A stretch of DNA of 64,000 nucleotides from Candidatus Freyarchaeum deiterrae (GTDB taxonomy: Archaea; Asgardarchaeota; Jordiarchaeia; Jordiarchaeales; Jordiarchaeaceae), in assembly GCA_037305845.1 (NCBI GenBank), contig CP147778.1, positions 3,008,001 to 3,072,000 on the forward strand. Direction: 5' to 3'. The position numbers were made by a program, and so were the translations under genes. The notes under the pieces were generated by a model. The model had not been told where the DNA came from. It ran no database searches and was given only the letters and a program-made list of their open reading frames with translations. The stretch's first letter is position 1. Each line of letters starts with the position of its first letter. Shown here one piece after another: positions 1-64,000 of this stretch.

Positions 1-591
1 TAGTGTAATATCCTTTCCAGGTATAGTTTGGTAATGATCAGGTATGCAAGCGCCAGCTGGATATTGGTTACTATCCACGCAGAATGATGAGCTTACATAG
101 AATGTAGCATTCCATATGCTTGTGCAACATACATCTTGTGATGCTTCATTCCATTGGATGCCTATAGTACCTTGTTTTCCTTCCTTCCCTTGTATAACGC
201 ATATGCTTCCGTCGCATGGTACGTAGCCACCATATACTTTAACTGCTACCCAGTATGAAGCTAACGTATCATTGCTTACGCATATTGGGAATAATTTTGG
301 CACATTCATTCCGATAACATTAATCGTACCTTGTTCTGTGTTGATTTTATCAACGCAACCTGATTGGGCTACCGGCACGATTTCATCAATTTTCGGAATG
401 GATGGCATTCCCTTAATTTGCGTTTGGATGCCGCTCTGACAGAGCATATTATAGCCAATCAATTGGGTAGTAACATTTGATTGACTGTATTGACTGTACG
501 CGTAGGATGCCACCACTAAGCCCCCAATCACCAATAACATTGCCACTAAAAAATGGGCTAAACGAAATTGCTTCCCTTTCCATTTTTTCAC
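1..591 (-). CDS. Secreted/surface Cys-rich protein, partial (runs off the window start)
   Basis: Not in the ORF track. Manual translation gives a frame open from GTG at 591 to the window edge: MKKWKGKQFRLAHFLVAMLLVIGGLVVASYAYSQYSQSNVTT... Basic N-terminus plus hydrophobic signal segment, many Cys, N-glycosylation sequons. Start codon uncertain. Confidence 0.75.
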   Translation of the reverse strand, partial: MKKWKGKQFRLAHFLVAMLLVIGGLVVASYAYSQYSQSNVTTQLIGYNMLCQSGIQTQIKGMPSIPKIDEIVPVAQSGCVDKINTEQGTINVIGMNVPKLFPICVSNDTLASYWVAVKVYGGYVPCDGSICVIQGKEGKQGTIGIQWNEASQDVCCTSIWNATFYVSSSFCVDSNQYPAGACIPDHYQTIPGKDITL

Positions 592-836
592 TAGTGACGT
601 TCGAGAGCAATTGTAATCAGTGTTCTTCTCCTTTTCAACCACTCTCGTCTTTCCTCCTTTTTTTATTGTGACAGAGAGTGTAGTTTTTCTGTACAGCCAC
701 TATTCCACAACGTCCTCTATACTAGCCGACCAATGCTACACTAGGCCCTTCACCAGATTTTCGCTAACACGCGCCAGATAGTTACTAGACAACCCACCAG
801 ACTAGCACTAAAAGTCTACACTAACCAAAACTGGAA

Positions 837-868
837 GTTACTGTATCACTTTCTGTTACTGTATCACT
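837..868. promoter_or_regulatory. Perfect 14-bp direct repeat GTTACTGTATCACT x2 (candidate regulator site)
   Basis: Copies at 837-850 and 855-868 in the intergenic region upstream of the minus-strand surface protein gene. Confidence 0.5.
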
Positions 869-1454
869 AGATTATCAATATACCATTAATTGATGTTTCT
901 AGCCCATTATTATTTGGTATTCTGAATAATTCCTATATAAATCTTTTGTTTCTATATAACAGATTTATAAAAAATTAGAGAAAATAGCTAAAAAAAGACA
1001 AATCTCACACATTATTTCAAAAATTCTAAGCAAAAAATCCAATAATTATGAAAAAATTACGACACCCGTCTACCAAAAATCCATAATATTCACGCCCATC
1101 ATGAAAAGGCGCCAGCTCAAGAACAAGCAGATGCATTCTAACAATTATACCGGTACTAACCCTGCACTTAACACATTTTCTGTCAGCCCCCAAACTCCAA
1201 TAAATTTCTGGCAACTCTGCACCACTTAGAAGTATCATAACACCTTTATTCCTTGAAAAGAAGGATCCTCTATTCCAAACATGTGCGGGAATATTGCAGA
1301 TAAAAACTGAAAGAATTATTCAACCTTATTTAAAGGGTTGATACTTCCTGGCCATCACAATCGTAAGATTTCTCGGAATAATTTCAAGCCTTCAATATCC
1401 GTAATCTTTATTAGAGAGTTTGAAAAAAGAATATCAATCTATAATATATATAAG

Positions 1455-1523
1455 ATAGATAATCAATATAACACTGTAATAATATATATACCAAATAAAT
1501 AATTAATATAACACAGGAATAAT
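1455..1523. promoter_or_regulatory. Imperfect 29-bp direct repeat (period 40) upstream of the Ig-RING gene
   Basis: 1455-1483 vs 1495-1523, 4 mismatches, core AATATAACAC. Confidence 0.4.
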
Positions 1524-1706
1524 CATTCCCAACACCGTAGAATACGGGCAGTGGAGAAAGAACTCTAAATAGGTAGCAGAATCTACCTGTAGGGCGTAAA
1601 TATGTAAAAAGGGGAAACAGGGCGTCCGAAACGGGGACCGGGCGCCTTGTTTACCATGAGTAAAATCATAATATCGTATCCTTAGATAAATTAGCGGGTA
1701 ACAAAC

Positions 1707-4700
1707 ATGAAATCTATCGGGAGGAGAAGGCGAGCAGTAAAACTAGTAATTTTAGCTGCTATGCTTCTAATTGCAGCAACCCTAGCAGGTGTTTCAATCC
1801 AAAATCAAAATCAAAACACAAATCCAATTATCAACCAAAACCTATTTTTGTACATGAATACTCCTGCAAATCATCCCATATTTACAAAAGACAATCCGAC
1901 TATCAACTATCCTACGAATAATATTGTGCTTGCTTCTGGAAGCTTCAATGTCACCTGGACCAACACTAGAACAGACATAGACTACTACCTAGTTAGTAAC
2001 GACAGTTACAGTCCGGACAGTGTGGTTAATACGACCACTAGCTATCAAGTCAGCCTATCTGATGGTCTTCACACTGTGAATGTTACAGCCGTCTACCAAG
2101 ACGGTAACTCTAGTTCTAGCATTGTTTCCTTCACTGTGGACACCACTCCCCCCACTGTGACTATCACCTCACCCAGCAATGGTACTCTGTTTAACACCAG
2201 CAGTGTTATGGTGAACTGGACTGGTAGCGACGCCAACTCGGGCATAGCCTACTTTGAGGTCAGAATTGACGAAGGCAGCTGGACCAATGTATCTGCGAGC
2301 CCCAGCTACACTTTCACCAGTGTCACAAACGGTACTCACACCGTTGATGTCGTAGCCTTCGATTTAGCGGGTAACAATGCCACCGCTTCTGTTTCCTTTA
2401 ACGTGGACACCATTCCTCCCACGGTGACTATCACTTCACCCACCATGGGCGTGCTGCTTAACACCAGCAGTGTTACTGTGAACTGGACCGGCAGCGACGA
2501 TACGGGTATAAGCTACTACGAGGTCAGAAATGACTCCAGCTCTTGGATCAACATGGGGACGAGTACCAGCTACACATTCACCAGTTTGTCCGACGGTTCT
2601 CACACTGTTTATGTTATGGCTTTTGACTTGGCTGGTAACAACGCCACCACGTCTGTTTCCTTCACTGTGGACACCACTCCGCCTACAGTAACCATAACCT
2701 CACCCAGCAATAATGCTATGCTTAACACCAGTAGTGTTACGGTGAACTGGACGGGTAGCGACGCCACCTCGGGCATAAGCTACTTTGAGGTCAGAATTGA
2801 CGGCGGTACTTGGCTCAATGCATCTGCGAGTCTCAGTCACACTTTCACCGGTGTCTCAAACGGTTCTCACACCGTGTATGTTATGGCTTTTGACTTGGCT
2901 GGTAATAACGTCACTGCTTCTGTTCCCTTCAACGTGGACACCACTCCACCCACGGTGGCTATCACCTCACCCTCCTTGGGAGCTGTACTTCTCACCAATG
3001 TTGTGTTTAACTGGACCGGTAGCGACGACACCGGCATAGCCTACTTTGAGGTCAGAATTGACGGCGGTACTTGGCTCAATGTATCCACGAGCCTCAGCTA
3101 CACTTTCACCGGTGTCTTGAACGGTTCTCATACTGTTTATGTTATGGCTTTTGACTTGGCTGGTAATAACATCACTGCTTCTGTTCCCTTTAACGTGGAC
3201 ACCATTCCTCCCACTGTGACTATCACCTCACCCACCAATGGTACCCTGTTTAACACCGGCAGTGTTACAGAAAACTGGACGGGCAGCGACAACACCGGCA
3301 TAGCCTACTTTGAGGTCAGAAATGACGGCGGTAGCTGGATCAATGTATCTAAGAGTCTCAGCTACGCGTTTACCGGTCTCTCGAACGGTTCTCACTCCGT
3401 GGATGTCATAGCCTTCGACCTGGCTGGTAACAACGCCACCGCCTCTGTTCCCTTCACTGTGGACACCACTTTGCCTACAGTGACTATCACTTCACCCACC
3501 AATGGTGCGCTGTTTAATACTAGCAGTGTTACAGTAAACTGGACTGGTTACGCCTACTCAGGCATAAACTACTACGAGGTTAAGCTTGACGGCGGTACTT
3601 TTGGCAGTGTTGGAACAAATACCAGCTACACGTTCACCAGTCTTTCAGATGGGTCTCACACCGTTTATGTTAGGGCTTGGAGCCTGGTGGGTAACAATGC
3701 CACTGCATCTGTTTCATTTAACGTGGACACCATTCCTCCCACAGTGAATATTGCCTCACCCACCAATGGTGCGCTGTTTAATACTGGCAGTGTTACAGTG
3801 AACTGGACGGGCAGCGACGCCAACTCGGGCATAGCCTACTTTGAGGTCAGAATTGATGGCGGTAGCTGGATCAATGTATCCACGAGCCTCAGCCACACTT
3901 TCACCGGTCTCTCAACCGGTACTCACTCCGTGGATGTCATAGCCTTCGACCTGGCGGGTAACAATGCCACCGCTTCTGTTTTCTTCACTGTGGACACCAT
4001 TCCTCCCATAGTGACTATCACTTCACCCACCAATGGTACGCTGTTTAATACTAGCAGTGTTACAGTAAACTGGATAGGTAGCGACGGCAACGGCACTGGT
4101 ATAGCCTACTTTGAGGTCAGAATTGACGGCGGTATCTGGATCAATGTAGCTAAGGGTATGAGCTACCCGTTCACCGGTCTCTTAACCGGTTCTCACCCCG
4201 TGGATGTCATAGCCTTCGACCTGGCTGGTAACAACGCCACCGCCTCTGTTTCCTTCAACGTGGACACCACTCCACCCACGGTGACCATAACCACTCCGTA
4301 TAACGATACCTCGATTAATGTGGGGACTATCATAATTAGGGGTGTATATAACGGTACTGGTAGCAATATTCAGAAGATTGATTGTAACGACTCCCGTTTT
4401 ACTCTTCAGACCGCTCCTCCGTTTGGCGTTACTGGAACTTTTGTTTTTATTAATAAAACTAACCCTATTTATAGCGGTAGTTTTGGGTTGAGAGTTACTG
4501 TTTTGGATGATGCGGGTTTTACTACGTTTGTAGATAGGTGCGTAATAGTAAACCAGAGTGGAATTATCGGCTCTAATATTTCGGATTTGGGTATAGGTAA
4601 TAATTATATCGATGCTGTTTCCGTTGCAGGCGTGGAGCTTTGGTTGAATGTTAATGCTCCCGTAAGGGTTTACATTACTTGCACCGCCGCAAATCTGGGT

Positions 4701-5444
4701 GGTAGTGCTCCGACCGGATTCGGACTTCTCGGAAGGTTTTGGTCTATTTCGGTGAACGACACCTCTGCTATTCAAAGTGTAACTATTGGGGCAATATACT
4801 CGGATGAGAACGTTACAAAAGCTGGAATTGTAGCAGTCTCTGGACTAGGATACTGGAACGATACTAGCGGTATGTGGGAAGAAATTCCAAGTACTCTGGA
4901 TCCACCGAACAATATTGTAAAAGCGACTATCGATCATTTGTCTAGCTTCACTATCCTTGGAACTCTACCGTCTTCGGGAACTCCAACTTCGCCTTATCTT
5001 CCATTATTGTTACTGTCCCAGTCTTTAACAAGTGGGGTTAATCCTCTAGCTTATTTAGTTCTGGCTTTGGTTATGGTTTTACTTGTTTCTGTCGTAGTGG
5101 TAGCATTTAAAGGAAGTTTAAGGGGAAAAGCTGTTGAGCCAAAGGCTCCATTAACTCTCGTGAGGTCTGATGCTTCCAAGAAGGCAGGATGTTTCTACTG
5201 CGGCTCTGAGATTCCTGAAGACGCTGAGATCTGTCCTTACTGTGGCGAGATTAGAGCGAGGTGCTCGGTGTGTAATAGATACCTCATTGTGGGAGACCCG
5301 TTTGCTGAGTGCCCCTACTGCGGTGCCCTTAGTCACAAAGAACACCTACTACAATGGATTGGTTCGAAAGGATACTGTCCAAAATGCAAGGAGAAATTGT
5401 TTACAAGCCACATAAAACTAAAAGACTACTTTGAGCCTCGATAA
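1707..5444 (+). CDS. Single-pass surface protein: signal peptide, about 10 Ig-like repeats, GPS/ZU5-like HLS domain, TM helix, cytoplasmic Zn-ribbon + RING-like domain
   Basis: N-terminal signal/anchor; about 88-aa PPTVTITSP...FxVDT repeats; ATIDHLSSFTILG (H1077); TM LAYLVLALVMVLLVSVVVVAF; CFYC..CPYC, then C-x2-C-x12-C-x2-C-x4-H-x2-H-x10-C-x2-C with a Trp. Confidence 0.9.
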   Translation: MKSIGRRRRAVKLVILAAMLLIAATLAGVSIQNQNQNTNPIINQNLFLYMNTPANHPIFTKDNPTINYPTNNIVLASGSFNVTWTNTRTDIDYYLVSNDSYSPDSVVNTTTSYQVSLSDGLHTVNVTAVYQDGNSSSSIVSFTVDTTPPTVTITSPSNGTLFNTSSVMVNWTGSDANSGIAYFEVRIDEGSWTNVSASPSYTFTSVTNGTHTVDVVAFDLAGNNATASVSFNVDTIPPTVTITSPTMGVLLNTSSVTVNWTGSDDTGISYYEVRNDSSSWINMGTSTSYTFTSLSDGSHTVYVMAFDLAGNNATTSVSFTVDTTPPTVTITSPSNNAMLNTSSVTVNWTGSDATSGISYFEVRIDGGTWLNASASLSHTFTGVSNGSHTVYVMAFDLAGNNVTASVPFNVDTTPPTVAITSPSLGAVLLTNVVFNWTGSDDTGIAYFEVRIDGGTWLNVSTSLSYTFTGVLNGSHTVYVMAFDLAGNNITASVPFNVDTIPPTVTITSPTNGTLFNTGSVTENWTGSDNTGIAYFEVRNDGGSWINVSKSLSYAFTGLSNGSHSVDVIAFDLAGNNATASVPFTVDTTLPTVTITSPTNGALFNTSSVTVNWTGYAYSGINYYEVKLDGGTFGSVGTNTSYTFTSLSDGSHTVYVRAWSLVGNNATASVSFNVDTIPPTVNIASPTNGALFNTGSVTVNWTGSDANSGIAYFEVRIDGGSWINVSTSLSHTFTGLSTGTHSVDVIAFDLAGNNATASVFFTVDTIPPIVTITSPTNGTLFNTSSVTVNWIGSDGNGTGIAYFEVRIDGGIWINVAKGMSYPFTGLLTGSHPVDVIAFDLAGNNATASVSFNVDTTPPTVTITTPYNDTSINVGTIIIRGVYNGTGSNIQKIDCNDSRFTLQTAPPFGVTGTFVFINKTNPIYSGSFGLRVTVLDDAGFTTFVDRCVIVNQSGIIGSNISDLGIGNNYIDAVSVAGVELWLNVNAPVRVYITCTAANLGGSAPTGFGLLGRFWSISVNDTSAIQSVTIGAIYSDENVTKAGIVAVSGLGYWNDTSGMWEEIPSTLDPPNNIVKATIDHLSSFTILGTLPSSGTPTSPYLPLLLLSQSLTSGVNPLAYLVLALVMVLLVSVVVVAFKGSLRGKAVEPKAPLTLVRSDASKKAGCFYCGSEIPEDAEICPYCGEIRARCSVCNRYLIVGDPFAECPYCGALSHKEHLLQWIGSKGYCPKCKEKLFTSHIKLKDYFEPR
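2140..4275 (+). repeat. Eight near-identical intragenic repeats of about 265 bp encoding Ig-like domains
   Basis: Recurrent blocks such as GTGGACACCA, GCCTACTTTGAGGTCAGAATTGA and GGTAACAA at a period of about 265 bp. Confidence 0.9.
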
Positions 5445-5674
5445 CCTACTCCCCCTTGGAAGAAATGAGAGAACTTGGTTATAGTGCGGGAGAGGTAAAG
5501 CCATTCCGTTCTGCTGTAAGCTGATGATCTAACACGGTGGTGAGGCTCGCATAAGGCGAAAGATTTAAACTTCTTCTTCATCATAATAAAATTTATATAT
5601 GTATTTGCCGCAAAAATATGGCATCGGACAATTTACGGAAGAATGAGGGTTAAAATTTTATGAAGGGAGGCTAA

Positions 5675-6133
5675 ATGGTTACATTTGATGAGATTAAAAA
5701 AATGGGGAAAAAATGGGCTGCAGAATATTGCAAAGCACTAAATAACACCCCAGAATATGAAGAAGCGGCAAAGGGATGGGGAGTCGATTTCGAAGGGGCT
5801 ATGTTATTTATAATGACTCCTAGTGGCGAAATAACATTTGATGTAGTTTCCTTCTTGGATTTAAAGGATGGTAAATGTTTAGGCATAAAATTACTTGAAC
5901 CCGGAGAAGCTCCCCCGAGAACGCCTGGATTGACGCTAAAAGCACCGATGTTGACGTGGAAAAAATTAGCCTTTAAGGAGCAAAATCCTGTACAAGCCTT
6001 AATGACGGGAGAGCTTCAACTCGAAGGAGATATGGATCTTGCTATGAAGTATTCCCAGGCTGCTATGCTGCTGGCTGATGTTACAGAAAAAACCGACAGA
6101 AGCTTATTTACCTCATTTGATCTCGGAGAATAG
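5675..6133 (+). CDS. SCP2 sterol/lipid-binding domain protein
   Basis: NPVQALMTGELQLEGDM SCP2-type motif; GGGAGG RBS. Confidence 0.85.
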   Translation: MVTFDEIKKMGKKWAAEYCKALNNTPEYEEAAKGWGVDFEGAMLFIMTPSGEITFDVVSFLDLKDGKCLGIKLLEPGEAPPRTPGLTLKAPMLTWKKLAFKEQNPVQALMTGELQLEGDMDLAMKYSQAAMLLADVTEKTDRSLFTSFDLGE

Positions 6134-6143
6134 AGGGACTAGA

Positions 6144-6890
6144 ATGAGTGAAACTAGACAAATAGATTATTCGATGCCTCGCCAAAATGGGCATTATCCA
6201 CCACCCCCCTATGAATATCCAAATATGAGAGCCATAGTCTGCCTGTTCAAGACGACCCGTGAGGCTAAACGGCGAGTTTTACCCCCAGAATTGGAATCCA
6301 TCGAGTTTCCTTTCGATGCAATCTTCATTGCCGAATATCCCAATTCGACAATCGGACCCTACAATGAGAACTTAATTCTATTATATACCAAATATGAAAA
6401 AACACAGGGACTATTTGTCATGAATATTTACGTAGATGACGATGCTGCATTGACAGCAGGGCGAGAAATTTGGGGGTATCCTAAGAAATTATGTAATATA
6501 AAACTATCTCCGATAAAGGATGATAAAATTACAGGCACATTAGTCAGAAAAGGTAAAACAATTCTTCAAGTTAAAGCAGAATTAACCGATAAGTCACCTG
6601 GTGTAGATCCCAGCTATCTTATCAAAGCATTTCCACTCATTAATCTAAAATTGATTCCAGATGTTGCAGATAATTCGAAACCAGCTCTAAATCAATTAAC
6701 CGCAACGCAATTAGCATGGAATAATATTCGGGTAACAAAAGGACTAAAAGTGAAGTCAATAACCAGTGAATATTCAGACTATGATATCTGCTCAGAAGTC
6801 ATAAATGTCTCCGATACGAGTATTGGAGGTTTCTACGTCGAATGCGATCAAACCCTGCCAAACGGAAGGGTTTTAAAAAACTTAGTATAA
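6144..6890 (+). CDS. Acetoacetate decarboxylase family protein
   Basis: GREIWGYPKK motif with the Schiff-base Lys; GPYNE. ATG at 6144 is preferred over the overlapping upstream start. Confidence 0.85.
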   Translation: MSETRQIDYSMPRQNGHYPPPPYEYPNMRAIVCLFKTTREAKRRVLPPELESIEFPFDAIFIAEYPNSTIGPYNENLILLYTKYEKTQGLFVMNIYVDDDAALTAGREIWGYPKKLCNIKLSPIKDDKITGTLVRKGKTILQVKAELTDKSPGVDPSYLIKAFPLINLKLIPDVADNSKPALNQLTATQLAWNNIRVTKGLKVKSITSEYSDYDICSEVINVSDTSIGGFYVECDQTLPNGRVLKNLV

Positions 6891-6955
6891 TACCCATTAT
6901 TTTTATTATAATTTTTTTACAAAAATTGTTAATGAACTAGTAAGTAGGTATTCAC

Positions 6956-8467
6956 TTGTCTAGAATAATGGAAGCTTTTGATAAAATTGAAGACATTGTG
7001 GGATCTAGATACGTTTCCGATTCAGAACCAGTTTTATATTCTTATTCAAGGAATGCAGATCCCATCCTAAGAGGCAAACCAGATATTGTTGTGAGACCCA
7101 AATCCACAGAAGAAGTTTCACAGATTGTAAAAGTTGCAAACGAAACAAAGACTAAAATAATACCGAGAGGTGGTGGTGCAGATCTAACTGGCGGTGCGAA
7201 ACCCATTGGTGATGGGGGTATAGTAATCGATTTAACGCGAATGAATAAAGTGCTGGATGTTGATCTTGGAGCTAGAATTGTGACGGTAGAATGCGGTATT
7301 TCGTGGTCGGAGTTATGTGATTATCTCCGCAAAATAGAAAATGGTTTATACACCGGCAGCACCGGTCCAGCAAGTGGATTTGGCGCAACAATAGGTGGAG
7401 GTTTATCGAATCATAGTGTTGGTGGCGGCGGTGCGGCGATGTATGGAGCCGTTACAGAGCAGTGCGTGGGTCTTGAAGTTGTTCTACCGACCGGCAAGGT
7501 CATCAATACTGGAGCCAAAGCTAACTCTTTCATGAATCGGGCTTTTTCTCGACTGGGCTTAGGACCAGATTATACGGGACTCTTCCTAGGTGATGTCGGA
7601 ATTCATGGCATTAAAACCAAAGCCTCTCTCAAATTATATCCTCTCCCCGAATATGCCGCGTTTAATACTTTCGATATCGAAACTACAAAAATGAAGCCCT
7701 CAGTTGAAAGAGCTACGGAAGTCATGTTAAAATGGCAACATAAGAACATTAAAATTCACGATTTCTATTTTTACACAGAAACTTATGCCCGCCTTTTAAA
7801 GATGTTTCAAGTTAAAAAAAGCTGGACTACCGCAGATATTAAGGGATCAGTTCTCTTTTATGTAACTGTAGCTGATTCCACGAGAGAGCTAGAAGAAGAT
7901 GTTGAAAAATTAGATAAAATTGCTAAGGAAGCTGAATTGCGAAAATTGGGACCCAGAGTTGAGGATGGAAACATAGCTAAATGGTTCTATGAGGAAGATG
8001 GACGATGGCAGTGGGCAGATATTTACTTCGGGATGCTCGGCCCGGGATCTGGGTCTTTGGGTACTTGTTTAAAAGCGCCCACAGATTTATTGCCCAAATA
8101 TGTTGATTTATATCAACGCTGGGCAACAGCAAATACAAAAGTACTTTCAGAAGTAGGAGGTGGGTCGGCGGATTTCATTGTTTTTGGAGTATACCCTAAT
8201 TATATCGATGTCACAGGCGGAATCTCAATAAAGCCGAGACCTCAGGATTATGAGAAAATTTATCAAATGTGGAAATCATTATTAATTGCTCAGATTAAGG
8301 AACTCGGTGCCATGCATTATTGGATGGGCGAAATTATAGGACATAGCCTCGTTGAATCAGGTGCACTGACACCAGAATATTTGGAATTCATGATAAATAT
8401 CAAAAAGGCCTTAGACCCAAATAAAATCATGAGCCCGGATAAGTTCTATCTCTCAAAACAATATTAA
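6956..8467 (+). CDS. FAD-binding oxidoreductase (GlcD/D-lactate dehydrogenase/alkyl-DHAP synthase-like, VAO family)
   Basis: PDIVVRP...EEV, IIPRGGG, ATIGGG, GLEVVLPTG, KKALDPNKIMSP. Confidence 0.9.
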   Translation: MSRIMEAFDKIEDIVGSRYVSDSEPVLYSYSRNADPILRGKPDIVVRPKSTEEVSQIVKVANETKTKIIPRGGGADLTGGAKPIGDGGIVIDLTRMNKVLDVDLGARIVTVECGISWSELCDYLRKIENGLYTGSTGPASGFGATIGGGLSNHSVGGGGAAMYGAVTEQCVGLEVVLPTGKVINTGAKANSFMNRAFSRLGLGPDYTGLFLGDVGIHGIKTKASLKLYPLPEYAAFNTFDIETTKMKPSVERATEVMLKWQHKNIKIHDFYFYTETYARLLKMFQVKKSWTTADIKGSVLFYVTVADSTRELEEDVEKLDKIAKEAELRKLGPRVEDGNIAKWFYEEDGRWQWADIYFGMLGPGSGSLGTCLKAPTDLLPKYVDLYQRWATANTKVLSEVGGGSADFIVFGVYPNYIDVTGGISIKPRPQDYEKIYQMWKSLLIAQIKELGAMHYWMGEIIGHSLVESGALTPEYLEFMINIKKALDPNKIMSPDKFYLSKQY

Positions 8468-8476
8468 TGTGGTGAA

Positions 8477-9700
8477 TTGCTAATGGATGAATTGAAGAAC
8501 CTTAAGAAAGTTAAGGAAGCCGCTTTATCATGCGTGTCCTGTGGACAATGCCGAAATCCTCTTTGGCCCTCTAAAGGGCGATTCGGAGTTTGCCCTGTCT
8601 ATGAAACCGATTACACTCCTCGATTTGAACCATTTTTTTCACGAGGAAAAAATACCATATTAAAAGGCCTCCTCTGGAATGAATTACCCCTCTCTCGAGA
8701 TTTGGCTGATATTTTTTTCCAATGCACAGGTTGTGGGGCCTGCGAAGAATTTTGCCATAATGCACAGAATCCTAATATTGATTTTGCAACGCACCGATGG
8801 GCGGAAAATGTAAGGGTCTATGAAGCTCTCCGGGCAGATTTAGTTGAAGCGGGCTTTGCGTTAGAAGAACACCAAGAAATGAACGGGGCACTAATAGAGT
8901 TGGACAACCCATATGGCCGAGAAAGATCAGCGAAATTAGACTGGACAAAAGATCTGGATTTTGAAGTTAAAGATGCCTCAAAGAGTCCTGTAGAATACTT
9001 GTATTACGTCGGATGTACATCAGCACTTAGTTCATCGACTCAAATCGTTGCGAAAGCAACGGCGAAAATATTACATAAACTCGGTGTTGACTTTGGAATT
9101 CTTGGAGACATGGAGGTCTGTTGTGGAAGTGTCGCAAAACGGACCGGAAATCTGCAAGCATTTGACCATATCGTTGAAAAAAATGTTAAAATGCTACAAG
9201 ATTTAGGAATTAAGAAAATAATCACCAGTTGTGCAGGATGCTATCGTACCTTTACCAATGATTATAAAAATGAAATAAAGGGTATAGATGTCATCCATAC
9301 TTCAGAATTTATAACCACTTTCCTTAAAGACAAATCTACTAAATTGAAAAAATTAGACATTATCACCACCTATCACGACCCCTGTCATTTAGGTAGACAT
9401 TGCGGCTTTTATGACCCGCCTCGCGAATTACTGAAACAAATTTCGAATTTTCATGAAATGAAACGTATTCGAGAAAATGCAATGTGCTGTGGTGCAGGTG
9501 GGGGCGTTAAGAAGGCTTTTCCTGAATTAGCTTTGGAGATGGCTGAAAATCGAATTAAAGAAGCGGAGCAGACGCAAGCAACTTATTTAATTAGTACATG
9601 CCCATTCTGTCACAGGAATTTACTGGATAGTATCCAAGCTCTAAAATCTAAGTTAGAAATGCATGATTTATCCGAATTAATCCTTCAATCTTTGGAATAA
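8477..9700 (+). CDS. Fe-S oxidoreductase, GlcF/HdrD-like, with CCG domains
   Basis: CVSCGQC, CTGCGACEEFC, VCCG, HDPCHLGR, MCCGAGGG, TCPFC. Confidence 0.9.
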   Translation: MLMDELKNLKKVKEAALSCVSCGQCRNPLWPSKGRFGVCPVYETDYTPRFEPFFSRGKNTILKGLLWNELPLSRDLADIFFQCTGCGACEEFCHNAQNPNIDFATHRWAENVRVYEALRADLVEAGFALEEHQEMNGALIELDNPYGRERSAKLDWTKDLDFEVKDASKSPVEYLYYVGCTSALSSSTQIVAKATAKILHKLGVDFGILGDMEVCCGSVAKRTGNLQAFDHIVEKNVKMLQDLGIKKIITSCAGCYRTFTNDYKNEIKGIDVIHTSEFITTFLKDKSTKLKKLDIITTYHDPCHLGRHCGFYDPPRELLKQISNFHEMKRIRENAMCCGAGGGVKKAFPELALEMAENRIKEAEQTQATYLISTCPFCHRNLLDSIQALKSKLEMHDLSELILQSLE

Positions 9701-9846
9701 TCTAAAAATCCCAAGAAATTTTTTAAAAACTTCTAGAAGAAATAGAAAATGAAGAAATCAATGAAAAGAGAACAGCTAAATAGGTTTTAGAATTTTTTAC
9801 GTTTTTTAAAAAAAATTGGGAGAATGTTTGTTAGTCTGAGGATTTT

Positions 9847-10062
9847 CTATTCTTGTTCTCCTCGTTCTATTTCGAAAATTATTTTTATTCTGGTTCGGAA
9901 GGCTACTACTTTGTCGTCCTCTATTTTTGCGTCAAATTCCTCTATCGAAACTCTTGTAATATTTCGTATAGTTTTCGCCGCCTCATTCACGGCGTTTTTC
10001 GTGGCATCCTCCCACGATTTGTCGGATATTCCTACGATTTCAACTAGTTTCCATACTGGCAT
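9847..10062 (-). CDS. Dodecin family flavin-binding protein
   Basis: 71 aa, KLVEIVGISDKSWEDATKNAVNEAAKTIRNI pattern; GAGGTG RBS. Confidence 0.9.
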   Translation of the reverse strand: MPVWKLVEIVGISDKSWEDATKNAVNEAAKTIRNITRVSIEEFDAKIEDDKVVAFRTRIKIIFEIERGEQE

Positions 10063-10298
10063 TCTTCACACCTCATCCACTAAAATTATATTATTAAAAC
10101 TCTATAAAATATTTATATATTATTATAGACTACCTACAATTATATTAAGTTTTCCTTAAACGGAATTAAACCCAAGGTAGTCCACAATAAACTAACTATC
10201 CACTATCTATCAAAGTGTAAATTGGGAAAGACAAAAATATGAGACAAGTTTTATTTTAGTTTCGATTAGTTTGATCTGCTTATTGAGGGCGATGTTGC

Positions 10299-11132
10299 TT
10301 GTTCGATGTAGGGCTGATTTCCGAGATTGAAAATATAGGCGGGATTAAAGTTTCCGAGGGAAATTTGAGGTGGATACTGTTTACCGAGAGCCCACATCAG
10401 AGAATACTGATAGATAAGAGGGTACTATCTAAATTCCGTCATATGCAAATGGAGGAGGAAAATCATTACGCTTACATCAAGATAGGGAGTCTAGGACCTA
10501 GAGAAAAATTCGTCTCGAGAATAGATTTTAAGGCTGTCACTCGGGATATGCAGTTCAGAATTGCAGAATTTAACGCCCAAGATTATGCTGGAAGCCTGAT
10601 ACAAGAATACTGCAAGCCCAAAAAGTACTGGGAAACAAGAGACAAAATCATCACCTCTCTGGCCGAACAGATATTATCCACCAGCCCTAATATGATTAGC
10701 CTTCTTGTAAATATTTTCAAGTTGGTTCAGGACAGAATAAGTTTCAGAGAAAATCAGAAGGAAAGACTAGGAGCCGTAACCGCGTTCAAAACAAGGGTGG
10801 GCGACTGCGACGAATTCTCAGACCTTTTCATAACTCTCTGCAGAGCCTGCAGAATCCCCGCGAGAAGAGTCATAGGTTTAGTCGCTAAAAACGGAAACAA
10901 ATTCGAAAACCACGCCTGGGCAGAAGCCTACATACCCCAAACGGGCTGGGTTCCCTTCGACGCAGCACTTAACCTTTTTGCCGCCATAAGCAGCCGACAC
11001 ATCGCCAGATGCAAGATGGGAAAACAGTCTGACTACCCCACCATAAAACTCTCCTGGAAGGCACACAAAAAAACAGAAAAAAAACCCGTAAAAATAAATG
11101 AAAATGATGTGGAATACGTGAAACAAATTTAA
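10299..11132 (+). CDS. Transglutaminase-like cysteine protease domain protein
   Basis: GDCDEFSDLFITLCRACRIPAR, HAWAE and GWVPFD give a Cys-His-Asp triad. Confidence 0.9.
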   Translation: MFDVGLISEIENIGGIKVSEGNLRWILFTESPHQRILIDKRVLSKFRHMQMEEENHYAYIKIGSLGPREKFVSRIDFKAVTRDMQFRIAEFNAQDYAGSLIQEYCKPKKYWETRDKIITSLAEQILSTSPNMISLLVNIFKLVQDRISFRENQKERLGAVTAFKTRVGDCDEFSDLFITLCRACRIPARRVIGLVAKNGNKFENHAWAEAYIPQTGWVPFDAALNLFAAISSRHIARCKMGKQSDYPTIKLSWKAHKKTEKKPVKINENDVEYVKQI

Positions 11133-11274
11133 CCCTAATCAACTTTCTAAACGATTTAAACATCTCAATGGATGAGTTTGCAAGATAACTTTTAATTTTA
11201 AGGCTTGCCTTAATTAACACACCGAGTATTTCTATTAGATTGGGTTTGTTTGGGTGGTTTGTTAGGTGAGTTAA

Positions 11275-12576
11275 TTGAGTATAGTCGATGACGTTTTGAA
11301 GGAAGTTGATTCAAGAAAAAACGAGGTCATCGAACTCGTTCAAGAATTAATCAGGCACAAGACTGTAAATCCTCCGGGGGACACAAGCGAGATTGCGGGT
11401 TTCATTAAGGACTACCTTTCTGAACGGGGTCTAAAGATAAACGTTTACGAGTCGGAAAAAGGAAAAGTGAGCGTAGTAGCAACCCTGAAAGGAAGGGGTA
11501 AAAAGAAGCTTATATGGGATGGTCACGTCGATGTGGTGCCTATAGCTAAACCCGATGCTTGGACTGTTGACCCCTGGGAGGGTAAAATAGTTGATTCACG
11601 AATCGTGGGCAGAGGAGCCGCCGACATGAAGGGAAACGTCGGGGCCGCCATGGTAGCCGCTGCAATTCTGGCTGAGAAGGATTTAAGTCTTAGGGGGGAC
11701 CTTGTGCTGGCTATTGTTCCAGATGAAGAGACTGGTGGATTTCTCGGTACTGGTTACCTAGTTGATAAAGGGGTGTTGCAGGGGGACGCTTGTATAGTAG
11801 GAGAATTTTCCCCCTTTAATACGCTGTGTGTGGGAGAGAAGGGTATTTTGTGGATGAAGGTGAAGGCGAGCGGAATTCCGGCTCATGCGAGTATGAAAAT
11901 CCTAGGCGTTAATGCCATAGATATGCTTTTCAACTTCTTAGTGGAGCTTTATAAAATTGAGGCGATTGATAGAAAGCTTTCCGAAGAGGTCAATGGAATA
12001 ATCGATATGATTCAACCATCCCTGAAGCGGCTGGAAAGCCTAGGAATCCCCAAGGAGGTATTTAACAATCTGTTTAAAAGATTGTCCGTGAGTGTGGGAA
12101 CAATTAGAGGGGGGGAAAAAGTCAACATTATACCCGCCAACGCGGAAGCAGAAGTGGATATAAGAATTCTTCCGGGAATGGACCACAACCTCGTTTTGGA
12201 GGAAATGGATCAAATCCGAATCCGTTATAATAACCTTTTGAAGGAAAAATATCCCAACCTAAAGGCTTTAGGAATAGATGGAATAACAATGGAGGAAACA
12301 CTCAGATTTGACGCCTCCTACCAAAAACTCGATGTACCACTAGTGCCACTAATAAAAAAGCAAATACAAAAAGTAACCAGCAAAGAACCGTTACTATTCA
12401 TACAACCCGGAGGCACCGATGCCCGATTTTTCCGTGCCAAAGGCATCCCAACAGTTGTCTATGGAGCAGGCTCGGAAACCGCTCATGCAGTAAACGAATA
12501 CATCAACACAGATAATCTGATTGAAGTCACAAAAATTTACTCGCTGACTGCAATAGATTTCCTGAATACAACATAG
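11275..12576 (+). CDS. M20 family metallopeptidase (ArgE/DapE-like)
   Basis: GHVDVVP, GRGAADMKG, DEETGG, GGTDAR, AHAVNE. Confidence 0.92.
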   Translation: MSIVDDVLKEVDSRKNEVIELVQELIRHKTVNPPGDTSEIAGFIKDYLSERGLKINVYESEKGKVSVVATLKGRGKKKLIWDGHVDVVPIAKPDAWTVDPWEGKIVDSRIVGRGAADMKGNVGAAMVAAAILAEKDLSLRGDLVLAIVPDEETGGFLGTGYLVDKGVLQGDACIVGEFSPFNTLCVGEKGILWMKVKASGIPAHASMKILGVNAIDMLFNFLVELYKIEAIDRKLSEEVNGIIDMIQPSLKRLESLGIPKEVFNNLFKRLSVSVGTIRGGEKVNIIPANAEAEVDIRILPGMDHNLVLEEMDQIRIRYNNLLKEKYPNLKALGIDGITMEETLRFDASYQKLDVPLVPLIKKQIQKVTSKEPLLFIQPGGTDARFFRAKGIPTVVYGAGSETAHAVNEYINTDNLIEVTKIYSLTAIDFLNTT

Positions 12577-12887
12577 AGTACATGTTACTCTATGGAAACT
12601 CGAGTTTTTAATACTCTTTGAAGTCCTCTGCAACATCCTTTCTCATAATGCTCAAGTTTTTGAGCAGATAACCGGACCTTAATCAAGTTAACTATCGAAC
12701 CCTGAAGGGAAGAGCTTGAAGGAACCCAGTTTTTTAGAAGATATGAACTTGCTGGGCTGCTGAGATTTAGGTTGAAAAACGGTGTCACCCAAGTAACCAA
12801 TTACTTTAAGTATGAAAAAACGGTTTTTACTATACAAAAAAGTTCAAATATAACATAGGCTTTAAAAAAATATAAAGGGCGTAGTAT

Positions 12888-13646
12888 ATGGAGGCCAGCC
12901 TTAGAGAAATCGCCGAAACTCTCAAGAAGTTTACAATTAAGAAATGTTCTGCAGCGTTTCTAGATGATTCTGGTAATCTACTCTATTCTTGTCTTACAGC
13001 GGAACTGGAAGGTTCCATCAAGAAGTTGAGCGGCGTTTTTCCAGTTTGGAACATAGGAGACTACCAGCTTAAAAAACTACCAAAAGGCAACGTACTGATC
13101 TACAAGGTTTCACCACACATTATCCTAGCGCTAGAAAGCTACGAGAATGAAGGAGCCCTAATCGTAATCGGTAAACGTTTAGAGGAAAATTATGGAGAAC
13201 GGTTTAAAAGCTTGGAAAGCCAGCTTCCCGCCGCACCGGCAAAGGCAGGGGGCGTGGTATCTTCAGAAAAGTCAAATCTCGGGCTGGTGCAAGAAGACCC
13301 CGCCACTGTAGAATTTGATCTATTTGAATCACTTCTAAAAGATACGGCCCCAAAGGAAATCAGGAGAGAGACTGTCAAAGAATCACCTGTGAAGTCCCCA
13401 TCAGCAGGAAATGGTGAGGAAATTATGACGGTGAGCTTCCCCGTCCTAGCTGACAGAAACATTCTAAAAAAGGTAAAAGAGCCTAACATAAACGCCATTC
13501 TTAACCTTTGTGACGGCCATCATACCATTGATGACATTTGTGAGGAACTCAGTATACCCAAAGCTCGGATAATGATAATTACTGGAGATTATAGCGCAAA
13601 GGGAGCGCTAAAGTACATCTCAGGGATAAGAACGACAAAGAGGTGA
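12888..13646 (+). CDS. Hypothetical protein: roadblock/profilin-like N-domain, linker, C-terminal winged helix
   Basis: N-domain with an AAFLDDSGNLLYS strand pattern; C-terminal ILNLCDGHHTIDDICEEL wHTH, similar to the one in 30434..31648. Confidence 0.6.
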   Translation: MEASLREIAETLKKFTIKKCSAAFLDDSGNLLYSCLTAELEGSIKKLSGVFPVWNIGDYQLKKLPKGNVLIYKVSPHIILALESYENEGALIVIGKRLEENYGERFKSLESQLPAAPAKAGGVVSSEKSNLGLVQEDPATVEFDLFESLLKDTAPKEIRRETVKESPVKSPSAGNGEEIMTVSFPVLADRNILKKVKEPNINAILNLCDGHHTIDDICEELSIPKARIMIITGDYSAKGALKYISGIRTTKR

Positions 13647-14230
13647 AACTTTTGGGAGTAAAAGGCACACTAGCATGGAGAATTAAAGCCGAAAAAATAA
13701 ATGTAATGATTGTGAGAGCCGTATTGATCGCGGTGGCGGCTAAACTTATTAAAATATATGGCGACCCTGCTGTAGCTAACCAGGAAGGTAAAAACATAGG
13801 GAGAAGTATGGGAGAGTTCATTTTCACACAATATTTATCAGGGACTCAGAAACCCGCAAAAAGCATAGAGGAGCTAGCTGACCCCAAGTCAGCTTACAAT
13901 CTCGGCTTCAAATTCTTTACCGGAGTAACCTTCGATAAAATTGAATTGAAGAAAAACGTGAATGATGTCTACATAACTTACACAATAGCGGATTGTCCAC
14001 TATGCCGAGGCTTGGTTTCTCCGTCGCCACAAGTATTCCTGTGTAATGTTATGGCTGGTATCTTCGAATGGATAGAAGAGCAGAGATTAAATGAGTGGAA
14101 TGCGGAATCAATTAAATGTGATGAAGTTAAGTGTCGAGCTCGAGGAGACCCCGTCTGCCAGTTTGTCTTCCATTTCCGGTTAAAGGAACAAGAATTCTTT
14201 GGAGAAAAGGAATCAAAATTCTTTGAATAG
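13643..14230 (+). CDS. V4R domain protein
   Basis: DCPLC, FLCNVMAGIF, EVKCRARGDPVCQF. Overlaps the upstream stop (translational coupling). Confidence 0.85.
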   Translation: MKLLGVKGTLAWRIKAEKINVMIVRAVLIAVAAKLIKIYGDPAVANQEGKNIGRSMGEFIFTQYLSGTQKPAKSIEELADPKSAYNLGFKFFTGVTFDKIELKKNVNDVYITYTIADCPLCRGLVSPSPQVFLCNVMAGIFEWIEEQRLNEWNAESIKCDEVKCRARGDPVCQFVFHFRLKEQEFFGEKESKFFE

Positions 14231-14357
14231 TAGCTCAAGGTTTCTTTAGTAATGGAGGATTTATTTTTCCATCAAAGTAATTATAAACGGTGTCGTATAA
14301 CAGGCTGTCGAAATAACAACAAACTTGTTATATTTTTCTAAGATTATCGTAATGAGT

Positions 14358-14597
14358 CTACATCCTCAACTTTTCCAGTGCTTCCTGAATGGTTAATTTT
14401 TCTAGTTTTTTTGCTTTTTTGTAATGCTCTCCGCAGAACCAATCTGCATAGGGCGGATGGCCGGTCATCCCTGGTTTTTTCATTTTTTCATCCCATTCAA
14501 GGTCACTCGCTATTTTCTTAAAATAGACTAGACCACCTTCTTTCTGGGGGTCGAATCTCTTAAGGCATATGCGACAAATTGGAGGTTTCATAAACAC
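14358..14597 (-). CDS. Small Zn-binding hypothetical protein
   Basis: CRIC...GHPP...WFCGEH; AGGTG RBS. Confidence 0.75.
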   Translation of the reverse strand: MFMKPPICRICLKRFDPQKEGGLVYFKKIASDLEWDEKMKKPGMTGHPPYADWFCGEHYKKAKKLEKLTIQEALEKLRM

Positions 14598-14932
14598 ACC
14601 TTTTTGAAAAGTATTTTTTACTTCAAACTCAAGATATAGTTTTTAAATAAATATTCTCTTCTTTTGGGAAAAGTGAGGGGGCATGTCAGTCTAGAGAACA
14701 CCTTACACTTTAATTTTTGATTTTCTAATTCAAGGAGCGTCTATCAATTTTTGGTTCAAAGAATTTATTTAAATTACGTTGTTATCAGGTCAGGCCATAG
14801 TTTTTCTAGAGAGAATATTTGCCTGTTAGCTGTGTATAAATCAGGTTTTTAAGATAGTAATAGTTTAAGTTCAGATATGTGGTTTGTTTTCCGTCTAACA
14901 TGGGTTGACTATATTGCACGTAGTATAGGTGG

Positions 14933-16066
14933 GTGTTATTGATGTTTGCGGATGTTTTGGATCGGCTTATTGACGATTTGGACAGGTATGTTGGTGAAAC
15001 TGATTTGGGGGATCCATTCTTTCCCGGTTCGGGATACAAGGCTTATCCCTTCAGTGTGGAGAACTTTAGAGAGGTAAAATCAGTTGAAACCGGTCGTAAA
15101 ATAGCTTTTGTTGATGGAGGAAATCAGGAGGTAGTGGGGGCTCCAAATTTTTCTGTGCAGATCAACCGCGTATTCTTCAACATTTTCCAAGACAAGGAGC
15201 GGATTTTGGAGAGGGAGATTCCCCGGCGGATAGAATTCTTCTCAGTCACCTTCTCAAGATTTAGACATGAAGAAATATTTTATGACACCTCCATTTTTCC
15301 GGTAAGCGAAGAATTTGAAAGCTTTCTACCGGACGTAAAGGATCTCTCATTTAGCTCAATGGATCGCAGCGTAATGCAGGGGAATCTCAGGGCTGATATA
15401 TCGCTGGTTTCATCTATTTCGAGAAGATTTGCGGAGTGGGAACTCTCCAAACACGTCATAGGAAATGAGCTCAAGGAAAAAGACGTACTCGTATTGGACG
15501 GCAGTCTTCAAACCGCTTTCACCAATGAGTCAAAGTACTCCAATGCGGTCTACGAACTAGCGAAGAAGAAGAACATCATTGTCTCGGGCTTAACCAAGAC
15601 TTGTGGGTTATTTACCACTACTGGCTTATCGCTTCTGGGAGCCGCGAGAAAATTCGCAAACAATAACAACATAAGTTACCCCATGTGGTACTACTATCCG
15701 GTAGCGGAAGCCTTCAGCCCCATCCACGAAGCGGTAATCCTCCTAGTAAAACTGAACCCCGTGACCGAACGCATATTCCGATTCGAAATATACCGCGACC
15801 AAGCAAAAAAACTAGGCACAAACGAAATAGACGAAATAATAACTTCCCTCTCTAACAATTCGGCGGACATAACATTCCCCGGCTACCCTTACGGACTCAT
15901 AGATGCAGATTCCAACGCCCGAGTAAGATTCGATGAGATGCAGAGATACAAATACGCACTACTCTCTGCAATGTCCAAAAAAGGAATATGGAAAAAATTA
16001 GCCAAGCACATCCAAGCCAAAGATGCACACGCCAAACTGAACGAGATAACCCGATGGGAAAGCTAA
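14933..16066 (+). CDS. nurA: NurA 5'-3' nuclease
   Basis: AFVDGG, VLDGSL, PGYPYGLIDAD motifs; linked to herA-mre11-rad50. Confidence 0.9.
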   Translation: MLLMFADVLDRLIDDLDRYVGETDLGDPFFPGSGYKAYPFSVENFREVKSVETGRKIAFVDGGNQEVVGAPNFSVQINRVFFNIFQDKERILEREIPRRIEFFSVTFSRFRHEEIFYDTSIFPVSEEFESFLPDVKDLSFSSMDRSVMQGNLRADISLVSSISRRFAEWELSKHVIGNELKEKDVLVLDGSLQTAFTNESKYSNAVYELAKKKNIIVSGLTKTCGLFTTTGLSLLGAARKFANNNNISYPMWYYYPVAEAFSPIHEAVILLVKLNPVTERIFRFEIYRDQAKKLGTNEIDEIITSLSNNSADITFPGYPYGLIDADSNARVRFDEMQRYKYALLSAMSKKGIWKKLAKHIQAKDAHAKLNEITRWES

Positions 16067-16112
16067 ACACTTTACCGTAAAGCAAATAATAAAAAAGAGA
16101 GCAACCTGCTAA

Positions 16113-16241
16113 TCACTTCTTCCTCTTTGTCTTCTTCTTTTTCTTTTTTGAGCCTGATTTAGGCTTCCTCTTCTTCCTTTTCTTTCCAGATAACCTATCC
16201 ATACGCTTCTCAGTTCTCGCGCCTACCACTCTTTTACCCAA
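16113..16241 (-). CDS. Very small Lys/Arg-rich peptide (42 aa)
   Basis: MGKRVVGARTEKRMDRLSGKKRKKRKPKSGSKKKKKKTKRKK. GGGTGA SD 5 nt before the TTG. Below the ORF-track size cutoff. Confidence 0.55.
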   Translation of the reverse strand: MGKRVVGARTEKRMDRLSGKKRKKRKPKSGSKKKKKKTKRKK

Positions 16242-16474
16242 AAGCTTCACCCTTGGCTTAATGCAAAGTTTTTTTAGTTTATATTCTCTTAACCCACTAA
16301 AATATTTGGACTAAAAACACACTATACATTGAAAGGATGTTAAGAAATATTGTTGTCTTTGCTGGAATTCCGTTTTCATCGCTGCTGGTTATGAACTTGG
16401 AACCTATGATTAACTTCATCTTACAGCTATAAGTTTTCTTCTAAATCTCTCTCTGGTAGCATACTTCGAAACTT

Positions 16475-17815
16475 CTATTTAGTAGTTTTGCCGCGCTTGC
16501 GCCCCTTTATCTTTCCAAGGGCCTCTTCTGCATTCCGTCGAACAGCCGTATCTTCATCTCGTTGTGCTTGTGTTAGTGGTTCTACTGCTTTTGCGTCCCC
16601 TATTCTTCCCAGGGCCTCTGCTGCGTTCCGTCGAACATCTACATCTTCATCATGTAGTGATTTTATCAGTGGCTTTACCGCTTTGGCGTTCCCTATCTCC
16701 CCGAGGGCCTCTGCTGCTCCCCTCCGAATAACCTCACTCTTATCACCCAGTGATTGTATTAGTGATTCTAACGCTGTTTCCCCCATCTTCACAAGAGCCT
16801 CAAGCGCATTACCTTGAACATCTTCGTCTTTTAGTGCTTGTGCTAGTGGTTCTACTGCTTTTGCGTCCCCTATTCTTCCCAGGGCCTCTGCTGCGTTCCG
16901 TCGAACCTCTTTATCTTCATTTTCGTCTTTTAGTGCTTGTGCTAGTGGTTCTACTGCTTTTGCGTCCTTTATCTCTCCCAGAGACTTCGCTGTTTCCCGT
17001 CGAACCTCTTTATCTTCGTCTTTTAGTGCTTGTATTAGTGGTTCTACTGCTTTTGCGTCCCCTATTCTTCCCAGAGTCTTCACTGCTTGTCTTCTAACCT
17101 CTTTATCTTCGTCTTTTAGTGTTTGTGTAAGAGGTTTTATTGCGGGTTCCCCTAATTTCGCTAGATCGTCCCACTCTCCCTTTGCAGTTAGGTAATAGGC
17201 CTTCTCTACATCGTTCTCAGGACTCCAGTCCAGTTTGTCAAGAACCTCTGCTACCTTCAACCGAAGAGTCGCACTATCGTCTTCAAATGCTCGTATTAGT
17301 GGTTTTGTCGATATTGCCCCCCCCATTTTCACAAGAGCTTCAAATGCACCCTTTCGAACACTTTCATCTTTATCCTTTAATTTCTGTGTTAGTGGTTCTA
17401 CTGCTTTTGCGTCCCCTATTCTTCCCAGGGCCTCTGCTGCTTCCCGCCGAACATACCCACTCTTATCATCTAGTGCTTGTATTAGTGGTTCTACTGCTTT
17501 TGCGTCCTTTATCTCTCCCAGGGACTCCGCTGCTTCCCGTCGAACATTTTCATCTTCGTCTTTTAGTGCTTGTATTAGTGGTTCTACTGCTTTTGCGTCT
17601 CCTATTCCTCCCAGAGCCCCTGCTGCATTCCATCTAACAATTTTATTTTCGTCTTTTAGTGCTTGTATTAGTGGTTCTACTGCTTTTGCGTCCCCTATTT
17701 TTCCCAGGGCCTCTGCGGCTTCCCATCGAACACTTGTGTCTTCATTATTTAAGGCCTTTATTAAACCTACTACGTCTTTCCCTTTTTCCAACTTTAATAT
17801 ATTCGGCTTTTCCAC
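16475..17815 (-). CDS. HEAT-like (PBS lyase/alphaRep-type) repeat protein
   Basis: 31-aa repeats [29 protein letters not shown]. Confidence 0.95.
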
Positions 17816-18115
17816 ATTTCCACTTCCTCAAGATGCTTAACGGGTGGTGAGCGATCATATAGTATTTAACTATGCGCCTCCGAATGAGTTCTACTATTCT
17901 ACTAAATCAGGAGGCTTATTCGAATAATTACTTCTCTCCCTCCTATATCGCTAAAATAGCTAAATGCTTTTTTGTCTTAAATTCTTAGCGGTTGTATGAA
18001 GTGAAGACAAGATAAGATGGGAGGAGATAAGATGCGGTGTCCTATAAACCTATGACAATAAACATGTCAGCGGCAATCGCCGAACACTTTCATTTTCATC
18101 CTTTAACGCTTTTAT

Positions 18116-18535
18116 TTAGTGTCCTTCCATTCTTTCCGCTATCTCTCTTAGAGCCTCCGCTGCATGTGTTTGGACCTTTTTAATTTCATCTTTTAGCTCT
18201 TGCATTCGTGGTTCTTTTGTTCTTTCCGCTATCTTTCCAAGAGCTTCGGCTGCATGCCATCGTACATGATGATGTTCGTCCTTTAGTGCTTGTGTTAGTG
18301 GTTCTACCGCTTTTATGTCTCCTGTCTCTCCCAGAGCCCAAGCTGATTTCTGTCGAACATTCTCCTCATTATCTTTTAGTGTTTGTGTTAGTGGTTCCAC
18401 TGCCTTTGCTTCCTTTATCCTTCCAAGCGCCTCCGCTGCACGCCTTCGAACAATTGGGTCACTACTTTTTAGGGCTTTTATCAAGCCATCTACATCTTTT
18501 CCCTTTTCCAACTCTTTCACATTCGGCTCTGCCAT
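18116..18535 (-). CDS. Short HEAT-like repeat protein (paralogue of 16475..17815)
   Basis: Same N-cap ([12 protein letters not shown]) with about 3 repeats; homologous upstream region. Confidence 0.9.
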
Positions 18536-18882
18536 ATTTCCACTTCCTTAGACTACTAAACTTGCGGTGACCGGTATATAACATATAAATAATCGTATCA
18601 GAATAAGTTCTAGTGTCCCCGTATAATTGGGAGATTTATTCGAATTACTGTTTTCACTCCCATTTATATGTATTGTTTCACGCAGACGTAAAAGAAAACA
18701 TTACAGTAAAAAACCTTTGTTTTCGCTCCATCTCAAAAAGATGGAATACCTAGAGCCCTTTTGTCTTTAGTGGTTGCATGAAGTGAAGATAATACATCTA
18801 TCAGAGATTCATTATAGGGAAGATAAACATGACATAATCTTTGTAAGACTTAATTCTTTAAACCAACAATAATTGTTTTATC

Positions 18883-18960
18883 GGAAAAGATTAAGAAGAC
18901 GTATGATTAAGAGTTTTTAAAAAGTGTCCTTTCTATTTTAATTTTTATACTGATGAGATG
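18883..18960 (+). repeat. Duplicate of the herA promoter/start region (copy 1)
   Basis: GGAAAAGATTAAGAAGAyGTATGATTAAGAGTTTTTAAAAAGTGT...ATTTTTATACTGrTGAGATG, also present at 19971-20042. Confidence 0.9.
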
Positions 18961-19217
18961 AATATTGTACAAAATTAAGACAGGAGCGCTCTACGAGAAG
19001 CTTACTTCCCGCAAACACGAAGATTGATTACATTAACTAGGCAGCCGAATAAGAACTCCTCAAACAAGTAAAATAGGAAGCAAGAAAATTCTCAAGGACG
19101 CTTGAACAATTCAAGCAGTAATGGAGGAAAGCAAATAAGGCTGGAAAACAAGGAGAAAAACAGTCAGTCCCCAGTAAATGGGGGAAGACATAGAAAATTG
19201 TAATCTTTTACTAGGAG

Positions 19218-19454
19218 ATGCAAATCGTGAACTGGAAGGAAAGGATAATCATTGATCCAAAGATTCTGGTTGGGAAGCCAGTAATTAAGGGGACGAGAAT
19301 AGCTGTAGAGTTCATATTAGAGCTTTTGGCCAATGGGTGGAAAAGAGAGGAAATCCTAGAGAACTACCCACAGCTTAAGGAAGAGGACATAACCGCTGCG
19401 CTGTGCTACGCAACAGAGGTTTTGAAAGCTGAAAAGATTTACTTGTTCTTATAA
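19218..19454 (+). CDS. DUF433 family antitoxin
   Basis: IDPKILVGKPVIKGTRI..E.ILE..A.G...EEILENYPQL.EEDI.AAL.YA signature. Confidence 0.92.
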   Translation: MQIVNWKERIIIDPKILVGKPVIKGTRIAVEFILELLANGWKREEILENYPQLKEEDITAALCYATEVLKAEKIYLFL

Positions 19455-19817
19455 GTGAAGCCTATGAAATTTATTGCTAATGAAAACATAGCTCTCAAAA
19501 CAGTCGAATCATTAAAAAACCAGGGGATTGACATTCTTTCAATCAGAAATTACGGTTGTGGTTTAAAAGATGAGGAAGTCATTAAAATAGCTGCCAAGGA
19601 GCACAGGATTCTAATAACGCTAGATAAGGATTTCGGAGAGCTGGTTTTGAGAAAAGGGAAAAAGTGTGAAGGAATAATACTTCTGAGAATTCCCCCAAAA
19701 TCCTCTGAGTACTTGAAGGAAGCGTTAGTTAGTCTGTTAAAAAAGAATATAAATTTTGAAAACGCTTTCGTTGTGGTGAGCGTGGATAAAGTACGCATTC
19801 TCCCACTAACCGAATAG
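19455..19817 (+). CDS. DUF5615 PIN-like toxin
   Basis: MKFIANENI...D.EV...A....RILITLDKDFGEL; directly follows the DUF433 gene. Confidence 0.88.
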   Translation: MKPMKFIANENIALKTVESLKNQGIDILSIRNYGCGLKDEEVIKIAAKEHRILITLDKDFGELVLRKGKKCEGIILLRIPPKSSEYLKEALVSLLKKNINFENAFVVVSVDKVRILPLTE

Positions 19818-19970
19818 GAATGCAACAGGATATAACATGGCGTAAACTGTAACACCATGCTTAGATTAACTTTACAATTAAGCCGTAAATTTTTAGATAA
19901 TTATTGAAAAGAATTGTCCATAATTCTTGGCGAAAACTTGTAATCCTGAAAAGAAAAGCAATTACTTGCT

Positions 19971-20042
19971 GGAAAAGATTAAGAAGATGTATGATTAAGA
20001 GTTTTTAAAAAGTGTTTTTCTTATTTTTATACTGGTGAGATG
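19971..20042 (+). promoter_or_regulatory. herA promoter region (TTTTTAAA TATA, GGTGA SD); direct-repeat copy 2
   Basis: Directly upstream of the herA ATG; duplicated at 18883-18960. Confidence 0.7.
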
Positions 20043-21611
20043 GCGAAAATGAGTGTTATTGGTCAGATTGTTGCGGGTAGGGTTTCTTCTATTCTTGTTC
20101 GTGAGAAGAGCGGTGAAAAAATTGAGTTGGGTGACCTTCTGGTTGTTGATGAGAAGGACGGCTACCTTGTCCTGAAGGTTTTCGACCTCCTGTACGGCAG
20201 TCAGGTTCCTCAGGCTGCCCGAGAGCTTCTCGCTGGTATGGAGCTGGAGGGTCACGGCGGAACTGTGGATTTTCTGGAACCAGAGCTAAGGAGCTATGTC
20301 ATGGCTGAGGTCAAAGCCATTGCCAAGGTTACCGATAAAATGGAGTTACTGGTACCCAAAACTTTACCGGGCTTCTTTAAGAGTGTGAGACCGATTTCCG
20401 AAAGGGACTTGGGTTTTTTGACCAAGCCTCCCTGTCCGGTTTATCTGGGTAGGGTTCGGAGTGGTTCCAAGGTTTTGGATGTGGATGTTTTTCTTAACGG
20501 CTTGGATGTCTTCACTCACCACGTTTTGATTCCGGCTACTACTGGTAGGGGTAAGAGTAACCTTGTGAAGGTGATGCTGTGGAGTGTTGTGGGTGAGAAC
20601 AATTTCGGGGTTCTGGTTCTCGACCCTCATGACGAGTATTACGGTCGACACCCTAACTCTAAGGGATTGAAGGATCACCCCAACGCCAAGGGCAATATTT
20701 TCTATTTTTCCTCTAATCCAGTTCCCGGCACTAACACTCTGGTTGTTAACTTGAAGTCCATTAAACCCTCGCACTTTGAGGGCATTGTTGACTTCACGGA
20801 AGCTCAATGGGATGCCATTAAAGCTTATTACAACCTTTATCAGGAGAGCTGGATCGAAAGCATTGTGAGCGGAGCTGAATGTAAGGCTGTGGCTTCCATA
20901 ACAATGGATGTACTTCAAAGGAAGTTCAATAATATACTTGGAGTTTACATGGACACTTCAGGAGTCCTGCAGTGTAGAAGCCGAGTGTTTAGCGACACCG
21001 CTGGAGAATCCACCATAAGAGAAATAATCCGGCTGCTTGAGGATGGAAGGGTAGTAATTCTCGACACCTCGCGTTTGCTCGATCAGGCTGAACTTCTTTT
21101 GGGAAGCATAGTGGTTGAGGGAATATTCAACAGATACCAGAGCTACAAATCTACGGGCGAACTTGACAATAAGCCGGTGGTAACCCTGGTAATTGAGGAG
21201 GCTCCACGCGTATTAGGAACCGAAGTGTTAGCCTCCATGGGCGAAAACATTTACGCCACCGTGGCTAGAGAAGGAAGGAAATTCAAAGTCGGCCTCATCG
21301 CCATCACCCAATTGACCAGCCTTATCCCCCGAACCATTCTTGCCAACATGAACACAAAGATTATCATGGGTAACGAGATGGCTACCGAGCGGAGAGCCAT
21401 TATTGAAAGCGCAGCTCAAGACCTCTCGGATGAGAATAGAACAATAGGGAGCCTCGACAAGGGTGAAGCGATTATAAGCAGCAACTTCACAAAATTCGCA
21501 ATCCCCATACACGTCCCCCTCTTTGAAGAATACATAAAAAATTCTGAAAGCAAGACCGGAACTGGAGCTAAAAAGAAGAAATCCGGAGATTCAACGGTTT
21601 TCATCGGTTAG
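20040..21611 (+). CDS. herA: HerA helicase/translocase
   Basis: N-terminal HAS barrel, Walker [16 protein letters not shown], Walker B VIEEA, REGRKF. Confidence 0.93.
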
Positions 21612-21627
21612 ATTAGGGTGAATTGCT

Positions 21628-22881
21628 TTGAAGTTTGCTCACATATCGGACTGCCACCTCGGCTTCAATAGGGATCCCTTCCTCAAGACTCTCGAAATGG
21701 AAGCCTTCAACTATGCCCTAGACGAGTGCGTGAAGCGAAAGGTTGATTTCATCATCATAACTGGAGACCTCTTCCACTCCAACATTCCGGACCTAGCGGT
21801 GGTAAACTCCGCGGTTAAAAAAATGAATGAGGTAGTCAGTCAAGACATACCCATCTACGTCATATACGGCAGCCACGACTACAGCCCTAACGAAACATCC
21901 ATAGTGGACATCCTCAGCAGCGCGAACCTATTCACAAAAGTGGTTCACGGAGAAGTGATAGACGAAAAGCTGAAACTAGACTTTTTCACAGACCCCAAAA
22001 CAGGAGTAAAAATAGCAGGCATATCCGCCCGCAGACTGGGTCTAGAAAAGAAGTATTTCGAAATGCTTGACCGAGAAAGCCTAGAAAAAGAAACCGGATT
22101 CAAAATATTCGCCTTTCACACCGGAATAACTGAACTCAAACCCAAGCACCTGGCCCAAATAGAGTCAACTCCCCTTTCCTATCTCCCTAAAGGATTCAAC
22201 TACTATGCTGGGGGACACATCCACCAGCACACCGAGCAGAAAATGAAAGATTACGGAGTGATAGCCTACCCCGGCACGATCTTTGCCGGGTATCCCAGAG
22301 ACTTGGAAGACAACGCTAGAGGCGAAAAAAGAGGATTCCTCATAGTCTCTTTCGATAGCAAGATTGAGAACATAGAATTCGTGGAGATTCCCGGACCAGA
22401 GTATGCTCTTATCGAGTATGATGCCACTGGAAAGAACTCGACAAAAGTACTTGAGGAGCTCACAAAAAAAGTTAGTGAAGCTCCAGTCGAGAAAAGAATA
22501 GTCCTCCTGAAAGTCAGCGGAGAACTGTCTGGAGGAAACATATCAGACATTGACTTCATAAAGATGAGAAATACCCTCCTGGAGAGGGGCGCAAGCTATG
22601 TCAACATCAATCGTCACAGTTTAACCACCAAAGAATACGAAACAATACACGCCATGGGAGAGGACATAGGAGAAGTGGAGAGAACACTCTTCAAGGAAAA
22701 CATTGGAGCCGTAAAAGTATCTGTTGAATCCCTAAAAGGAGAGGACGGAGCAAATCTTGCCGCAGGGCTCTTAACACTCCTGAGACAGAACCAGAAAGCT
22801 GGAGAAACCAAGAAGGACTACGAGAACAGGCTGATGAAACAGGCAATCGATCTTCTAAAGTTGGAGGGAGCTTTCAAGTGA
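21628..22881 (+). CDS. mre11: Mre11 nuclease
   Basis: HISDCHLG, GDLFH, GSHD, GHIH, YPG phosphoesterase motifs. Confidence 0.93.
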   Translation: MKFAHISDCHLGFNRDPFLKTLEMEAFNYALDECVKRKVDFIIITGDLFHSNIPDLAVVNSAVKKMNEVVSQDIPIYVIYGSHDYSPNETSIVDILSSANLFTKVVHGEVIDEKLKLDFFTDPKTGVKIAGISARRLGLEKKYFEMLDRESLEKETGFKIFAFHTGITELKPKHLAQIESTPLSYLPKGFNYYAGGHIHQHTEQKMKDYGVIAYPGTIFAGYPRDLEDNARGEKRGFLIVSFDSKIENIEFVEIPGPEYALIEYDATGKNSTKVLEELTKKVSEAPVEKRIVLLKVSGELSGGNISDIDFIKMRNTLLERGASYVNINRHSLTTKEYETIHAMGEDIGEVERTLFKENIGAVKVSVESLKGEDGANLAAGLLTLLRQNQKAGETKKDYENRLMKQAIDLLKLEGAFK

Positions 22882-24908
22882 GAGCGAAATCACTAAGACT
22901 CGTAAACATACGCAGCTATAAAGATGAGAGCATAGAATTCCCATCAGGAACCACCCTTTTCGAGGGAGACATAGGCTCCGGCAAGTCAACCATACTGCTC
23001 GCCATAGAATTCGCCCTGTTCGGCCTGGGAGACCAGAAAGGGGCTTCTCTCCTAAGACTGGGAGCCAAAGAAGGCTACGTAACCTTCACCTTCGAAATGA
23101 ACGGAGACGATTACGAAGTCCAACGCAAGCTAGCAAGAAAAGGAAATACCATTCAACAGAAAGAGGGTTACATAACTATTGGCGGAAAAAGAACTGATTA
23201 CTCACCCACTGAATTAAAAGAAAAAATTCTGGAGATACTAAAATTTAATGAGCCATCCAACCCTAATGCTCAAAGCGTAATTTACAGATACGCCATTTTC
23301 ACACCGCAGGAAGAAATGAAATCTATCCTCTGGGCTAAGCCTCAGGAAAGACTACAAACAATGAGGAAAGCTTTCGGAATAGAGGACTACAAAACCGCTG
23401 CAGAAAACGCCAAAACTCTCACAGGCAATATCAAAGACAGAAGCAAATTTCTGGAAGGAAAAATAGAGGACTTGGAACAGAAGAAAAAAGAACTCGAAAC
23501 CAAAACAGACGAAATAAAAAAAGCCGAAGAAGAACTCAAAAAACTAGCCAAAGATAAGGAAAAACTGGACTCCGAGATAAAGCAGCAAGAAAACGAAATG
23601 GAAAACCTAAGAGAACAAGAAAAAGAACTCAGCAGCATCCAAGCACTCATCCCAAAACTCAAAGAAGACATAAAAGAAGGAACAAAGAGAAAAAGCACCC
23701 TGCTATCCGAAAACACTAAATACAAGAAAGAAATAGAAGAACAACTCCAACCTCAAATAGAAGGACTGAACAAACTCGAAAAGCCAACCGACAAGAAAGA
23801 AGAAGAACTAGAAAAAGAAACCGAAGACACGAGAAACGAGGAGCGGGAACTATTACAAACAGTCAACACCCTCAACACTAAAATCGAAGAATACCAGCAG
23901 ATAATCGACAACAAAATCTGCCCCACCTGCGACAGAGAAGTCGACCCCCAAGAATTCGGAGAAAAACTCAACAACAAAAAAACAGAAAGAGACCAAGCCG
24001 AAGAAAAACGCAAAAAACTAGCCGAAGCCCTTGAAAACACACAAGCACTGCTAAAGAGCCTAAGAAACTATAATAAGAGCCAAGAAAACCTTAACCAACT
24101 CACTCAAAACCTGGAGGACAAAAAGGAAAGACTCACCAAAAATTTGGAAGAAATACTAGAACTCACAAACCAAGTCGAGAAAACTGATACCGAACTGAGA
24201 AAACACCAGAAAAAACTTGAGGAACTAAAAGACATTTCCGAAAAGATTAAACAATCCAAAACAGCTCTAGAGGCTCTCAAACAGAAACACGAAGAAGCAG
24301 CCAATGAACTATCCAAAGCCGAGAAACAAATCGAAATCTACAAAGAAGAAAAGAAACAAATCGAGAAAGAAATCAAAGAAAAAGAAAAACAGGCAAAAAC
24401 AAAACAACTGCTAGACGAACACCGCATCTGGCTCCAAGACTACTTCACACCCACACTAGAAAGCATAGAGAAACACGTAATGAGAAACATAAACCAGGAA
24501 TTCAACACCCAGCTCCAGAAATGGTTCAACATCCTGGTGGACGACCCCAGCAAAAGCGTCAGAGTAGACGAAGAATTCACACCCATAATAGAACAGGACG
24601 GCTACGAGCAAAACGTAAACTACATGAGCGGAGGAGAAAAAACCAGCCTCGCCCTAGTATACAGACTAGCATTAAACACCATAGTCCTAAAAGTATCCAC
24701 CACAATGAAATCCAACATCCTAATACTCGACGAACCAACAGATGGATTTAGCAAAGAACAACTCTTCAAAATTCGGGAAATCTTAAACGAGCTACAGGAC
24801 GCGCAAGTAATTCTGGTCTCACATGAGAGAGAACTAGAAAGCTTCGCGGACCAAGTCTACAAAGTTGAAAAAAGAAACGGCGTCTCAAAAGTAGAACCCT
24901 CAACATAG
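22878..24908 (+). CDS. rad50: Rad50 ATPase (short coiled coil, 676 aa)
   Basis: GDIGSGKST, Q-loop, coiled coil with CPTC zinc hook, MSGGE, ILDEPT, VSHE. Confidence 0.95.
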   Translation: MRAKSLRLVNIRSYKDESIEFPSGTTLFEGDIGSGKSTILLAIEFALFGLGDQKGASLLRLGAKEGYVTFTFEMNGDDYEVQRKLARKGNTIQQKEGYITIGGKRTDYSPTELKEKILEILKFNEPSNPNAQSVIYRYAIFTPQEEMKSILWAKPQERLQTMRKAFGIEDYKTAAENAKTLTGNIKDRSKFLEGKIEDLEQKKKELETKTDEIKKAEEELKKLAKDKEKLDSEIKQQENEMENLREQEKELSSIQALIPKLKEDIKEGTKRKSTLLSENTKYKKEIEEQLQPQIEGLNKLEKPTDKKEEELEKETEDTRNEERELLQTVNTLNTKIEEYQQIIDNKICPTCDREVDPQEFGEKLNNKKTERDQAEEKRKKLAEALENTQALLKSLRNYNKSQENLNQLTQNLEDKKERLTKNLEEILELTNQVEKTDTELRKHQKKLEELKDISEKIKQSKTALEALKQKHEEAANELSKAEKQIEIYKEEKKQIEKEIKEKEKQAKTKQLLDEHRIWLQDYFTPTLESIEKHVMRNINQEFNTQLQKWFNILVDDPSKSVRVDEEFTPIIEQDGYEQNVNYMSGGEKTSLALVYRLALNTIVLKVSTTMKSNILILDEPTDGFSKEQLFKIREILNELQDAQVILVSHERELESFADQVYKVEKRNGVSKVEPST

Positions 24909-24928
24909 AAACAACCAGAAGAACACCA

Positions 24929-25109
24929 TCAGACACTACTCTGAAGCTCCACTTTTTTCAGCTCAGTGATGCGTTGACGCACCTACTTAACACGTTCCAC
25001 GTGCTGCGGTGACGCAAACTTGACGTAATTCTGGTAAGCTTCAACGGCTCCTTTAAAGTCCCCTAAAGCCTCAAGGGCGACCCCCAGGTTGCTGTGAACT
25101 TCGGCATAC
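24929..25109 (-). pseudogene. Truncated duplicate of the 3' end of the longin-wHTH-TPR gene
   Basis: Aligns to 30434-30614. CAG>TAG nonsense at the paralogue's Gln, then the same ...KKVELQSSV* end. Confidence 0.85.
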
Positions 25110-25116
25110 GGTTTTT

Positions 25117-25302
25117 CAACTACGTCTTCACCAAAAGCAGCCAAGGGCTGTAACACACCAGTACCTTCACTGCTTCCAAGCCTACAACTACAACAACATT
25201 CGGCCCCACTAATCCCTAAACCAAAACACACCATCTCATCACAAAACGATACCCATCCAAAGATTACAACAGGCACCTGAGAAGACAAAAACTTCAAGCT
25301 AA
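25117..25302 (+). mobile_element. DDE (rve-type) transposase C-terminal remnant
   Basis: Frame reads ...FQAYNYNNIRPH*SLNQNTP..., matching the YNxxRPHxSLxxxTP integrase-core end motif, with an internal stop. Confidence 0.55.
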
Positions 25303-25370
25303 CAATACCTAGTCCGTGCACGAAAAGTATTTATGCAACATTACCACTATATAAAAAAAGGGGTGCTAAT

Positions 25371-26213
25371 ATGAGTAAAATGCCAACTTCAGATCTCCTT
25401 TCCCAGTTTCTTGATCAAGGTGAGCAAATCCTTTTTTTCTCGGATAATGCTCAGGTTAGAGAACTTGCTATTGGAGGAAGACCTCTACACGCGAGGGCTC
25501 ATAGTGCTAATGAGCCGGATGCTGGTGATGAACCGCTAAACTGGTCTGGAAAACTTGCTATAACTGACTGGCGAATCTATCTAGTAGGGGGGACGATAAG
25601 AGGGCCAGGGAAAATCGCGTTTGAAGTGATGCTCAACTTCGCCTATGCCAAACAGCGTATAGAAAGCCTAAAGGCAAAATGGGAAGAGGCGTATCAGCAC
25701 AAGTCCCGTTTGGGTATACCTAAATTTGAAAAGGATCCTAAATATTTATATCCTCATAACATGCCGGCAATTCTAACATACGTTAACTTACAAAATGCCT
25801 CAATCGGTGGAGAATTTGGCTTACTCGGTGGAGAATACTTGCTTCTCAATATCCACTCTATACCCGTAGGCAAAGGAGCGCGAAGTATAGGGGTCCCTAA
25901 GGTTATATACGTAGGCAAAGGAGCGCGAAGTATAGCGGACAGTACGATTGGAAAGCGTTTTGACATAAATGAAATTACATGGGGGATACGGATTAAAGAG
26001 CCACTGAACATGACGAAAAAGGCTGAGGCAGATACCGCGGGTTTGGGTATGGTCGGCGGCTCAGCAGGGCCACCTGTGGTAGGGGCCGCTAAAACAATGG
26101 GGCACTCCAAGAGCAAATCCAACATCAATTATGAGCCGATTTTGCAAATACTGCAAATAAAGGCGGAAGAAATATCAAGACAGGTTAAGGAACTTGAGGA
26201 TTCTGCCGCTTGA
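25371..26213 (+). CDS. Hypothetical protein, possible PH/GRAM-like N-domain
   Basis: LDQGEQILF...GKLAITDWRIYL pattern; internal 26-bp duplication (VGKGARSI x2). Confidence 0.6.
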   Translation: MSKMPTSDLLSQFLDQGEQILFFSDNAQVRELAIGGRPLHARAHSANEPDAGDEPLNWSGKLAITDWRIYLVGGTIRGPGKIAFEVMLNFAYAKQRIESLKAKWEEAYQHKSRLGIPKFEKDPKYLYPHNMPAILTYVNLQNASIGGEFGLLGGEYLLLNIHSIPVGKGARSIGVPKVIYVGKGARSIADSTIGKRFDINEITWGIRIKEPLNMTKKAEADTAGLGMVGGSAGPPVVGAAKTMGHSKSKSNINYEPILQILQIKAEEISRQVKELEDSAA

Positions 26214-26364
26214 GCGCCGATTGCGCGCTCCTTGGATTATGCAACTAGTCCACTGATTTGTTTCTTTTCATTTCTTACAAAATAATATCAGGTTATTATA
26301 CTGGAAAGTGTGCCAAAGACTCTGACACTTACCTAATCATTTGGTAGTTTGAGGAAGTGGAAAT

Positions 26365-27894
26365 ATGGTAAAGCCGAATGTGGAAGACAAAGATAAAGAA
26401 AAAGATAACGATGACATAAAAGACTTAATACAGACACTAAATGATAAAGATGAAAATGTTCGAAGGACAGGAGTGAGGGCTCTCGTGGTGATAGGGAATA
26501 GGGCGGTGGAACCACTGATTCAAGCACTAAAGAATAAAAACCCTTTTATTCGGCGGTATGCAGCAGAGGCGCTTGTAGAGATAAGGGACGCCAGGGCGGT
26601 GGAACCACTAGCACAATTACTGAGTGATAAAGAAAAAGATATTCGATGGTACGCATTGAAGGCCCTTGTAGAGATGGGTGATGCTAGGGCGGTAGAGCCA
26701 CTAGTCCAAGCATTGAGTGATAATGATGCAAATGTTCGAAGTTACGCAACATGGGCTCTTGGAAAGATGGGGGACTCAAGGGCGGTAGAGCCACTAGTCC
26801 AAGCATTGAGTGATAATGATGCAAATGTTCGAAGGTATGCAGCGGAGGCTCTTGGAAAGATGGGGGACTCAAGGGCGGTAGAGCCTCTAGTCCAAGCATT
26901 GAGTGATAATGATGCAAATGTTCGAAGTTACGCAACATGGGCTCTTGGAAAGATGGGGGACTCAAGGGCGGTGGAACCACTAACACAGACATTAAAGGAT
27001 GACCATTTTTTTATTCGACAGCGTGCAGCGGAGGCTCTGGGAGAAATAGGTGATGCCAGGGCGGTGGAACCACTAACAAAAGCACTGGGTGATAAAGATG
27101 AAAATGTTCGACGGTACGCAACGGAAGCTCTTGGAAAGATAAGGCACGCCAGGGCAATGGATTTACAGACCCAAGCATTTAATGATAAAGATATTCATTT
27201 GGGTGCGGCGGAGGCTCTGGGAGAGATAGGTGATGCCAGGGCGCTAGAACCATTAATACAAGAACTAAGTGATAAAGATAAAGATAAAGATGTTCGGCGA
27301 AGTGCAGCGAAAGCTCTTGGAGAGGCACGTGATGTCAGGGCGGTAGAGCCACTAATCCAAGCACTAAGTGATAAAGATATTCATTGGGAGGCAGCGAAAG
27401 CTCTTGGAAAGATACGTGATGTCAGGGCTGTAGAGCCACTAATCCAAGCACTAAGTGATAAAGATAAAGAAATTCATTTGGGTGCAGCAGAGGCTCTGGG
27501 AGAGATAGGGGACAAAAGAGCATTAGAGCCACTAGTCCAAGCACTGAGTGATAAAGATGAAAATGTTAGACGGTACGCAATATCGGCTCTGGGAAAGATG
27601 AGGGACTCAAGGGCGGTGGAACCACTAATACAGACATTAAAGGATAAAAACTCTTTTATTCGGCGGTGTGCAGCGGAGGCTCTTGGAGAGACAGAGGACG
27701 CCAGGGCAGTAGAACCACTAGCACAAGCACTAAGGGATAAAGATGAAGATGTTCGGCGACACGCAGCGAAAGCTCTTGGAAAGATAGGTGATACAAGGGC
27801 GGTGGAACCACTAACAAAAGCACTGGGTGATAAAGATGAAAATGTTCAGCGGTGTGCGGCGGAGGCTTTGGGGAAGATGGAGAAAAGGGAGTAG
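26365..27894 (+). CDS. HEAT-like repeat protein (about 15 repeats)
   Basis: 31-aa repeats; near-identical 93-bp DNA units at about 26680-26975; same GAGGAAGTGGAAAT leader as the 16475 and 18116 genes. Confidence 0.95.
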   Translation: MVKPNVEDKDKEKDNDDIKDLIQTLNDKDENVRRTGVRALVVIGNRAVEPLIQALKNKNPFIRRYAAEALVEIRDARAVEPLAQLLSDKEKDIRWYALKALVEMGDARAVEPLVQALSDNDANVRSYATWALGKMGDSRAVEPLVQALSDNDANVRRYAAEALGKMGDSRAVEPLVQALSDNDANVRSYATWALGKMGDSRAVEPLTQTLKDDHFFIRQRAAEALGEIGDARAVEPLTKALGDKDENVRRYATEALGKIRHARAMDLQTQAFNDKDIHLGAAEALGEIGDARALEPLIQELSDKDKDKDVRRSAAKALGEARDVRAVEPLIQALSDKDIHWEAAKALGKIRDVRAVEPLIQALSDKDKEIHLGAAEALGEIGDKRALEPLVQALSDKDENVRRYAISALGKMRDSRAVEPLIQTLKDKNSFIRRCAAEALGETEDARAVEPLAQALRDKDEDVRRHAAKALGKIGDTRAVEPLTKALGDKDENVQRCAAEALGKMEKRE

Positions 27895-28021
27895 AATTAC
27901 TGAATCGAAACATGGAAGTGAAGCCCGAAATTAAAAATACATCTAAACCAAAATTTTACTTTGTTTTAGTACATTCAAGTGGCAAAGCTGCCCAGTTGAA
28001 TCCAACGGGGAAAAGCAAAAA

Positions 28022-28273
28022 CCATTCAAGTTCACAAAGGATGAGGTCGAGCTTCTAGCAAAAATGGAACACTCTCGATGGACCGCCGACCACTTCTTAA
28101 AGGGTTGGACTTACGGTAAAAGGAGTGCAGAACTAAGAACCAGTCCCTATTTGGTTGAATGGGAAAGACTAACCGATGACATAAAGGAGTCTTACCGACG
28201 AGGGGTACGTGACATCCCCGACCTATTGACGATAATTAACCTAGAGATTCAAAGAAATTCTCAAACTGGCTGA
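28022..28273 (+). pseudogene. RyR (ryanodine-receptor repeat) domain fragment
   Basis: PFKFTKDEVELLAKMEHSRW...GWTYG...SPYLVEWERL...IP. Homology begins upstream of the first Met, with no start codon before the in-frame TAA at 27944. Confidence 0.75.
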
Positions 28274-28465
28274 CCGCAATCTGTTTTTCCAAATTGTGAA
28301 TATTTTGAAGCAGGCAGATGTTTTTAAACAGAAATAGGAAAAGAAGAAGGAGAGGAAGAGACGAAAGCTTCAAGAACTCTTCAGCAGTAAGTTTGGAAAC
28401 TCAACAGAAGAAAAAAACCACAAAATCCACCGTAAAAACTCTAAACCACACCAGCAAAAAAAGAA

Positions 28466-30307
28466 TTGGAGACAGTGAACTCAATGGGTAAAATAAAAGT
28501 CGGCGTCCTCATAGGAGGACGATTTGAGGTACGCCGCATTCTCGGCGGCGAGGGCAAAAGCGGAATGGGGGCACTCTACGCCTGCATAGACCACAAATCT
28601 GGAGCAGTTGTAGCCCTGAAAACCTTCCAAGATAGGTACCTCAAAGACCAGGAGGCGAGGGAAGACTTCAAACGCGAAGCACTAGCCTGGACGCAACTCG
28701 AGAAGCACCCAAACATAGTACGGGCAATAGGTTTTGAGGAATTCGATAGCCGACCGTTCATCATCCTCGAGTTCATCGTCCCAGACGAGGAGGGAAGAAA
28801 CACCCTGGCCCAACACCTCCAAAAACCCATCCCCCTCCAACAAACGTTGAAGAGGGCCATACAGTTCTGCCGCGGGATGGAACACGCCGCAGCCCACGGC
28901 GTGACACCCCACAGAGACATAAATCCGAACAACATAATGATTACCAGAGACGGAACCCTTAAGATCACAGACTTCGGACTAGCAAAACTATGGGACCAGA
29001 AGAAACCCAAAAAAGGACATAAGATTCAGATTGATGAAGGACGGCCCGAACTTACCTTCATACAGGTCTCCGAAGAAAGGGTGTTGGCCGGCACACCCCC
29101 TTGGATGGCTCCCGAACAATTCGAAGGTAAAGCCGACACCAGAAGCGACATTTACAGCTTCGGAATAGTGCTCTTCCAGATGGTCAACAAAGGCAAACTA
29201 CCGTTCCAAGCCCAGACAGACGCAGATTACTACCAAGCCCACAAGACTAGGCCCGTACCCCAACTCAAAAGCAAACTGTTCCCGGTAATCGAACGATGCC
29301 TGCAGAAAAACCCGAAGGATCGCTACCAAAACTTCCAAGAACTGCGAAAAGACCTAGAAAAAATATACCAGCAGGAAACCAGAAGCCCTCCACCAAAACC
29401 ACCAAAAAAAACGAAACTAGAAGCATGGGAATATAACAACCAGGGACTATCATTCTATAATCTAGGGCTGCTCGACGAGGCGATAAGAGAATACAAGGAA
29501 GCTATAGGAATAAACCCTGACTATGCCGATGCCCACAACAACTTGGGAAACGCTCTAAAGGATAAAGGTCTGCTGGATGAGGCGATATCGGAATACACAG
29601 AAGCGCTAAAAATAAACCCTGACTATGCCGATACCCACAGCAATCTGGGTGTCGCCCTCAGGGGTAAAGGTATGCTGGATGAAGCGATACAGGAGTACAG
29701 AGAAGCACTACGAATAAAGCCCACCCTCACCGAAGCTCACAGCAACTTGGGTAATGCTCTAACGGAGCAGGGTCTGCTGGATGATGCGATACAGGAATAT
29801 AGAGAAGCGCTATCTATAAAGCCGGATCTAGCCAAGACTCACAGCGACTTGGGTAACGCACTTGTTGATAAAGGTTTGCTGGATGAAGCGATACAGGAGT
29901 ACAGAGAAGCACTACGAATAAACCCAGCCGATGCCGATGCTCACAGCAATCTGGGTGTCGCCCTTAAGAGTAAGGGTCAGCTCAACAAGGCAATAAGAGA
30001 ATACAGAGAAGCGATAAAGATAAAGCCCACCCTCGCCGAAGCCCACAGCAACCTGGGTAATGCTCTAAAGGATAAGGGCCTGCTGGATGAGGCGATAAAA
30101 GAATGGAAGGAGGCCATAAAAATAAACCCAGAATACGCCGAAGCCTACAACAATTTAGGAGTCGCCCTTGAAGCCTTAGGGGACTTTAAAGGAGCCATTG
30201 AAGCGTATCAGAAATTCATCAAAAACGCTCCACCGCAATACGCACAACAACACGTTAAGCGGGCACGCCAAGCCATCCGGGCATTGAAAAAGATGATAAA
30301 AGGATAA
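28466..30307 (+). CDS. Hanks-type Ser/Thr protein kinase with 8 TPRs
   Basis: GGEGKSGMG, VALK, HRDINPNN, DFG, GTPPWMAPE; 34-aa TPRs. Confidence 0.95.
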   Translation: METVNSMGKIKVGVLIGGRFEVRRILGGEGKSGMGALYACIDHKSGAVVALKTFQDRYLKDQEAREDFKREALAWTQLEKHPNIVRAIGFEEFDSRPFIILEFIVPDEEGRNTLAQHLQKPIPLQQTLKRAIQFCRGMEHAAAHGVTPHRDINPNNIMITRDGTLKITDFGLAKLWDQKKPKKGHKIQIDEGRPELTFIQVSEERVLAGTPPWMAPEQFEGKADTRSDIYSFGIVLFQMVNKGKLPFQAQTDADYYQAHKTRPVPQLKSKLFPVIERCLQKNPKDRYQNFQELRKDLEKIYQQETRSPPPKPPKKTKLEAWEYNNQGLSFYNLGLLDEAIREYKEAIGINPDYADAHNNLGNALKDKGLLDEAISEYTEALKINPDYADTHSNLGVALRGKGMLDEAIQEYREALRIKPTLTEAHSNLGNALTEQGLLDDAIQEYREALSIKPDLAKTHSDLGNALVDKGLLDEAIQEYREALRINPADADAHSNLGVALKSKGQLNKAIREYREAIKIKPTLAEAHSNLGNALKDKGLLDEAIKEWKEAIKINPEYAEAYNNLGVALEALGDFKGAIEAYQKFIKNAPPQYAQQHVKRARQAIRALKKMIKG

Positions 30308-30349
30308 AGGGCTTCAAGGATTTTTCTGGCAGTATGTTTTGGGGTCGAG

Positions 30350-30413
30350 GCAGACCAAATAATTCTAAGTAGAAAAAAGAAACGGTATCATAAAAATAGA
30401 ACTCTCAACATAG
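30350..30413 (+). pseudogene. Remnant copy of the rad50 3' end
   Basis: Reads ADQ..VEKRNGIIKIELST* vs rad50 ADQVYKVEKRNGVSKVEPST*; the downstream intergenic sequence is identical. Confidence 0.8.
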
Positions 30414-30433
30414 AAACAACCAGAAGAACACCA

Positions 30434-31648
30434 TCAGACACTACTCTGAAGATCCACTTTTTTCAGCTCACTAATGTGTTGACGAACCTGCTTAACGTGT
30501 TCCGCGTTCCGCCGTGATGCAAACTTGATGAAATTCTGGTAAGCTTCAACTGCTCCTTTAAAGTCCGCCATAGCTTCGAGTGCGACTCCCAGATTGTTGT
30601 AGGCTTCGGCGTATTCTGGGTTTATTCTTACGGCTTCTCTGTATTCCTGTATTGCTTCATCGGGCAACCCCTTTTCATAGAGAGTAGCCCCTAGGTTGTA
30701 GTGGGCTGTGGCGTCGTCTGGTTTTATTTTCAGCGCCTCTCGGTGTTCCTGTATCACCTCGTCGAGCAGACCCTTGGCCCTGAGGGTGGTCTCTAGGCCG
30801 GTACGGGCTTCGATGTAGTCTGGTTTTATCCTCAAAGCCTCCTTGTACTCCTGTATGGCTTCGTCGAGTAGGCCTTTATTGTAAAGGATACTCCCAATGT
30901 TGTAGTGAGCTAAGTCTGGTTTCATTCTTAGTGCCATTCTGAGCTCTTGGCTCTCCTGATTGGGCAGCCCCTTATCATAAAGTATCTTTACTATGTTGCT
31001 GTAAGTTTCTCCAGGTTTTGGATCAACTAAACCCATTTTTTCGAGTTTTTCCAATATTTCCCCTACTTTTTCTACGGTGAACCCGGTCTCCTCTGCTATT
31101 TCCTCTTTGGATTTCGTTCCGTCACAAAGGTTTGCTACTTTTAAATAGTCCTCTTCCACAAAGATTCCCATCTTAGCGATAGGCTTTGGGATTTTCTTTT
31201 TCAGGAGGGGTTTTGGAACTGCGAGCTCTGCAATCATGCCTCCCAATGTTATTTTGTCAATTTCGGGTGAAAATTCTTTGAAGGGGTTGGTTTCACCGCG
31301 CCAATTCTTGAGATTAGAACCAAATCTTTGATTAAAACCACTAATCATTCGGCTGAGCGTATCACGGAGAACTTTCTCATCATCGCTTCTATCAGCACTC
31401 GCGGCAACCATTACGCTTTCTTGCCTTTCGTACACTATAGTATACCCTTTCATCTCCACCTCACGAAGGATTGTCGGTTGACCCTCCTGAGAACTGAGTT
31501 TTGAAGAGAATTGCTGCAACGCTGTTAGAAAACCACCAACAAGTCCTTCATCCAGTTCCACATCACCATAATTTCGGCAGATGAGACACACGCCACTAGA
31601 AGCCTCAATAACGTATATATCATGTATCAAGTTAAATTGCACTCCCAA
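30434..31648 (-). CDS. Longin-like domain + winged helix + TPR protein
   Basis: IHDIYVIEASSGVCL...LVGGFLTALQQFS (Asgard-type longin pattern); VANLCDGTKSKEEIAEETG wHTH; about 5 TPRs. Confidence 0.85.
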   Translation of the reverse strand: MGVQFNLIHDIYVIEASSGVCLICRNYGDVELDEGLVGGFLTALQQFSSKLSSQEGQPTILREVEMKGYTIVYERQESVMVAASADRSDDEKVLRDTLSRMISGFNQRFGSNLKNWRGETNPFKEFSPEIDKITLGGMIAELAVPKPLLKKKIPKPIAKMGIFVEEDYLKVANLCDGTKSKEEIAEETGFTVEKVGEILEKLEKMGLVDPKPGETYSNIVKILYDKGLPNQESQELRMALRMKPDLAHYNIGSILYNKGLLDEAIQEYKEALRIKPDYIEARTGLETTLRAKGLLDEVIQEHREALKIKPDDATAHYNLGATLYEKGLPDEAIQEYREAVRINPEYAEAYNNLGVALEAMADFKGAVEAYQNFIKFASRRNAEHVKQVRQHISELKKVDLQSSV

Positions 31649-32223
31649 CGCGAGTAACTTTCGAAACGAAATTAAACCCCTTTTAGTTTTAATTAGGATT
31701 CCGAGTTTTATAAATTTTTACAATAAGGAAAATCACCAAAATAATCATTAAATGATAGTGCAAGCATTATACTACGAGAAAACATTACATAAAAACACGC
31801 TTATGAATTACGCGTGTTTAAAAATGAACCAAGCCCTAGCCCACCAAACAGATTACTTGAAAATAGAGGAGGAGGCTAAGTAATGATGAAAAAAAGAGAG
31901 ACTTTAGAAAGGAAGGCGCTCCCAGAATAGAACACACAAAGCATCCTAAAGCAAAATACAAAAATATAAGAATTAGAAATTATACTGTAGCCAAATCTAA
32001 ATAATGCACAAAAAATTACAAATATACATACTAACCAAATTACCTGCTCACATTAACAGAAAAGTAAGAGGGCGAAGGAAAAGATGGAAGAGAAAGAATA
32101 CGAAGCTCAAGAATCTCTTCAGCTATAAGTTTCAAGACCCGAAAACAGAAGAAAAAGCGTTCACAAAACCCATGGTTAAAACTCTAAAAAATAAACAATA
32201 GTGGCAAAAAATAATGGGAGCGA

Positions 32224-35175
32224 ATGAACACAATGGGCAAAATAAAAGTCGGCGACCTCATAGGAGGACGATTTGAAGTACGCCGCATCCTCGGCGGCGA
32301 AGGAAAAAGCGGAATGGGGACAGTCTACGCCTGCATAGACCACAAATCTGGAGCAGTTGTAGCCCTGAAAACCTTCCAAGACATTTACCTCAAAGACAAG
32401 GAGATGAAGGATAGCTTCAAATTCGAAGCACTAGCTTGGACACAACTCGAAAGGCACCCAAACATAGTACAGGCAATGGGTTTTGAAGAGTTCGATTACC
32501 GACCGTTCATCATCCTTGAATTTATCGCCCCCGACGAGGAAGGAAGGACTACCCTAACCCAACACCTCCAAAAACCCATCCCCCTCCAACAGACGCTGGA
32601 GTGGGCCATACAGTTCTGCCGCGGGATGGAACACGCTGCAACCCACGGCGTGACACCCCACAGAGACATAAATCCGGGCAACATAATGATCACTAAAGAC
32701 GGAACCCTGAAGATTACAGACTTCGGACTAGCAAAACTATGGGAGCAGAAGAAACCCAAAGCAGGCCAGAAGATTCAGGTAGATGAAGGACAACCCGGGC
32801 TTACCTTCCTCAAGGTCTCCGATGAATATGTGGTGGCTGGCACGCCACCCTGGATGGCTCCTGAGCAATTCGAAGGCATAGCCGACACCAGAAGCGACAT
32901 CTACAACTTCGGAATAGTGCTCTTCCAGATGGTCAACAAAGGCAAACTACCGTTCCAAGCCCAGACAGACGCAGAATACCACCAAGCCCACAAGACAAGG
33001 CCAGTACCCCAACTCAAAAGCAAACTGTTCCCGATAATCGAAAAGTGCCTGCAGAAAAACCCAAAGGACCGCTACCAAAACTTCCAAGAACTGAGAAAAG
33101 ACCTAGAAAAAATGTACCAAAAGGAAACCGGAAAAACCCCACCAAAACCACCAGAAAAAACAGAACTGGAAGCATGGGAACATAACAACCAAGGACTATC
33201 ATTCTATAATCTAGGACTGCTTAACGAAGCAACAAAAGAATACAAGGAGGCCATAAAAATAAACCCTGCTGATGCTGACGCTCACAGCAACTTGGGTAAC
33301 GCTCTAAAAGACAAGGGTCTGTTGGATGAGGCTATATGGGAATACACAGAAGCTCTGCGGATAAACCCCTCTGATGCTGACGCTCACAGCAACCTAGGTG
33401 TCGCCCTCAGAGGTAAGGGTCTACTGGACGAGGCAATACAGGAATACAGAAAAGCTCTGCGGATAAACCCCTCTGATGCTGACGCTCACAGCAACTTGGG
33501 TAACGCTCTAAAGGATAAAGGTCTGCTGGACGAGGCGATAGCGGAATACACAGAAGCGCTAAGAATAGAGCCTGGCCTCGCCCAAACTCACAGCAACCTA
33601 GGTAACGCTCTTAGTGATAAGGGACTGCTTGATGAAGCGATAGAGGAGTACAGAGAGGCTCTGCGGATAAATCCCTCTGATGCTGACGTTCACAGCAACC
33701 TAGGTGTCGCCCTCAGAGGTAAGGGTGGCCTCGATAAGGCGATAAAAGAATACAGAGAAGCGCTGAGGTTAAAGCCCGACCTCGCTGAAGCCCACAGCAA
33801 TCTGGGTAACGCTCTTAGTGATAAGGGTTTACACGAAGAAGCGATAAAAGAATGGAGGGAGGCTATAAGGTTAAAGCCCGACCTCGCCGACGCCCACCAC
33901 AACTTGGGGGTCGCCTTTAGTGATAAGGGTCTACTCGACGAAGCGATAAAGGAATACAGAGAAGCCATAACAATAAACCCTTACCATACTGACGCCCACT
34001 ATAACTTGGGTAACGCTCTTATTAACACCGGTCTACTTGATAAGGCAATACGGGAATACAGAGAAGCGCTGAGGTTAAAGCCCGACTTCGCTGAAGCTCA
34101 CAGCAACTTGGGTAACGCTCTTAGTGATAACGGTCTGCTGGATGAAGCGATAAAAGAATGGAAGGAGGCTATAAGGTTAAAGCCCGACCTCGCCGACGCC
34201 CACAGCAATCTGGGTAACGCTCTTAGTGATAAGGGTCTACCCGACGAAGCGATAAAGGAATACCAAGAAGCGCTGAGGTTAAAGCCCGACTTCGCCCAAG
34301 CTCACTACAACTTGGGTGTCGCCCTCAGGGGTAAGGGTCTAGTTGACGAGGCGATGAGAGAGTGGAGGGAGGCTCTGAGAATAAAGCCTGACTTCGCTGA
34401 AGCTCACAGCAATCTGGGTAACGCCTTTAGAAGTAAGGGTTTGCTTGACAACGCTATAAAAGAATACAGGGAAGCGCTGAGGTTAAAGCCTGACCTTGCT
34501 GAAGTCCACAGCCTCTTGGGTAACACTCTCAGCAGTAAGGGGTTGCTTGATGAGGCTATAAAAGAATACAGGGTGGCCATAAAGATAAAACCTGACTATG
34601 TCGAGGCCCACTATAACTTAGCGATCGCTCTTAGTAATAATGGGTTGCTTGAAGAGGCTATAAAGGAATACAGAGCAACTTTGAGGATAAAGCCTGACCT
34701 CGTCCAAGCTCACAGCAATCTGGGTAACGCTCTTAGTGATAAGGGTCTACTCGATGAGGCTATAAATCAATACAGGGAGGCTATAAAGATAAAGCCTGAC
34801 CTTGCTGAAGCTCACAGCAATCTGGGTAACGCTCTAAAGGATAAGGGCCTGCTGGATGAAGCAATACTGGAATACCGGGAGGCTTTAAAAATAAAACCAG
34901 ACGATGCCACAGCCCACTACAACTTGGGTGTCGCCCTTAGAGATAAAAATCTGTTCGACGAGGCAGTACAGGAATACAGAGAAACACTGAGAATAAACCC
35001 AGACTTAGCCCAGGCCTATTACAACCTTGGGATTGCACTTGAGGCTTTAGGAGACTTTAAGGGAGCCATTGAAGCGTACCAGAATTTCATAAAGCGAGCG
35101 CCGCCGCAGTATGCACAGCATTTTAAGCGGGCACGCCAAGCCATCAATACATTGAAAGGGATAGTAAGAGGATGA
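32224..35175 (+). CDS. Hanks-type Ser/Thr protein kinase with about 19 TPRs (paralogue of 28466..30307)
   Basis: Near-identical kinase domain (HRDINPGN) with a longer TPR array. Confidence 0.95.
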   Translation: MNTMGKIKVGDLIGGRFEVRRILGGEGKSGMGTVYACIDHKSGAVVALKTFQDIYLKDKEMKDSFKFEALAWTQLERHPNIVQAMGFEEFDYRPFIILEFIAPDEEGRTTLTQHLQKPIPLQQTLEWAIQFCRGMEHAATHGVTPHRDINPGNIMITKDGTLKITDFGLAKLWEQKKPKAGQKIQVDEGQPGLTFLKVSDEYVVAGTPPWMAPEQFEGIADTRSDIYNFGIVLFQMVNKGKLPFQAQTDAEYHQAHKTRPVPQLKSKLFPIIEKCLQKNPKDRYQNFQELRKDLEKMYQKETGKTPPKPPEKTELEAWEHNNQGLSFYNLGLLNEATKEYKEAIKINPADADAHSNLGNALKDKGLLDEAIWEYTEALRINPSDADAHSNLGVALRGKGLLDEAIQEYRKALRINPSDADAHSNLGNALKDKGLLDEAIAEYTEALRIEPGLAQTHSNLGNALSDKGLLDEAIEEYREALRINPSDADVHSNLGVALRGKGGLDKAIKEYREALRLKPDLAEAHSNLGNALSDKGLHEEAIKEWREAIRLKPDLADAHHNLGVAFSDKGLLDEAIKEYREAITINPYHTDAHYNLGNALINTGLLDKAIREYREALRLKPDFAEAHSNLGNALSDNGLLDEAIKEWKEAIRLKPDLADAHSNLGNALSDKGLPDEAIKEYQEALRLKPDFAQAHYNLGVALRGKGLVDEAMREWREALRIKPDFAEAHSNLGNAFRSKGLLDNAIKEYREALRLKPDLAEVHSLLGNTLSSKGLLDEAIKEYRVAIKIKPDYVEAHYNLAIALSNNGLLEEAIKEYRATLRIKPDLVQAHSNLGNALSDKGLLDEAINQYREAIKIKPDLAEAHSNLGNALKDKGLLDEAILEYREALKIKPDDATAHYNLGVALRDKNLFDEAVQEYRETLRINPDLAQAYYNLGIALEALGDFKGAIEAYQNFIKRAPPQYAQHFKRARQAINTLKGIVRG

Positions 35176-35561
35176 GGAGCTTCAAGTTTATCCTTTCAGT
35201 GTTTGAATTTTGTATTGTTTTTATGAGTTCAAAACCTGTGACACAGTGGACTTACTCATAACCTATAGAATAGTCCCCAGGTGGGTCGTTACTGCAGAAT
35301 GCCTTTATTTTGCCGTAGAAATAGTTACTAACCCAAAAAATTAGGTTACGCTGCTTCGAAGATTGTACTAATCTCATCATGTCTCCCTACTCTGGCATAG
35401 CCTCATCAATTGTAACACGATTATAAAATGACAACCTCTTTTTGAAATACTTCTCATTCACTCGGTTTCATCGCTCTCGCAAGTTTCAGCCTTTAATTGT
35501 GGATGGAAGCCGAATATTTTTTCAATTAGATTTAAATATAACTTAGTCTCAAAAATAGTTT

Positions 35562-35587
35562 TAAGTACCGTAAATTTGCGGTACTTA
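35562..35587. promoter_or_regulatory. 26-bp near-perfect palindrome (candidate operator) upstream of the lipase gene
   Basis: TAAGTACCGTAAA-TTTGCGGTACTTA, one mismatch, downstream of TTTAAATA at about 35531. Confidence 0.6.
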
Positions 35588-35626
35588 TGTTACAACAAAA
35601 AAATGGAGATTAGAGAGGAGGACACA

Positions 35627-37090
35627 ATGCGTAAAAAAGTAATCGGCGCACTACTCATTATCGTTTTCATTTCAATGTCTTTTTCCTTGATTTCACTGTC
35701 TGCACTGGTTAATGGAAATGCACAAGTTACACAACTTGCACAAGTTGCATCCATTAATAGTTCTGGAATCGGTTCACAATCTAATCAGGTATCCTCCATC
35801 ACGTCGGGGTTCTATGATGGACTCGGTACTATATATACCGTTCAAACCCTAGATGGCGTGAATATAAAAGTGCTGAGATACCATCCAATTGGACAGAACT
35901 TTAACAATGGAAGTCAGCCAATTTTGCTTTTACCGGGAATTGTAGCTAACATAAACGAATTTTTATCGCATACTACTCCAAGAGTCGCGCAGCTTTACCC
36001 CAATATTACACTACCTGCTAATCTTTCATCATGGGCTGTAGGGGATCCCAATATCCAAAAAGATCCGTTGCTCTATTATAGCCCTGCCTATTTCTTATGG
36101 AAACAAGGATACGATGTATGGTTAGCAAACTATAGAGGAACTGGCTTTGGTGATATGAAAAGCGGCATGGGGAATTCAAATACAACTTTAGATGATTGGG
36201 CATTATTAGACGCTAGAGCAGCATTAAACTTTGTTTATAGTATGACACTTCAACATCCAGTTGTCGGCGGTCACAGCACCGGAGGCCTTTCGACCATGAT
36301 GTTATTGCAAGGCGCTTATATCCAATCGAATGGAATGGTCGCTTCCAATGAAACACTCGCTAAAGAACGAAACGGTATTATTCAGGGCCCCGAGACAATT
36401 AAAGCCTATATAGCATTAGAACCAGCAGGTATACCAGTTATTTCATCATCGGAAGAATCTACCCTAGGCTGGTTAATGCTTAGCGCAAATGTTTATCTCG
36501 ATCTTCGGTCAATTATACAAGCTCTAGACGGGACTGGAAACCTTTCATTGATCGCATTAGATAGCAATTTAATGAGTCTATTAGGACAAACCCCCCTAAA
36601 GGACTTGGTAACGAACATTATGAACTTGGATCCGACTGACTTTACCCCCGCATTAGGTTATTACCAAACACTTTATTGTTTGGACAGTACCTATCTCAGC
36701 TGCTTAGCCCAATATTCTGATTTTGCATTTGAGCATACAATTAGAGAGTTCTACAGAGATGGAGCCTCTAACCAATATGTGATTGTACCATCGCAACCGC
36801 ACAATGGTGATGGCTATTACTACTTCGTCGATACACCGTGGAGTACAAATATGAAAAAAATGAGTGTTCCAATGATAACAATTTTTGCATCGATGCAAAA
36901 TAATTACAACGACCTCGTCAATTCCACAGAAATAATCCAGGACTTCATAAACGCAAAAACAGCTACCCCATATGACGCATACTATATCATACCAGGAACA
37001 GCCCACATCGACTGTCCCATAGGAAACCATGCACCTACAGACATTTTCCCAATTCTTTCTTCATGGCTGGCAGTAGTTGCACCTCCATAA
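35627..37090 (+). CDS. Secreted alpha/beta hydrolase (lipase-like)
   Basis: Signal peptide MRKKVIGALLII...; GYDVWLANYRG; GHSTGG nucleophile elbow; C-terminal AHID; GGAGG RBS before the ATG at 35627. Confidence 0.85.
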   Translation: MRKKVIGALLIIVFISMSFSLISLSALVNGNAQVTQLAQVASINSSGIGSQSNQVSSITSGFYDGLGTIYTVQTLDGVNIKVLRYHPIGQNFNNGSQPILLLPGIVANINEFLSHTTPRVAQLYPNITLPANLSSWAVGDPNIQKDPLLYYSPAYFLWKQGYDVWLANYRGTGFGDMKSGMGNSNTTLDDWALLDARAALNFVYSMTLQHPVVGGHSTGGLSTMMLLQGAYIQSNGMVASNETLAKERNGIIQGPETIKAYIALEPAGIPVISSSEESTLGWLMLSANVYLDLRSIIQALDGTGNLSLIALDSNLMSLLGQTPLKDLVTNIMNLDPTDFTPALGYYQTLYCLDSTYLSCLAQYSDFAFEHTIREFYRDGASNQYVIVPSQPHNGDGYYYFVDTPWSTNMKKMSVPMITIFASMQNNYNDLVNSTEIIQDFINAKTATPYDAYYIIPGTAHIDCPIGNHAPTDIFPILSSWLAVVAPP

Positions 37091-37107
37091 ATTTAGCTTA
37101 ATTCAAA

Positions 37108-37205
37108 TCAGGATACCTAATGAGTAGTGGTAGGTTCATGTTCGAGGGCTTGAACTGCCGTGAACCTGCTTAACTGCCCTGTTGGGTATTCCCTGACTTT
37201 TTTTT
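37108..37205 (+). ncRNA. Long G-U-rich hairpin followed by T8 (structured 3' UTR/terminator or sRNA)
   Basis: Nested stems TCAGG/CCTGA, ATACCTAATG/TGTTGGGTAT, GTAGT/ACTGC, GGTAGGTTCATG/CGTGAACCTGCT. The mismatches resolve as G-U pairs only on the + strand. Confidence 0.6.
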
Positions 37206-37376
37206 CTGGACAAGAAAATGACCAATATTCTTCAATGGAAATAAAATTATGGAACATGTTTCCGAAATATTAGTCATGTTCCGATTATTGGGCTTGAAAA
37301 TTAGTTTGGTTTAAAATTTTTTTTCGATGCGCTCAGGGATAATAATCTTTTTAACTACTGTACAATTGTTATTTTT

Positions 37377-37964
37377 ATGGAACATGGTTCTTTGGGAGTG
37401 TCTTTAGCTATATTGAGCTCTAGACTTGCTGGGCCTTTTTACAAGAGTTATGTAAAAAATTTAGGCTTAAAGGGGAATGAGAGGGTGCTTGAGCCCGGGT
37501 CTGGCTCGGGTGGCCTTTCGGCTTATATCGCTCCAATTTTGTTAAAGGGAAAAGGAAAATTGACCTGTGTTGATATATCCAAGGCTCAGATGAGAGTGCT
37601 TAGAATCAGAATGAGGAAGTATCCTAATGTGGAGTACAAGCTGGGGGATATATCAAAAATGGATATTGAAGACGGTTCCTTTGATGCTGCTATTATTCAT
37701 TTCATGTTGCACGAAGTTGAACAACCTTCAAGACAAAACTTTGTAAAGACGATATCACGTAAATTGAAGGCCGGTGGAAAACTCTTTATTAGAGAACCTA
37801 TAAGAGAAAGCCACGGTATGCCTGTGGAAGAAATTCGGCAGTTAATGGCTGAAGGTGGATTAAAAGAAATTGATCACAAATTAACTAGGTCAATTTTTAT
37901 GGGACCAATGTATGTGGGAATATTCGAAAAACGTATAAGAAGCCGACAGGAACACGTAGGATAG
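37377..37964 (+). CDS. Class I SAM-dependent methyltransferase
   Basis: VLEPGSGSG motif I, CVDIS, SFDAA. Confidence 0.9.
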   Translation: MEHGSLGVSLAILSSRLAGPFYKSYVKNLGLKGNERVLEPGSGSGGLSAYIAPILLKGKGKLTCVDISKAQMRVLRIRMRKYPNVEYKLGDISKMDIEDGSFDAAIIHFMLHEVEQPSRQNFVKTISRKLKAGGKLFIREPIRESHGMPVEEIRQLMAEGGLKEIDHKLTRSIFMGPMYVGIFEKRIRSRQEHVG

Positions 37965-37991
37965 AATATCAGACCAAAAGTTTTTTCAATT

Positions 37992-38714
37992 TTATTCATC
38001 TGAATGATTTTGAAATGATAGTAAGCCTTCTAGTATACGGAACATGTCTTCGGAAAGCCCTGATTTTACTATGTCCTTCCACAGAGTAACTATTTTGAGC
38101 CCTAGTTTTTTTGACGCTTCAAGAGCCTCGTTTTCATCTTCTTCCTTTAAACGCGTCCTGATTTGGTCGAAGAGCGTTTGGTATGCTTTTTTTAGTTCGC
38201 CGTTCTCGATTGTGTCGAAGTCGGTTGTCTGTGAATCGAAAAGAATTTTGTCTCCGGTTTTGTCAGAAATTAGCGCAAATTTTCCGTATATTTCGGACAG
38301 TGCTTTTGAGTCTTCTAGAATTTTGTTCAATACTGGACTCAGTTTATCTTCTGGATGTTCCTTGTTTTTGAAGTAGGAAATATACTCATTGATTAGCCAC
38401 TCATAGATCACCTTAATCTCACGATTTGTAGTCATTCCTTCCTTCAAACTTGGTAGAGTGTTAACCTGTATGCATTCTAGCGAGATATCGCTGGTCTGAA
38501 TTACGTTTGAATCCTCTGATCCTCTATCCGCAAGATTACTATCAAAATAAGCGAGTACAGCGTGGATTTCTTTATTATCTTTACTATTATGAAGAAATAC
38601 GCCTGAATATATGCCGCCGCTTTTCTGTTCGAGCTGGTTTTTACTAAAGCGGTACGTAAATTTAGTCTTACATTTTTCACAGTAACCTGTAAAGACGAGA
38701 TTGTTATCAGGCAT
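37992..38714 (-). CDS. Hypothetical protein with N-terminal CxxC/His Zn-binding domain, coupled to the GTPase gene
   Basis: CEKC...FLH...HAVLAYFDSN..RG; its start overlaps the GTPase stop. Confidence 0.75.
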   Translation of the reverse strand: MPDNNLVFTGYCEKCKTKFTYRFSKNQLEQKSGGIYSGVFLHNSKDNKEIHAVLAYFDSNLADRGSEDSNVIQTSDISLECIQVNTLPSLKEGMTTNREIKVIYEWLINEYISYFKNKEHPEDKLSPVLNKILEDSKALSEIYGKFALISDKTGDKILFDSQTTDFDTIENGELKKAYQTLFDQIRTRLKEEDENEALEASKKLGLKIVTLWKDIVKSGLSEDMFRILEGLLSFQNHSDE

Positions 38715-39259
38715 TATTTCTTCGCCCTCTTATAGAGCAAATTAGTCAGTTGAACAAAAACTTCCTTAACATTTTGACCGGTTTTAGAGCTCGTTTTAAA
38801 GAAGAAGTTGGACGTTAAATTATGCTTCTTCAAAAAATCTGCAATTTGTCCATCATTAACCGACCTAGCACCAAACTTTTCGACCTCATCCGCCTTAGTT
38901 CCTATAACAAAAGTTACCGGATTATTCGTGTTCTTCTTCACTAGATCGAACCATTCTTCCAAGTTCCACAAACTAGAAGGTCTAGTGAGATCAAAAGCCA
39001 ATATCACACCACTAGTTCCCTTACAATAACTAGGTAGAATAAAACGAAACCTTTTTTCCCCCCCAAAATCCCACACCTGAAGCTTTACAGAATCACCATT
39101 TATCCTTTTATCTATGGAATAAAATCCGGCACCAATAGTAATTTTTGTACTCTCAATAAATTTCTGAGTAGTATACCTGTTTATAAAAGTCGTTTTCCCA
39201 ACGCCACCTTCCCCAACAACAATCACCTTGAATAAATAACCCTGACTTACATCACTCAA
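38714..39259 (-). CDS. Rab-like small GTPase
   Basis: GEGGVGKT, TIGAGF, WDFGGE, TKAD, TSSK; no C-terminal prenylation Cys. Confidence 0.93.
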   Translation of the reverse strand: MSDVSQGYLFKVIVVGEGGVGKTTFINRYTTQKFIESTKITIGAGFYSIDKRINGDSVKLQVWDFGGEKRFRFILPSYCKGTSGVILAFDLTRPSSLWNLEEWFDLVKKNTNNPVTFVIGTKADEVEKFGARSVNDGQIADFLKKHNLTSNFFFKTSSKTGQNVKEVFVQLTNLLYKRAKK

Positions 39260-39501
39260 GGATATCCGCCTCCAAAGAGTACATCGCGAACCGCTATTCC
39301 TGAAACTATACGCATCATAGTATTATAAATGCAATACGCTCATAAATTTTTATCAAATATACATTTCATAAACTAGAAAAACTTTACGCATTCATAATAC
39401 CAAATAAAGCAGAAAAGAATAGAAACCCCTCCCTCTCCACTCATTTAGGTGGCTGAACCCAACTGCTTCCTTGGAAAACTTTTGTAAAACTAACTATTTT
39501 T

Positions 39502-40719
39502 TTAAACGCTTTGCCTCGATTTTTGCTGGGCTCGTTCTTCAGGAATACATCGGAGGCCTCCGCTTATTATGCTCATAAAACAGTTATTGCAGGATGTGCA
39601 TGTGACGGCTAAATCTCCAACACCTTTCAACCATTTATTTGGAAGATCTGGTTCCCGGATCAGGGGTCGAGATAGGGAAACGAAATCTGCACTTCCTTCC
39701 ACGAGTATTTTTTCGATCACATCAAGGGATCTGATTCCCCCAACCAGAATTAGTGGAACATCGATGACTTTCTTGATTTCTCTAGCATAAGGCAGAAAGT
39801 AAGCTTCCTTATCTTTCGACGTGATTTTTATTCGAGCCTCTGGAGGAAATGCTGGTTTCCAGCCCAGTTCTTCTTCACTGCGTTTCGTGGTTTCCCACAT
39901 GCCTCCACTGGTTTCAATAGCTGCGAATCCCCTCTTCGAAAGCTTTTTCGCAATCTTCTTGGACTCATCTAGAGTTATTCCCCCTTTCAGAAAATCGTCG
40001 GCATTCATCTTTACCAAGATGGGAAAATCCTTTCCTACTCTTTCCACACTCTGTTTGTATATTTCTTCAAGAATCCTGACACGGTTTTCAGTGCTGCCCC
40101 CATACTTGTCTGTTCTCTTATTCGTGTAGGGGGATAAGAATTCGCTTAAAAGGTATCCGTGCGCTGAGTGAAATTGAACGGCGTCAAATCCCGCATCCCT
40201 AGCCCTCCTTACCGCTTCGGCGAAAGCTTCTATGGTTTCTTCAATTTCTTCAACCGTCATTTCCCGCGGCATTTTATTAATGACCGGCTCAAAAACAGCT
40301 GAAGGAGCAACAGGGGTTTTCGCCGCTAAACTTTGACGACCGCCATGACTCAACTGTGCTGCAACCTTACAACCATCACCATACTCATGAACTGTTTCCG
40401 CGATTCTTCCCAATCCTGGAATAAGTTCATCACTATCTATTCCTGTCCCGTGACCCCCCGCCTCACTTGGTTGCACATACATGAGACCCGTGATTATTAA
40501 TCCGACTCCGCCTTTGGCTAAATTTTTGTATAATTCCACGAGTTTATCTGTAACATGTCCATCTTCAGAAGCTAAACCTTCAAAAGTGGCTGATCTAACC
40601 AGCCTATTCTTGATTACCACTCCACCAATTTCCGCAGACTCGAAAACCTTCAACTTGGATATTTCACCCCTGGGTGATTTCCCATTGGATATTCCTGCAT
40701 CAGATATCTTCCCTTTCAT
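39502..40719 (-). CDS. NADH:flavin oxidoreductase (Old Yellow Enzyme family)
   Basis: KNRLVRSAT, HSAHGYLLSEFLSPYTNKRTDKYGGS, CTSCNNC. Confidence 0.92.
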   Translation of the reverse strand: MKGKISDAGISNGKSPRGEISKLKVFESAEIGGVVIKNRLVRSATFEGLASEDGHVTDKLVELYKNLAKGGVGLIITGLMYVQPSEAGGHGTGIDSDELIPGLGRIAETVHEYGDGCKVAAQLSHGGRQSLAAKTPVAPSAVFEPVINKMPREMTVEEIEETIEAFAEAVRRARDAGFDAVQFHSAHGYLLSEFLSPYTNKRTDKYGGSTENRVRILEEIYKQSVERVGKDFPILVKMNADDFLKGGITLDESKKIAKKLSKRGFAAIETSGGMWETTKRSEEELGWKPAFPPEARIKITSKDKEAYFLPYAREIKKVIDVPLILVGGIRSLDVIEKILVEGSADFVSLSRPLIREPDLPNKWLKGVGDLAVTCTSCNNCFMSIISGGLRCIPEERAQQKSRQSV

Positions 40720-40876
40720 TCAAAAACCATCCATCAATTTTTTTACTATATTGTTAAGCGACTCACAGAGTTTCAAAATCCCTTCAATCCGCCATAATAA
40801 ATGGAAGTTTCGGTCATATCTTTTACCTCTTACCAAGTTAAATTAACGATTTCTTTTTTTATATATAATTTTGTTG

Positions 40877-40897
40877 AATTTGTAATAGATACACTAA
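40877..40897. promoter_or_regulatory. Candidate NrtR operator upstream of the OYE gene
   Basis: AATTTGTAATAGATACACTAA = GT-N7-AC, sharing the TACACTAAG half-site with the box at 43092. Confidence 0.55.
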
Positions 40898-41156
40898 GTT
40901 CCCCTTAGCGAATTTACATGGAAAATAGGGGGATAAGATAAGAAGAAAATTATAGGGGGAAAGATGTGTCGTCACGTCAAAAATGTGAATATGATTTATT
41001 TCACCGACACATAATAGGACCCCTCATTGCACTGAGAGTATGATTCTATGCCCGTTGTTCTCTGCCCGACTTCGCTCACTTGAGAATATGCCCCAGAATG
41101 GGAGAATTTCTATCAGAAAAATTGGAACTAAAAATGATTTTAAGAAATTATATTTT

Positions 41157-41864
41157 TCACATTTTTGTGGTAATTCCTAATTCCAGTCTCGTCCATCTGA
41201 ATCCGGGTATTTTCTTACTTTTTAGGTCTTTTTTGAACATGTAGAGTCTTGCGGGGCGGTGTACACCGAGTTTGTATTTCTCTGTAGGTTCGATTATTCC
41301 CATAGAGAATATTTTCTTTCTGAAATTTCTTTTATCTAGTTTCTCGCCTAGTATAACTTCGTAAACTTTTTGAAGCTCAGTTAGGGTAAAGAGTTCTGGC
41401 AGAAAGTCAAGGGCTATTGCGGTGTATTCCAGCTTGCTTTTTAGTCTCTGATGAGCGTACTTAATTATCTTCTCATGATCAAATGCTACGACAGGGAGTT
41501 CATAAACTGGGTGCCAGTCTACTTTTTCTGAAATTTTAATCTTTTCTGGATCCACCATCGCAAAGTAAGCGATTGTTACTATTCTTATACTAGGGTCTCT
41601 TTCTACTTCTCCATAGGTGTAGAGTTGCTCTAGGTGAAGGTTTTCAAAAATTCCTACTTTTTCCTTCAAAACCCTGATTGACGCTTCTTCGAGGTTTTCA
41701 TCTCTTTTTACGAATGTTCCGGGGAGTGCCCAATATTCCTCGCAGTTCGGGAAGCCTCTTTTTTTTAGTAGAACTTTTAAATCACCATCTTTTATTCCAA
41801 ATATGCACACACCCACTGTGACGTACACTTCTGATGTTTCAAGCTCATTTGTACTAGTAGACAC
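41157..41864 (-). CDS. nrtR: NrtR Nudix-related transcriptional regulator
   Basis: WALPGTFV, EQLYTYGE..RDP, FDHEKII; wHTH FTLTELQKVYEVILGEKLDKRNFRKK, RPARLY. Confidence 0.92.
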   Translation of the reverse strand: MSTSTNELETSEVYVTVGVCIFGIKDGDLKVLLKKRGFPNCEEYWALPGTFVKRDENLEEASIRVLKEKVGIFENLHLEQLYTYGEVERDPSIRIVTIAYFAMVDPEKIKISEKVDWHPVYELPVVAFDHEKIIKYAHQRLKSKLEYTAIALDFLPELFTLTELQKVYEVILGEKLDKRNFRKKIFSMGIIEPTEKYKLGVHRPARLYMFKKDLKSKKIPGFRWTRLELGITTKM

Positions 41865-43023
41865 TTAGATCCACCTTCTCCAGTCTTGGATTGGGCCGAT
41901 AGGGTCTTCCCGTTTTATGTAAAGTTATGAATTCGTCGCCCTCAAAATAACCCATAATGTCAGAGGTTGCCTGAAATCGTTGGTCCGCGAAGCCGGCACC
42001 TATAAAATCGAAAAGTTTCAAATCATACTTTTTTTCGCCTAACACGAACGCTTCAACCTTTTTGGGATCGCTGAATCCGCTTGATAGTGCTATTCCTAAA
42101 TCAGGATATCCTTCATCATTAAATTCTCGTCTTGCAGCGGCTACTGCTTCCACGGTGACTCCTGTTCCCGTCCAGTATTTTCTTCCGTCGAATGGCAGTC
42201 CACCCTCTGCGACGACAGCTCCATTTGTGTCAAATCTCGGCCCCCAGAAATTGTCCCCTAATACCTCAGCAACTCGGAGAGTGTCTGTTATTTCCCTGTT
42301 GAATGTGTCCGCAAGGAAAATTCTAGGAACATCTTTAGGCATGTGTTTGTGGAATGCTTTCATAGTTTCAACAGCCGAATCCTCCTCTCCATACTTCGAA
42401 GCTATAGCTAGAACCAATGCGTGTGGTACTGTACCCACACCCTTCTGTCCAAACGTCGCTGCACCAATATCTGTTGAAGTTGAAGTTGCTCCACCCTCAT
42501 ATGCAGCTCTTGCTATTTTGGCATCCCACTCATATCCAAAATGTCTTGCCCCAAAATAGGATATCGGTCTGGGACCAAATTTACTTTTATTCATTATATT
42601 AACAAGTTCTTTAACATTAGCCTTGATTTTTTTCACATCTGGGTCGGTTTCATTATTCTCCTGGTCTGTTCTGCCCGATAGGATTGAAAGATACATAGTC
42701 TCTAACTCAATTAAATCCTGAACAGGGCCTTCGATAACCATTAGAGTTTCTTCGGGTTGATACTGAACTCCATCATGGAGAGCAAAAATTCTTCCATCAT
42801 GTTCCGCTAGTTTTGGACTGTACTTCATAATTGCAGCTATAGCTTCGTCTATCCCTCCGGTCACGCTGGGGCCTTTCCTAATAAAAACCTGATATCTAAC
42901 GTATGTGTTGATTCCTTCTTTTCTGATTATCTCCCCGCTTCTCAGGAAATACACGTCAGTGTGTGGTTCGTGTCTCGGTGGAAACTCAAAATCAGTTTTT
43001 CTTTCAACCCTCATTACATTCAC
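41854..43023 (-). CDS. Nicotinate (or nicotinamide) phosphoribosyltransferase
   Basis: TDVYF, FGARH, GTVPHAL, DTFN, RFDT; co-transcribed with nrtR. Probable start is the ATG at 43014. Confidence 0.85.
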   Translation of the reverse strand: MNVMRVERKTDFEFPPRHEPHTDVYFLRSGEIIRKEGINTYVRYQVFIRKGPSVTGGIDEAIAAIMKYSPKLAEHDGRIFALHDGVQYQPEETLMVIEGPVQDLIELETMYLSILSGRTDQENNETDPDVKKIKANVKELVNIMNKSKFGPRPISYFGARHFGYEWDAKIARAAYEGGATSTSTDIGAATFGQKGVGTVPHALVLAIASKYGEEDSAVETMKAFHKHMPKDVPRIFLADTFNREITDTLRVAEVLGDNFWGPRFDTNGAVVAEGGLPFDGRKYWTGTGVTVEAVAAARREFNDEGYPDLGIALSSGFSDPKKVEAFVLGEKKYDLKLFDFIGAGFADQRFQATSDIMGYFEGDEFITLHKTGRPYRPNPRLEKVDLSVY

Positions 43024-43024
43024 C

Positions 43025-43045
43025 TTAGTGTATTTTTTACACTTA
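43025..43045. promoter_or_regulatory. NrtR operator 1
   Basis: TTAGTGTATTTTTTACACTTA palindrome, GT-N7-AC, abutting the SD. Confidence 0.8.
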
Positions 43046-43091
43046 CAAATCCCTAATAATAAATTGCGCCTACGAATATAAATTCATTTAG

Positions 43092-43112
43092 TTTTTGTAA
43101 ATTGTACACTAA
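43092..43112. promoter_or_regulatory. NrtR operator 2
   Basis: TTTTTGTAAATTGTACACTAA, GT-N7-AC, near the TATA region. Confidence 0.7.
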
Positions 43113-43299
43113 GTAAAGGATTATAATACTAACATAATTAAATAATAAAGAGAAACTTTCACAATCCTAATCACAACTATCTTCTAAAAATAGTGCTTTT
43201 CAACGTTTGGCCGGTGTTTATTGCAAATCTGAAGTCTCTAGAGTATGCTACTCTTCTCTCATAAATTGTAATGAAAAATAAAAAGTAGGGAAAATAAAA

Positions 43300-43923
43300 T
43301 TATTTTTCCTTGGTTTTTGGTTCTTTTTTGATTCTTTCTTCTTCTTGGGTGTGGAGTGTCATTAGAATTTTGGATTTGCCATTTCCGAGGATTGTTAGTT
43401 CATAGATGTAGTCTGCTGCTTCTTGTGTTTTTGGTCCTGGTGATATTTCTGTGATCTTCAAGTCGGGTGTCTCTGTTATTACGAGTTTTAAAAATATGTC
43501 GTACCCGTTTTTGTTTTCAATAATGATTTGCCTTTTATAGTCAACCGGCGTTGTACGGATTATTAGTTCGCCTACCTCAACTTCGGTTTTTTTGCCTTTA
43601 ATTCTGTCCTCAAACTTGCTTACGCAGAACACGCTCTTATCGATGATGCTTTGGGTTTCAAATTTTTTTGATTCAAAGCTTCCCTCGGTTTCGGTCGAAA
43701 GAAAGGGCAAGCCGCCCTTTAACATGGTTATGGAGCTCTTAGGAATATTGGTTGCTTCGGATATTTCAAAAACAAACTTTAAGGACGAATCTAATTTTAT
43801 TTCCAACTGTAGTGCTTCGTTTAACCAGTGTTTCAAATATATTTCGTGAATTTTTTTAACTTCAGCACTAACTTTCTGAATCGGCACAACAGCGGGTCGT
43901 CTCTGAGTAACAGTCAATTTCAT
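43300..43923 (-). CDS. DUF4139-like C-terminal-half protein
   Basis: Beta-rich; RQIIIENKN...LVITETP pattern; follows the DUF4140-like gene. Confidence 0.55.
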   Translation of the reverse strand: MKLTVTQRRPAVVPIQKVSAEVKKIHEIYLKHWLNEALQLEIKLDSSLKFVFEISEATNIPKSSITMLKGGLPFLSTETEGSFESKKFETQSIIDKSVFCVSKFEDRIKGKKTEVEVGELIIRTTPVDYKRQIIIENKNGYDIFLKLVITETPDLKITEISPGPKTQEAADYIYELTILGNGKSKILMTLHTQEEERIKKEPKTKEK

Positions 43924-43949
43924 TTTTGAACCTCCCTTCTTTCATACGT

Positions 43950-44675
43950 CTATCTCATTACCATTTTCAGGTTTTGCATCTCGTTCATCGCTTGACTCCT
44001 ACGCATAGAAGCCTTCCTTGTCTCAGTTTGTTGACCAGAAGGAGGAGTAGGATTAGGAAGACCTTCAGACATATCTATGGGCATTGGAGGGATTTCAAGT
44101 CCTAGATCGAATTCTGCTAGTGCAATATCTGAGTCGTAGGCAAAATTAGTGTTATTAATAATCGTTGCTGAAACATTAATTACTGCGGCTCCTTCGCCTG
44201 TAAGGTCTATTACCATTCTGGGTTCCCAGTAGATTCGGTTATCAAAAAGTATATATTTGATTTTTAGAGAGCAGGTTTTTTCGGTTTTGGAATCCACCCA
44301 TATTTTTACTTCGGCGAATTCATCCTGATACATACTGTAATAAATTGATTCACAAAGTTCCAAGAGCTGTTGCCTTTTATAAGGCAATCTTCTACTCTTA
44401 TCTATAATATCTCTGGAGACTTCCTGACGCGTCCTTATTTCTTCGTAAACAAATTCTGGCACTGGCTTTTTAATGTCTATTTGCTGCACATAAGCATCAT
44501 CGCAGTTTAATTCAACTTGTATCTGATTAATATCGAAAGAAGCTGGAATATCTTCAATTCTAAAGGTATTCATCCCTTTTACTAATTGCACCATTCCTTC
44601 ACGTTCAATCAAGGCACCGCCTTTATCAAAAATAATAACAGACGACACCTTGGGATTAAATGACTCAATAGACAT
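43950..44675 (-). CDS. DUF4140/MuiA-like N-terminal domain protein
   Basis: VSSVIIFDKGGALIEREG...G.N.FRIEDIPASFD...IQV, WEP, ATIINNT. Confidence 0.65.
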   Translation of the reverse strand: MSIESFNPKVSSVIIFDKGGALIEREGMVQLVKGMNTFRIEDIPASFDINQIQVELNCDDAYVQQIDIKKPVPEFVYEEIRTRQEVSRDIIDKSRRLPYKRQQLLELCESIYYSMYQDEFAEVKIWVDSKTEKTCSLKIKYILFDNRIYWEPRMVIDLTGEGAAVINVSATIINNTNFAYDSDIALAEFDLGLEIPPMPIDMSEGLPNPTPPSGQQTETRKASMRRSQAMNEMQNLKMVMR

Positions 44676-44928
44676 GTTTAGTATCCACCTCTATTCAAAA
44701 ACTTTCAATTCGCCGTAAGATAAATGGTCTATCTTACATTAAAACTTAGCCTCAGAAAAATGAACAATAGAAAAATATTGAGAAGAGATACTCCCACATA
44801 AATTTGTCAAGATTTATAAAAAACAAATTTATTATGCCTTTTTTAAACCACCCCTATCCTGCGTCTTGGTTGGTTCTACCCCCGCCCTCTTCCTTGTGGT
44901 TTTTCATCTTCCCCTTTCAGAGGATGTT

Positions 44929-45735
44929 TCACGCCCTACCCGGTTCCAGATCATCATCCATATCCTTAAGAAGCGGGGCACGTTTCCCTGCAAGGTTGGG
45001 GTTTATCTTTATAGCCTCATCGTAGCATTTTATCGCCTCATCGCGCTTTCCGAGATTATCCAATGCTGTGCCCTTGTTATACCATGCATCTGCATAGTTG
45101 GGGTCTATCTTTATCGCCTTATCGTAGCATTTTATCGCTTCATCGCGCTTTCCGAGATTATCCAATGCTGTGCCCTTGTTATACCATGCATCTGCATCTT
45201 TGGGGTTTATCTTTATAGCTTCATCGTAGCATTTTATCGCTTCATCGAATTTTCCGAGATCATACAACAATGCTGTGCCCTTGTTATACCATGCATCTGC
45301 ATCTTTGGGGTTTATCTTTATAGCCTCATCGTAGGATTCTATCGCCTCATTTGGCTTTACGGCACCAATCCTGAATCCAAATAAATCGGCCATCGTCTCT
45401 CCGAGCTTTTCGGCTTCAGGCCTAAACAATTCTGCGACCTTTTCTGCGACCCTTTGGTTCACCTCTTCGCGCTTTTTGGGGCCACCCTGTGGAATGGCCT
45501 TGTTAATCCTTGCATCTGTATGGTTGGGGTTTATCTTTAGAGCCTCATCGTAGCATTTTATCGCTTCATCGCGCTTTCCGAGACCATCCAATGCGTCGCC
45601 CTTGTTATACCATGCATCTGCATCTTTGGGGTTTATCTTTAGAGCCTCATCGTAGCATTTTATCGCCTCATCGTACTTTCCGAGCCTAGCCAACCCAATG
45701 CCCTTTTCAATCAATTCCTTTGCCGTTTTAGACAT
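44929..45735 (-). CDS. TPR protein, cassette copy 1
   Basis: AWYNKG..L..LGK.DEAIKCYDEAIKINP repeats. ATG at 45735 follows an AGGTGA SD; the ORF-track start at 45789 is probably too long. Confidence 0.92.
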   Translation of the reverse strand: MSKTAKELIEKGIGLARLGKYDEAIKCYDEALKINPKDADAWYNKGDALDGLGKRDEAIKCYDEALKINPNHTDARINKAIPQGGPKKREEVNQRVAEKVAELFRPEAEKLGETMADLFGFRIGAVKPNEAIESYDEAIKINPKDADAWYNKGTALLYDLGKFDEAIKCYDEAIKINPKDADAWYNKGTALDNLGKRDEAIKCYDKAIKIDPNYADAWYNKGTALDNLGKRDEAIKCYDEAIKINPNLAGKRAPLLKDMDDDLEPGRA

Positions 45736-46293
45736 TTTCTTCACCTTTAACTCGTTATTAAAGAAAAATTTGCTGAACCAAACACACATACGTGTACGAA
45801 ATTCATATTCCCTCCTATTTCGGAGTTGTTAAGTAAGCGAGCTTTATTTTACTTTTATTCGCAATTTCAGCGATACACCTTAACTTAATATTTATCGCCG
45901 CCACCTCTCAACATCAAATAAATGATTTTTTCTTAAATCTTATATATAGATATATAACTCATTCTTATTTCTTTCGCAATTTTTTAGCTTCCTCTGCACT
46001 TGAAACGAAACCAACCATTTTTAATTTCGATTCAAGTTTCAAACACGCTTACAGAAAGATGATTCGCAAGAAAGCCCAAGTCCCCTTTAGGAGGGTGGAA
46101 GAATTGCGAGAGGCTCAAATACCGAGAAAAGAGGAAAGCGAATAATAGGGCTGGTTCACCCGACGAAGAAGAAAAGGGTGTGGAAGCCGTTAATCGGGCG
46201 GTGGCACACGCCCCACACTTCTTGAACAACAGAAGTGTAGAACCCCCAACCTTTCCCTTTTCAGAGGGTGTTTCACGCTCTACCGGTTCCAGA
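45736..46293. repeat. Conserved intergenic spacer of the TPR cassette, copy 1
   Basis: Highly similar to 47257-47810 over its full length and to 49587-49910 over the promoter half. Confidence 0.92.
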
Positions 46294-47256
46294 TCATCCA
46301 CCCTTAAGAAGCTGGGCACGTTTCTCTGCGAGTTTGGGGTTTATCTTTATAGCCTCATCGTAGCATGCTATCGCCTCATCACGCTTCCCTAGATCAAACA
46401 ATGCTATGCCCTTGTATAACCATGCATCTGCGAGTTTGGGGTTTATCTTTATAGCCTCATCGTAGCATGCTATCGCCTCATCATACTTTCCGAGAAGAAG
46501 CAATGCATGGCCCTTGACAAACCATGTCCTTGCATCTTTGGGGTTTAGCTTTAGAGCCTCATCGAAGCATTCTATCGCCTCATTGAGCTTTCCGAAACCA
46601 TCCAATGCTGCGCCCTTGCCCAACCATGCATCTGCGAGTTTGGGGTTTATCTTTAGAGCCTTATCGTAGCATGCTATCGCCTCATCGAGTTTTCCGAGAT
46701 GAAACAATGCAACGCCCTTGTTATTCCATGCTGCTGCATCTTTGGGGTTTAGCTCTAGAACCTCATCGAAGCATTCTATCGCCTCATCATGCTTTCCGAG
46801 ACCATCCAATGCTGCGCCCTTGCCCAACCATGCATCTGCATATTTGGGGTTTATCTTTAGAGCCTTATCGTAGCATGCTATCGCCTCATCGAGTTTTCTG
46901 AGACCAAGCAATGCATTGCCCTTGTTAACCCATTGCTCATCGGGCTTTTCGAGACCAAACAATGCTGCGCCCATGTCTCTCGCCTTATCGGGATTTCCTA
47001 TACCAAACACTGCAATGAACTTGTTATCATTTGCCTCTTTATATTTGGGTTTTATCTTTATAGCCTCATCGAAGCATTCTATCGCCTCATCATGCTTTCC
47101 GAGATCAAGCAATGCAACGCCCTTGTTATTCCATGCCTCTGCATCTTTGGGTTTTATCTTTATAGCCTCATCGAAGCATTCTATCGCCTCATCATGCTTT
47201 CCGAGACCAAGCAATGCAACGCCCTTTTTAAGCCATTCCTCTGCCTTTTTAACCAT
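46294..47256 (-). CDS. TPR protein, cassette copy 2
   Basis: TPR repeats; ends LAEKRAQLLKGG; homologous ATG at 47256. Confidence 0.92.
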   Translation of the reverse strand: MVKKAEEWLKKGVALLGLGKHDEAIECFDEAIKIKPKDAEAWNNKGVALLDLGKHDEAIECFDEAIKIKPKYKEANDNKFIAVFGIGNPDKARDMGAALFGLEKPDEQWVNKGNALLGLRKLDEAIACYDKALKINPKYADAWLGKGAALDGLGKHDEAIECFDEVLELNPKDAAAWNNKGVALFHLGKLDEAIACYDKALKINPKLADAWLGKGAALDGFGKLNEAIECFDEALKLNPKDARTWFVKGHALLLLGKYDEAIACYDEAIKINPKLADAWLYKGIALFDLGKRDEAIACYDEAIKINPKLAEKRAQLLKGG

Positions 47257-47810
47257 TTTCATCACCTATAACTCGTTATTGAAGAAAAATTTGCTGAACC
47301 AAACACACATACGTGTACGAAATTCATATTCCCTCCTATTTCGGAGTTGTTAAGTAAGCGGGCTTTATTTTACTTTTATTCTCAATTTCAGCGATGCACC
47401 TTAACTTGATATTTATCTCCGCTACCTCTCAGCGTCAAATAAATGATTTTTTTTCTTGAAGCTTATATAGCTTTATAACTTGTTCTTATTTCTTTCGAAA
47501 TTTTTTTGCTTCCTCTGCACTCGAAACGAAACCAACCATTTTTAATTTCGTCAAGTTTCAAACACGCTTACAGAAAGATGATTAGCAAGAAAGCCCAAGT
47601 CCCCTTTAGGACGGGGGAAGAATTGCGAGAAGTTCAAATATCAAGAAAAGAGGAAAGCGAATAATAGGGCTTGCTCACCCGACGAAGAAGAAAAGGGTGC
47701 GGAAGCCGTTAATCGGGCGGTGGCACACGCCCCACACTTCTAACAACAGAAGTGTAGAACCCCCAACCTTTCCCCTTTCAGAGGATGTTTCACGCTCTAC
47801 CGGTTCCAGA
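47257..47810. repeat. Conserved intergenic spacer, copy 2
   Basis: Aligns to 45736-46293. Confidence 0.92.
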
Positions 47811-49586
47811 TCATCCACCCTTAAGAAGCTGGGCACGTTTCTCTGCGAGTTTGGGGTTTATCTTTATAGCATTATCAATGCATTTTATCGCCTCATCGCG
47901 CTTTCCGAGACCAAGCAATGCATCGCCCTTGTTAACCCATGCACCTGCATGGTTGGGGTTTATCTTTATCGCCTCATCGTAGCATGCTACCGCCTCATCG
48001 CGCTTTCCGAGACCACTCAATGCTACGCCCTTGCTATACCAAGCCTCTTCATATTTGGGGTTTATCTTTATCGCCTCATCGTAGCATTTTATCGCCTCAT
48101 TGCGCTTTCCGAGACCACTCAATGCTACGCCCTTGCTATACCATGCCCATGCATATTCGGGTTCTATCTTTATCGCCTCATCGTAGCATTCTACCGCCTC
48201 ATCGCCCTTTCCGAGACCACGCAATGCGTTGCCCTTGTCAACCCATGGACCTGCATTTTTGGGGTTTATCTTTATCGCCTCCTCGTAGCATTTTATCGCC
48301 TCATCGCCCTTTCCGAGATCAAGCAATGCAGCGCCCTTTTTAGTCCATGCATCTGCATGGTTGGGGTTTATCTTTATCGCCTCCTCGTAGCATTTTATCG
48401 CCTCATCATGCTTTCCGAGACAATTCAATGCATTGCCCTTGTTATACCATGCCTCTGCATCGTTGGGGTTTATCTTTATAGCCTTATCAAAGCGTTCTAT
48501 TGCCTCCTCGGGATTTGAGAAATAACCCAAGGATTCACTGAACTTTACTGCAGCGTCTTTAAAGGCCTTGTCAAAAATGCCCTTTTCAAGGGCCTTGTCA
48601 AAAGTGCCATTGAGTCCAAGAACCTCCTCCAAAATGTCTGTGAATTCCTCCTCATCACCGAACTCTTCGAGACCACCCAATGCAATGCCCTTGTCTATTG
48701 CCTCCTCGGGTTTTCCGAGACCACGCAATGCAATGTCCTTGTTATTCCTTGCATTTGCATAGTTGGGGTCTATCTTTATCGCCTCATCGTAGTATTTTAT
48801 CGCCTCCTCGGGCTTTCCGAGATCACCCAATGCTACGCCCTTGTTATTCCATGCATTTGCATTGTTGGGGTTTATCTTTATCGCCTCATCGTAGCATTCT
48901 ATCGCCTCCTCGGGCTTTCCGAGACCATAAAATGCTACGCCCTTGTTATTCCATGCCTCTGCATTTTTGGGGTTTATCTTTATAGCCTCATCGTAGCATT
49001 TTATCGCCTCATCATGCTTTCCGAGATCACCCAATGCTACGCCCTTGTTATACCATGCACCTGCATGGTTGGGGTTTATCTTTATCGCCTCATCGTAGCA
49101 TTCTATCGCCTCATTGCGCTTTCCGAGATCACTCAATGCATTGCCCTTGTTATACCATGGCTCTTCATGGTTGGGGTTTATCTTTATAACTTTATCATAG
49201 CATTCTATTGCCTCCTCGCGCTTTCCGAGATCATAAAATGCATTGCCCTTGTTATACCATGCTTCTTCAGAGTTGGGGAATATATTTGTATACTCATCGT
49301 AGCATTTTATTGCCTCCTCGGGCTTTCCGAGATCAAGCAATAAATCGCCCTTGATATGCCATGTCCCTGCATCTTTGGGGTTTATCCTTGTAACCTCGTC
49401 GTAGCATTTTATCTGCTCCTCGGGCTTTCCGAGACCAGTCAATGCAATGCCCTTGTATAACCATGCCTCTGCATAGTTGGGGTCTATCTCTATAACCTTA
49501 TCAAAGCATTTTATTGCCTCATCGTACTTTCTGTGCAGATACAAACCATAGCCCTTTTTATACAATTCCTTTGCCTTTTTATCCAT
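47811..49586 (-). CDS. TPR protein, cassette copy 3
   Basis: TPR repeats; ends LAEKRAQLLKGG; homologous ATG at 49586. Confidence 0.92.
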   Translation of the reverse strand: MDKKAKELYKKGYGLYLHRKYDEAIKCFDKVIEIDPNYAEAWLYKGIALTGLGKPEEQIKCYDEVTRINPKDAGTWHIKGDLLLDLGKPEEAIKCYDEYTNIFPNSEEAWYNKGNAFYDLGKREEAIECYDKVIKINPNHEEPWYNKGNALSDLGKRNEAIECYDEAIKINPNHAGAWYNKGVALGDLGKHDEAIKCYDEAIKINPKNAEAWNNKGVAFYGLGKPEEAIECYDEAIKINPNNANAWNNKGVALGDLGKPEEAIKYYDEAIKIDPNYANARNNKDIALRGLGKPEEAIDKGIALGGLEEFGDEEEFTDILEEVLGLNGTFDKALEKGIFDKAFKDAAVKFSESLGYFSNPEEAIERFDKAIKINPNDAEAWYNKGNALNCLGKHDEAIKCYEEAIKINPNHADAWTKKGAALLDLGKGDEAIKCYEEAIKINPKNAGPWVDKGNALRGLGKGDEAVECYDEAIKIEPEYAWAWYSKGVALSGLGKRNEAIKCYDEAIKINPKYEEAWYSKGVALSGLGKRDEAVACYDEAIKINPNHAGAWVNKGDALLGLGKRDEAIKCIDNAIKINPKLAEKRAQLLKGG

Positions 49587-49910
49587 TTTCTTCACCTATA
49601 ACTCGTTATTAAAGAGAAATTTGCTGAACCAAACACACATATGTGTGTATGAGATTCACATTCTCTCCTATTTCGGAGTTGTTAAGTAAGCGAGCTTTAT
49701 TTTACTTTTATTCGCAATTTCAGCGATACACCTTAAGTTAATATTTATCTCCGCTATCTCTCAACATCAAATAAATGATTTTTTTCTTAAAAATTAAATA
49801 TAGAGAGATATGTAACTTATTCTTATTTCTTTCGCAATTTTTTAGCTTCCTCTGCACTTGAAACGAAACCAACTATTTTTAATTTCGGTTCAAGCTTCAA
49901 ACACTTTTAC
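49587..49910. repeat. Conserved leader/promoter block, copy 3
   Basis: Aligns to 45736 to about 46050. Confidence 0.9.
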
Positions 49911-50084
49911 TATTAAACACTACTCCAAAAAATCACTCTGAACTCTTTACCCGACCATCATTAGAAGTGATTCTCCTTGAGTCCAAGAAATAGAGGTGGC
50001 AATTCAAAAGTAGAAAAGCTTCACACCAAAACAGTTTCAACCCTGAATCTAGAACCTAAGAAATAGCTTAAACACCCCCGCTTT

Positions 50085-50215
50085 CATCCCTCTTAACACT
50101 CTATTTAGAGACACTACTACCCTTGCGTCCCCCAAATCTCTCCAAGAGCCTGCGCTGCACGCTCTCGAAAATACCAAGTTTCGTCCTTTAGCCCTGTATT
50201 AGTGGTTCTAAGGGC
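50085..50215 (-). pseudogene. Frameshifted HEAT-repeat remnant
   Basis: Reads LEPLIQ/KDETWYFRERAAQALGEI/GDARVVVSL across two frameshifts; DNA resembles the HEAT genes (ATTAGTGGTTCTA). Confidence 0.7.
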
Positions 50216-50303
50216 AGCTCAGTCAGTGAGGGTTTCGTCAAGAGAGAAGGGGGCGAGGTGTGGCGAAGGGGAAGAAAAAACTAGGAATAGTTGAACCCTT
50301 AGT

Positions 50304-50738
50304 TTACAATTTTCCAATGTCCTCGTTCCATAGTTGAGGGTTGCCCTGTATGAACTTATTCATTAATTGCTTACATTCGTCAAGGTTCAGGTCGATTACT
50401 TCAACTCCATGTGATTCCATAAATTCTCTTGCGCCAGCGAAGGTTTCAGATTCGCCGACAATCATTTTCTTAATTCCGAACTGAACGACCGCTCCGGCGC
50501 AAAGGAAACAGGGCATTAACGTGGAATAAAGAATGGTATCGCTATATTTGCCGATTCTTCCCGCGTTTCGTAGGCAATCAATTTCTGCGTGCATAATTGG
50601 GTCATTCTCTTGTACACGTTTATTATGTCCTCTCCCTACAATTTTTCTGCCCTTCACTAGGGCTGAACCAATCGGAATCCCGCCTTCACTTAGTCCCTGT
50701 TTCGCTTCTTCAATAGCAGCTCTCATGAATGGGTCCAT
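50304..50738 (-). CDS. Cytosine/nucleoside deaminase (zinc-dependent)
   Basis: HAEIDC and PCFLC motifs; WNEDIG C-terminus as in yeast-type cytosine deaminases. Confidence 0.92.
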   Translation of the reverse strand: MDPFMRAAIEEAKQGLSEGGIPIGSALVKGRKIVGRGHNKRVQENDPIMHAEIDCLRNAGRIGKYSDTILYSTLMPCFLCAGAVVQFGIKKMIVGESETFAGAREFMESHGVEVIDLNLDECKQLMNKFIQGNPQLWNEDIGKL

Positions 50739-50767
50739 AGTTTTACCTCCACCAATTTAGTTAAGGT

Positions 50768-51421
50768 TTAGATTTCGAATACTTTTGTCTTGCAGTTTGG
50801 AGGGTTGTAGTTTTCAACTTTGATGTCGAAGCTTCTTTTTAAAATTGTTTCAGCTATTCCGGCGAAAATTAGAGTTCTAACGCAGGCGATGTTCCCAAAG
50901 ATGTCATAAACCCCCTCATTGCTAAGAGCTTGACACGCATCCATGAAGGAACATTTTCCACAAAGTTGCACATCAACATCCCCACTATCATGGTTTGTGA
51001 GAATCATCTCTTCGTCTTTCACGAAACCTATCTGAACTAGCAGAGCCTTGTATTTGGATAGGACATCGTAGAGACTTTTTGAACCTTTTAAGTACTCCGT
51101 CAGCCCTAATTTATCGACAAGAGCTTTCGGGCCTCCCTTCGCCAAACGTCTGGAAATCACTCCCGTGGAACCAATGGTTGTACTCTCCGCCTTTCCTATA
51201 CCGTAAATAAGAGCATTTTCAACCGGATACTCATCAACAATTCCAACAAGTTGATTCTCAAGGTCGTCTATCGTGTCGAAGTGTAATATGACATTGAAGT
51301 TATTCTGAACGTATTTTGAGGTTTGGTCTAGAACAATTTTCAGAACATCATCCATAATAATGGGCTCTTTCCTAATACCCTCTGCTATTGCTCTTAAAAT
51401 TTGCTCATTTCCTGCTGGCAT
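50768..51421 (-). CDS. Hypothetical protein, possible V4R-like C-terminal domain
   Basis: CGKCSFMDAC...ACVRTLIFAG...NCKTKVF Cys pattern. Confidence 0.6.
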   Translation of the reverse strand: MPAGNEQILRAIAEGIRKEPIIMDDVLKIVLDQTSKYVQNNFNVILHFDTIDDLENQLVGIVDEYPVENALIYGIGKAESTTIGSTGVISRRLAKGGPKALVDKLGLTEYLKGSKSLYDVLSKYKALLVQIGFVKDEEMILTNHDSGDVDVQLCGKCSFMDACQALSNEGVYDIFGNIACVRTLIFAGIAETILKRSFDIKVENYNPPNCKTKVFEI

Positions 51422-51814
51422 AAAATCATCTCTGTTTGTTCACTAATAACTTTCTAATTAAAGATAAACCACACAAATATATATTCATGACCTCTTTTAT
51501 TGAATGGCTTGATAAGACCACAGATGGAGCAATTCGATTAGATTCAAAAACTTCAGGTCTCATAGGACTTGAGGCTATCCTCCACTCGGACGTGATTTAA
51601 GGTGTTAAGACTAAAAATAATGTAGAGATTAATATTTTCTTAAACTTCTGTCAGGAGTGGTAGTTTTAACTCTCAGAATTGCCTAAGAAGAGCTTTTAAA
51701 ATTGCCCCTTTTAATTCCTATCCGTGAAATAATACGGCTAATATCTGTGCTGTTTGTTGAAAAAACTTGGATAAGCAATTTTAATAAAAAAAGAATTGAA
51801 GAAGAAATTATATT

Positions 51815-52363
51815 CTAATATCTTCTTCTACTATTTCTACTATCGCCTCTATCTCTACCGCCGCCGCCGCCTCTATCTCTACCGCCGCCGCCACCGCGAT
51901 AACCGCCGCCGCCACCGCGATAACCGCCGCCGCCGAATCCACCGGATCGGCTGTCACCGTATCTTGGACGGAAGGTTCGCTCCTGTTCATAGACTTTGTC
52001 GGAGAGATTATTGTCCAGTTTAACCTCGGCGGGAGCGTTTTCGTCGCTTTCTTCCATGCTTCCATATTTTCCTAGGTTCAGTCTCAAGGAGCCTTTGAAA
52101 ACAGTGGTGTACGCATTGGTTAGCTTGTAAACTTTATCAGTTTGCATTTTATCAATGTCGTCATTCCACAGGGTTAACAGTATGCTCCCCGTTTCGTCCC
52201 CTACTACAGCTTCGGTAACTCTCAAATTCTCGCCGGTTTTTTTCGAAACAATATCTCTTATCTCATTCTTTGAGTTGCATCTAACTTTTAGGTTGATGCT
52301 TCTGAGACCAGGTTTCAGCTCATCTACAATTTTAAATTCTTCGGATTTAGACATTTCACTCAT
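51815..52363 (-). CDS. ssb: Single-OB-fold ssDNA-binding protein with a Gly/Arg-rich tail
   Basis: VGDETGSILLTLW, NAYTTVFKGSLRLNLGKYG (crenarchaeal-type SSB); RGG tail. Confidence 0.88.
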   Translation of the reverse strand: MSEMSKSEEFKIVDELKPGLRSINLKVRCNSKNEIRDIVSKKTGENLRVTEAVVGDETGSILLTLWNDDIDKMQTDKVYKLTNAYTTVFKGSLRLNLGKYGSMEESDENAPAEVKLDNNLSDKVYEQERTFRPRYGDSRSGGFGGGGYRGGGGGYRGGGGGRDRGGGGGRDRGDSRNSRRRY

Positions 52364-52579
52364 CTTTGCACAAACTTTCAGGAAAAGTAGAAAAAGGCTA
52401 TTCTAGAGCATATCTCCGCTTCGCGCATTTTTCTATTTTTCAAGCTAAGAGTATATTTAACCTTTTATAAACTTTACTAAACATCTGATTACGATGCTAA
52501 AAAACACAATTGTACTTTTAATTTATTGAAGCATAGAAGTAGCCTATGGGAACTGTTACATAGATGTCGTAATCTGGTT

Positions 52580-54226
52580 TTAACTTCCCTGAACCACTCT
52601 TTTTTCATTGTCTATATTGTAGAATAACCCTATGTTTTGTTCTCTCCCGATTGAAGCCTCCACTATTAGTCGGGCTACCAAGATTACGTTTCGTAGTTCT
52701 ATGAGGTCTTCGTTTAGTATGTAGTTCCAATAGTAGTGGCTTATGTCTTCATCAAGCAGGTTTAGGCGGCGTATAGCCCTTTGCAGCCTCAGGTCACTTC
52801 TAACTATTCCCACGTAGTTCCACATGAGGCGTCTAATTTCATCGAAATCGTGAGTTAGCAAGACTTTCTCATCTATAGGCTTATACTTGGAAGCGTCCCA
52901 GAGAGGCATCTCCTCCAATGGGATTTCAACCGGATTCTCCAGATATTTTAGGGAATCCAGATAGCTTCTATGTGCAAAGACTACAGACTCCAGCAGTGAA
53001 TTACTAGCAAGCCTATTTGCACCATGCAGCCCGGTGCAGGCAACCTCTCCAATAGCGTATAGACGATTAATAACCCGATTGGTATTATCCCTTCGAATAA
53101 CCTGCCCATTAATGTTAACGGCTACCCCTCCTACCATATAGTGCGCCGCTGGCACTACTGGAATCGGTTGTTTTGTTATGTCTATACCATACTTCAGGCA
53201 GGTATTGTAAATATGGGGAAAACGCTCCTTGACGTGTTCTTTGTCCAGGTGAAGTAGGTAGAGGTATACGTATCTGTCTCCGCTTCTTTTTAATTCTCTG
53301 TCTATGGCACGGGCGACTATGTCTCGTGTTGCGAGGCTTCCTCTTTCATCATATTCTTTCATGAAGGAGAATTTCTCAGGGTCTTCCTCTCCGGATTTTG
53401 AAAACTTTTCGTAATCACTGATGGTCATTAGTATTCCGCCTTCCCCTCTAACCGACTCTGATATGAGAAACGCGACTCTCTCCTGATCATAAAGGGTTGT
53501 GGGGTGGAACTGAACGAATTCAAGATCCTTAACCTTGGCTCCTACTCTATAGGCCATGGCTATTCCATCACCCGTGGAGATGCTGGGATTTGTGGTGTAT
53601 AAGTAAATCTGACCACAGCCCCCAGTAGCCAGAACCGTAACGTTAGCTAGATAGGTGCTTATCTCACCTGACTTCTTGTCGAATATGTAGGCTCCTAAGC
53701 ATTCGTCCTCCTTTCGGCTTAGCCCAAGTTTGCGAGTGGTAATCAGGTCAATGGACATCGCGTTTTCAATAGTCGTAACATTGGGGTGCTTCTCGCAGGC
53801 ATCGACCAGAGCCCTTTCAATAGCTGCCCCGGTAAGATCTGCCACATGGAGTATCCTCCTTTGGTGGTGTCCTCCCTCCATTGCCAAGTCAAATGAACCA
53901 TTCCCCGTTTTCTCAAATTTTACTCCGATATCAATTAACTCCTTCACTCTATCCGGAGCTTCTCTTACAACAGTGTCCACAACATCTAAATCGTTCAAAT
54001 AAGCCCCCGCTTCCAGGGTGTCCTTTATATGAGATTCGTAACTGTCTTGCTCCAAATCCATCACGGTGGCTATTCCACCCTGAGCATAATTAGTACTACC
54101 CTCTACACTCGACTTCTTAGTAACCACAGTAACCTTTCCATGGTTTCCAGCCTTGAGCGCGAGACTCAAACCCGCGATTCCCGACCCAATAATCAGAAAA
54201 TCTGTCCGCTGCCTCAAATTAGCCAC
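52580..54226 (-). CDS. nadB: L-aspartate oxidase
   Basis: GSGIAGL, YAQGGIA, EGGH, QFHPT, ESVRGEG, AAHY, HGANRLASNSLLE. Confidence 0.95.
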   Translation of the reverse strand: MANLRQRTDFLIIGSGIAGLSLALKAGNHGKVTVVTKKSSVEGSTNYAQGGIATVMDLEQDSYESHIKDTLEAGAYLNDLDVVDTVVREAPDRVKELIDIGVKFEKTGNGSFDLAMEGGHHQRRILHVADLTGAAIERALVDACEKHPNVTTIENAMSIDLITTRKLGLSRKEDECLGAYIFDKKSGEISTYLANVTVLATGGCGQIYLYTTNPSISTGDGIAMAYRVGAKVKDLEFVQFHPTTLYDQERVAFLISESVRGEGGILMTISDYEKFSKSGEEDPEKFSFMKEYDERGSLATRDIVARAIDRELKRSGDRYVYLYLLHLDKEHVKERFPHIYNTCLKYGIDITKQPIPVVPAAHYMVGGVAVNINGQVIRRDNTNRVINRLYAIGEVACTGLHGANRLASNSLLESVVFAHRSYLDSLKYLENPVEIPLEEMPLWDASKYKPIDEKVLLTHDFDEIRRLMWNYVGIVRSDLRLQRAIRRLNLLDEDISHYYWNYILNEDLIELRNVILVARLIVEASIGREQNIGLFYNIDNEKRVVQGS

Positions 54227-54356
54227 CCTCCAAAGCGGAAGTCTCTCATAGAATTTTCATATCCTAAGTTTGAATAAAAGTTAAATTACCATTAAAGAGG
54301 AAATATATAAATGAAATGGTCTAACTAAGTATTGCCAGAGTTGGAGGGCAGAACTC

Positions 54357-55178
54357 TTGGAACTTAAGCAATTCGATTTGGAAGACATAAAGAGTCTCAG
54401 AGAAGCAAGAATGAAGGAGCTGAGAATACCTTTAGTTGTTGATTTATTAGAGCAAGCAGTAAAAAAGGGTACTTGCTGGGGTCTCAATCGGAGGGATGAG
54501 ACAATATGTTACTGGATTAACTTGGAAGAGGCCTTTGCTCCGTTGTACGAAAATAGCATCATAGAGCTTTACGTTAAAATGGGATACCGGACGCTAATTG
54601 ACGAGATTTTCCATCTAATAACCAAGCAGTCCAAAACTAATAGAATATATCTGCGTACCGACGAAACCTTCTTGATATCCTTTCTTCTAGAAAAAGGCTA
54701 TAATTTTGAGGTGGTGGGCCCCCTTCTATTGAGGGAGAAAAAAGTAGACGCGGAGCATCAAGAAAATTTGGAGTTCAAGCCAATATCTGAGAAGACACTT
54801 GATGAGGCATTCAAAATACTTCTCAATGAAGAGCCAGATAACGCGGGAGTAAAAGAAGACGATTACCCCCGCATAAAATCAGAGATCGGCAAGGACTCTT
54901 ACTGGACTTTAATTCGGGAAGGCATTGTAACAGGGGTAGCATTCTGGACAAAACAAAAGAACAGTAATTATACAACAATATTCCCTGTAGTACATAGAAA
55001 ATATAGGAAGCAGGATTACGGCTTCTACATGATATCAAAATTAGCCGATTACCTAGAGAGCAAAGGGTACCAACCCGTCTCGTATATGAACCAATTTAAC
55101 ATACCAGCGAGAAAAGCTTTCGAAAAATCGGGTTTCTATGTAGCAGCGCTCCACACCCTACTTCGTCTCACTCCATGA
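54357..55178 (+). CDS. GNAT family acetyltransferase
   Basis: VHRKYRKQDYG motif A; N..ARKAFEKSGF. Confidence 0.75.
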   Translation: MELKQFDLEDIKSLREARMKELRIPLVVDLLEQAVKKGTCWGLNRRDETICYWINLEEAFAPLYENSIIELYVKMGYRTLIDEIFHLITKQSKTNRIYLRTDETFLISFLLEKGYNFEVVGPLLLREKKVDAEHQENLEFKPISEKTLDEAFKILLNEEPDNAGVKEDDYPRIKSEIGKDSYWTLIREGIVTGVAFWTKQKNSNYTTIFPVVHRKYRKQDYGFYMISKLADYLESKGYQPVSYMNQFNIPARKAFEKSGFYVAALHTLLRLTP

Positions 55179-55499
55179 CAAAGCCAAAAAACACATACCC
55201 CGGACCATAAGTTAGGAACGCATTATTACATGCAGAGAATCCCCGCAAAGGCTCCCAAAGCTTTTATCCCCTCTCAATTCTTAGTTCTCATAGTTAATTT
55301 TATTACGCTTGATTCTAATTTAAGTTTGAAACTATCCTTGTCTGCTTTCCTCTCTTAGTAGGTCCGCGATAACTTTCTAAAAAGGGAAGGTTTGCAGAAC
55401 TGGTTGTAAGACTGGGGGAATATTAATTTATATTAAAACGTAACCAATATAAATATATAAATTATTTTAAAGTTATATCTCGTAAAGGAGAGTGACTTT

Positions 55500-57890
55500 G
55501 TGGCGGAGACGGTCACATTCCTTGTGATGGGGATACCTTCCGAGAAGCTTGTTGAACTTATAGAGCCCAATCTTGATTGGTGGAATAAGAAGAGATTTGG
55601 TGTATTTCTTGAACTTTTTAAGAAAGAGTTGAAAAATGTCGACGAGGGCACCCAAAGAATTATTCTCGGCAAGCTTAACGAGAACACTTTATCTGAAGTT
55701 TTTGGGTTAGCGGTGAACATTTTCCCAATTCAGGATGCTTTACTGCCTACAGGGGAAGTTGATCTTCTAGAATTAAACAGAGTGGTTCCAGAAACCTTAA
55801 CTCACAGCCTCCTGAATGTTTTGTCCCTTTATGGAGATTTGGGTGATCTTAAGGTTGTTGGTGAGGCTTTCAGGATTTCGATTAAAAACTTTAGAGAAAA
55901 ACTCTTCGGTTCGCTGAGCAGCCCGGGATTATCGAAAATTATGGAGGAGCTCGTTAACATAGACCCGGAAAATTACGTTATTTTTTCATCGAGTTTTGAA
56001 AAAGCACAGGCTGGTGGGGTTCATGTGGAAGGGCTTGGAAAGAGGAGCGGGAGCGTACCTGAATTCACCCCCAGTGTGGTGAAACCTGAATCGGAGATTA
56101 GGAAACTTTTTAAATTGCCTAATAATGTCATTAGAATTCCGGGAATAGGCGAAAGCAACCAAATTAAGGATGAGCGTGTTCTCAATATTTCGGAGTTTCC
56201 TTGCTTTTTTGAAGGAAAAGAGTCAAAAGATTTGAGAGCAGAAAATCTGAAGAGCAGTTTCTGCAAAATACTTCTTCCACTAAATCCCAGTATTACTGAC
56301 GTGTTAGACGATGCTGATTTTCGCGAAAGCTTGTTAGAGATAGAAAAGATACATCTAAATCAGCTTACCAGCCAGATGGTTTACGATCCAGACCCTTTCC
56401 GATTTATGGAGAAAGAAGAAAAATTAAGAGTGCTAGTTTTCTTAGAGCACTTGAAGAGAGATATCATCAATCCCCTTAGCACAGAAAATAAGAACGCGTT
56501 ATTAACCCTCCTCTCTATTATTGAGGGGAGAATAATTCCCTGCGAACGCACTTTAAACGAACTGTTAACAATTAAACCGGTCAGGAATAAACCACTACAA
56601 TTCGAGTACTACTCCCAACTGGGACATCACTTCCTACTGAACGGGGATCTAGAAAAATCTGAGGAGAGCATTAGGGAGGCTCATTCACACGCGGAAGATG
56701 GGGATCAGGCTATTTTTCTACAAATTCTAGAGGCATTGATAAAAATTAGGAAGGAAGAATTTGTTGAGGCTGTCGAACAGTTACGTAAATGCTACAGGAA
56801 TACTGATACGCCTAAACTAAAAGGAGTCTCATTATACTATACCGGGATGGTATATTATACTCTAGAGGGTTTTCAAGAGGCTTACCAATTTTTCGAAGAT
56901 GCGCAGAGTTTGCTAAAAGCTGATTATGATATTGCTGCTATTCAGGGTAAAAGCGGAGCCTGTGCAATAAATCTCAAAATGTACGAGGAAGCCTTTCAAG
57001 AATTTAAGAAACTTGAGTACCTTCTTAAAAATATGAACCATAAAGAGTTCTCAGCCGCCGCCTATGAGGCACTTGGAAGCGTGCTCTCAATCACGGAGAA
57101 TTTTGATGAAGCCCTGAAGTATTATGGAATGGCTTTAGTAATAGACCAAGAACTAAAAGATGACAAATCCATTTCGGAGGACTACAGCAATATTGGAACA
57201 TTCTATTACAAGAAGAGGAGGCTTGATGACGCCTTAAAGTACTACGCGAGGGCACTAGAAATTAAAAAGAAAATGAACGACAAACGAAAAACAGCCATGG
57301 AATACAATAATATGGGGGTCGCTCTAAAAGCGAAAGGCAACTTAAGCGGAGCCCTACAGCACTTCGAGCAGGCCCTAAAACTGAATGAAGAGATAGGAAG
57401 CACACAAGCCGTGGCAACTAATTGTAGTAACATCGCCTTGGTTTTGAGGGAATCAGGTAAGGGAAAGGAAGCTTTCACTTATCTTGAAAGAGCATCTAGT
57501 TTAAACGAAGAACTAGGAAACCTCGAAATGGAGGCGGAGAACTACACCGAAATGGGCAAAATTAGGGCTGATGAAAAAGATTTAGATTCATCCCTAGAAT
57601 TTTTCGAGAAAGCTCTCAAGATTAACAAAGACCTCGGAAACAAGGAGGAGATAATAGAAGACTATTCTAACATGGGATTAATTCTAATGGCTAAGGGCGA
57701 AATCCATAGCGCGGTCGCCTACTTCGAACTCTGTCTCAAACTCTCAGAAGAAATAAATTACCTTAAGTGGTCGGAATCAGCACTCCCCACAATATTCAAA
57801 TCTTATAGCTTTCTAAAGAAAAAGGAACCCGGAAAAACCTTCTATCTCAGAATACTCGAAAAATTCCCACAACTAGCCAAACAATTATAA
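55500..57890 (+). CDS. Large TPR protein with an unknown N-terminal region
   Basis: C-terminal 40-aa TPR-like repeats (YSNIG..Y...LDDALKYY..ALEI). Confidence 0.85.
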   Translation: MAETVTFLVMGIPSEKLVELIEPNLDWWNKKRFGVFLELFKKELKNVDEGTQRIILGKLNENTLSEVFGLAVNIFPIQDALLPTGEVDLLELNRVVPETLTHSLLNVLSLYGDLGDLKVVGEAFRISIKNFREKLFGSLSSPGLSKIMEELVNIDPENYVIFSSSFEKAQAGGVHVEGLGKRSGSVPEFTPSVVKPESEIRKLFKLPNNVIRIPGIGESNQIKDERVLNISEFPCFFEGKESKDLRAENLKSSFCKILLPLNPSITDVLDDADFRESLLEIEKIHLNQLTSQMVYDPDPFRFMEKEEKLRVLVFLEHLKRDIINPLSTENKNALLTLLSIIEGRIIPCERTLNELLTIKPVRNKPLQFEYYSQLGHHFLLNGDLEKSEESIREAHSHAEDGDQAIFLQILEALIKIRKEEFVEAVEQLRKCYRNTDTPKLKGVSLYYTGMVYYTLEGFQEAYQFFEDAQSLLKADYDIAAIQGKSGACAINLKMYEEAFQEFKKLEYLLKNMNHKEFSAAAYEALGSVLSITENFDEALKYYGMALVIDQELKDDKSISEDYSNIGTFYYKKRRLDDALKYYARALEIKKKMNDKRKTAMEYNNMGVALKAKGNLSGALQHFEQALKLNEEIGSTQAVATNCSNIALVLRESGKGKEAFTYLERASSLNEELGNLEMEAENYTEMGKIRADEKDLDSSLEFFEKALKINKDLGNKEEIIEDYSNMGLILMAKGEIHSAVAYFELCLKLSEEINYLKWSESALPTIFKSYSFLKKKEPGKTFYLRILEKFPQLAKQL

Positions 57891-58136
57891 TTAACGCCTA
57901 AAATACCTAAAATTCGAACAATTTTTGACAAAACCTTTTCAGTTAGTAATATAATTACAAATAATTTTAGATTAAATTAGCTAAGAAATTAACATATTGC
58001 CCTCTTTTTTTCAAAATTTTAATTTTGAGGAATACTTTTTTGTGTTGTTGCCATTTAAAGAAATCTTAAATATTGTAAAATTAACGTATTATATCAGAAG
58101 TATAATCACGTTATAGCTTGTTCTGGTGACCGTGGA

Positions 58137-58514
58137 TTGGACTTAACACTTTCAGAGCTACAAAAGCGTCTAGATACTGCACATTTTAGGCTCCATTGCA
58201 AGGTAATAGACATCAGCGAACTATCTGAAATAGTCACCAGTTTTACTGCTAAGGAACTGATGGAGATATTCATAAAGGCGGTTACATCAGAAGATGAAGA
58301 TATTACTAACCAATTATTGTGTAAGTTGCTCGCTGCTATGTGGGTTTTTCACGATTTAGGAATGATCAAATTCGAAAAGAGAACCGATGGATTGGCAATC
58401 ACATTACAGGAAATGATTCTAAACAACCAAAAAAAACTCGCAGCCAGACTAATACCAATCCTGGAACACATAACCGAATACTTGAGTGAAGAGACGATTT
58501 CAATTATCAAATAA
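58137..58514 (+). CDS. Hypothetical protein
   Basis: 125-aa ORF with a GGTGA SD and an upstream AT-rich promoter. Confidence 0.65.
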   Translation: MDLTLSELQKRLDTAHFRLHCKVIDISELSEIVTSFTAKELMEIFIKAVTSEDEDITNQLLCKLLAAMWVFHDLGMIKFEKRTDGLAITLQEMILNNQKKLAARLIPILEHITEYLSEETISIIK

Positions 58515-58666
58515 ATATGTGAAACGGCACTTTTTTCACAACAATACTAATAAAAAACTCTTTTTACACCTTCTATGTTATTTTCCCTTCTGGTAATACT
58601 ATCGCAACACCAGTCATCTGTTAAAATCAACTTCCGCTATTATACTTGAAGAGTGTTATTTCTTTA

Positions 58667-59608
58667 CTATTCTTTCTTTCCTTTCCTCCTTTTTCTTCTC
58701 TCCTCCCTCTTCTCCTTTCTTCTCTTCATTTTTTCTTCACTCTTTTCTCTTTTTCTTGGAATTTCTTCTTCACAGGGTACGGCTGTTTGACATAACCCGC
58801 AGGCGTAGATATTGATACCGTATTTTTCTTTAATCATCGGAAGCTGTTTGAACACGAACTCTTGGCATTTATTCTTGTCATGTCCTTCTTCGGTAATTGC
58901 CCCAGCGGGGCATCTTTTTGCACACCTTTTACAACTTCCCCTTTGGAAAAAGATGCAATCTCGATGAATATCAGTAGTTCTCTCCGGAGAATCTAACGGT
59001 TGGTTCACAACGACACTGCCGACTCGGTGTGCCTTCCCCTTCTCGGTGATTAACCCATCTGAAAGGCCGAAGGTGCCCAAATTCGCGGCGAAGGCTACAT
59101 GACGTTGAGACCAGGGGGAAGCCCATCCGACCTTTTCGTCCTTCAGCATTCGAAAAATGCTTGGTTCGAGTTCGGGTGCTACAGCGAAATATCCTTTTTC
59201 TTCGAGAACGGAAACCATATGAGCTTCAAGCTTTCGGTTAAACTCTTCACCGAAAAGGCGAGTGTGTGCCCAACGCTTAGAGGGCTTATCCTTCATGCTG
59301 GCATTCTCTTTTCTCGTCTTCTTGGAGATGGGAAGTATGTACGAGATGACGCCAATATCGTTTTCAGAAGGAATAGGTACACCTCTCTCCTTGGCTATTT
59401 TTGCCATAGCCTCGTATGGAGTAAGGTGGAACTCCCCAATAACCTCTTTAAGTTTGCGGAATAGGGGGTCATTCCCCGCTACAAATCCGACCAAAGGTTC
59501 CTCAAAAATTGGAGAACCATCCAACTGTTTCAGCCGATTTCCGGGGTCTTCACTCACAAATTTTTTTATTTCTTCAGTTATCCAATTTTTGAATTCTTCC
59601 ACGTCCAT
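58667..59608 (-). CDS. Epoxyqueuosine reductase-like (QueG/reductive-dehalogenase-like) Fe-S protein
   Basis: WSQRHVAFAANLGTFG, CKRCAKRCP, CGLCQTAVPC; basic C-terminal tail. Confidence 0.8.
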   Translation of the reverse strand: MDVEEFKNWITEEIKKFVSEDPGNRLKQLDGSPIFEEPLVGFVAGNDPLFRKLKEVIGEFHLTPYEAMAKIAKERGVPIPSENDIGVISYILPISKKTRKENASMKDKPSKRWAHTRLFGEEFNRKLEAHMVSVLEEKGYFAVAPELEPSIFRMLKDEKVGWASPWSQRHVAFAANLGTFGLSDGLITEKGKAHRVGSVVVNQPLDSPERTTDIHRDCIFFQRGSCKRCAKRCPAGAITEEGHDKNKCQEFVFKQLPMIKEKYGINIYACGLCQTAVPCEEEIPRKREKSEEKMKRRKEKREERRKRRKGKKE

Positions 59609-59758
59609 TACAGTTTCCTCATTCTGAATATTTAATTTCGTTTTTTCCTAGTTGTTTTCTTTCCTTTCTAAGTTGCGCAAGTTTTTTATGATTATGCTAT
59701 GGGTCTAGTTTAAGAGAGTTGTGACATCATAACATATTAAAGGGTTTAATAATGCTTT

Positions 59759-60559
59759 TTGGAGGTTGTTTGTTTGGGTTATGAAACAATATTGTATGAG
59801 AAGATTGACGGAGTGGGTAAGATAACCCTGAATAGACCGGACAAGATGAACGCCATGAATTTTCAGATGGTTGATGAACTGGTTGACGTTCTGGACGAAA
59901 TCGATCTCGACGATGAGGTGAGAGCTGTTATAATTACCGGAACCGGCAAATCCTTCTGTTCCGGCGCTGAACTGACAGAGCTCGGAGCCCGCCCCAATCC
60001 GTTCGACTCAATAACCTTCATGCGTTCCTTTGTGCAAAGACTGATAATTGCACTAAGGAGCTTAGAAAAACCGGTTATAGCCGCTGTTAACGGTTACGCT
60101 CTGGGTATCGGCTGCGGTCTGTCACTAGCTTGCGATATCAGGATAGCCTCTGAGGACGCCAAGTTTAGTGAAAGATTTGTGAGAATAGGCATACTCCCCG
60201 GAGATGGAGATATTTACATTTTACCCTTGCTAGTAGGTTTGGGAAGAGCCAGTGAACTTTTGTTCACGGGTGACGACATTGATGGTAAAGAAGCGGAGAG
60301 GATAGGACTAGTTAATCGATGTGTTCCATCCAAAAAACTCGAAGAAGAATCAGGAGCCCTAGCTCAGAAACTGGCGAGTGGAGCCACGAGAGCCATTGCT
60401 GCAACCAAAGCCGCACTAAACAGAAGAATCCTACCTCAGCTCAAAGAAGAATTAGAGTACGTCGCCCTGCAGCAAACTCTGTTGTTCCAGACCGAAGACC
60501 ATAGCGAAGCCCTAAAAGCAATAGAGGAAAAGAGAAAACCCGTATTCAAAGGAAAATAA
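59759..60559 (+). CDS. Enoyl-CoA hydratase/isomerase
   Basis: LNRPDKMNA, FCSGAEL, KPVIAAVNGYALG, ACDIRIASE. Confidence 0.93.
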   Translation: MEVVCLGYETILYEKIDGVGKITLNRPDKMNAMNFQMVDELVDVLDEIDLDDEVRAVIITGTGKSFCSGAELTELGARPNPFDSITFMRSFVQRLIIALRSLEKPVIAAVNGYALGIGCGLSLACDIRIASEDAKFSERFVRIGILPGDGDIYILPLLVGLGRASELLFTGDDIDGKEAERIGLVNRCVPSKKLEEESGALAQKLASGATRAIAATKAALNRRILPQLKEELEYVALQQTLLFQTEDHSEALKAIEEKRKPVFKGK

Positions 60560-60766
60560 CCACCACAAAATATTAAAAGAAGTTAGCACCAAAAAAACCT
60601 GAATTATAGCAATTGCTACTGAATTAATTTCATCCAGTCTACTTTATTTAGTGGATAAAAAAGAATTAACGACTCGAGTTCCCATATTAGGTATATTTAA
60701 ATAATGGAAGCACGCCAAAATACTTTTCTTAAGTAGAGACTGTACAAATCTGCAACTAAAGGAGAA

Positions 60767-61018
60767 GTGATTACTCTGCCTTATTTCTGTAGGGTTTGTG
60801 GCAAACGCATTAAAGGAATCGGCAGCGAAGCCAAACACATATCCGAATGGGCGATGGCCTTCACTAAGGGGAAGACCCACTGGAGATACAAAAAGCATTA
60901 TGATTTTCTGGTGAGAAACCACAGTTCATTTGATTACGAGGAAGTAAAAAAATTAATCGAAGAAATGGATTCCAAAACCCTGACAGATAAGAACCAAGCA
61001 CGAACTCCAAAGAAATGA
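60767..61018 (+). CDS. Small Zn-finger-like hypothetical protein
   Basis: CRVC plus His residues; GGAG RBS. Confidence 0.55.
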   Translation: MITLPYFCRVCGKRIKGIGSEAKHISEWAMAFTKGKTHWRYKKHYDFLVRNHSSFDYEEVKKLIEEMDSKTLTDKNQARTPKK

Positions 61019-61041
61019 ATGAAAATAGGAACTGAAGTTAA

Positions 61042-61983
61042 TTGAAGAGAATAATTATAGACACGGATGTCGGCTTGGATGTTGATGACGCGTACGCTAT
61101 TTCTCTAGCCGCAAAATCTCCTGAGCTTACCGTAGAGGGCATAACTACTGTTTATGGCGACACACTACTCAGAGCCAGAATCGCCCTGAAACTGCTCAAA
61201 TTAGCTGGTAGAAGCGATATCCCCGTCATAGTGGGTGAGGGGGAACCAATAACGGAGAACAAGCAATCACGGATGCTGGGCTTCGAGGGAGAAGGCATAC
61301 TAAAGCCCAAAGACAAAGAACTACAAATTCCATCTATAAACGCGGTTGACTTTATTACATCTAAGGCTCTAACCTCCAAGAAAGACCTGACCATAGTCAC
61401 AATCGGGGCACTCACAAACATCGCCCTAGCCCTAAAAAAACAACCAGACATTAAAAGAGGAATAAAAGAACTAGTAATAATGGGCGGAATAATCTACCCC
61501 CCAGAAATAAACGGAGAAAAAATACCGTATGACTCGGAGTACAATTTCAACTGCGATCCCGAGGCCGCAAAAATAGTATTTGAATGCGAAATCCCGAAAA
61601 CCCTAGTCCCAATGGACATAACCATGAAACCCGATAACTACCTAACCGAAATAGAGCTCACAAAACTACAGGAAGCCAACACACCCCTAACAGCAACTCT
61701 TCTCGAAATGACCAAAATCTGGCTAGAATACAGAAAAGAATCAGCATCCACCATTGGAATATCACCAGAAATAGTAAAACCATGGATGCACGACCCACTC
61801 GCAGTAACAGTAGCCCTGAAAAAAGAAATCTTCAAAACCGAAAATTACAATCTCCGAATGGATATACTGGAAGGAAAGGCGAGAATAATCCCTGACGCGG
61901 AAGTAGCTGAGATGAAAGTCTGCACAAACGCTGACTTCAACCAATTTAAGAAGCTTCTGATTGAACGACTAACAAAAAAATAA
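61042..61983 (+). CDS. Nucleoside hydrolase (IU-NH family)
   Basis: IIDTDVGLDVDD, GALTNIA, EYNFNCDPEAA, HDPLA. Confidence 0.93.
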   Translation: MKRIIIDTDVGLDVDDAYAISLAAKSPELTVEGITTVYGDTLLRARIALKLLKLAGRSDIPVIVGEGEPITENKQSRMLGFEGEGILKPKDKELQIPSINAVDFITSKALTSKKDLTIVTIGALTNIALALKKQPDIKRGIKELVIMGGIIYPPEINGEKIPYDSEYNFNCDPEAAKIVFECEIPKTLVPMDITMKPDNYLTEIELTKLQEANTPLTATLLEMTKIWLEYRKESASTIGISPEIVKPWMHDPLAVTVALKKEIFKTENYNLRMDILEGKARIIPDAEVAEMKVCTNADFNQFKKLLIERLTKK

Positions 61984-62061
61984 ATATACTTTACAGCCAT
62001 AAAGCCATTTTATTATGTAAGTTAAAATTAAAAAATTAGAATAGGCTAATTGCTTAGCCAT

Positions 62062-63030
62062 TTAGTTTTTTGTCATGTTGAGGTGGAAATATTTGGGATC
62101 TATTCCATATATTTTCGATGATGTTTGGAGTTTTTTAATAGTACCTCGGATGGTTTCCCCGTTTTCATGGCCTTTAATCTTCTTAGCAGCATCTAGGGCG
62201 TCCTCAAAATACTTGATCGCATTCATATAGTTTTTCAGCTTAGCATATGTTTCCCCAATTTTTCTAAGAACATCCTCTTCCTGTGTCCGGTTCCCTAATT
62301 CTTGATAGATGTCTAGTGCTTTCTCATAACACATTAGTGCGTCTTCATTATCTTCGAACTCGCTGTACATGTTTCCAATGCCTTGGAGGGCTGCCGCTTC
62401 ACCTTTACGGTTTCCTATCTCTTTCATGACTCTTAACGCTTCAAGGAAAGTTATTAGGGCAGCTGAGTATTTTTCAAGTTTCACATATGCTTTCGCAGCC
62501 CGTAAGAGCATATCCCCCTCAGCTTCAAATTTTCCTAAAGCATGGTTGATTCTCGCTGTTTCTCGGAAGCATCTGAGAGCAGAGGAGTATTTCCCGAATG
62601 TCTCGTATACGGTTCCAATACCGAGGAAAGCTATTTTCTCGTCCTCAAAATCCCCAATATCATGAGCTAGACTTGAAACCCTTTTAAGGCATTTTAGGAC
62701 TGAAGGATAATTGCGCAGTATAAGGTGTATATGACTTATACCCATGAGTGTTTCTATTTCTTCACTAATGTTTCCGGTTTCACTTACTATTTCCAGCTTC
62801 TCTTCGAAGTCCTTCAACGCAGCTTGATAGTCCCCAATCTCATAATGCATCTGACCCATTTCAGTTAACACGTTCCGAACCAAATCGATATTGTTCACCT
62901 GCTTTAAAAGGGGCACAGCTTCGTTTAACAGACAAACTGCTTTACTAATCTCTGAATTACCGTAAGCTTTGAGCCCCTCCTCAACCAATTTTTGGGCCCT
63001 AAGCTCCAGTGAATTGCCTTCTCCTACCAT
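62062..63030 (-). CDS. TPR protein (40-aa repeats)
   Basis: GNRKGEAAALQGIGNMY-type repeats; GAGGAG RBS. Confidence 0.9.
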   Translation of the reverse strand: MVGEGNSLELRAQKLVEEGLKAYGNSEISKAVCLLNEAVPLLKQVNNIDLVRNVLTEMGQMHYEIGDYQAALKDFEEKLEIVSETGNISEEIETLMGISHIHLILRNYPSVLKCLKRVSSLAHDIGDFEDEKIAFLGIGTVYETFGKYSSALRCFRETARINHALGKFEAEGDMLLRAAKAYVKLEKYSAALITFLEALRVMKEIGNRKGEAAALQGIGNMYSEFEDNEDALMCYEKALDIYQELGNRTQEEDVLRKIGETYAKLKNYMNAIKYFEDALDAAKKIKGHENGETIRGTIKKLQTSSKIYGIDPKYFHLNMTKN

Positions 63031-63052
63031 AATTTATCTCCTCATTTCCCAT

Positions 63053-63072
63053 AAGTGGGAATTTTCCCACTT
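63053..63072. promoter_or_regulatory. Perfect 9-bp inverted repeat AAGTGGGAA-TT-TTCCCACTT (candidate operator)
   Basis: Lies between TTTATAAA (about 63092) and the SD of the TPR gene. Confidence 0.55.
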
Positions 63073-63149
63073 TTACACATTTACCCACAAATTTATAAAT
63101 TTTTGCATACTTCTTACGCCTTGTTGCATAATTATTTCTTCTTTCTTTT

Positions 63150-63321
63150 GGCTGGCTTACCGCCTCTGCCCTGCTGGGGTTCTCCGAGAATGGTTTAGCA
63201 GAGCCTGTTGTAAACCGCGACCTTTAAGCCTACTTCCAGGCTGGGCGGCGGGAAGGATTCGAGCCGCCACTGGCTCTCACCCGCTTTGAGAAGCAGGATC
63301 AGCTCCCCGCCTTAACCAGCC
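63150..63321 (-). ncRNA. Candidate structured RNA of about 172 nt, unknown family
   Basis: GC-rich island in AT-rich intergenic DNA. Closing helix GGCUGGUU/AGCCAGCC, plus GGCGGGGA/UUCCCGCC, CCUGCU/AGCGGG, GAGCC/GGCUC, AGCCU/AGGCU, GGUUUA/UAAACC. G-U pairs favour the minus strand. Confidence 0.6.
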
Positions 63322-63668
63322 GGTCACCAACAATTAACATTAAACTCCACTCAAGGGAAAGAAATATTATAGGAGGAAGGAGGAAAACAAGATTTACGAC
63401 CCTTTCGAGGCGGAAGCAAAGGTAAACAGAGCAAATCATGCAACAAGGCAAAGTAAGAGAAAAATTTATATACCTGATAGAAGATAAAAATGGACGCTTC
63501 ACAGTTATCTTGGAAATCGGAAACACGGGGTTTCGGGAGAATAAGTGAGGGGAACCAGACCGCCACGAGCAGCAGCACGCAGAGAGAATCAACCTCTCGT
63601 CAGTATCCGCGGGAGCGCCGAATAACGGCGCAGTGAAAAAGTAAAGTACTTCAAAAAAACTGGTGAGT

Positions 63669-64000
63669 TTGGAGAAATTGAGCCTAAAAAACCGCTTCCA
63701 TAAACAAAAACGAGCATGGCTCTCATTGATGGCGATCTCAATTTTCATGGTGTCACTATACACACCAGTATACCTGTACTCCCAATCCGTTAACAGTTAC
63801 CTTCAATCCCTCCCCCTAAACGGCTACCTGACTCCTAAAAGCAATACGTCGGAAGGGCAGGTGAAAATCGGAACATTATTAATCCTGCTGGACAATCCCG
63901 GAAAGATAGTGACCTGGAACCAGTCAGCAACCATCTCAGCAATATTAATCAACAACCAGACTCTAGAACCAATCCCTCACGAAAACCTAGAACTTTATGT
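63669..64000 (+). CDS. Secreted/surface protein, partial (runs off the window end)
   Basis: Manual translation MEKLSLKNRFHKQKRAWLSLMAISIFMVSLY...; open to the edge; signal-like segment and NxS/T sequons. Start codon uncertain. Confidence 0.7.
   Translation, partial: MEKLSLKNRFHKQKRAWLSLMAISIFMVSLYTPVYLYSQSVNSYLQSLPLNGYLTPKSNTSEGQVKIGTLLILLDNPGKIVTWNQSATISAILINNQTLEPIPHENLELY

Follow-up and report, generated by a model that had tools for sequence, protein, structure and literature searches.

A MAIN domain joined through one transmembrane helix to a zinc ribbon and RING: a candidate self-cleaving adhesion receptor in an Asgard archaeon

The MAIN family was named in a May 2026 preprint, in which cleavage at an H-X/S site was shown in bacterial members; nearly all domains tested were cleaved and their fragments stayed associated (Brogan & Rudner, bioRxiv 10.64898/2026.05.12.724683). 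Bacterial MAIN proteins such as YfkN of Bacillus subtilis have a signal peptide, a large adhesive ectodomain and a GAIN-B-like sandwich that carries H-X-S/T in its last turn and lies directly before the anchor, with a sortase signal, an SLH domain or a wall-binding domain as the last element. According to the authors, the proteins they describe do not pass signals across the membrane, and the fragment of a microbial GAIN-like domain that stays on the membrane side has yet to be tied to any signalling mechanism; they raise the question whether tethered peptides affect cell physiology (Brogan & Rudner, bioRxiv 10.64898/2026.05.12.724683). In the same work, MAIN domains are labelled 'ZU5' in the DPAM tables, DZR and MAIN occur together in only 3 of 15,000 entries, and Asgard proteins are absent from the tables (Brogan & Rudner, bioRxiv 10.64898/2026.05.12.724683).

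In the current study, we characterized P0001, an adhesion-type protein from the surface of an Asgard archaeon that resembles Freyarchaeia/Jordarchaeia, encoded in a window of 64,000 nt (the whole stretch of DNA that was analysed). P0001 resembles the bacterial MAIN proteins up to the membrane but, in contrast to them, continues into a transmembrane helix, a zinc ribbon and a RING, giving the order signal peptide, about 10 Ig-like repeats, MAIN, transmembrane helix, zinc ribbon and C4H2C2 RING (Table 1). Since self-cleaving MAIN domains of prokaryotes were already described in the 2026 preprint, the MAIN module of P0001 is not new. Rather, known modules (MAIN and RING) occur here in a new combination, in which MAIN is wired through one transmembrane helix to a zinc ribbon-RING (ZnR-RING) tail. 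The locus is not an assembly artefact, because contigs of an independent 2022 freshwater-sediment study carry identical DNA, with 0 differences over positions 4300-5561.

Table 1. Features of the P0001 gene, with positions in the window.
Feature	Position (nt)	Strand	Basis
P0001, whole gene, 1245 aa, type I membrane protein	1707..5444	+	single open frame; DNA identical in independent metagenomes
Signal peptide / N-terminal hydrophobic leader, predicted (~aa 1-29: RRRR, then hydrophobic run)	1707..1793	+	sequence reading
Big_7 Ig-like repeat array, ~9-10 copies, sequon-rich	1884..4265	+	Pfam, TRF
Second-type Ig-like module, single, aa 854-950	4266..4556	+	comparison with P0002 and P0003
MAIN / GAIN-B-like autoproteolysis-type beta-sandwich, aa 953-1089 (137 aa)	4563..4973	+	AF2, Foldseek, VIA
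H1077-L1078-S1079, predicted cut L1078/S1079	4935..4943	+	model, ADGRF1 GPS alignment, conservation, bacterial MAIN cleavage
Conserved stalk from MAIN to membrane; Y1097, S1109, N1112 invariant; short hydrophobic LPLLLL	4974..5042	+	alignment A1, tail comparison
Transmembrane helix, ~aa 1113-1134, basic residues after	5043..5108	+	hydropathy scan, sequence
Cytoplasmic zinc ribbon, C1162-x2-C-x10-C-x2-C1179	5190..5243	+	Pfam DZR
RING-H2-like domain, C4H2C2	5262..5390	+	profile, fold, Pfam zf-RING_2 sub-cut-off match

Pfam assigned nine stretches of the ectodomain to Big_7 (E 3.7e-62), and Tandem Repeats Finder resolved a 264-nt unit present in 8.2 copies with 77% matches (nt 2123-4292). Together with the second-type module that follows, of a kind that occurs many times over in the homologue P0002, these stretches bear out the approximately ten sequon-rich Ig-like repeats of an initial annotation that was made from the letters of the window. 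All 49 N-x-S/T sequons lie upstream of aa 1052. Because the sequons are all extracellular and the Cys-rich zinc sites all intracellular, the proposed topology fits, and a hydropathy scan found one transmembrane helix rather than seven. Neither Pfam nor the model revealed a helical GAIN-A upstream of MAIN, where the region is Ig-like and all-beta.

The juxtamembrane domain was modelled by AF2 with a pLDDT of 93.7. Foldseek matched its GAIN-B-type fold to 4dlo_A (E 6.8e-5, TM 0.58), and the best matches overall were the GAIN domains of BAI3, BAI2 and CD97 and the ZU5 domain of ankyrin. VIA returned Z-scores of 10.7 for CD97, 9.8 for BAI3 and 9.4 for BAI2 over 131-137 aa, with ankyrin ZU5 (10.2) level with GAIN and the FIIND of NLRP1 at 9.2. 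As modelled, the domain has a GAIN-B/ZU5-type fold in which HLS falls where a GPS is cleaved: the motif (model residues 133-135) lies in the turn linking strands 126-131 and 136-142, the last two of the model, and is followed by a hydrophobic last strand (SSFTILG...). The motif lies 34 aa, and the end of MAIN 23 aa, ahead of the transmembrane helix. The initial annotation had placed a candidate HLS cleavage site at exactly these nucleotides (4935-4943), about 35 aa before the transmembrane helix, and had suggested a comparison with GAIN and ZU5 folds; the position of the motif and the modelled fold agree with it. A Pfam search of P0001 gave no match to GPS or ZU5; the GPS cut-off is passed by the family members P0033 and P0071, and the family profile aligned HLS with the HLT of the ADGRF1 GPS (E 0.009). 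HL[ST]xF is invariant in all six close homologues in our alignment. The MAIN family of P0001 has 4759 prokaryotic representatives, and in the wider family an intact H-[LF]-[ST] was present in 201 of 237 domain instances, with H conserved in 85%, L/F in 93% and S/T in 98%, far above neighbouring strand residues. At the level of sequence, a chance match to HL[ST]xF is excluded, and P0001 most likely cleaves itself between L1078 and S1079.

On the cytoplasmic side, the excised tail passes the Pfam DZR cut-off (31.3 vs. 27.3 bits). The RING ligands follow the pattern C1186-x2-C-x12-C-x2-C-x4-H-x2-H-x10-C-x2-C1227, with W1217 four residues past H1213, confirming the Cys/His spacing and the Trp on which a RING had been proposed from the start. 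All eight zinc ligands, with cross-brace spacing, are invariant among 13 paralogues and homologues (alignment A3) and align ligand for ligand with those of RNF126 and RNF24, with the exception of a CPxC knuckle in place of C-x-H. The E2-contact positions are V1188, W1217, P1225 and K1228; across A3, the residue at C1+2 is hydrophobic in 13/13, Trp is kept in 10/13 (Tyr in 2), Pro in 13/13 and K/R in 9/13. Against PDB sequences, the A3 profile matched RNF126 (E 7.6e-6) as well as RNF4, RNF24, EL5 and Arkadia, and the RINGs of ZNRF3, Hrd1 and gp78 were also among its matches. Two Pfam models remained below their cut-offs on the P0001 RING, namely zf-RING_2, which matched over its full length (21.2 vs. 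27.3 bits), and Prok-RING_1 (23.5 vs. 29.1 bits). The model of the tail had a pLDDT of 76.9 (85-91 in the RING core), and its RING part superimposed on U-box and RING domains with an rmsd of 1.3-1.8 Å, including the Prp19 U-box (Z 9.7, 1.5 Å over 58 aa), RNF4 (Z 7.8), RNF165 (Z 7.1), and Rad18 and RNF24 (both 1.7-1.8 Å). Ligand spacing, E2-contact residues, and profile and fold matches together identify the modelled tail as a RING-H2-like cross-brace domain, which may act as an E3.

A ubiquitin system of the kind expected of an Asgard genome is indeed present. Two Ub-E2-E1 operons were found, one of them headed by a RING (RING-Ub-E2-E1), together with JAB, EAP30 and Snf7 (ESCRT) genes. The operon-leading RING of 86 aa and the RING of P0001 are paralogues (E 1.2e-10; 4e-25 with the profile). 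The RING on catalytic-motif MAIN genes is of the same type as that heading the organism's ubiquitin operon. A RING of this operon type is reportedly an active E3 in the E1/E2/RING cascade of Caldiarchaeum subterraneum. Within the genome, all four MAIN genes that bear HL[ST] carry the TM-ZnR-RING tail on unrelated ectodomains, and a fifth MAIN-like domain has lost the His. A search of Asgard genomes for the same architecture, as the initial annotation had advised, recovered the MAIN-TM-ZnR-RING fusion in Lokiarchaeia-labelled and Freyarchaeota-labelled MAGs and in a same-genus genome. Among fused proteins, MAIN identity and tail identity are only weakly correlated (rho 0.25, p 0.07), which counts against a coupling of the two modules. 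The pairing of MAIN with the tail is kept across paralogues despite apparent tail exchange.

These observed domain identities, motif conservation, topology, fusion pattern and ubiquitin machinery lead us to propose, tentatively and with a little less than an even chance of being right, that P0001 is a self-cleaving Ig-stalk receptor in which shedding of the stalk by force would be coupled to ubiquitylation by the RING. The glycosylated Ig-repeat stalk would be displayed outside the cell, with MAIN adjoining the membrane. MAIN would cut itself at L1078/S1079 by an N-O acyl shift with His as base and Ser as nucleophile, as in GAIN and MAIN domains, and the severed last strand would stay hydrogen-bonded in the sandwich, keeping the fragments together until they are pulled apart. 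Load on a bound Ig stalk might then shed the N-terminal fragment and leave a stub consisting of the exposed strand, the conserved stalk, one transmembrane helix, the zinc ribbon and the RING. The RING could recruit a charged E2 of the genome's own ubiquitin system and ubiquitylate the stub or membrane proteins in its vicinity, and the ubiquitin mark could either be the signal or lead to removal of the spent stub by ESCRT or the proteasome. E3 activity would, in this proposal, depend on shedding of the Ig stalk. A stricter form, which we regard as rather unlikely, is that the MAIN family has its first cis-signalling member in P0001, whose RING E3 would be switched on through clustering or through release by intramembrane cleavage once force-driven loss of the stalk has uncovered the tethered strand.

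Much the same low likelihood is given to the idea that MAIN is only a releasable tether that sheds the adhesin under shear, with the tail serving as a general module (a sorting tag, or a membrane E3 that is constitutively active) independent of MAIN. Since the tail occurs without MAIN, and MAIN followed by a plain transmembrane anchor and an RRRR stop with no RING occurs in the sister family and in Jordarchaeales MAGs, the two modules can indeed act independently. At least eight other intact genes of the genome carry the ZnR-RING tail without MAIN, and a MAIN-plus-tail query found matches in 223 of 301 genomes of the phylum, nearly all on the tail part; the few tail ORFs inspected mostly read signal/TM, ectodomain, TM and tail. 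The preprint likewise assigns no signalling role to MAIN stubs (Brogan & Rudner, bioRxiv 10.64898/2026.05.12.724683). What speaks against a mere tether is that every MAIN gene of the genome with the catalytic motif bears the tail, that this pairing outlasts unrelated ectodomains and apparent tail exchange, and that conservation of the stalk and of the beginning of the transmembrane helix exceeds the needs of a plain anchor.

The tail could also be a non-catalytic zinc scaffold that anchors the receptor by clustering or partner attachment so that force bears on MAIN, with no ubiquitin transfer. Consistent with this, matches to the whole tail were confined to WDR19 of IFT-A (Z 9.7 over 91 aa; Foldseek 6.3e-6) and GATOR2/SEA zinc modules, whose roles are largely structural; the Pfam RING models stayed below cut-off; and some other Asgard MAIN proteins have a zinc ribbon alone past the transmembrane helix. 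We nevertheless consider a scaffold improbable, as the E2-contact and linchpin positions are kept (a hydrophobic residue after C1, Trp after ligand 6, Pro after C7 and mostly K/R after C8), active E3s (RNF126, RNF4, RNF24, EL5 and Arkadia) head the sequence matches, and a RING paralogue is encoded alongside Ub, E2 and E1 in an operon of the type whose RING is, as mentioned, reportedly active in Caldiarchaeum. Slightly less probable still is that MAIN remains uncleaved as a structural stalk, its HLS being retained for folding of the last hairpin, P0001 then being a fixed adhesin whose cytoplasmic part includes a RING. Cleavage does not occur in several eukaryotic GAIN domains or in most ZU5 domains, some of them in spite of good motifs, and the fifth MAIN-like domain without its His could be cited in the same sense. 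Against this stand the conservation of the H, L/F and S/T positions far above nearby strand residues and the cleavage of nearly all bacterial MAIN domains tested (Brogan & Rudner, bioRxiv 10.64898/2026.05.12.724683). The force-shed receptor with ubiquitin output is the reading that we tentatively retain. Because the parts are small, soluble and expressible domains, its main claims are open to laboratory test.

The P0001 family is a concrete candidate answer to the preprint's question about tethered peptides, and with P0001 the idea that force triggers ubiquitin signalling in a prokaryote gains a candidate that can be tested. Should cleavage be coupled to E3 activity, the protein would act as a one-component mechanoreceptor of a prokaryote, with ubiquitin as its output, Asgard ubiquitin systems would gain their first candidate physiological input along with membrane-bound E3s, and the designs of self-cleaving adhesion receptors and transmembrane RING ligases would originate in an archaeal ancestor. 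If cis-signalling were true, mechanical contact at the surface of an Asgard archaeon would be written directly into ubiquitin marks, and both adhesion-receptor logic and receptor-linked ubiquitylation would be older than eukaryotes.

Beyond the bacterial MAIN proteins, P0001 shares with adhesion GPCRs and polycystin-1 its adhesive repeats, a membrane-adjoining HL/(S,T) in the last beta-turn and a hydrophobic tethered strand on the membrane fragment. It differs in having neither a helical GAIN-A nor GPS disulfides, in its one transmembrane helix instead of 7 or 11, and in its output, a RING rather than a G protein or channel. Transmembrane RING-H2 E3s (RNF43/ZNRF3, the PA-TM-RING proteins RNF13/167, plant ATL, Hrd1 and gp78) have the same order of ectodomain, transmembrane helix and cytoplasmic RING, whereas P0001 lacks a PA domain, has C4H2C2 with CPxC for C-x-H, and adds a zinc ribbon before the RING and a candidate self-cleaving module in the ectodomain. 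The resemblance to adhesion GPCRs and RNF43/ZNRF3 noted in the initial annotation thus holds for design only. Membership of the adhesion-GPCR family was rejected with the absence of 7TM and helical GAIN-A, and that of the RNF43/ZNRF3 (PA-TM-RING) family with the absence of a PA domain among the Pfam matches. The small RING of the Caldiarchaeum subterraneum ubiquitin operon is soluble and minimal, in contrast to the P0001 RING, a tail domain on a receptor of 1245 aa. The ZnR-RING module could have relatives in the C-terminal zinc modules of the eukaryotic coat-like proteins of IFT-A (WDR19/IFT144) and GATOR2 (WDR24/WDR59/MIOS), which likewise combine ribbon and RING over ~91 residues at 22-25% identity; those modules cap beta-propeller/solenoid proteins and mainly hold complexes together, and are not membrane receptors. 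Finally, the SEAL-domain anti-sigma factors RsgI are also prokaryotic single-pass proteins, in which an extracellular autoproteolytic domain keeps its fragments joined until force parts them and a cytoplasmic output is then released (PMC10556640, PMC10328401). In RsgI, the domain is SEA-like rather than GAIN-like and the output is a sigma factor via intramembrane proteolysis (PMC10556640, PMC10328401), whereas in P0001 a GAIN-like domain is joined to a RING.

In the current analysis, we characterized a 1245-aa protein (P0001) encoded by a single open frame at window:1707-5444 (plus strand), which combines known parts: in this Asgard protein, a microbial GAIN-B-like (MAIN) domain is joined to a RING. 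The initial annotation had read such a receptor from its repeats, an HLS tripeptide, a transmembrane (TM) helix and a Cys/His pattern; each of these elements was confirmed on the sequence, its structural reading was right and the finding is real. At the DNA level, the Ig array is a tandem repeat with a 264-nt unit (8.2 copies, 77% matches). The 49 N-x-S/T sequons are confined to the part upstream of aa 1052, and therefore the protein runs from outside to inside, as had been assumed. Pfam gave no match, even at E 10, for aa 880-1100 and aa 1-100, and NCBIfam gave repeat-type matches only. A PGF-CTERM or archaeosortase-type sorting signal was considered for the conserved stalk and TM helix and was rejected, as the helix leads into a folded cytoplasmic domain of 110 aa. 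The GC content of the Ig-repeat array (0.505 in window:2001-4000 vs. ~0.40 around it) is probably a codon-composition effect of Thr/Ser/Gly/Pro-rich repeats rather than a sign of foreign origin.

Features of P0001 and of related loci (aa, residues of P0001; G000:C1, host chromosome; L015, stretch of it with ubiquitin operon 1; Ub, ubiquitin; ZnR-RING, zinc ribbon and RING-like domain)
Feature	Position	Description
N-terminal leader		Basic, then hydrophobic
Ig-like repeats		~800 aa after the leader; Pfam Big_7, 9 stretches, E 3.7e-62
Second-type Ig-like module	aa 854-950	One copy
Juxtamembrane domain	aa 953-1089	137 aa; without Pfam or NCBIfam match
H1077-L1078-S1079	nt 4935-4943	34 residues N-terminal of TM helix
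Stalk		Short, conserved; between juxtamembrane domain and TM helix
TM helix	about aa 1113-1134	Single; basic residues directly after
Zinc ribbon	C1162-x2-C-x10-C-x2-C1179	Cytoplasmic
RING-like domain	C1186-x2-C-x12-C-x2-C-x4-H-x2-H-x10-C-x2-C1227	Cytoplasmic, after ribbon; expected cross-braced zinc sites C1186/C1189/H1210/H1213 and C1202/C1205/C1224/C1227
Whole-tail match to eukaryotic coat-like proteins	window:5190-5390	PDB 8fh3_C, 8bbg_A, 7uhy
RING(86 aa)-Ub-E2-E1 operon	G000:C1:1985077-1987570 (L015:4077-6570)	Minus strand; Ub, L015:6065-6316; E2 with its upstream helix, L015:5131-5586; E1, L015:4077-5081
ZnR-RING gene cluster	G000:C1:3413076-3419659	219 aa, Trp lost; 666 aa, beta-helix-TM-SHOCT-like-RING; 261 aa, multi-pass

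The block formed by the juxtamembrane domain, stalk, TM helix, zinc ribbon and RING is common to three more large proteins of this genome with unrelated ectodomains of the beta-helix-repeat or DUF2341-like type. Across P0001, these paralogues and two metagenomic homologues, the H, the L and an F two residues past the S/T never vary, and the third motif position is S or T without exception. When a profile of these six domains was run against 1.84 billion representatives, it recovered 4759 proteins at E <= 1e-3, of which 363 had E <= 1e-10, with the consensus W..LPSTVD..NN.VTA...H[LF][ST].[FYW]A. Among 237 domain instances, the His was present in 85%, L/F in 93%, S/T in 98% and the aromatic residue two positions on in 97%. 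Two family matches passed the Pfam GPS cut-off, and an 85-sequence family profile found the GPS of human ADGRF1 among PDB sequences (E 0.009), with HLS opposite HLT. In the AF2 model of aa 945-1100 (pLDDT 93.7), HLS occupies a turn between the last two strands. The top-ranked Foldseek matches were GAIN domains (BAI3, BAI2, CD97) and ankyrin ZU5 domains, and VIA-align gave Z-scores of 10.7 for CD97, 10.2 for ZU5, 9.8 for BAI3 and 9.2 for the NLRP1 FIIND. Therefore, the proposed GPS/ZU5 identity holds for both fold and motif. A fifth MAIN-like domain occurs in a 951-aa protein (G000:C1:3308764-3311616, minus strand), where the His is substituted (SGFS) and the domain is followed by no TM helix and no RING; it is likely a non-cleaving relative.

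The structural reading of the cytoplasmic tail as a RING was likewise right. After excision, it matched Pfam DZR above the cut-off (31.3 bits), and zf-RING_2 (21.2 bits, full-length match) and Prok-RING_1 (23.5 bits) below theirs. A 13-sequence tail profile (A3) retrieved RING-H2 ligases from PDB sequences, with RNF126 first (7.6e-6), then RNF4, RNF24, EL5, Arkadia, RNF165, RLIM, Hrd1, gp78 and ZNRF3; every ligand position was aligned, except for a CPxC knuckle in place of C-x-H. The AF2 model (pLDDT 76.9; RING core 85-91) superposed on U-box and RING domains with an rmsd of 1.3-1.8 A over 52-59 residues (Z 9.7 for Prp19 and 7.8 for RNF4 in its E2~Ub complex), and V1188, W1217, P1225 and K1228, which are E2-contact positions of active RINGs, are conserved. 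Complex prediction for the E2 of operon 1 (alignment A5) with the tail (A3), run without controls, gave an ipSAE of 0.00 and speaks neither for nor against binding. When ribbon and RING are taken together, their best-aligning counterparts are C-terminal zinc modules, those of IFT-A WDR19 and of GATOR2 subunits. WDR19/IFT144 matched with Z 9.7 over 91 aa at 22-25% identity (sequence E 3.6e-4), and WDR24/WDR59/MIOS matched by both structure and profile. An evolutionary link to these modules of eukaryotic coat-like proteins is possible.

The genome carries this RING in 12 intact genes and 2 pseudogenes. The carriers are the four MAIN receptors, one beta-helix receptor without MAIN, and several small multi-pass or soluble proteins; three of the genes lie within 7 kb of each other. 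One 86-aa RING protein overlaps the start of a ubiquitin gene, and the resulting order, RING-Ub-E2-E1, is that of the ubiquitin operon in Caldiarchaeum, where the RING is reportedly a demonstrated E3. The first helix of the operon's E2 is coded in frame 5' of the first ATG, where no ATG, GTG or TTG occurs; thus, the annotated 135-aa product is probably N-terminally short, or an unusual start is used. A 598-aa protein near the operon has a weak mu-homology (Adap_comp_sub) match. The toolkit as a whole comprises two Ub-E2-E1 operons, three JAB peptidases, one EAP30 (ESCRT-II) and two Snf7 proteins. Next to the EAP30 gene lies one whose 266-aa product partially matches UQ_con/UEV-like domains (G000:C1:1893554-1895682); the pair probably represents the ESCRT-I/II cluster known from Asgards.

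The host genome is closed (3,576,204 bp), and P0001 DNA was found to be identical in contigs from an independent sediment study; the metagenome runs that contain it are from wetlands. A single 180-nt RNA contig from a metatranscriptome library covers window nt 4967-5146 with two differences, which is too little to claim expression, and the missing cover over the rest of the gene carries no meaning. Neighboring genes encode SCP2, acetoacetate decarboxylase, FAD oxidase, CCG/Fe-S, transglutaminase-like and M20 peptidase proteins, with no evident functional link to P0001. The ~1 kb 5' of the gene (window:643-1706; GC 0.37) is without an ORF >70 aa, an unusual length for intergenic DNA in this window; Rfam found no RNA family in window 1-8000.

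Pairing of MAIN and tail is strict in this genome, since four of its five MAIN-like domains have HL[ST] and all four carry the tail. Across the phylum, a MAIN-plus-tail query (aa 953-1245) matched in 223 of 301 genomes, nearly all of the listed matches being to the tail part, and most tails at the small number of loci that were inspected ended proteins of signal/TM-ectodomain-TM-tail layout. A word-indexed search with the 96-aa tail alone gave no candidates within 52-168 aa; whole-genome scans then gave many tails, so the empty result is a limit of the method. The nearest named homologues of P0001 are from MAGs with the labels Lokiarchaeia, Freyarchaeota, Jordarchaeales and Jordarchaeaceae; outside its own genus, the MAIN-RING fusion was encountered only in MAGs from this set. 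Sister lineages combine MAIN with a plain TM anchor, and Hodarchaeota and others have MAIN-TM-zinc ribbon proteins lacking the RING. In four such MAIN proteins from other Asgard-type MAGs (P0108, from a Hodarchaeota MAG, P0041, P0038 and P0017), a linker after the TM helix leads to a single C-x2-C...C-x2-C ribbon and no RING. The ribbon may have been the earlier partner of MAIN anchors on the cytoplasmic side. Identities of MAIN part and tail among fused proteins are only weakly correlated (rho 0.25, p 0.07); hence we do not claim that the two co-evolve as one block, and the comparison suggests that tails are swapped between paralogues while the pairing persists. Together with two decayed ZnR-RING copies with in-frame stops (G000:C1:312779-313018 and G000:C1:125136-125318), it points to a module that may be actively shuffled.

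As to mechanism, the analysis establishes what the domains are, how the protein is oriented, how well the motif is conserved, the strict pairing in this genome and the presence of a ubiquitin and ESCRT toolkit. Self-cleavage with the fragments staying associated comes from bacterial MAIN relatives only (Brogan and Rudner, bioRxiv 10.64898/2026.05.12.724683); a cut of P0001 at L1078/S1079 is probable, and we consider it the likeliest step, ahead of the lesser rival that the MAIN domain is an uncleaved stalk. That the tail is an E3 comes next in our ranking and is somewhat favored over a non-catalytic zinc scaffold, another lesser rival. Least likely of the three, and doubtful, is that shedding of the Ig stalk alters the action of the RING. 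Its main rival holds that MAIN and ZnR-RING operate side by side, uncoupled. If coupling does occur, shedding could act through the exposed tethered strand and conserved stalk, through clustering, or through intramembrane cleavage, a route that we liken to the SEAL/RsgI system.

GAIN-B-like domains were recently reported throughout bacteria and archaea and named MAIN in a preprint of May 2026 (Brogan and Rudner). There, B. subtilis YfkN and several other Bacillota proteins were cut between X and S of H-X-S, an S-to-A change abolished cleavage and the cut fragments remained together. The text of the preprint mentions neither RING, zinc, Asgard nor ubiquitin; its tables have no Asgard entries and list DZR alongside MAIN in only 3 of 15,000 proteins. 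The MAIN domain is therefore already known, and the MAIN-TM-ZnR-RING architecture is not described in that preprint. This Asgard combination of a MAIN domain with a RING directly addresses a question that the preprint left open.

Follow-up and report, generated by a model that had tools for sequence, protein, structure and literature searches.

Three TPR genes standing in tandem in the genome of an Asgard archaeon are embedded in spacers that resemble one another more closely than the genes do. The question raised by this arrangement is whether it reflects a dedicated device for exchanging recognition modules or the history of a young gene family. The locus was analysed within the window, namely the whole stretch of 64,000 nucleotides, and in the context of its genome. 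The evidence makes it probable that these genes are a lineage-specific tandem TPR family, shaped by repeat turnover and by diversifying selection on the binding groove.

The locus and its gene family

The original prediction of three co-oriented genes of 268, 320 and 591 aa proved correct, all three lying on the minus strand:

44929..45735, minus strand: TPR gene g1, 268 aa; two N-terminal TPRs, a broken repeat and linker, three C-terminal TPRs and a cap helix
46294..47256, minus strand: TPR gene g2, 320 aa; two TPRs, two helix-A half-units, six TPRs and a cap
47811..49586, minus strand: TPR gene g3, 591 aa; eight TPRs, a broken repeat and acidic linker, one degenerate repeat, six TPRs and a cap helix

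The matches of g1, g2 and g3 to the Pfam families TPR_1 and TPR_2 are strong (TPR_1 scores of 207.7, 306.2 and 492.8 bits, with a cut-off of 27.8), and the three proteins match TPR-type families only, with neither NACHT nor NB-ARC domains. The arrays are built from a unit of 102 bp, or 34 residues, with the consensus A.AW.NKG.AL..LGK.DEAI.CYDEAIKINP.., and all the DNA words that had been described as a fixed framework lie within it. The predicted LA.KRA.LLK segment closes each of the three genes as a cap helix. In the AlphaFold2 models the TPR arms appear as paired helices with pLDDT > 90.

A fourth paralog, g4 (G000:456155-456877), is unlinked to the others. The genes g1-g3 and g4 constitute a lineage-specific paralog family of cytosolic stand-alone TPR proteins in this Jordarchaeia/Freyarchaeia (Asgard) genome. 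No homolog of g2 with the same architecture was retrieved, the search returning generic TPR proteins only (identity ≤58%), and PADLOC gave only weak TPR overlaps for these proteins. No tRNA genes were found, and none of the public runs listed as holding the locus is an RNA run. In g1 the stop codon at the position used by g2 and g3 has been lost, so that its reading frame runs ~13 codons into the common 3' tail. The N-terminus of g2 is nearest to g1, and its cap and tail are nearest to g3 (60-nt exact match). A simple g1/g3 crossover chimera was considered as the origin of g2; it is partly supported, the N-terminus being g1-like and the cap, tail and insert g3-like, but the arrays lack positional orthology and the model was not retained.

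Composition and divergence of the spacers

Two spacers are complete (558 and 554 bp) and 93% identical; they consist of a 3' tail of ~38 nt, an end-truncated MITE of ~205 nt and a leader of ~310 nt:

45736..46046, minus strand: leader of g1, with an AT-rich TATA-like tract, ~200 nt reaching up to the start codon, and a Shine-Dalgarno-like GGTGA motif
46047..46255, plus strand (tnpB orientation): MITE copy w1, an LE+RE deletion derivative of an IS200/IS605-family tnpB element, without the 19-nt RE terminus; TTAC adjoins the LE end
46256..46293, minus strand: 3' tail of g2; g1, g3 and the unlinked g4 have homologous tails
47257..47565, minus strand: leader of g2, upstream of that gene
47566..47772, plus strand: MITE copy w2, 94% identical to w1 and ≤85% to any other genomic copy; RE junction truncated as in w1
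47773..47810, minus strand: 3' tail of g3, homologous to the g2 tail
49587..49992, minus strand: region upstream of g3; its proximal ~320 nt are the leader as in g1 and g2, and homology to the region upstream of g4 continues to about -406

What had been counted as a third spacer, 5' of g3, has only the ~310-nt leader in common with the full spacers (87-92%); the MITE is absent there, with the TTAC site present. The leader, probably a copied promoter region, also precedes g4, with 78% identity. The 3' tail was considered as a part of the MITE and rejected, since g4, which has no MITE, carries an identical kind of tail. What was duplicated comprises the leader, the gene and the 38-nt tail.

Spacer positions 39-245 are found again at ≥12 further genomic sites, with 78-85% identity. 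At two loci, element positions 1-109 and 117-197 bracket a 409-418-aa ORF matching OrfB_IS605 and Cas12f1-like_TNB, and the MITE keeps the last ~33 codons of tnpB. All other genomic copies start with CTGACATACTCC... and end in GTAA (TTAC on the tnpB strand); the GTAA end was seen on the element strand in 12 of 12 copies inspected, and TTAC lies on the LE side of every copy. The RE end is structured (z = -3.1). Both w1 and w2 lack the 19-nt RE terminus found in all other copies, with an identical junction, and are therefore probably immobile; no Y1 (TnpA) transposase was detected in the genome. The truncated MITE at both unit junctions was copied along with the duplicated unit, w1 and w2 having spread here by segmental duplication and not by transposition.

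Within the leader, the imperfect palindrome CTTGAA.CGAAA-N14-TTTCG.TTCAAG is conserved; it was found nowhere else in the genome and is restricted to this TPR family. The four leaders yielded a weak consensus RNA fold (-22 kcal/mol) with compensatory changes in 0 of 51 predicted pairs, and no Rfam family matched the window at gathering score. Two other candidates were discarded. A permissive Rfam scan gave only sub-threshold matches to the C/D-box RNA sR46, at the g2 and g3 3' ends (21 and 18 bits, the gathering score being 50), and these were taken as chance. An upstream ORF with a GGAGG-ATG start in the leader is not conserved: indels in a (RY)n tract break its frame and its start is lost in g3.

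These features bear on the possibility of a dedicated cassette system, in which the non-coding frames would serve as scaffolds, for recombination or for regulation, by which TPR modules are actively shuffled, and bait or decoy segments would be supplied by the inserts within the genes. Such a system would be in keeping with the higher identity of the spacers (93%, against 77-84% for in-register coding arrays), the sharp fall of identity at the start codon, the differing repeat numbers and the palindrome exclusive to the family. However, the truncated MITE, which has many unrelated copies in the genome, takes up ~205 nt of each spacer, and the spacers have diverged about as much as synonymous sites: spacer divergence is 0.06-0.11 and repeat-framework synonymous divergence (pS) 0.115-0.152 among g1-g3. 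For the leader the values are 0.08-0.11 among g1-g3 and 0.21-0.22 with respect to g4, for which framework pS is 0.155-0.20. Hence the spacers look like young, roughly neutral duplicates, and their conservation would be only apparent, a consequence of youth and absence of selection. The claim that the spacers are more conserved than the coding arrays therefore holds for raw identity and is lost when framework synonymous divergence is taken as reference, the two being nearly equal. The conserved non-coding frame, proposed as a dedicated scaffold, resolves into a truncated IS200/IS605 MITE and a duplicated leader with near-neutral divergence. Whole-codon pS between the C-terminal arrays of g2 and g3 is 0.18, above the divergence of 0.07 between the two spacers, and later gene conversion of the spacers may have contributed to this difference.

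Interruptions of the repeat arrays

Each array is broken, as had been noticed, at a capping-like A..NK.I repeat, which is devoid of Trp4. The inserts found there are:

45301..45519, minus strand: g1 insert, aa 73-145; a TPR helix-A half-unit (70% to the consensus unit) and ~31 gene-specific residues, the array resuming at unit nt 42
46942..47040, minus strand: g2 insert, aa 73-105; two consecutive helix-A half-units
48459..48758, minus strand: g3 insert, aa 277-376; helix-A half-units, ~40 acidic gene-specific residues and a degenerate TPR

Although they were described as unique to each gene, the inserts are homologous: all three open with a TPR helix-A half-unit, and over 83 nt the g2 insert and the beginning of the g3 insert share 77% identity. 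They are remnants of one broken TPR, ancestral to the three genes, together with gene-specific linkers. AlphaFold2 places the inserts at low confidence between two confident TPR arms (pLDDT ~45-52 for g1 residues 81-127, and < 50 for g3 residues 298-356). Each protein may act as an adaptor or receptor with two arms, connected by a flexible hinge that differs from gene to gene. Nothing that was tested points to bait or decoy segments. Inserts inherited as TPR debris, and not acquired independently, also weigh against the cassette system.

Turnover of repeats and variation at the groove

The variable repeat number announced for these genes was evident. The best matches of a repeat are mostly in its own gene, with 88-94% identity, and between genes in-register repeats are hardly closer than off-register ones (79% versus 77%). 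Repeat number has changed in these arrays, the repeats have become homogenised inside each gene, and positional orthology has been lost. New arrays would arise by unequal crossing-over and by gene conversion among the 102-bp units. Long identical conversion tracts between genes were not found, the longest being 60 nt, and this shortness again argues against active shuffling by a cassette system, as does the lack of its possible enzymes: the 3.58-Mb genome has, besides no detectable Y1 transposase, no RVT_1 (reverse transcriptase) match anywhere, which also sets the locus apart from the targets of diversity-generating retroelements.

Amino-acid identity between repeats (means of 0.84 in g1, 0.66 in g2 and 0.65 in g3) lies below nucleotide identity (0.81-0.91). 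The variation is concentrated, in agreement with the original prediction, in 8 of the 34 codons, namely 2, 5, 6, 9, 12, 13, 17 and 34. Seven of these are positions known to face the TPR groove; the eighth, position 17, opens helix B. In pairwise Nei-Gojobori counts, pN at the hypervariable codons is 0.505 and framework pS 0.119, a ratio of 4.25 (bootstrap 3.1-6.2), the set having been picked by variability, which inflates pN. The closest repeat pairs maintain the difference (0.282 versus 0.069), and pN/pS within the hypervariable codons, counted in the same way on sites so picked, is 1.65. Since the repeats are recently related (framework 88% identical at synonymous sites), the variation denotes fast change and not deep divergence. 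Diversifying selection on the concave face would then provide each paralog with a distinct peptide or protein ligand specificity.

A different origin of this variation would be non-adaptive, with redundant paralogs drifting under relaxed constraint after a recent lineage-specific duplication. Framework pN/pS is ~1 (0.69-1.34), which could indicate generally relaxed constraint, and the lost stop codon of g1, the degenerate linkers, the failure to find the family in five congeners and the lack of functional partner genes common to the g1-g3 and g4 loci all agree with drift. Yet all four ORFs are intact in spite of many array indels, the structural positions W4, G8, A20 and P32 are invariant across 24 repeats, and pN at the hypervariable codons is ~4 times both neutral proxies, beyond what neutral drift gives. 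Drift is on balance unlikely as an explanation, and selection at the groove is preferred. The recombination-diversified recognition repertoire that had been proposed is upheld in part: repeat turnover and fast groove codons would fit a diversifying binding repertoire, as suggested by where the variable codons sit, but neither reverse transcriptase nor Y1 transposase was found in the genome, and the metagenome contigs show no alternative alleles.

Assembly, populations and congeners

Tandem units that are 75-94% identical to one another invite the suspicion that collapse or expansion of the 102-bp repeats has altered the order and copy number of the array in the assembly, the more so as short-read contigs break throughout the region and none spans it. 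Nevertheless, the genome is one closed contig, and the repeats, with no exact run longer than 61 nt, have diverged enough for long-read placement. Besides, the unique segments of the locus (inserts, leader variants and junctions into unique flanks) recur with 0 differences in Logan short-read metagenome contigs from four runs of two studies, each gene being represented. The mis-assembly admitted by the original prediction is thus highly implausible, although the array itself is not spanned by those contigs. Joints listed in Logan contigs have sides of 21-37 nt and look like other organisms or repeats. In the contigs of these four runs no alternative alleles of the unique parts were found, a further point against a cassette system that actively shuffles its modules, which overall is very improbable.

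Five congeneric genomes, fragmented MAGs where repeats are often unassembled, yielded neither the leader nor the repeat DNA. In one of them 2.5 kb separate the flanking genes, and the array is absent from that interval.

Comparison with known systems

The appearance of a conserved frame holding variable cassettes is explicable by ordinary processes, namely duplication in tandem, the trapping of a transposon remnant, turnover of repeats and selection acting on the residues that bind. Other repeat receptors already show this pattern, and it does not amount to a new kind of system. Of broader interest is only the apparent signature of diversification at groove positions, seen in a young Asgard TPR family that is lineage-specific, and the four paralogs offer a small, tractable set for asking what archaeal repeat proteins bind.

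The IS200/IS605 family comprises short non-autonomous derivatives of MITE/PATE type, and IS608 inserts 3' of TTAC. The spacer element likewise consists of the two ends of a tnpB-bearing element, with a TTAC flank and a structured RE; unlike those derivatives, the window copies are RE-truncated and Y1 (TnpA) was not detected in the genome. Designed consensus TPR proteins (CTPR) have a C-terminal solvating helix. The proteins g1-g3 are similarly made of consensus-like 34-residue units followed by one extra capping helix, but they are natural, their arrays are split by a degenerate linker and their groove positions are diversified.

Fungal repeat domains with high internal conservation were reportedly the subject of the work of Paoletti et al. 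2007, as cited by Dyrka et al. Variable TPR positions in general were defined by Magliery and Regan 2005 (PMC1261162) as 2, 5, 9, 12, 13, 33 and 34, with contacts at 2, 5, 6, 9, 12 and 13. The hypervariable positions 2, 5, 6, 9, 12, 13 and 34 coincide with these concave-face or ligand-contacting positions; the differences are that here the variation occurs among recently related repeats of one small family and that position 17 is added.

Another close resemblance is to the fungal NLR (STAND) proteins with highly internally conserved TPR, ANK or WD repeats described by Dyrka et al. 2014 (PMC4986451), for which high internal conservation means > 85% amino-acid identity over ≥ 100 aa. Common to both are near-identical DNA units, changes in repeat number, shuffling within and between paralogs, and hypervariable positions on the TPR concave face, which in the fungi are positively selected. 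By contrast, g1-g3 are stand-alone TPR proteins with no NACHT, NB-ARC or effector domain, their repeats are 65-84% identical in amino acids, below the 85% value, and the host is an archaeon. By analogy, one could conceive of a small, fast-diversifying family of two-armed TPR receptors lacking NTPase and effector domains, with groove specificities renewed by repeat shuffling and positive selection. Such a family might be the archaeal equivalent, devoid of effectors, of the repeat sensors in NLR-type immunity or self/non-self recognition, possibly directed against viruses, mobile elements or partner organisms, a rather unlikely extension of the fungal comparison.

TPR genes and repeat variability

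The original prediction described a triplicated TPR cassette; its anatomy is real, and the positions and lengths given for the three co-oriented genes are correct. In the list below, g4 is an unlinked fourth paralog, G000 is the organism's own 3.58-Mb genome and C1 its single contig.

Window 44929-45735, minus strand: g1, ORF of 268 aa
Window 46294-47256, minus strand: g2, ORF of 320 aa
Window 47811-49586, minus strand: g3, ORF of 591 aa
G000:456155-456877 (gene) and G000:C1:455750-456877 (with upstream region), plus strand: g4, 241 aa, uninterrupted array of six TPRs

All three window genes are very strong TPR matches (TPR_1, 208-493 bits). Repeat finding in the window gave a 102-bp unit with 26-29 copies in register, and cutting the genes into 34-codon units gave 5, 8 and 15 recognisable repeats in g1, g2 and g3. 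The stop codon of g2 and g3 (LLKGG*) is missing from g1, which continues for about 13 extra codons (DMDDDLEPGRA) into the common 3' tail (window 44929-44970, minus strand). Antisense ORFs of up to 273 aa cross the arrays on the plus strand (window 47697-48518 and others); they simply result from the repeat, and nothing supports their status as genes.

The hypervariability claimed for groove-facing codons is real and strong. Amino-acid entropy reaches 1.5 bits or more only at positions 2, 5, 6, 9, 12, 13, 17 and 34, while W4, K7, G8, K16, E19 and P32 are invariant. Magliery and Regan listed the most variable, concave-facing TPR positions, including the HOP ligand contacts 2, 5, 6, 9, 12 and 13 (PMC1261162), and seven of our eight positions are among them. 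For these eight positions, pN across 27 repeats was 0.505 against a pS of 0.119 at the other 26, framework codons (ratio 4.25, bootstrap 3.1-6.2) and exceeded pS at the same codons 1.65-fold (1.34-2.12), ratios to be read as pairwise counts at sites picked by their own variability, with a framework pN/pS of about 1. The 24 closest repeat pairs gave 0.282 against 0.069. Repeats resemble each other less in amino acids (identity 0.61-0.84) than in nucleotides (0.79-0.91). Since conversion tracts would homogenise the interleaved variable codons along with the framework, this pattern points to diversity being either selected for or retained.

A repeat usually has its best match in its own gene (g1 88-94%; g2_5/g2_39 and g2_140/g2_208 both 94%). 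Between genes, arrays aligned in register share 79% identity, hardly above the 77% of shifted registers, so no positional orthology is left. Within genes, repeats have exact tracts of up to 57-61 nt in common; between genes the maximum is 60 nt, where g2 and g3 encode the C-terminal cap, followed by 47 nt, lengths that argue against very recent conversion. The N-terminus of g2 is nearest to g1, and its cap, tail and insert are nearest to g3, which hints that this middle gene may have arisen by unequal crossover, although the arrays themselves no longer show such an origin.

Origin of the inserts

The non-TPR inserts that interrupt the arrays had been taken as unique to each gene. All three start in frame with a helix-A half-unit that is 70-78% identical in DNA to the consensus unit. 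A second helix-A half-unit follows in g2 and g3, whose inserts are 77% identical over 83 nt; that of g3 then runs through some 40 acidic, gene-specific residues into a degenerate repeat, and that of g1 has about 31 gene-specific residues. The interruption, absent from g4, was thus inherited from the common ancestor of g1-g3 and diverged later. The inserts are homologous debris of one broken repeat. In single-sequence AlphaFold2 models, g3 forms two confident TPR solenoids (residues 1-293 and 357-590) separated by a stretch with pLDDT below 50 (residues 298-356), and g1 is confident at residues 1-80 and 128-250, with pLDDT of about 45-52 at residues 81-127. We read the inserts as hinges, flexible or simply unmodelled, that link two arms.

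Composition and history of the spacers

The two full spacers between the genes (558 and 554 bp) share 93% identity, and upstream of g3 the common sequence is limited to the proximal 310 nt or so. Searching the organism's genome with the spacer resolved three parts. Immediately past the stop codon, all three window genes have a 3' tail of about 38 nt, and g4 has a diverged version of it. Upstream of each start codon is a leader of about 310 nt, which the genome search called for by the original prediction also located before g4, at 78% identity; the same type of leader and tail is therefore present at g4. Homology between the upstream regions of g3 and g4 extends to about -406, some 90 nt past the site of the dispersed element in the other two units.

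That element, of about 205 nt, recurs at least 12 more times in the genome (78-85% identity), always at unrelated intergenic sites. At two loci its halves are set apart by about 1.2 kb with an ORF of 409-418 aa, which is TnpB on the basis of its matches to the Cas12f1-like TNB domain and to OrfB_IS605. This makes the element a MITE, derived by deletion from an insertion sequence of the IS200/IS605 family, and it still keeps the last 33 or so codons of tnpB.

G000:C1:3247879-3249294 and 2434938-2436345: copies of the IS200/IS605-family element with intact tnpB, the two tnpB copies 94% identical
G000 85.8, 274.9, 276.1, 277.5, 301.9, 841.3, 947.9, 2246.5 and 2966.2 kb: MITE copies, derivatives of about 200 nt joining left and right ends (LE+RE)

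The genome holds about a dozen such derivatives and six other, distant tnpB families, and a Y1 (TnpA) transposase could not be detected there. Another tnpB gene lies 1.7 kb downstream of g4. All element copies terminate in GTAA (TTAC on the tnpB strand, the plus strand of the window), and those outside the window all start with CTGACATACTCCCCACCTT. This 19-nt terminus is absent from both window copies, whose junction with the gene tail is identical. They share 94% identity, against at most 85% with any other copy, and were thus duplicated with the unit rather than inserted twice.

We favour a history in which the ancestral gene would have had a full MITE at the TTAC about 310 nt upstream, a tandem duplication would have fused the tail of that gene to the MITE 19 nt in from its RE end, and another unequal crossover would have copied the entire spacer; the first gene would later have lost its intact upstream MITE by precise excision, or never had one. 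The tail-MITE junction carries a GAA microhomology. Insertion of the MITE into a pre-existing junction, followed by truncation, fits the data equally well.

The spacers had been proposed to be more conserved than the coding arrays. Leaders diverge by 0.091 (g1-g2), 0.080 (g1-g3) and 0.107 (g2-g3), and by 0.21-0.22 from that of g4, and the two window MITE copies differ by 0.06. When repeats from different genes are compared, the 26 framework codons show a synonymous divergence of 0.115-0.152 (0.155-0.20 with g4). Divergence in the non-coding parts is therefore close to the synonymous rate, with an identity barely above that of synonymous sites, and what had looked like a conserved frame is a duplicated leader and the remnant of a MITE, at a neutral level of divergence. 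The leader has no Rfam family match, and the alignment of the four leaders contains no compensatory pairs; an imperfect palindrome in it is restricted to this TPR gene family. Leader and repeat DNA were not found in five congeneric genomes (fragmented MAGs, 87-99% completeness). The best reading of the spacers is as duplicates of recent origin that are largely unselected.

A short upstream ORF (GGAGG-ATG) in the leader was rejected, its frame not being conserved. Each leader also has an alternating purine-pyrimidine tract, ACACGTATGTGTG and variants, which differs in length between copies and disrupts the frame of that ORF.

Window 45770-45800, 47290-47320 and 49620-49655, minus strand: purine-pyrimidine tract, one per leader

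Genomic context and related systems

NadB, next to the array, has its nearest relatives in Jordarchaeia/Freyarchaeota MAGs (86-88% amino-acid identity), which places the organism among the Asgard archaea. The NAPRTase-NadB gap is 9.6 kb here and 2.5 kb in one congener, where the TPR array, deaminase and DUF4140-like genes are absent from it. The segment without counterpart there, of about 7.6 kb between the NAPRTase and SSB-like/NadB genes (window 43100-50760), contains two DUF4140-like ORFs, the three TPR genes and a cytidine-deaminase-fold gene; the orientation of the SSB-like gene differs between the two. Adjoining ORFs of 241 aa (sub-threshold DUF4140 match) and 207 aa (no Pfam match), 26 nt apart at window 43300-44675 on the minus strand, may belong to a single gene that a frameshift or stop has interrupted. 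Contigs from two studies, on wetland and freshwater sediment (four runs), match the unique parts of the locus without differences, and none of them spans it.

The genome contains no reverse transcriptase, which rules out a DGR, and PADLOC returned nothing beyond generic TPR overlaps. The closest known phenomenon is that of fungal NLRs, in whose highly conserved TPR, ANK and WD repeats concerted evolution is combined with diversifying selection (PMC4986451). The g1-g3 proteins differ in having no NTPase domain and an internal identity below the threshold of that study.
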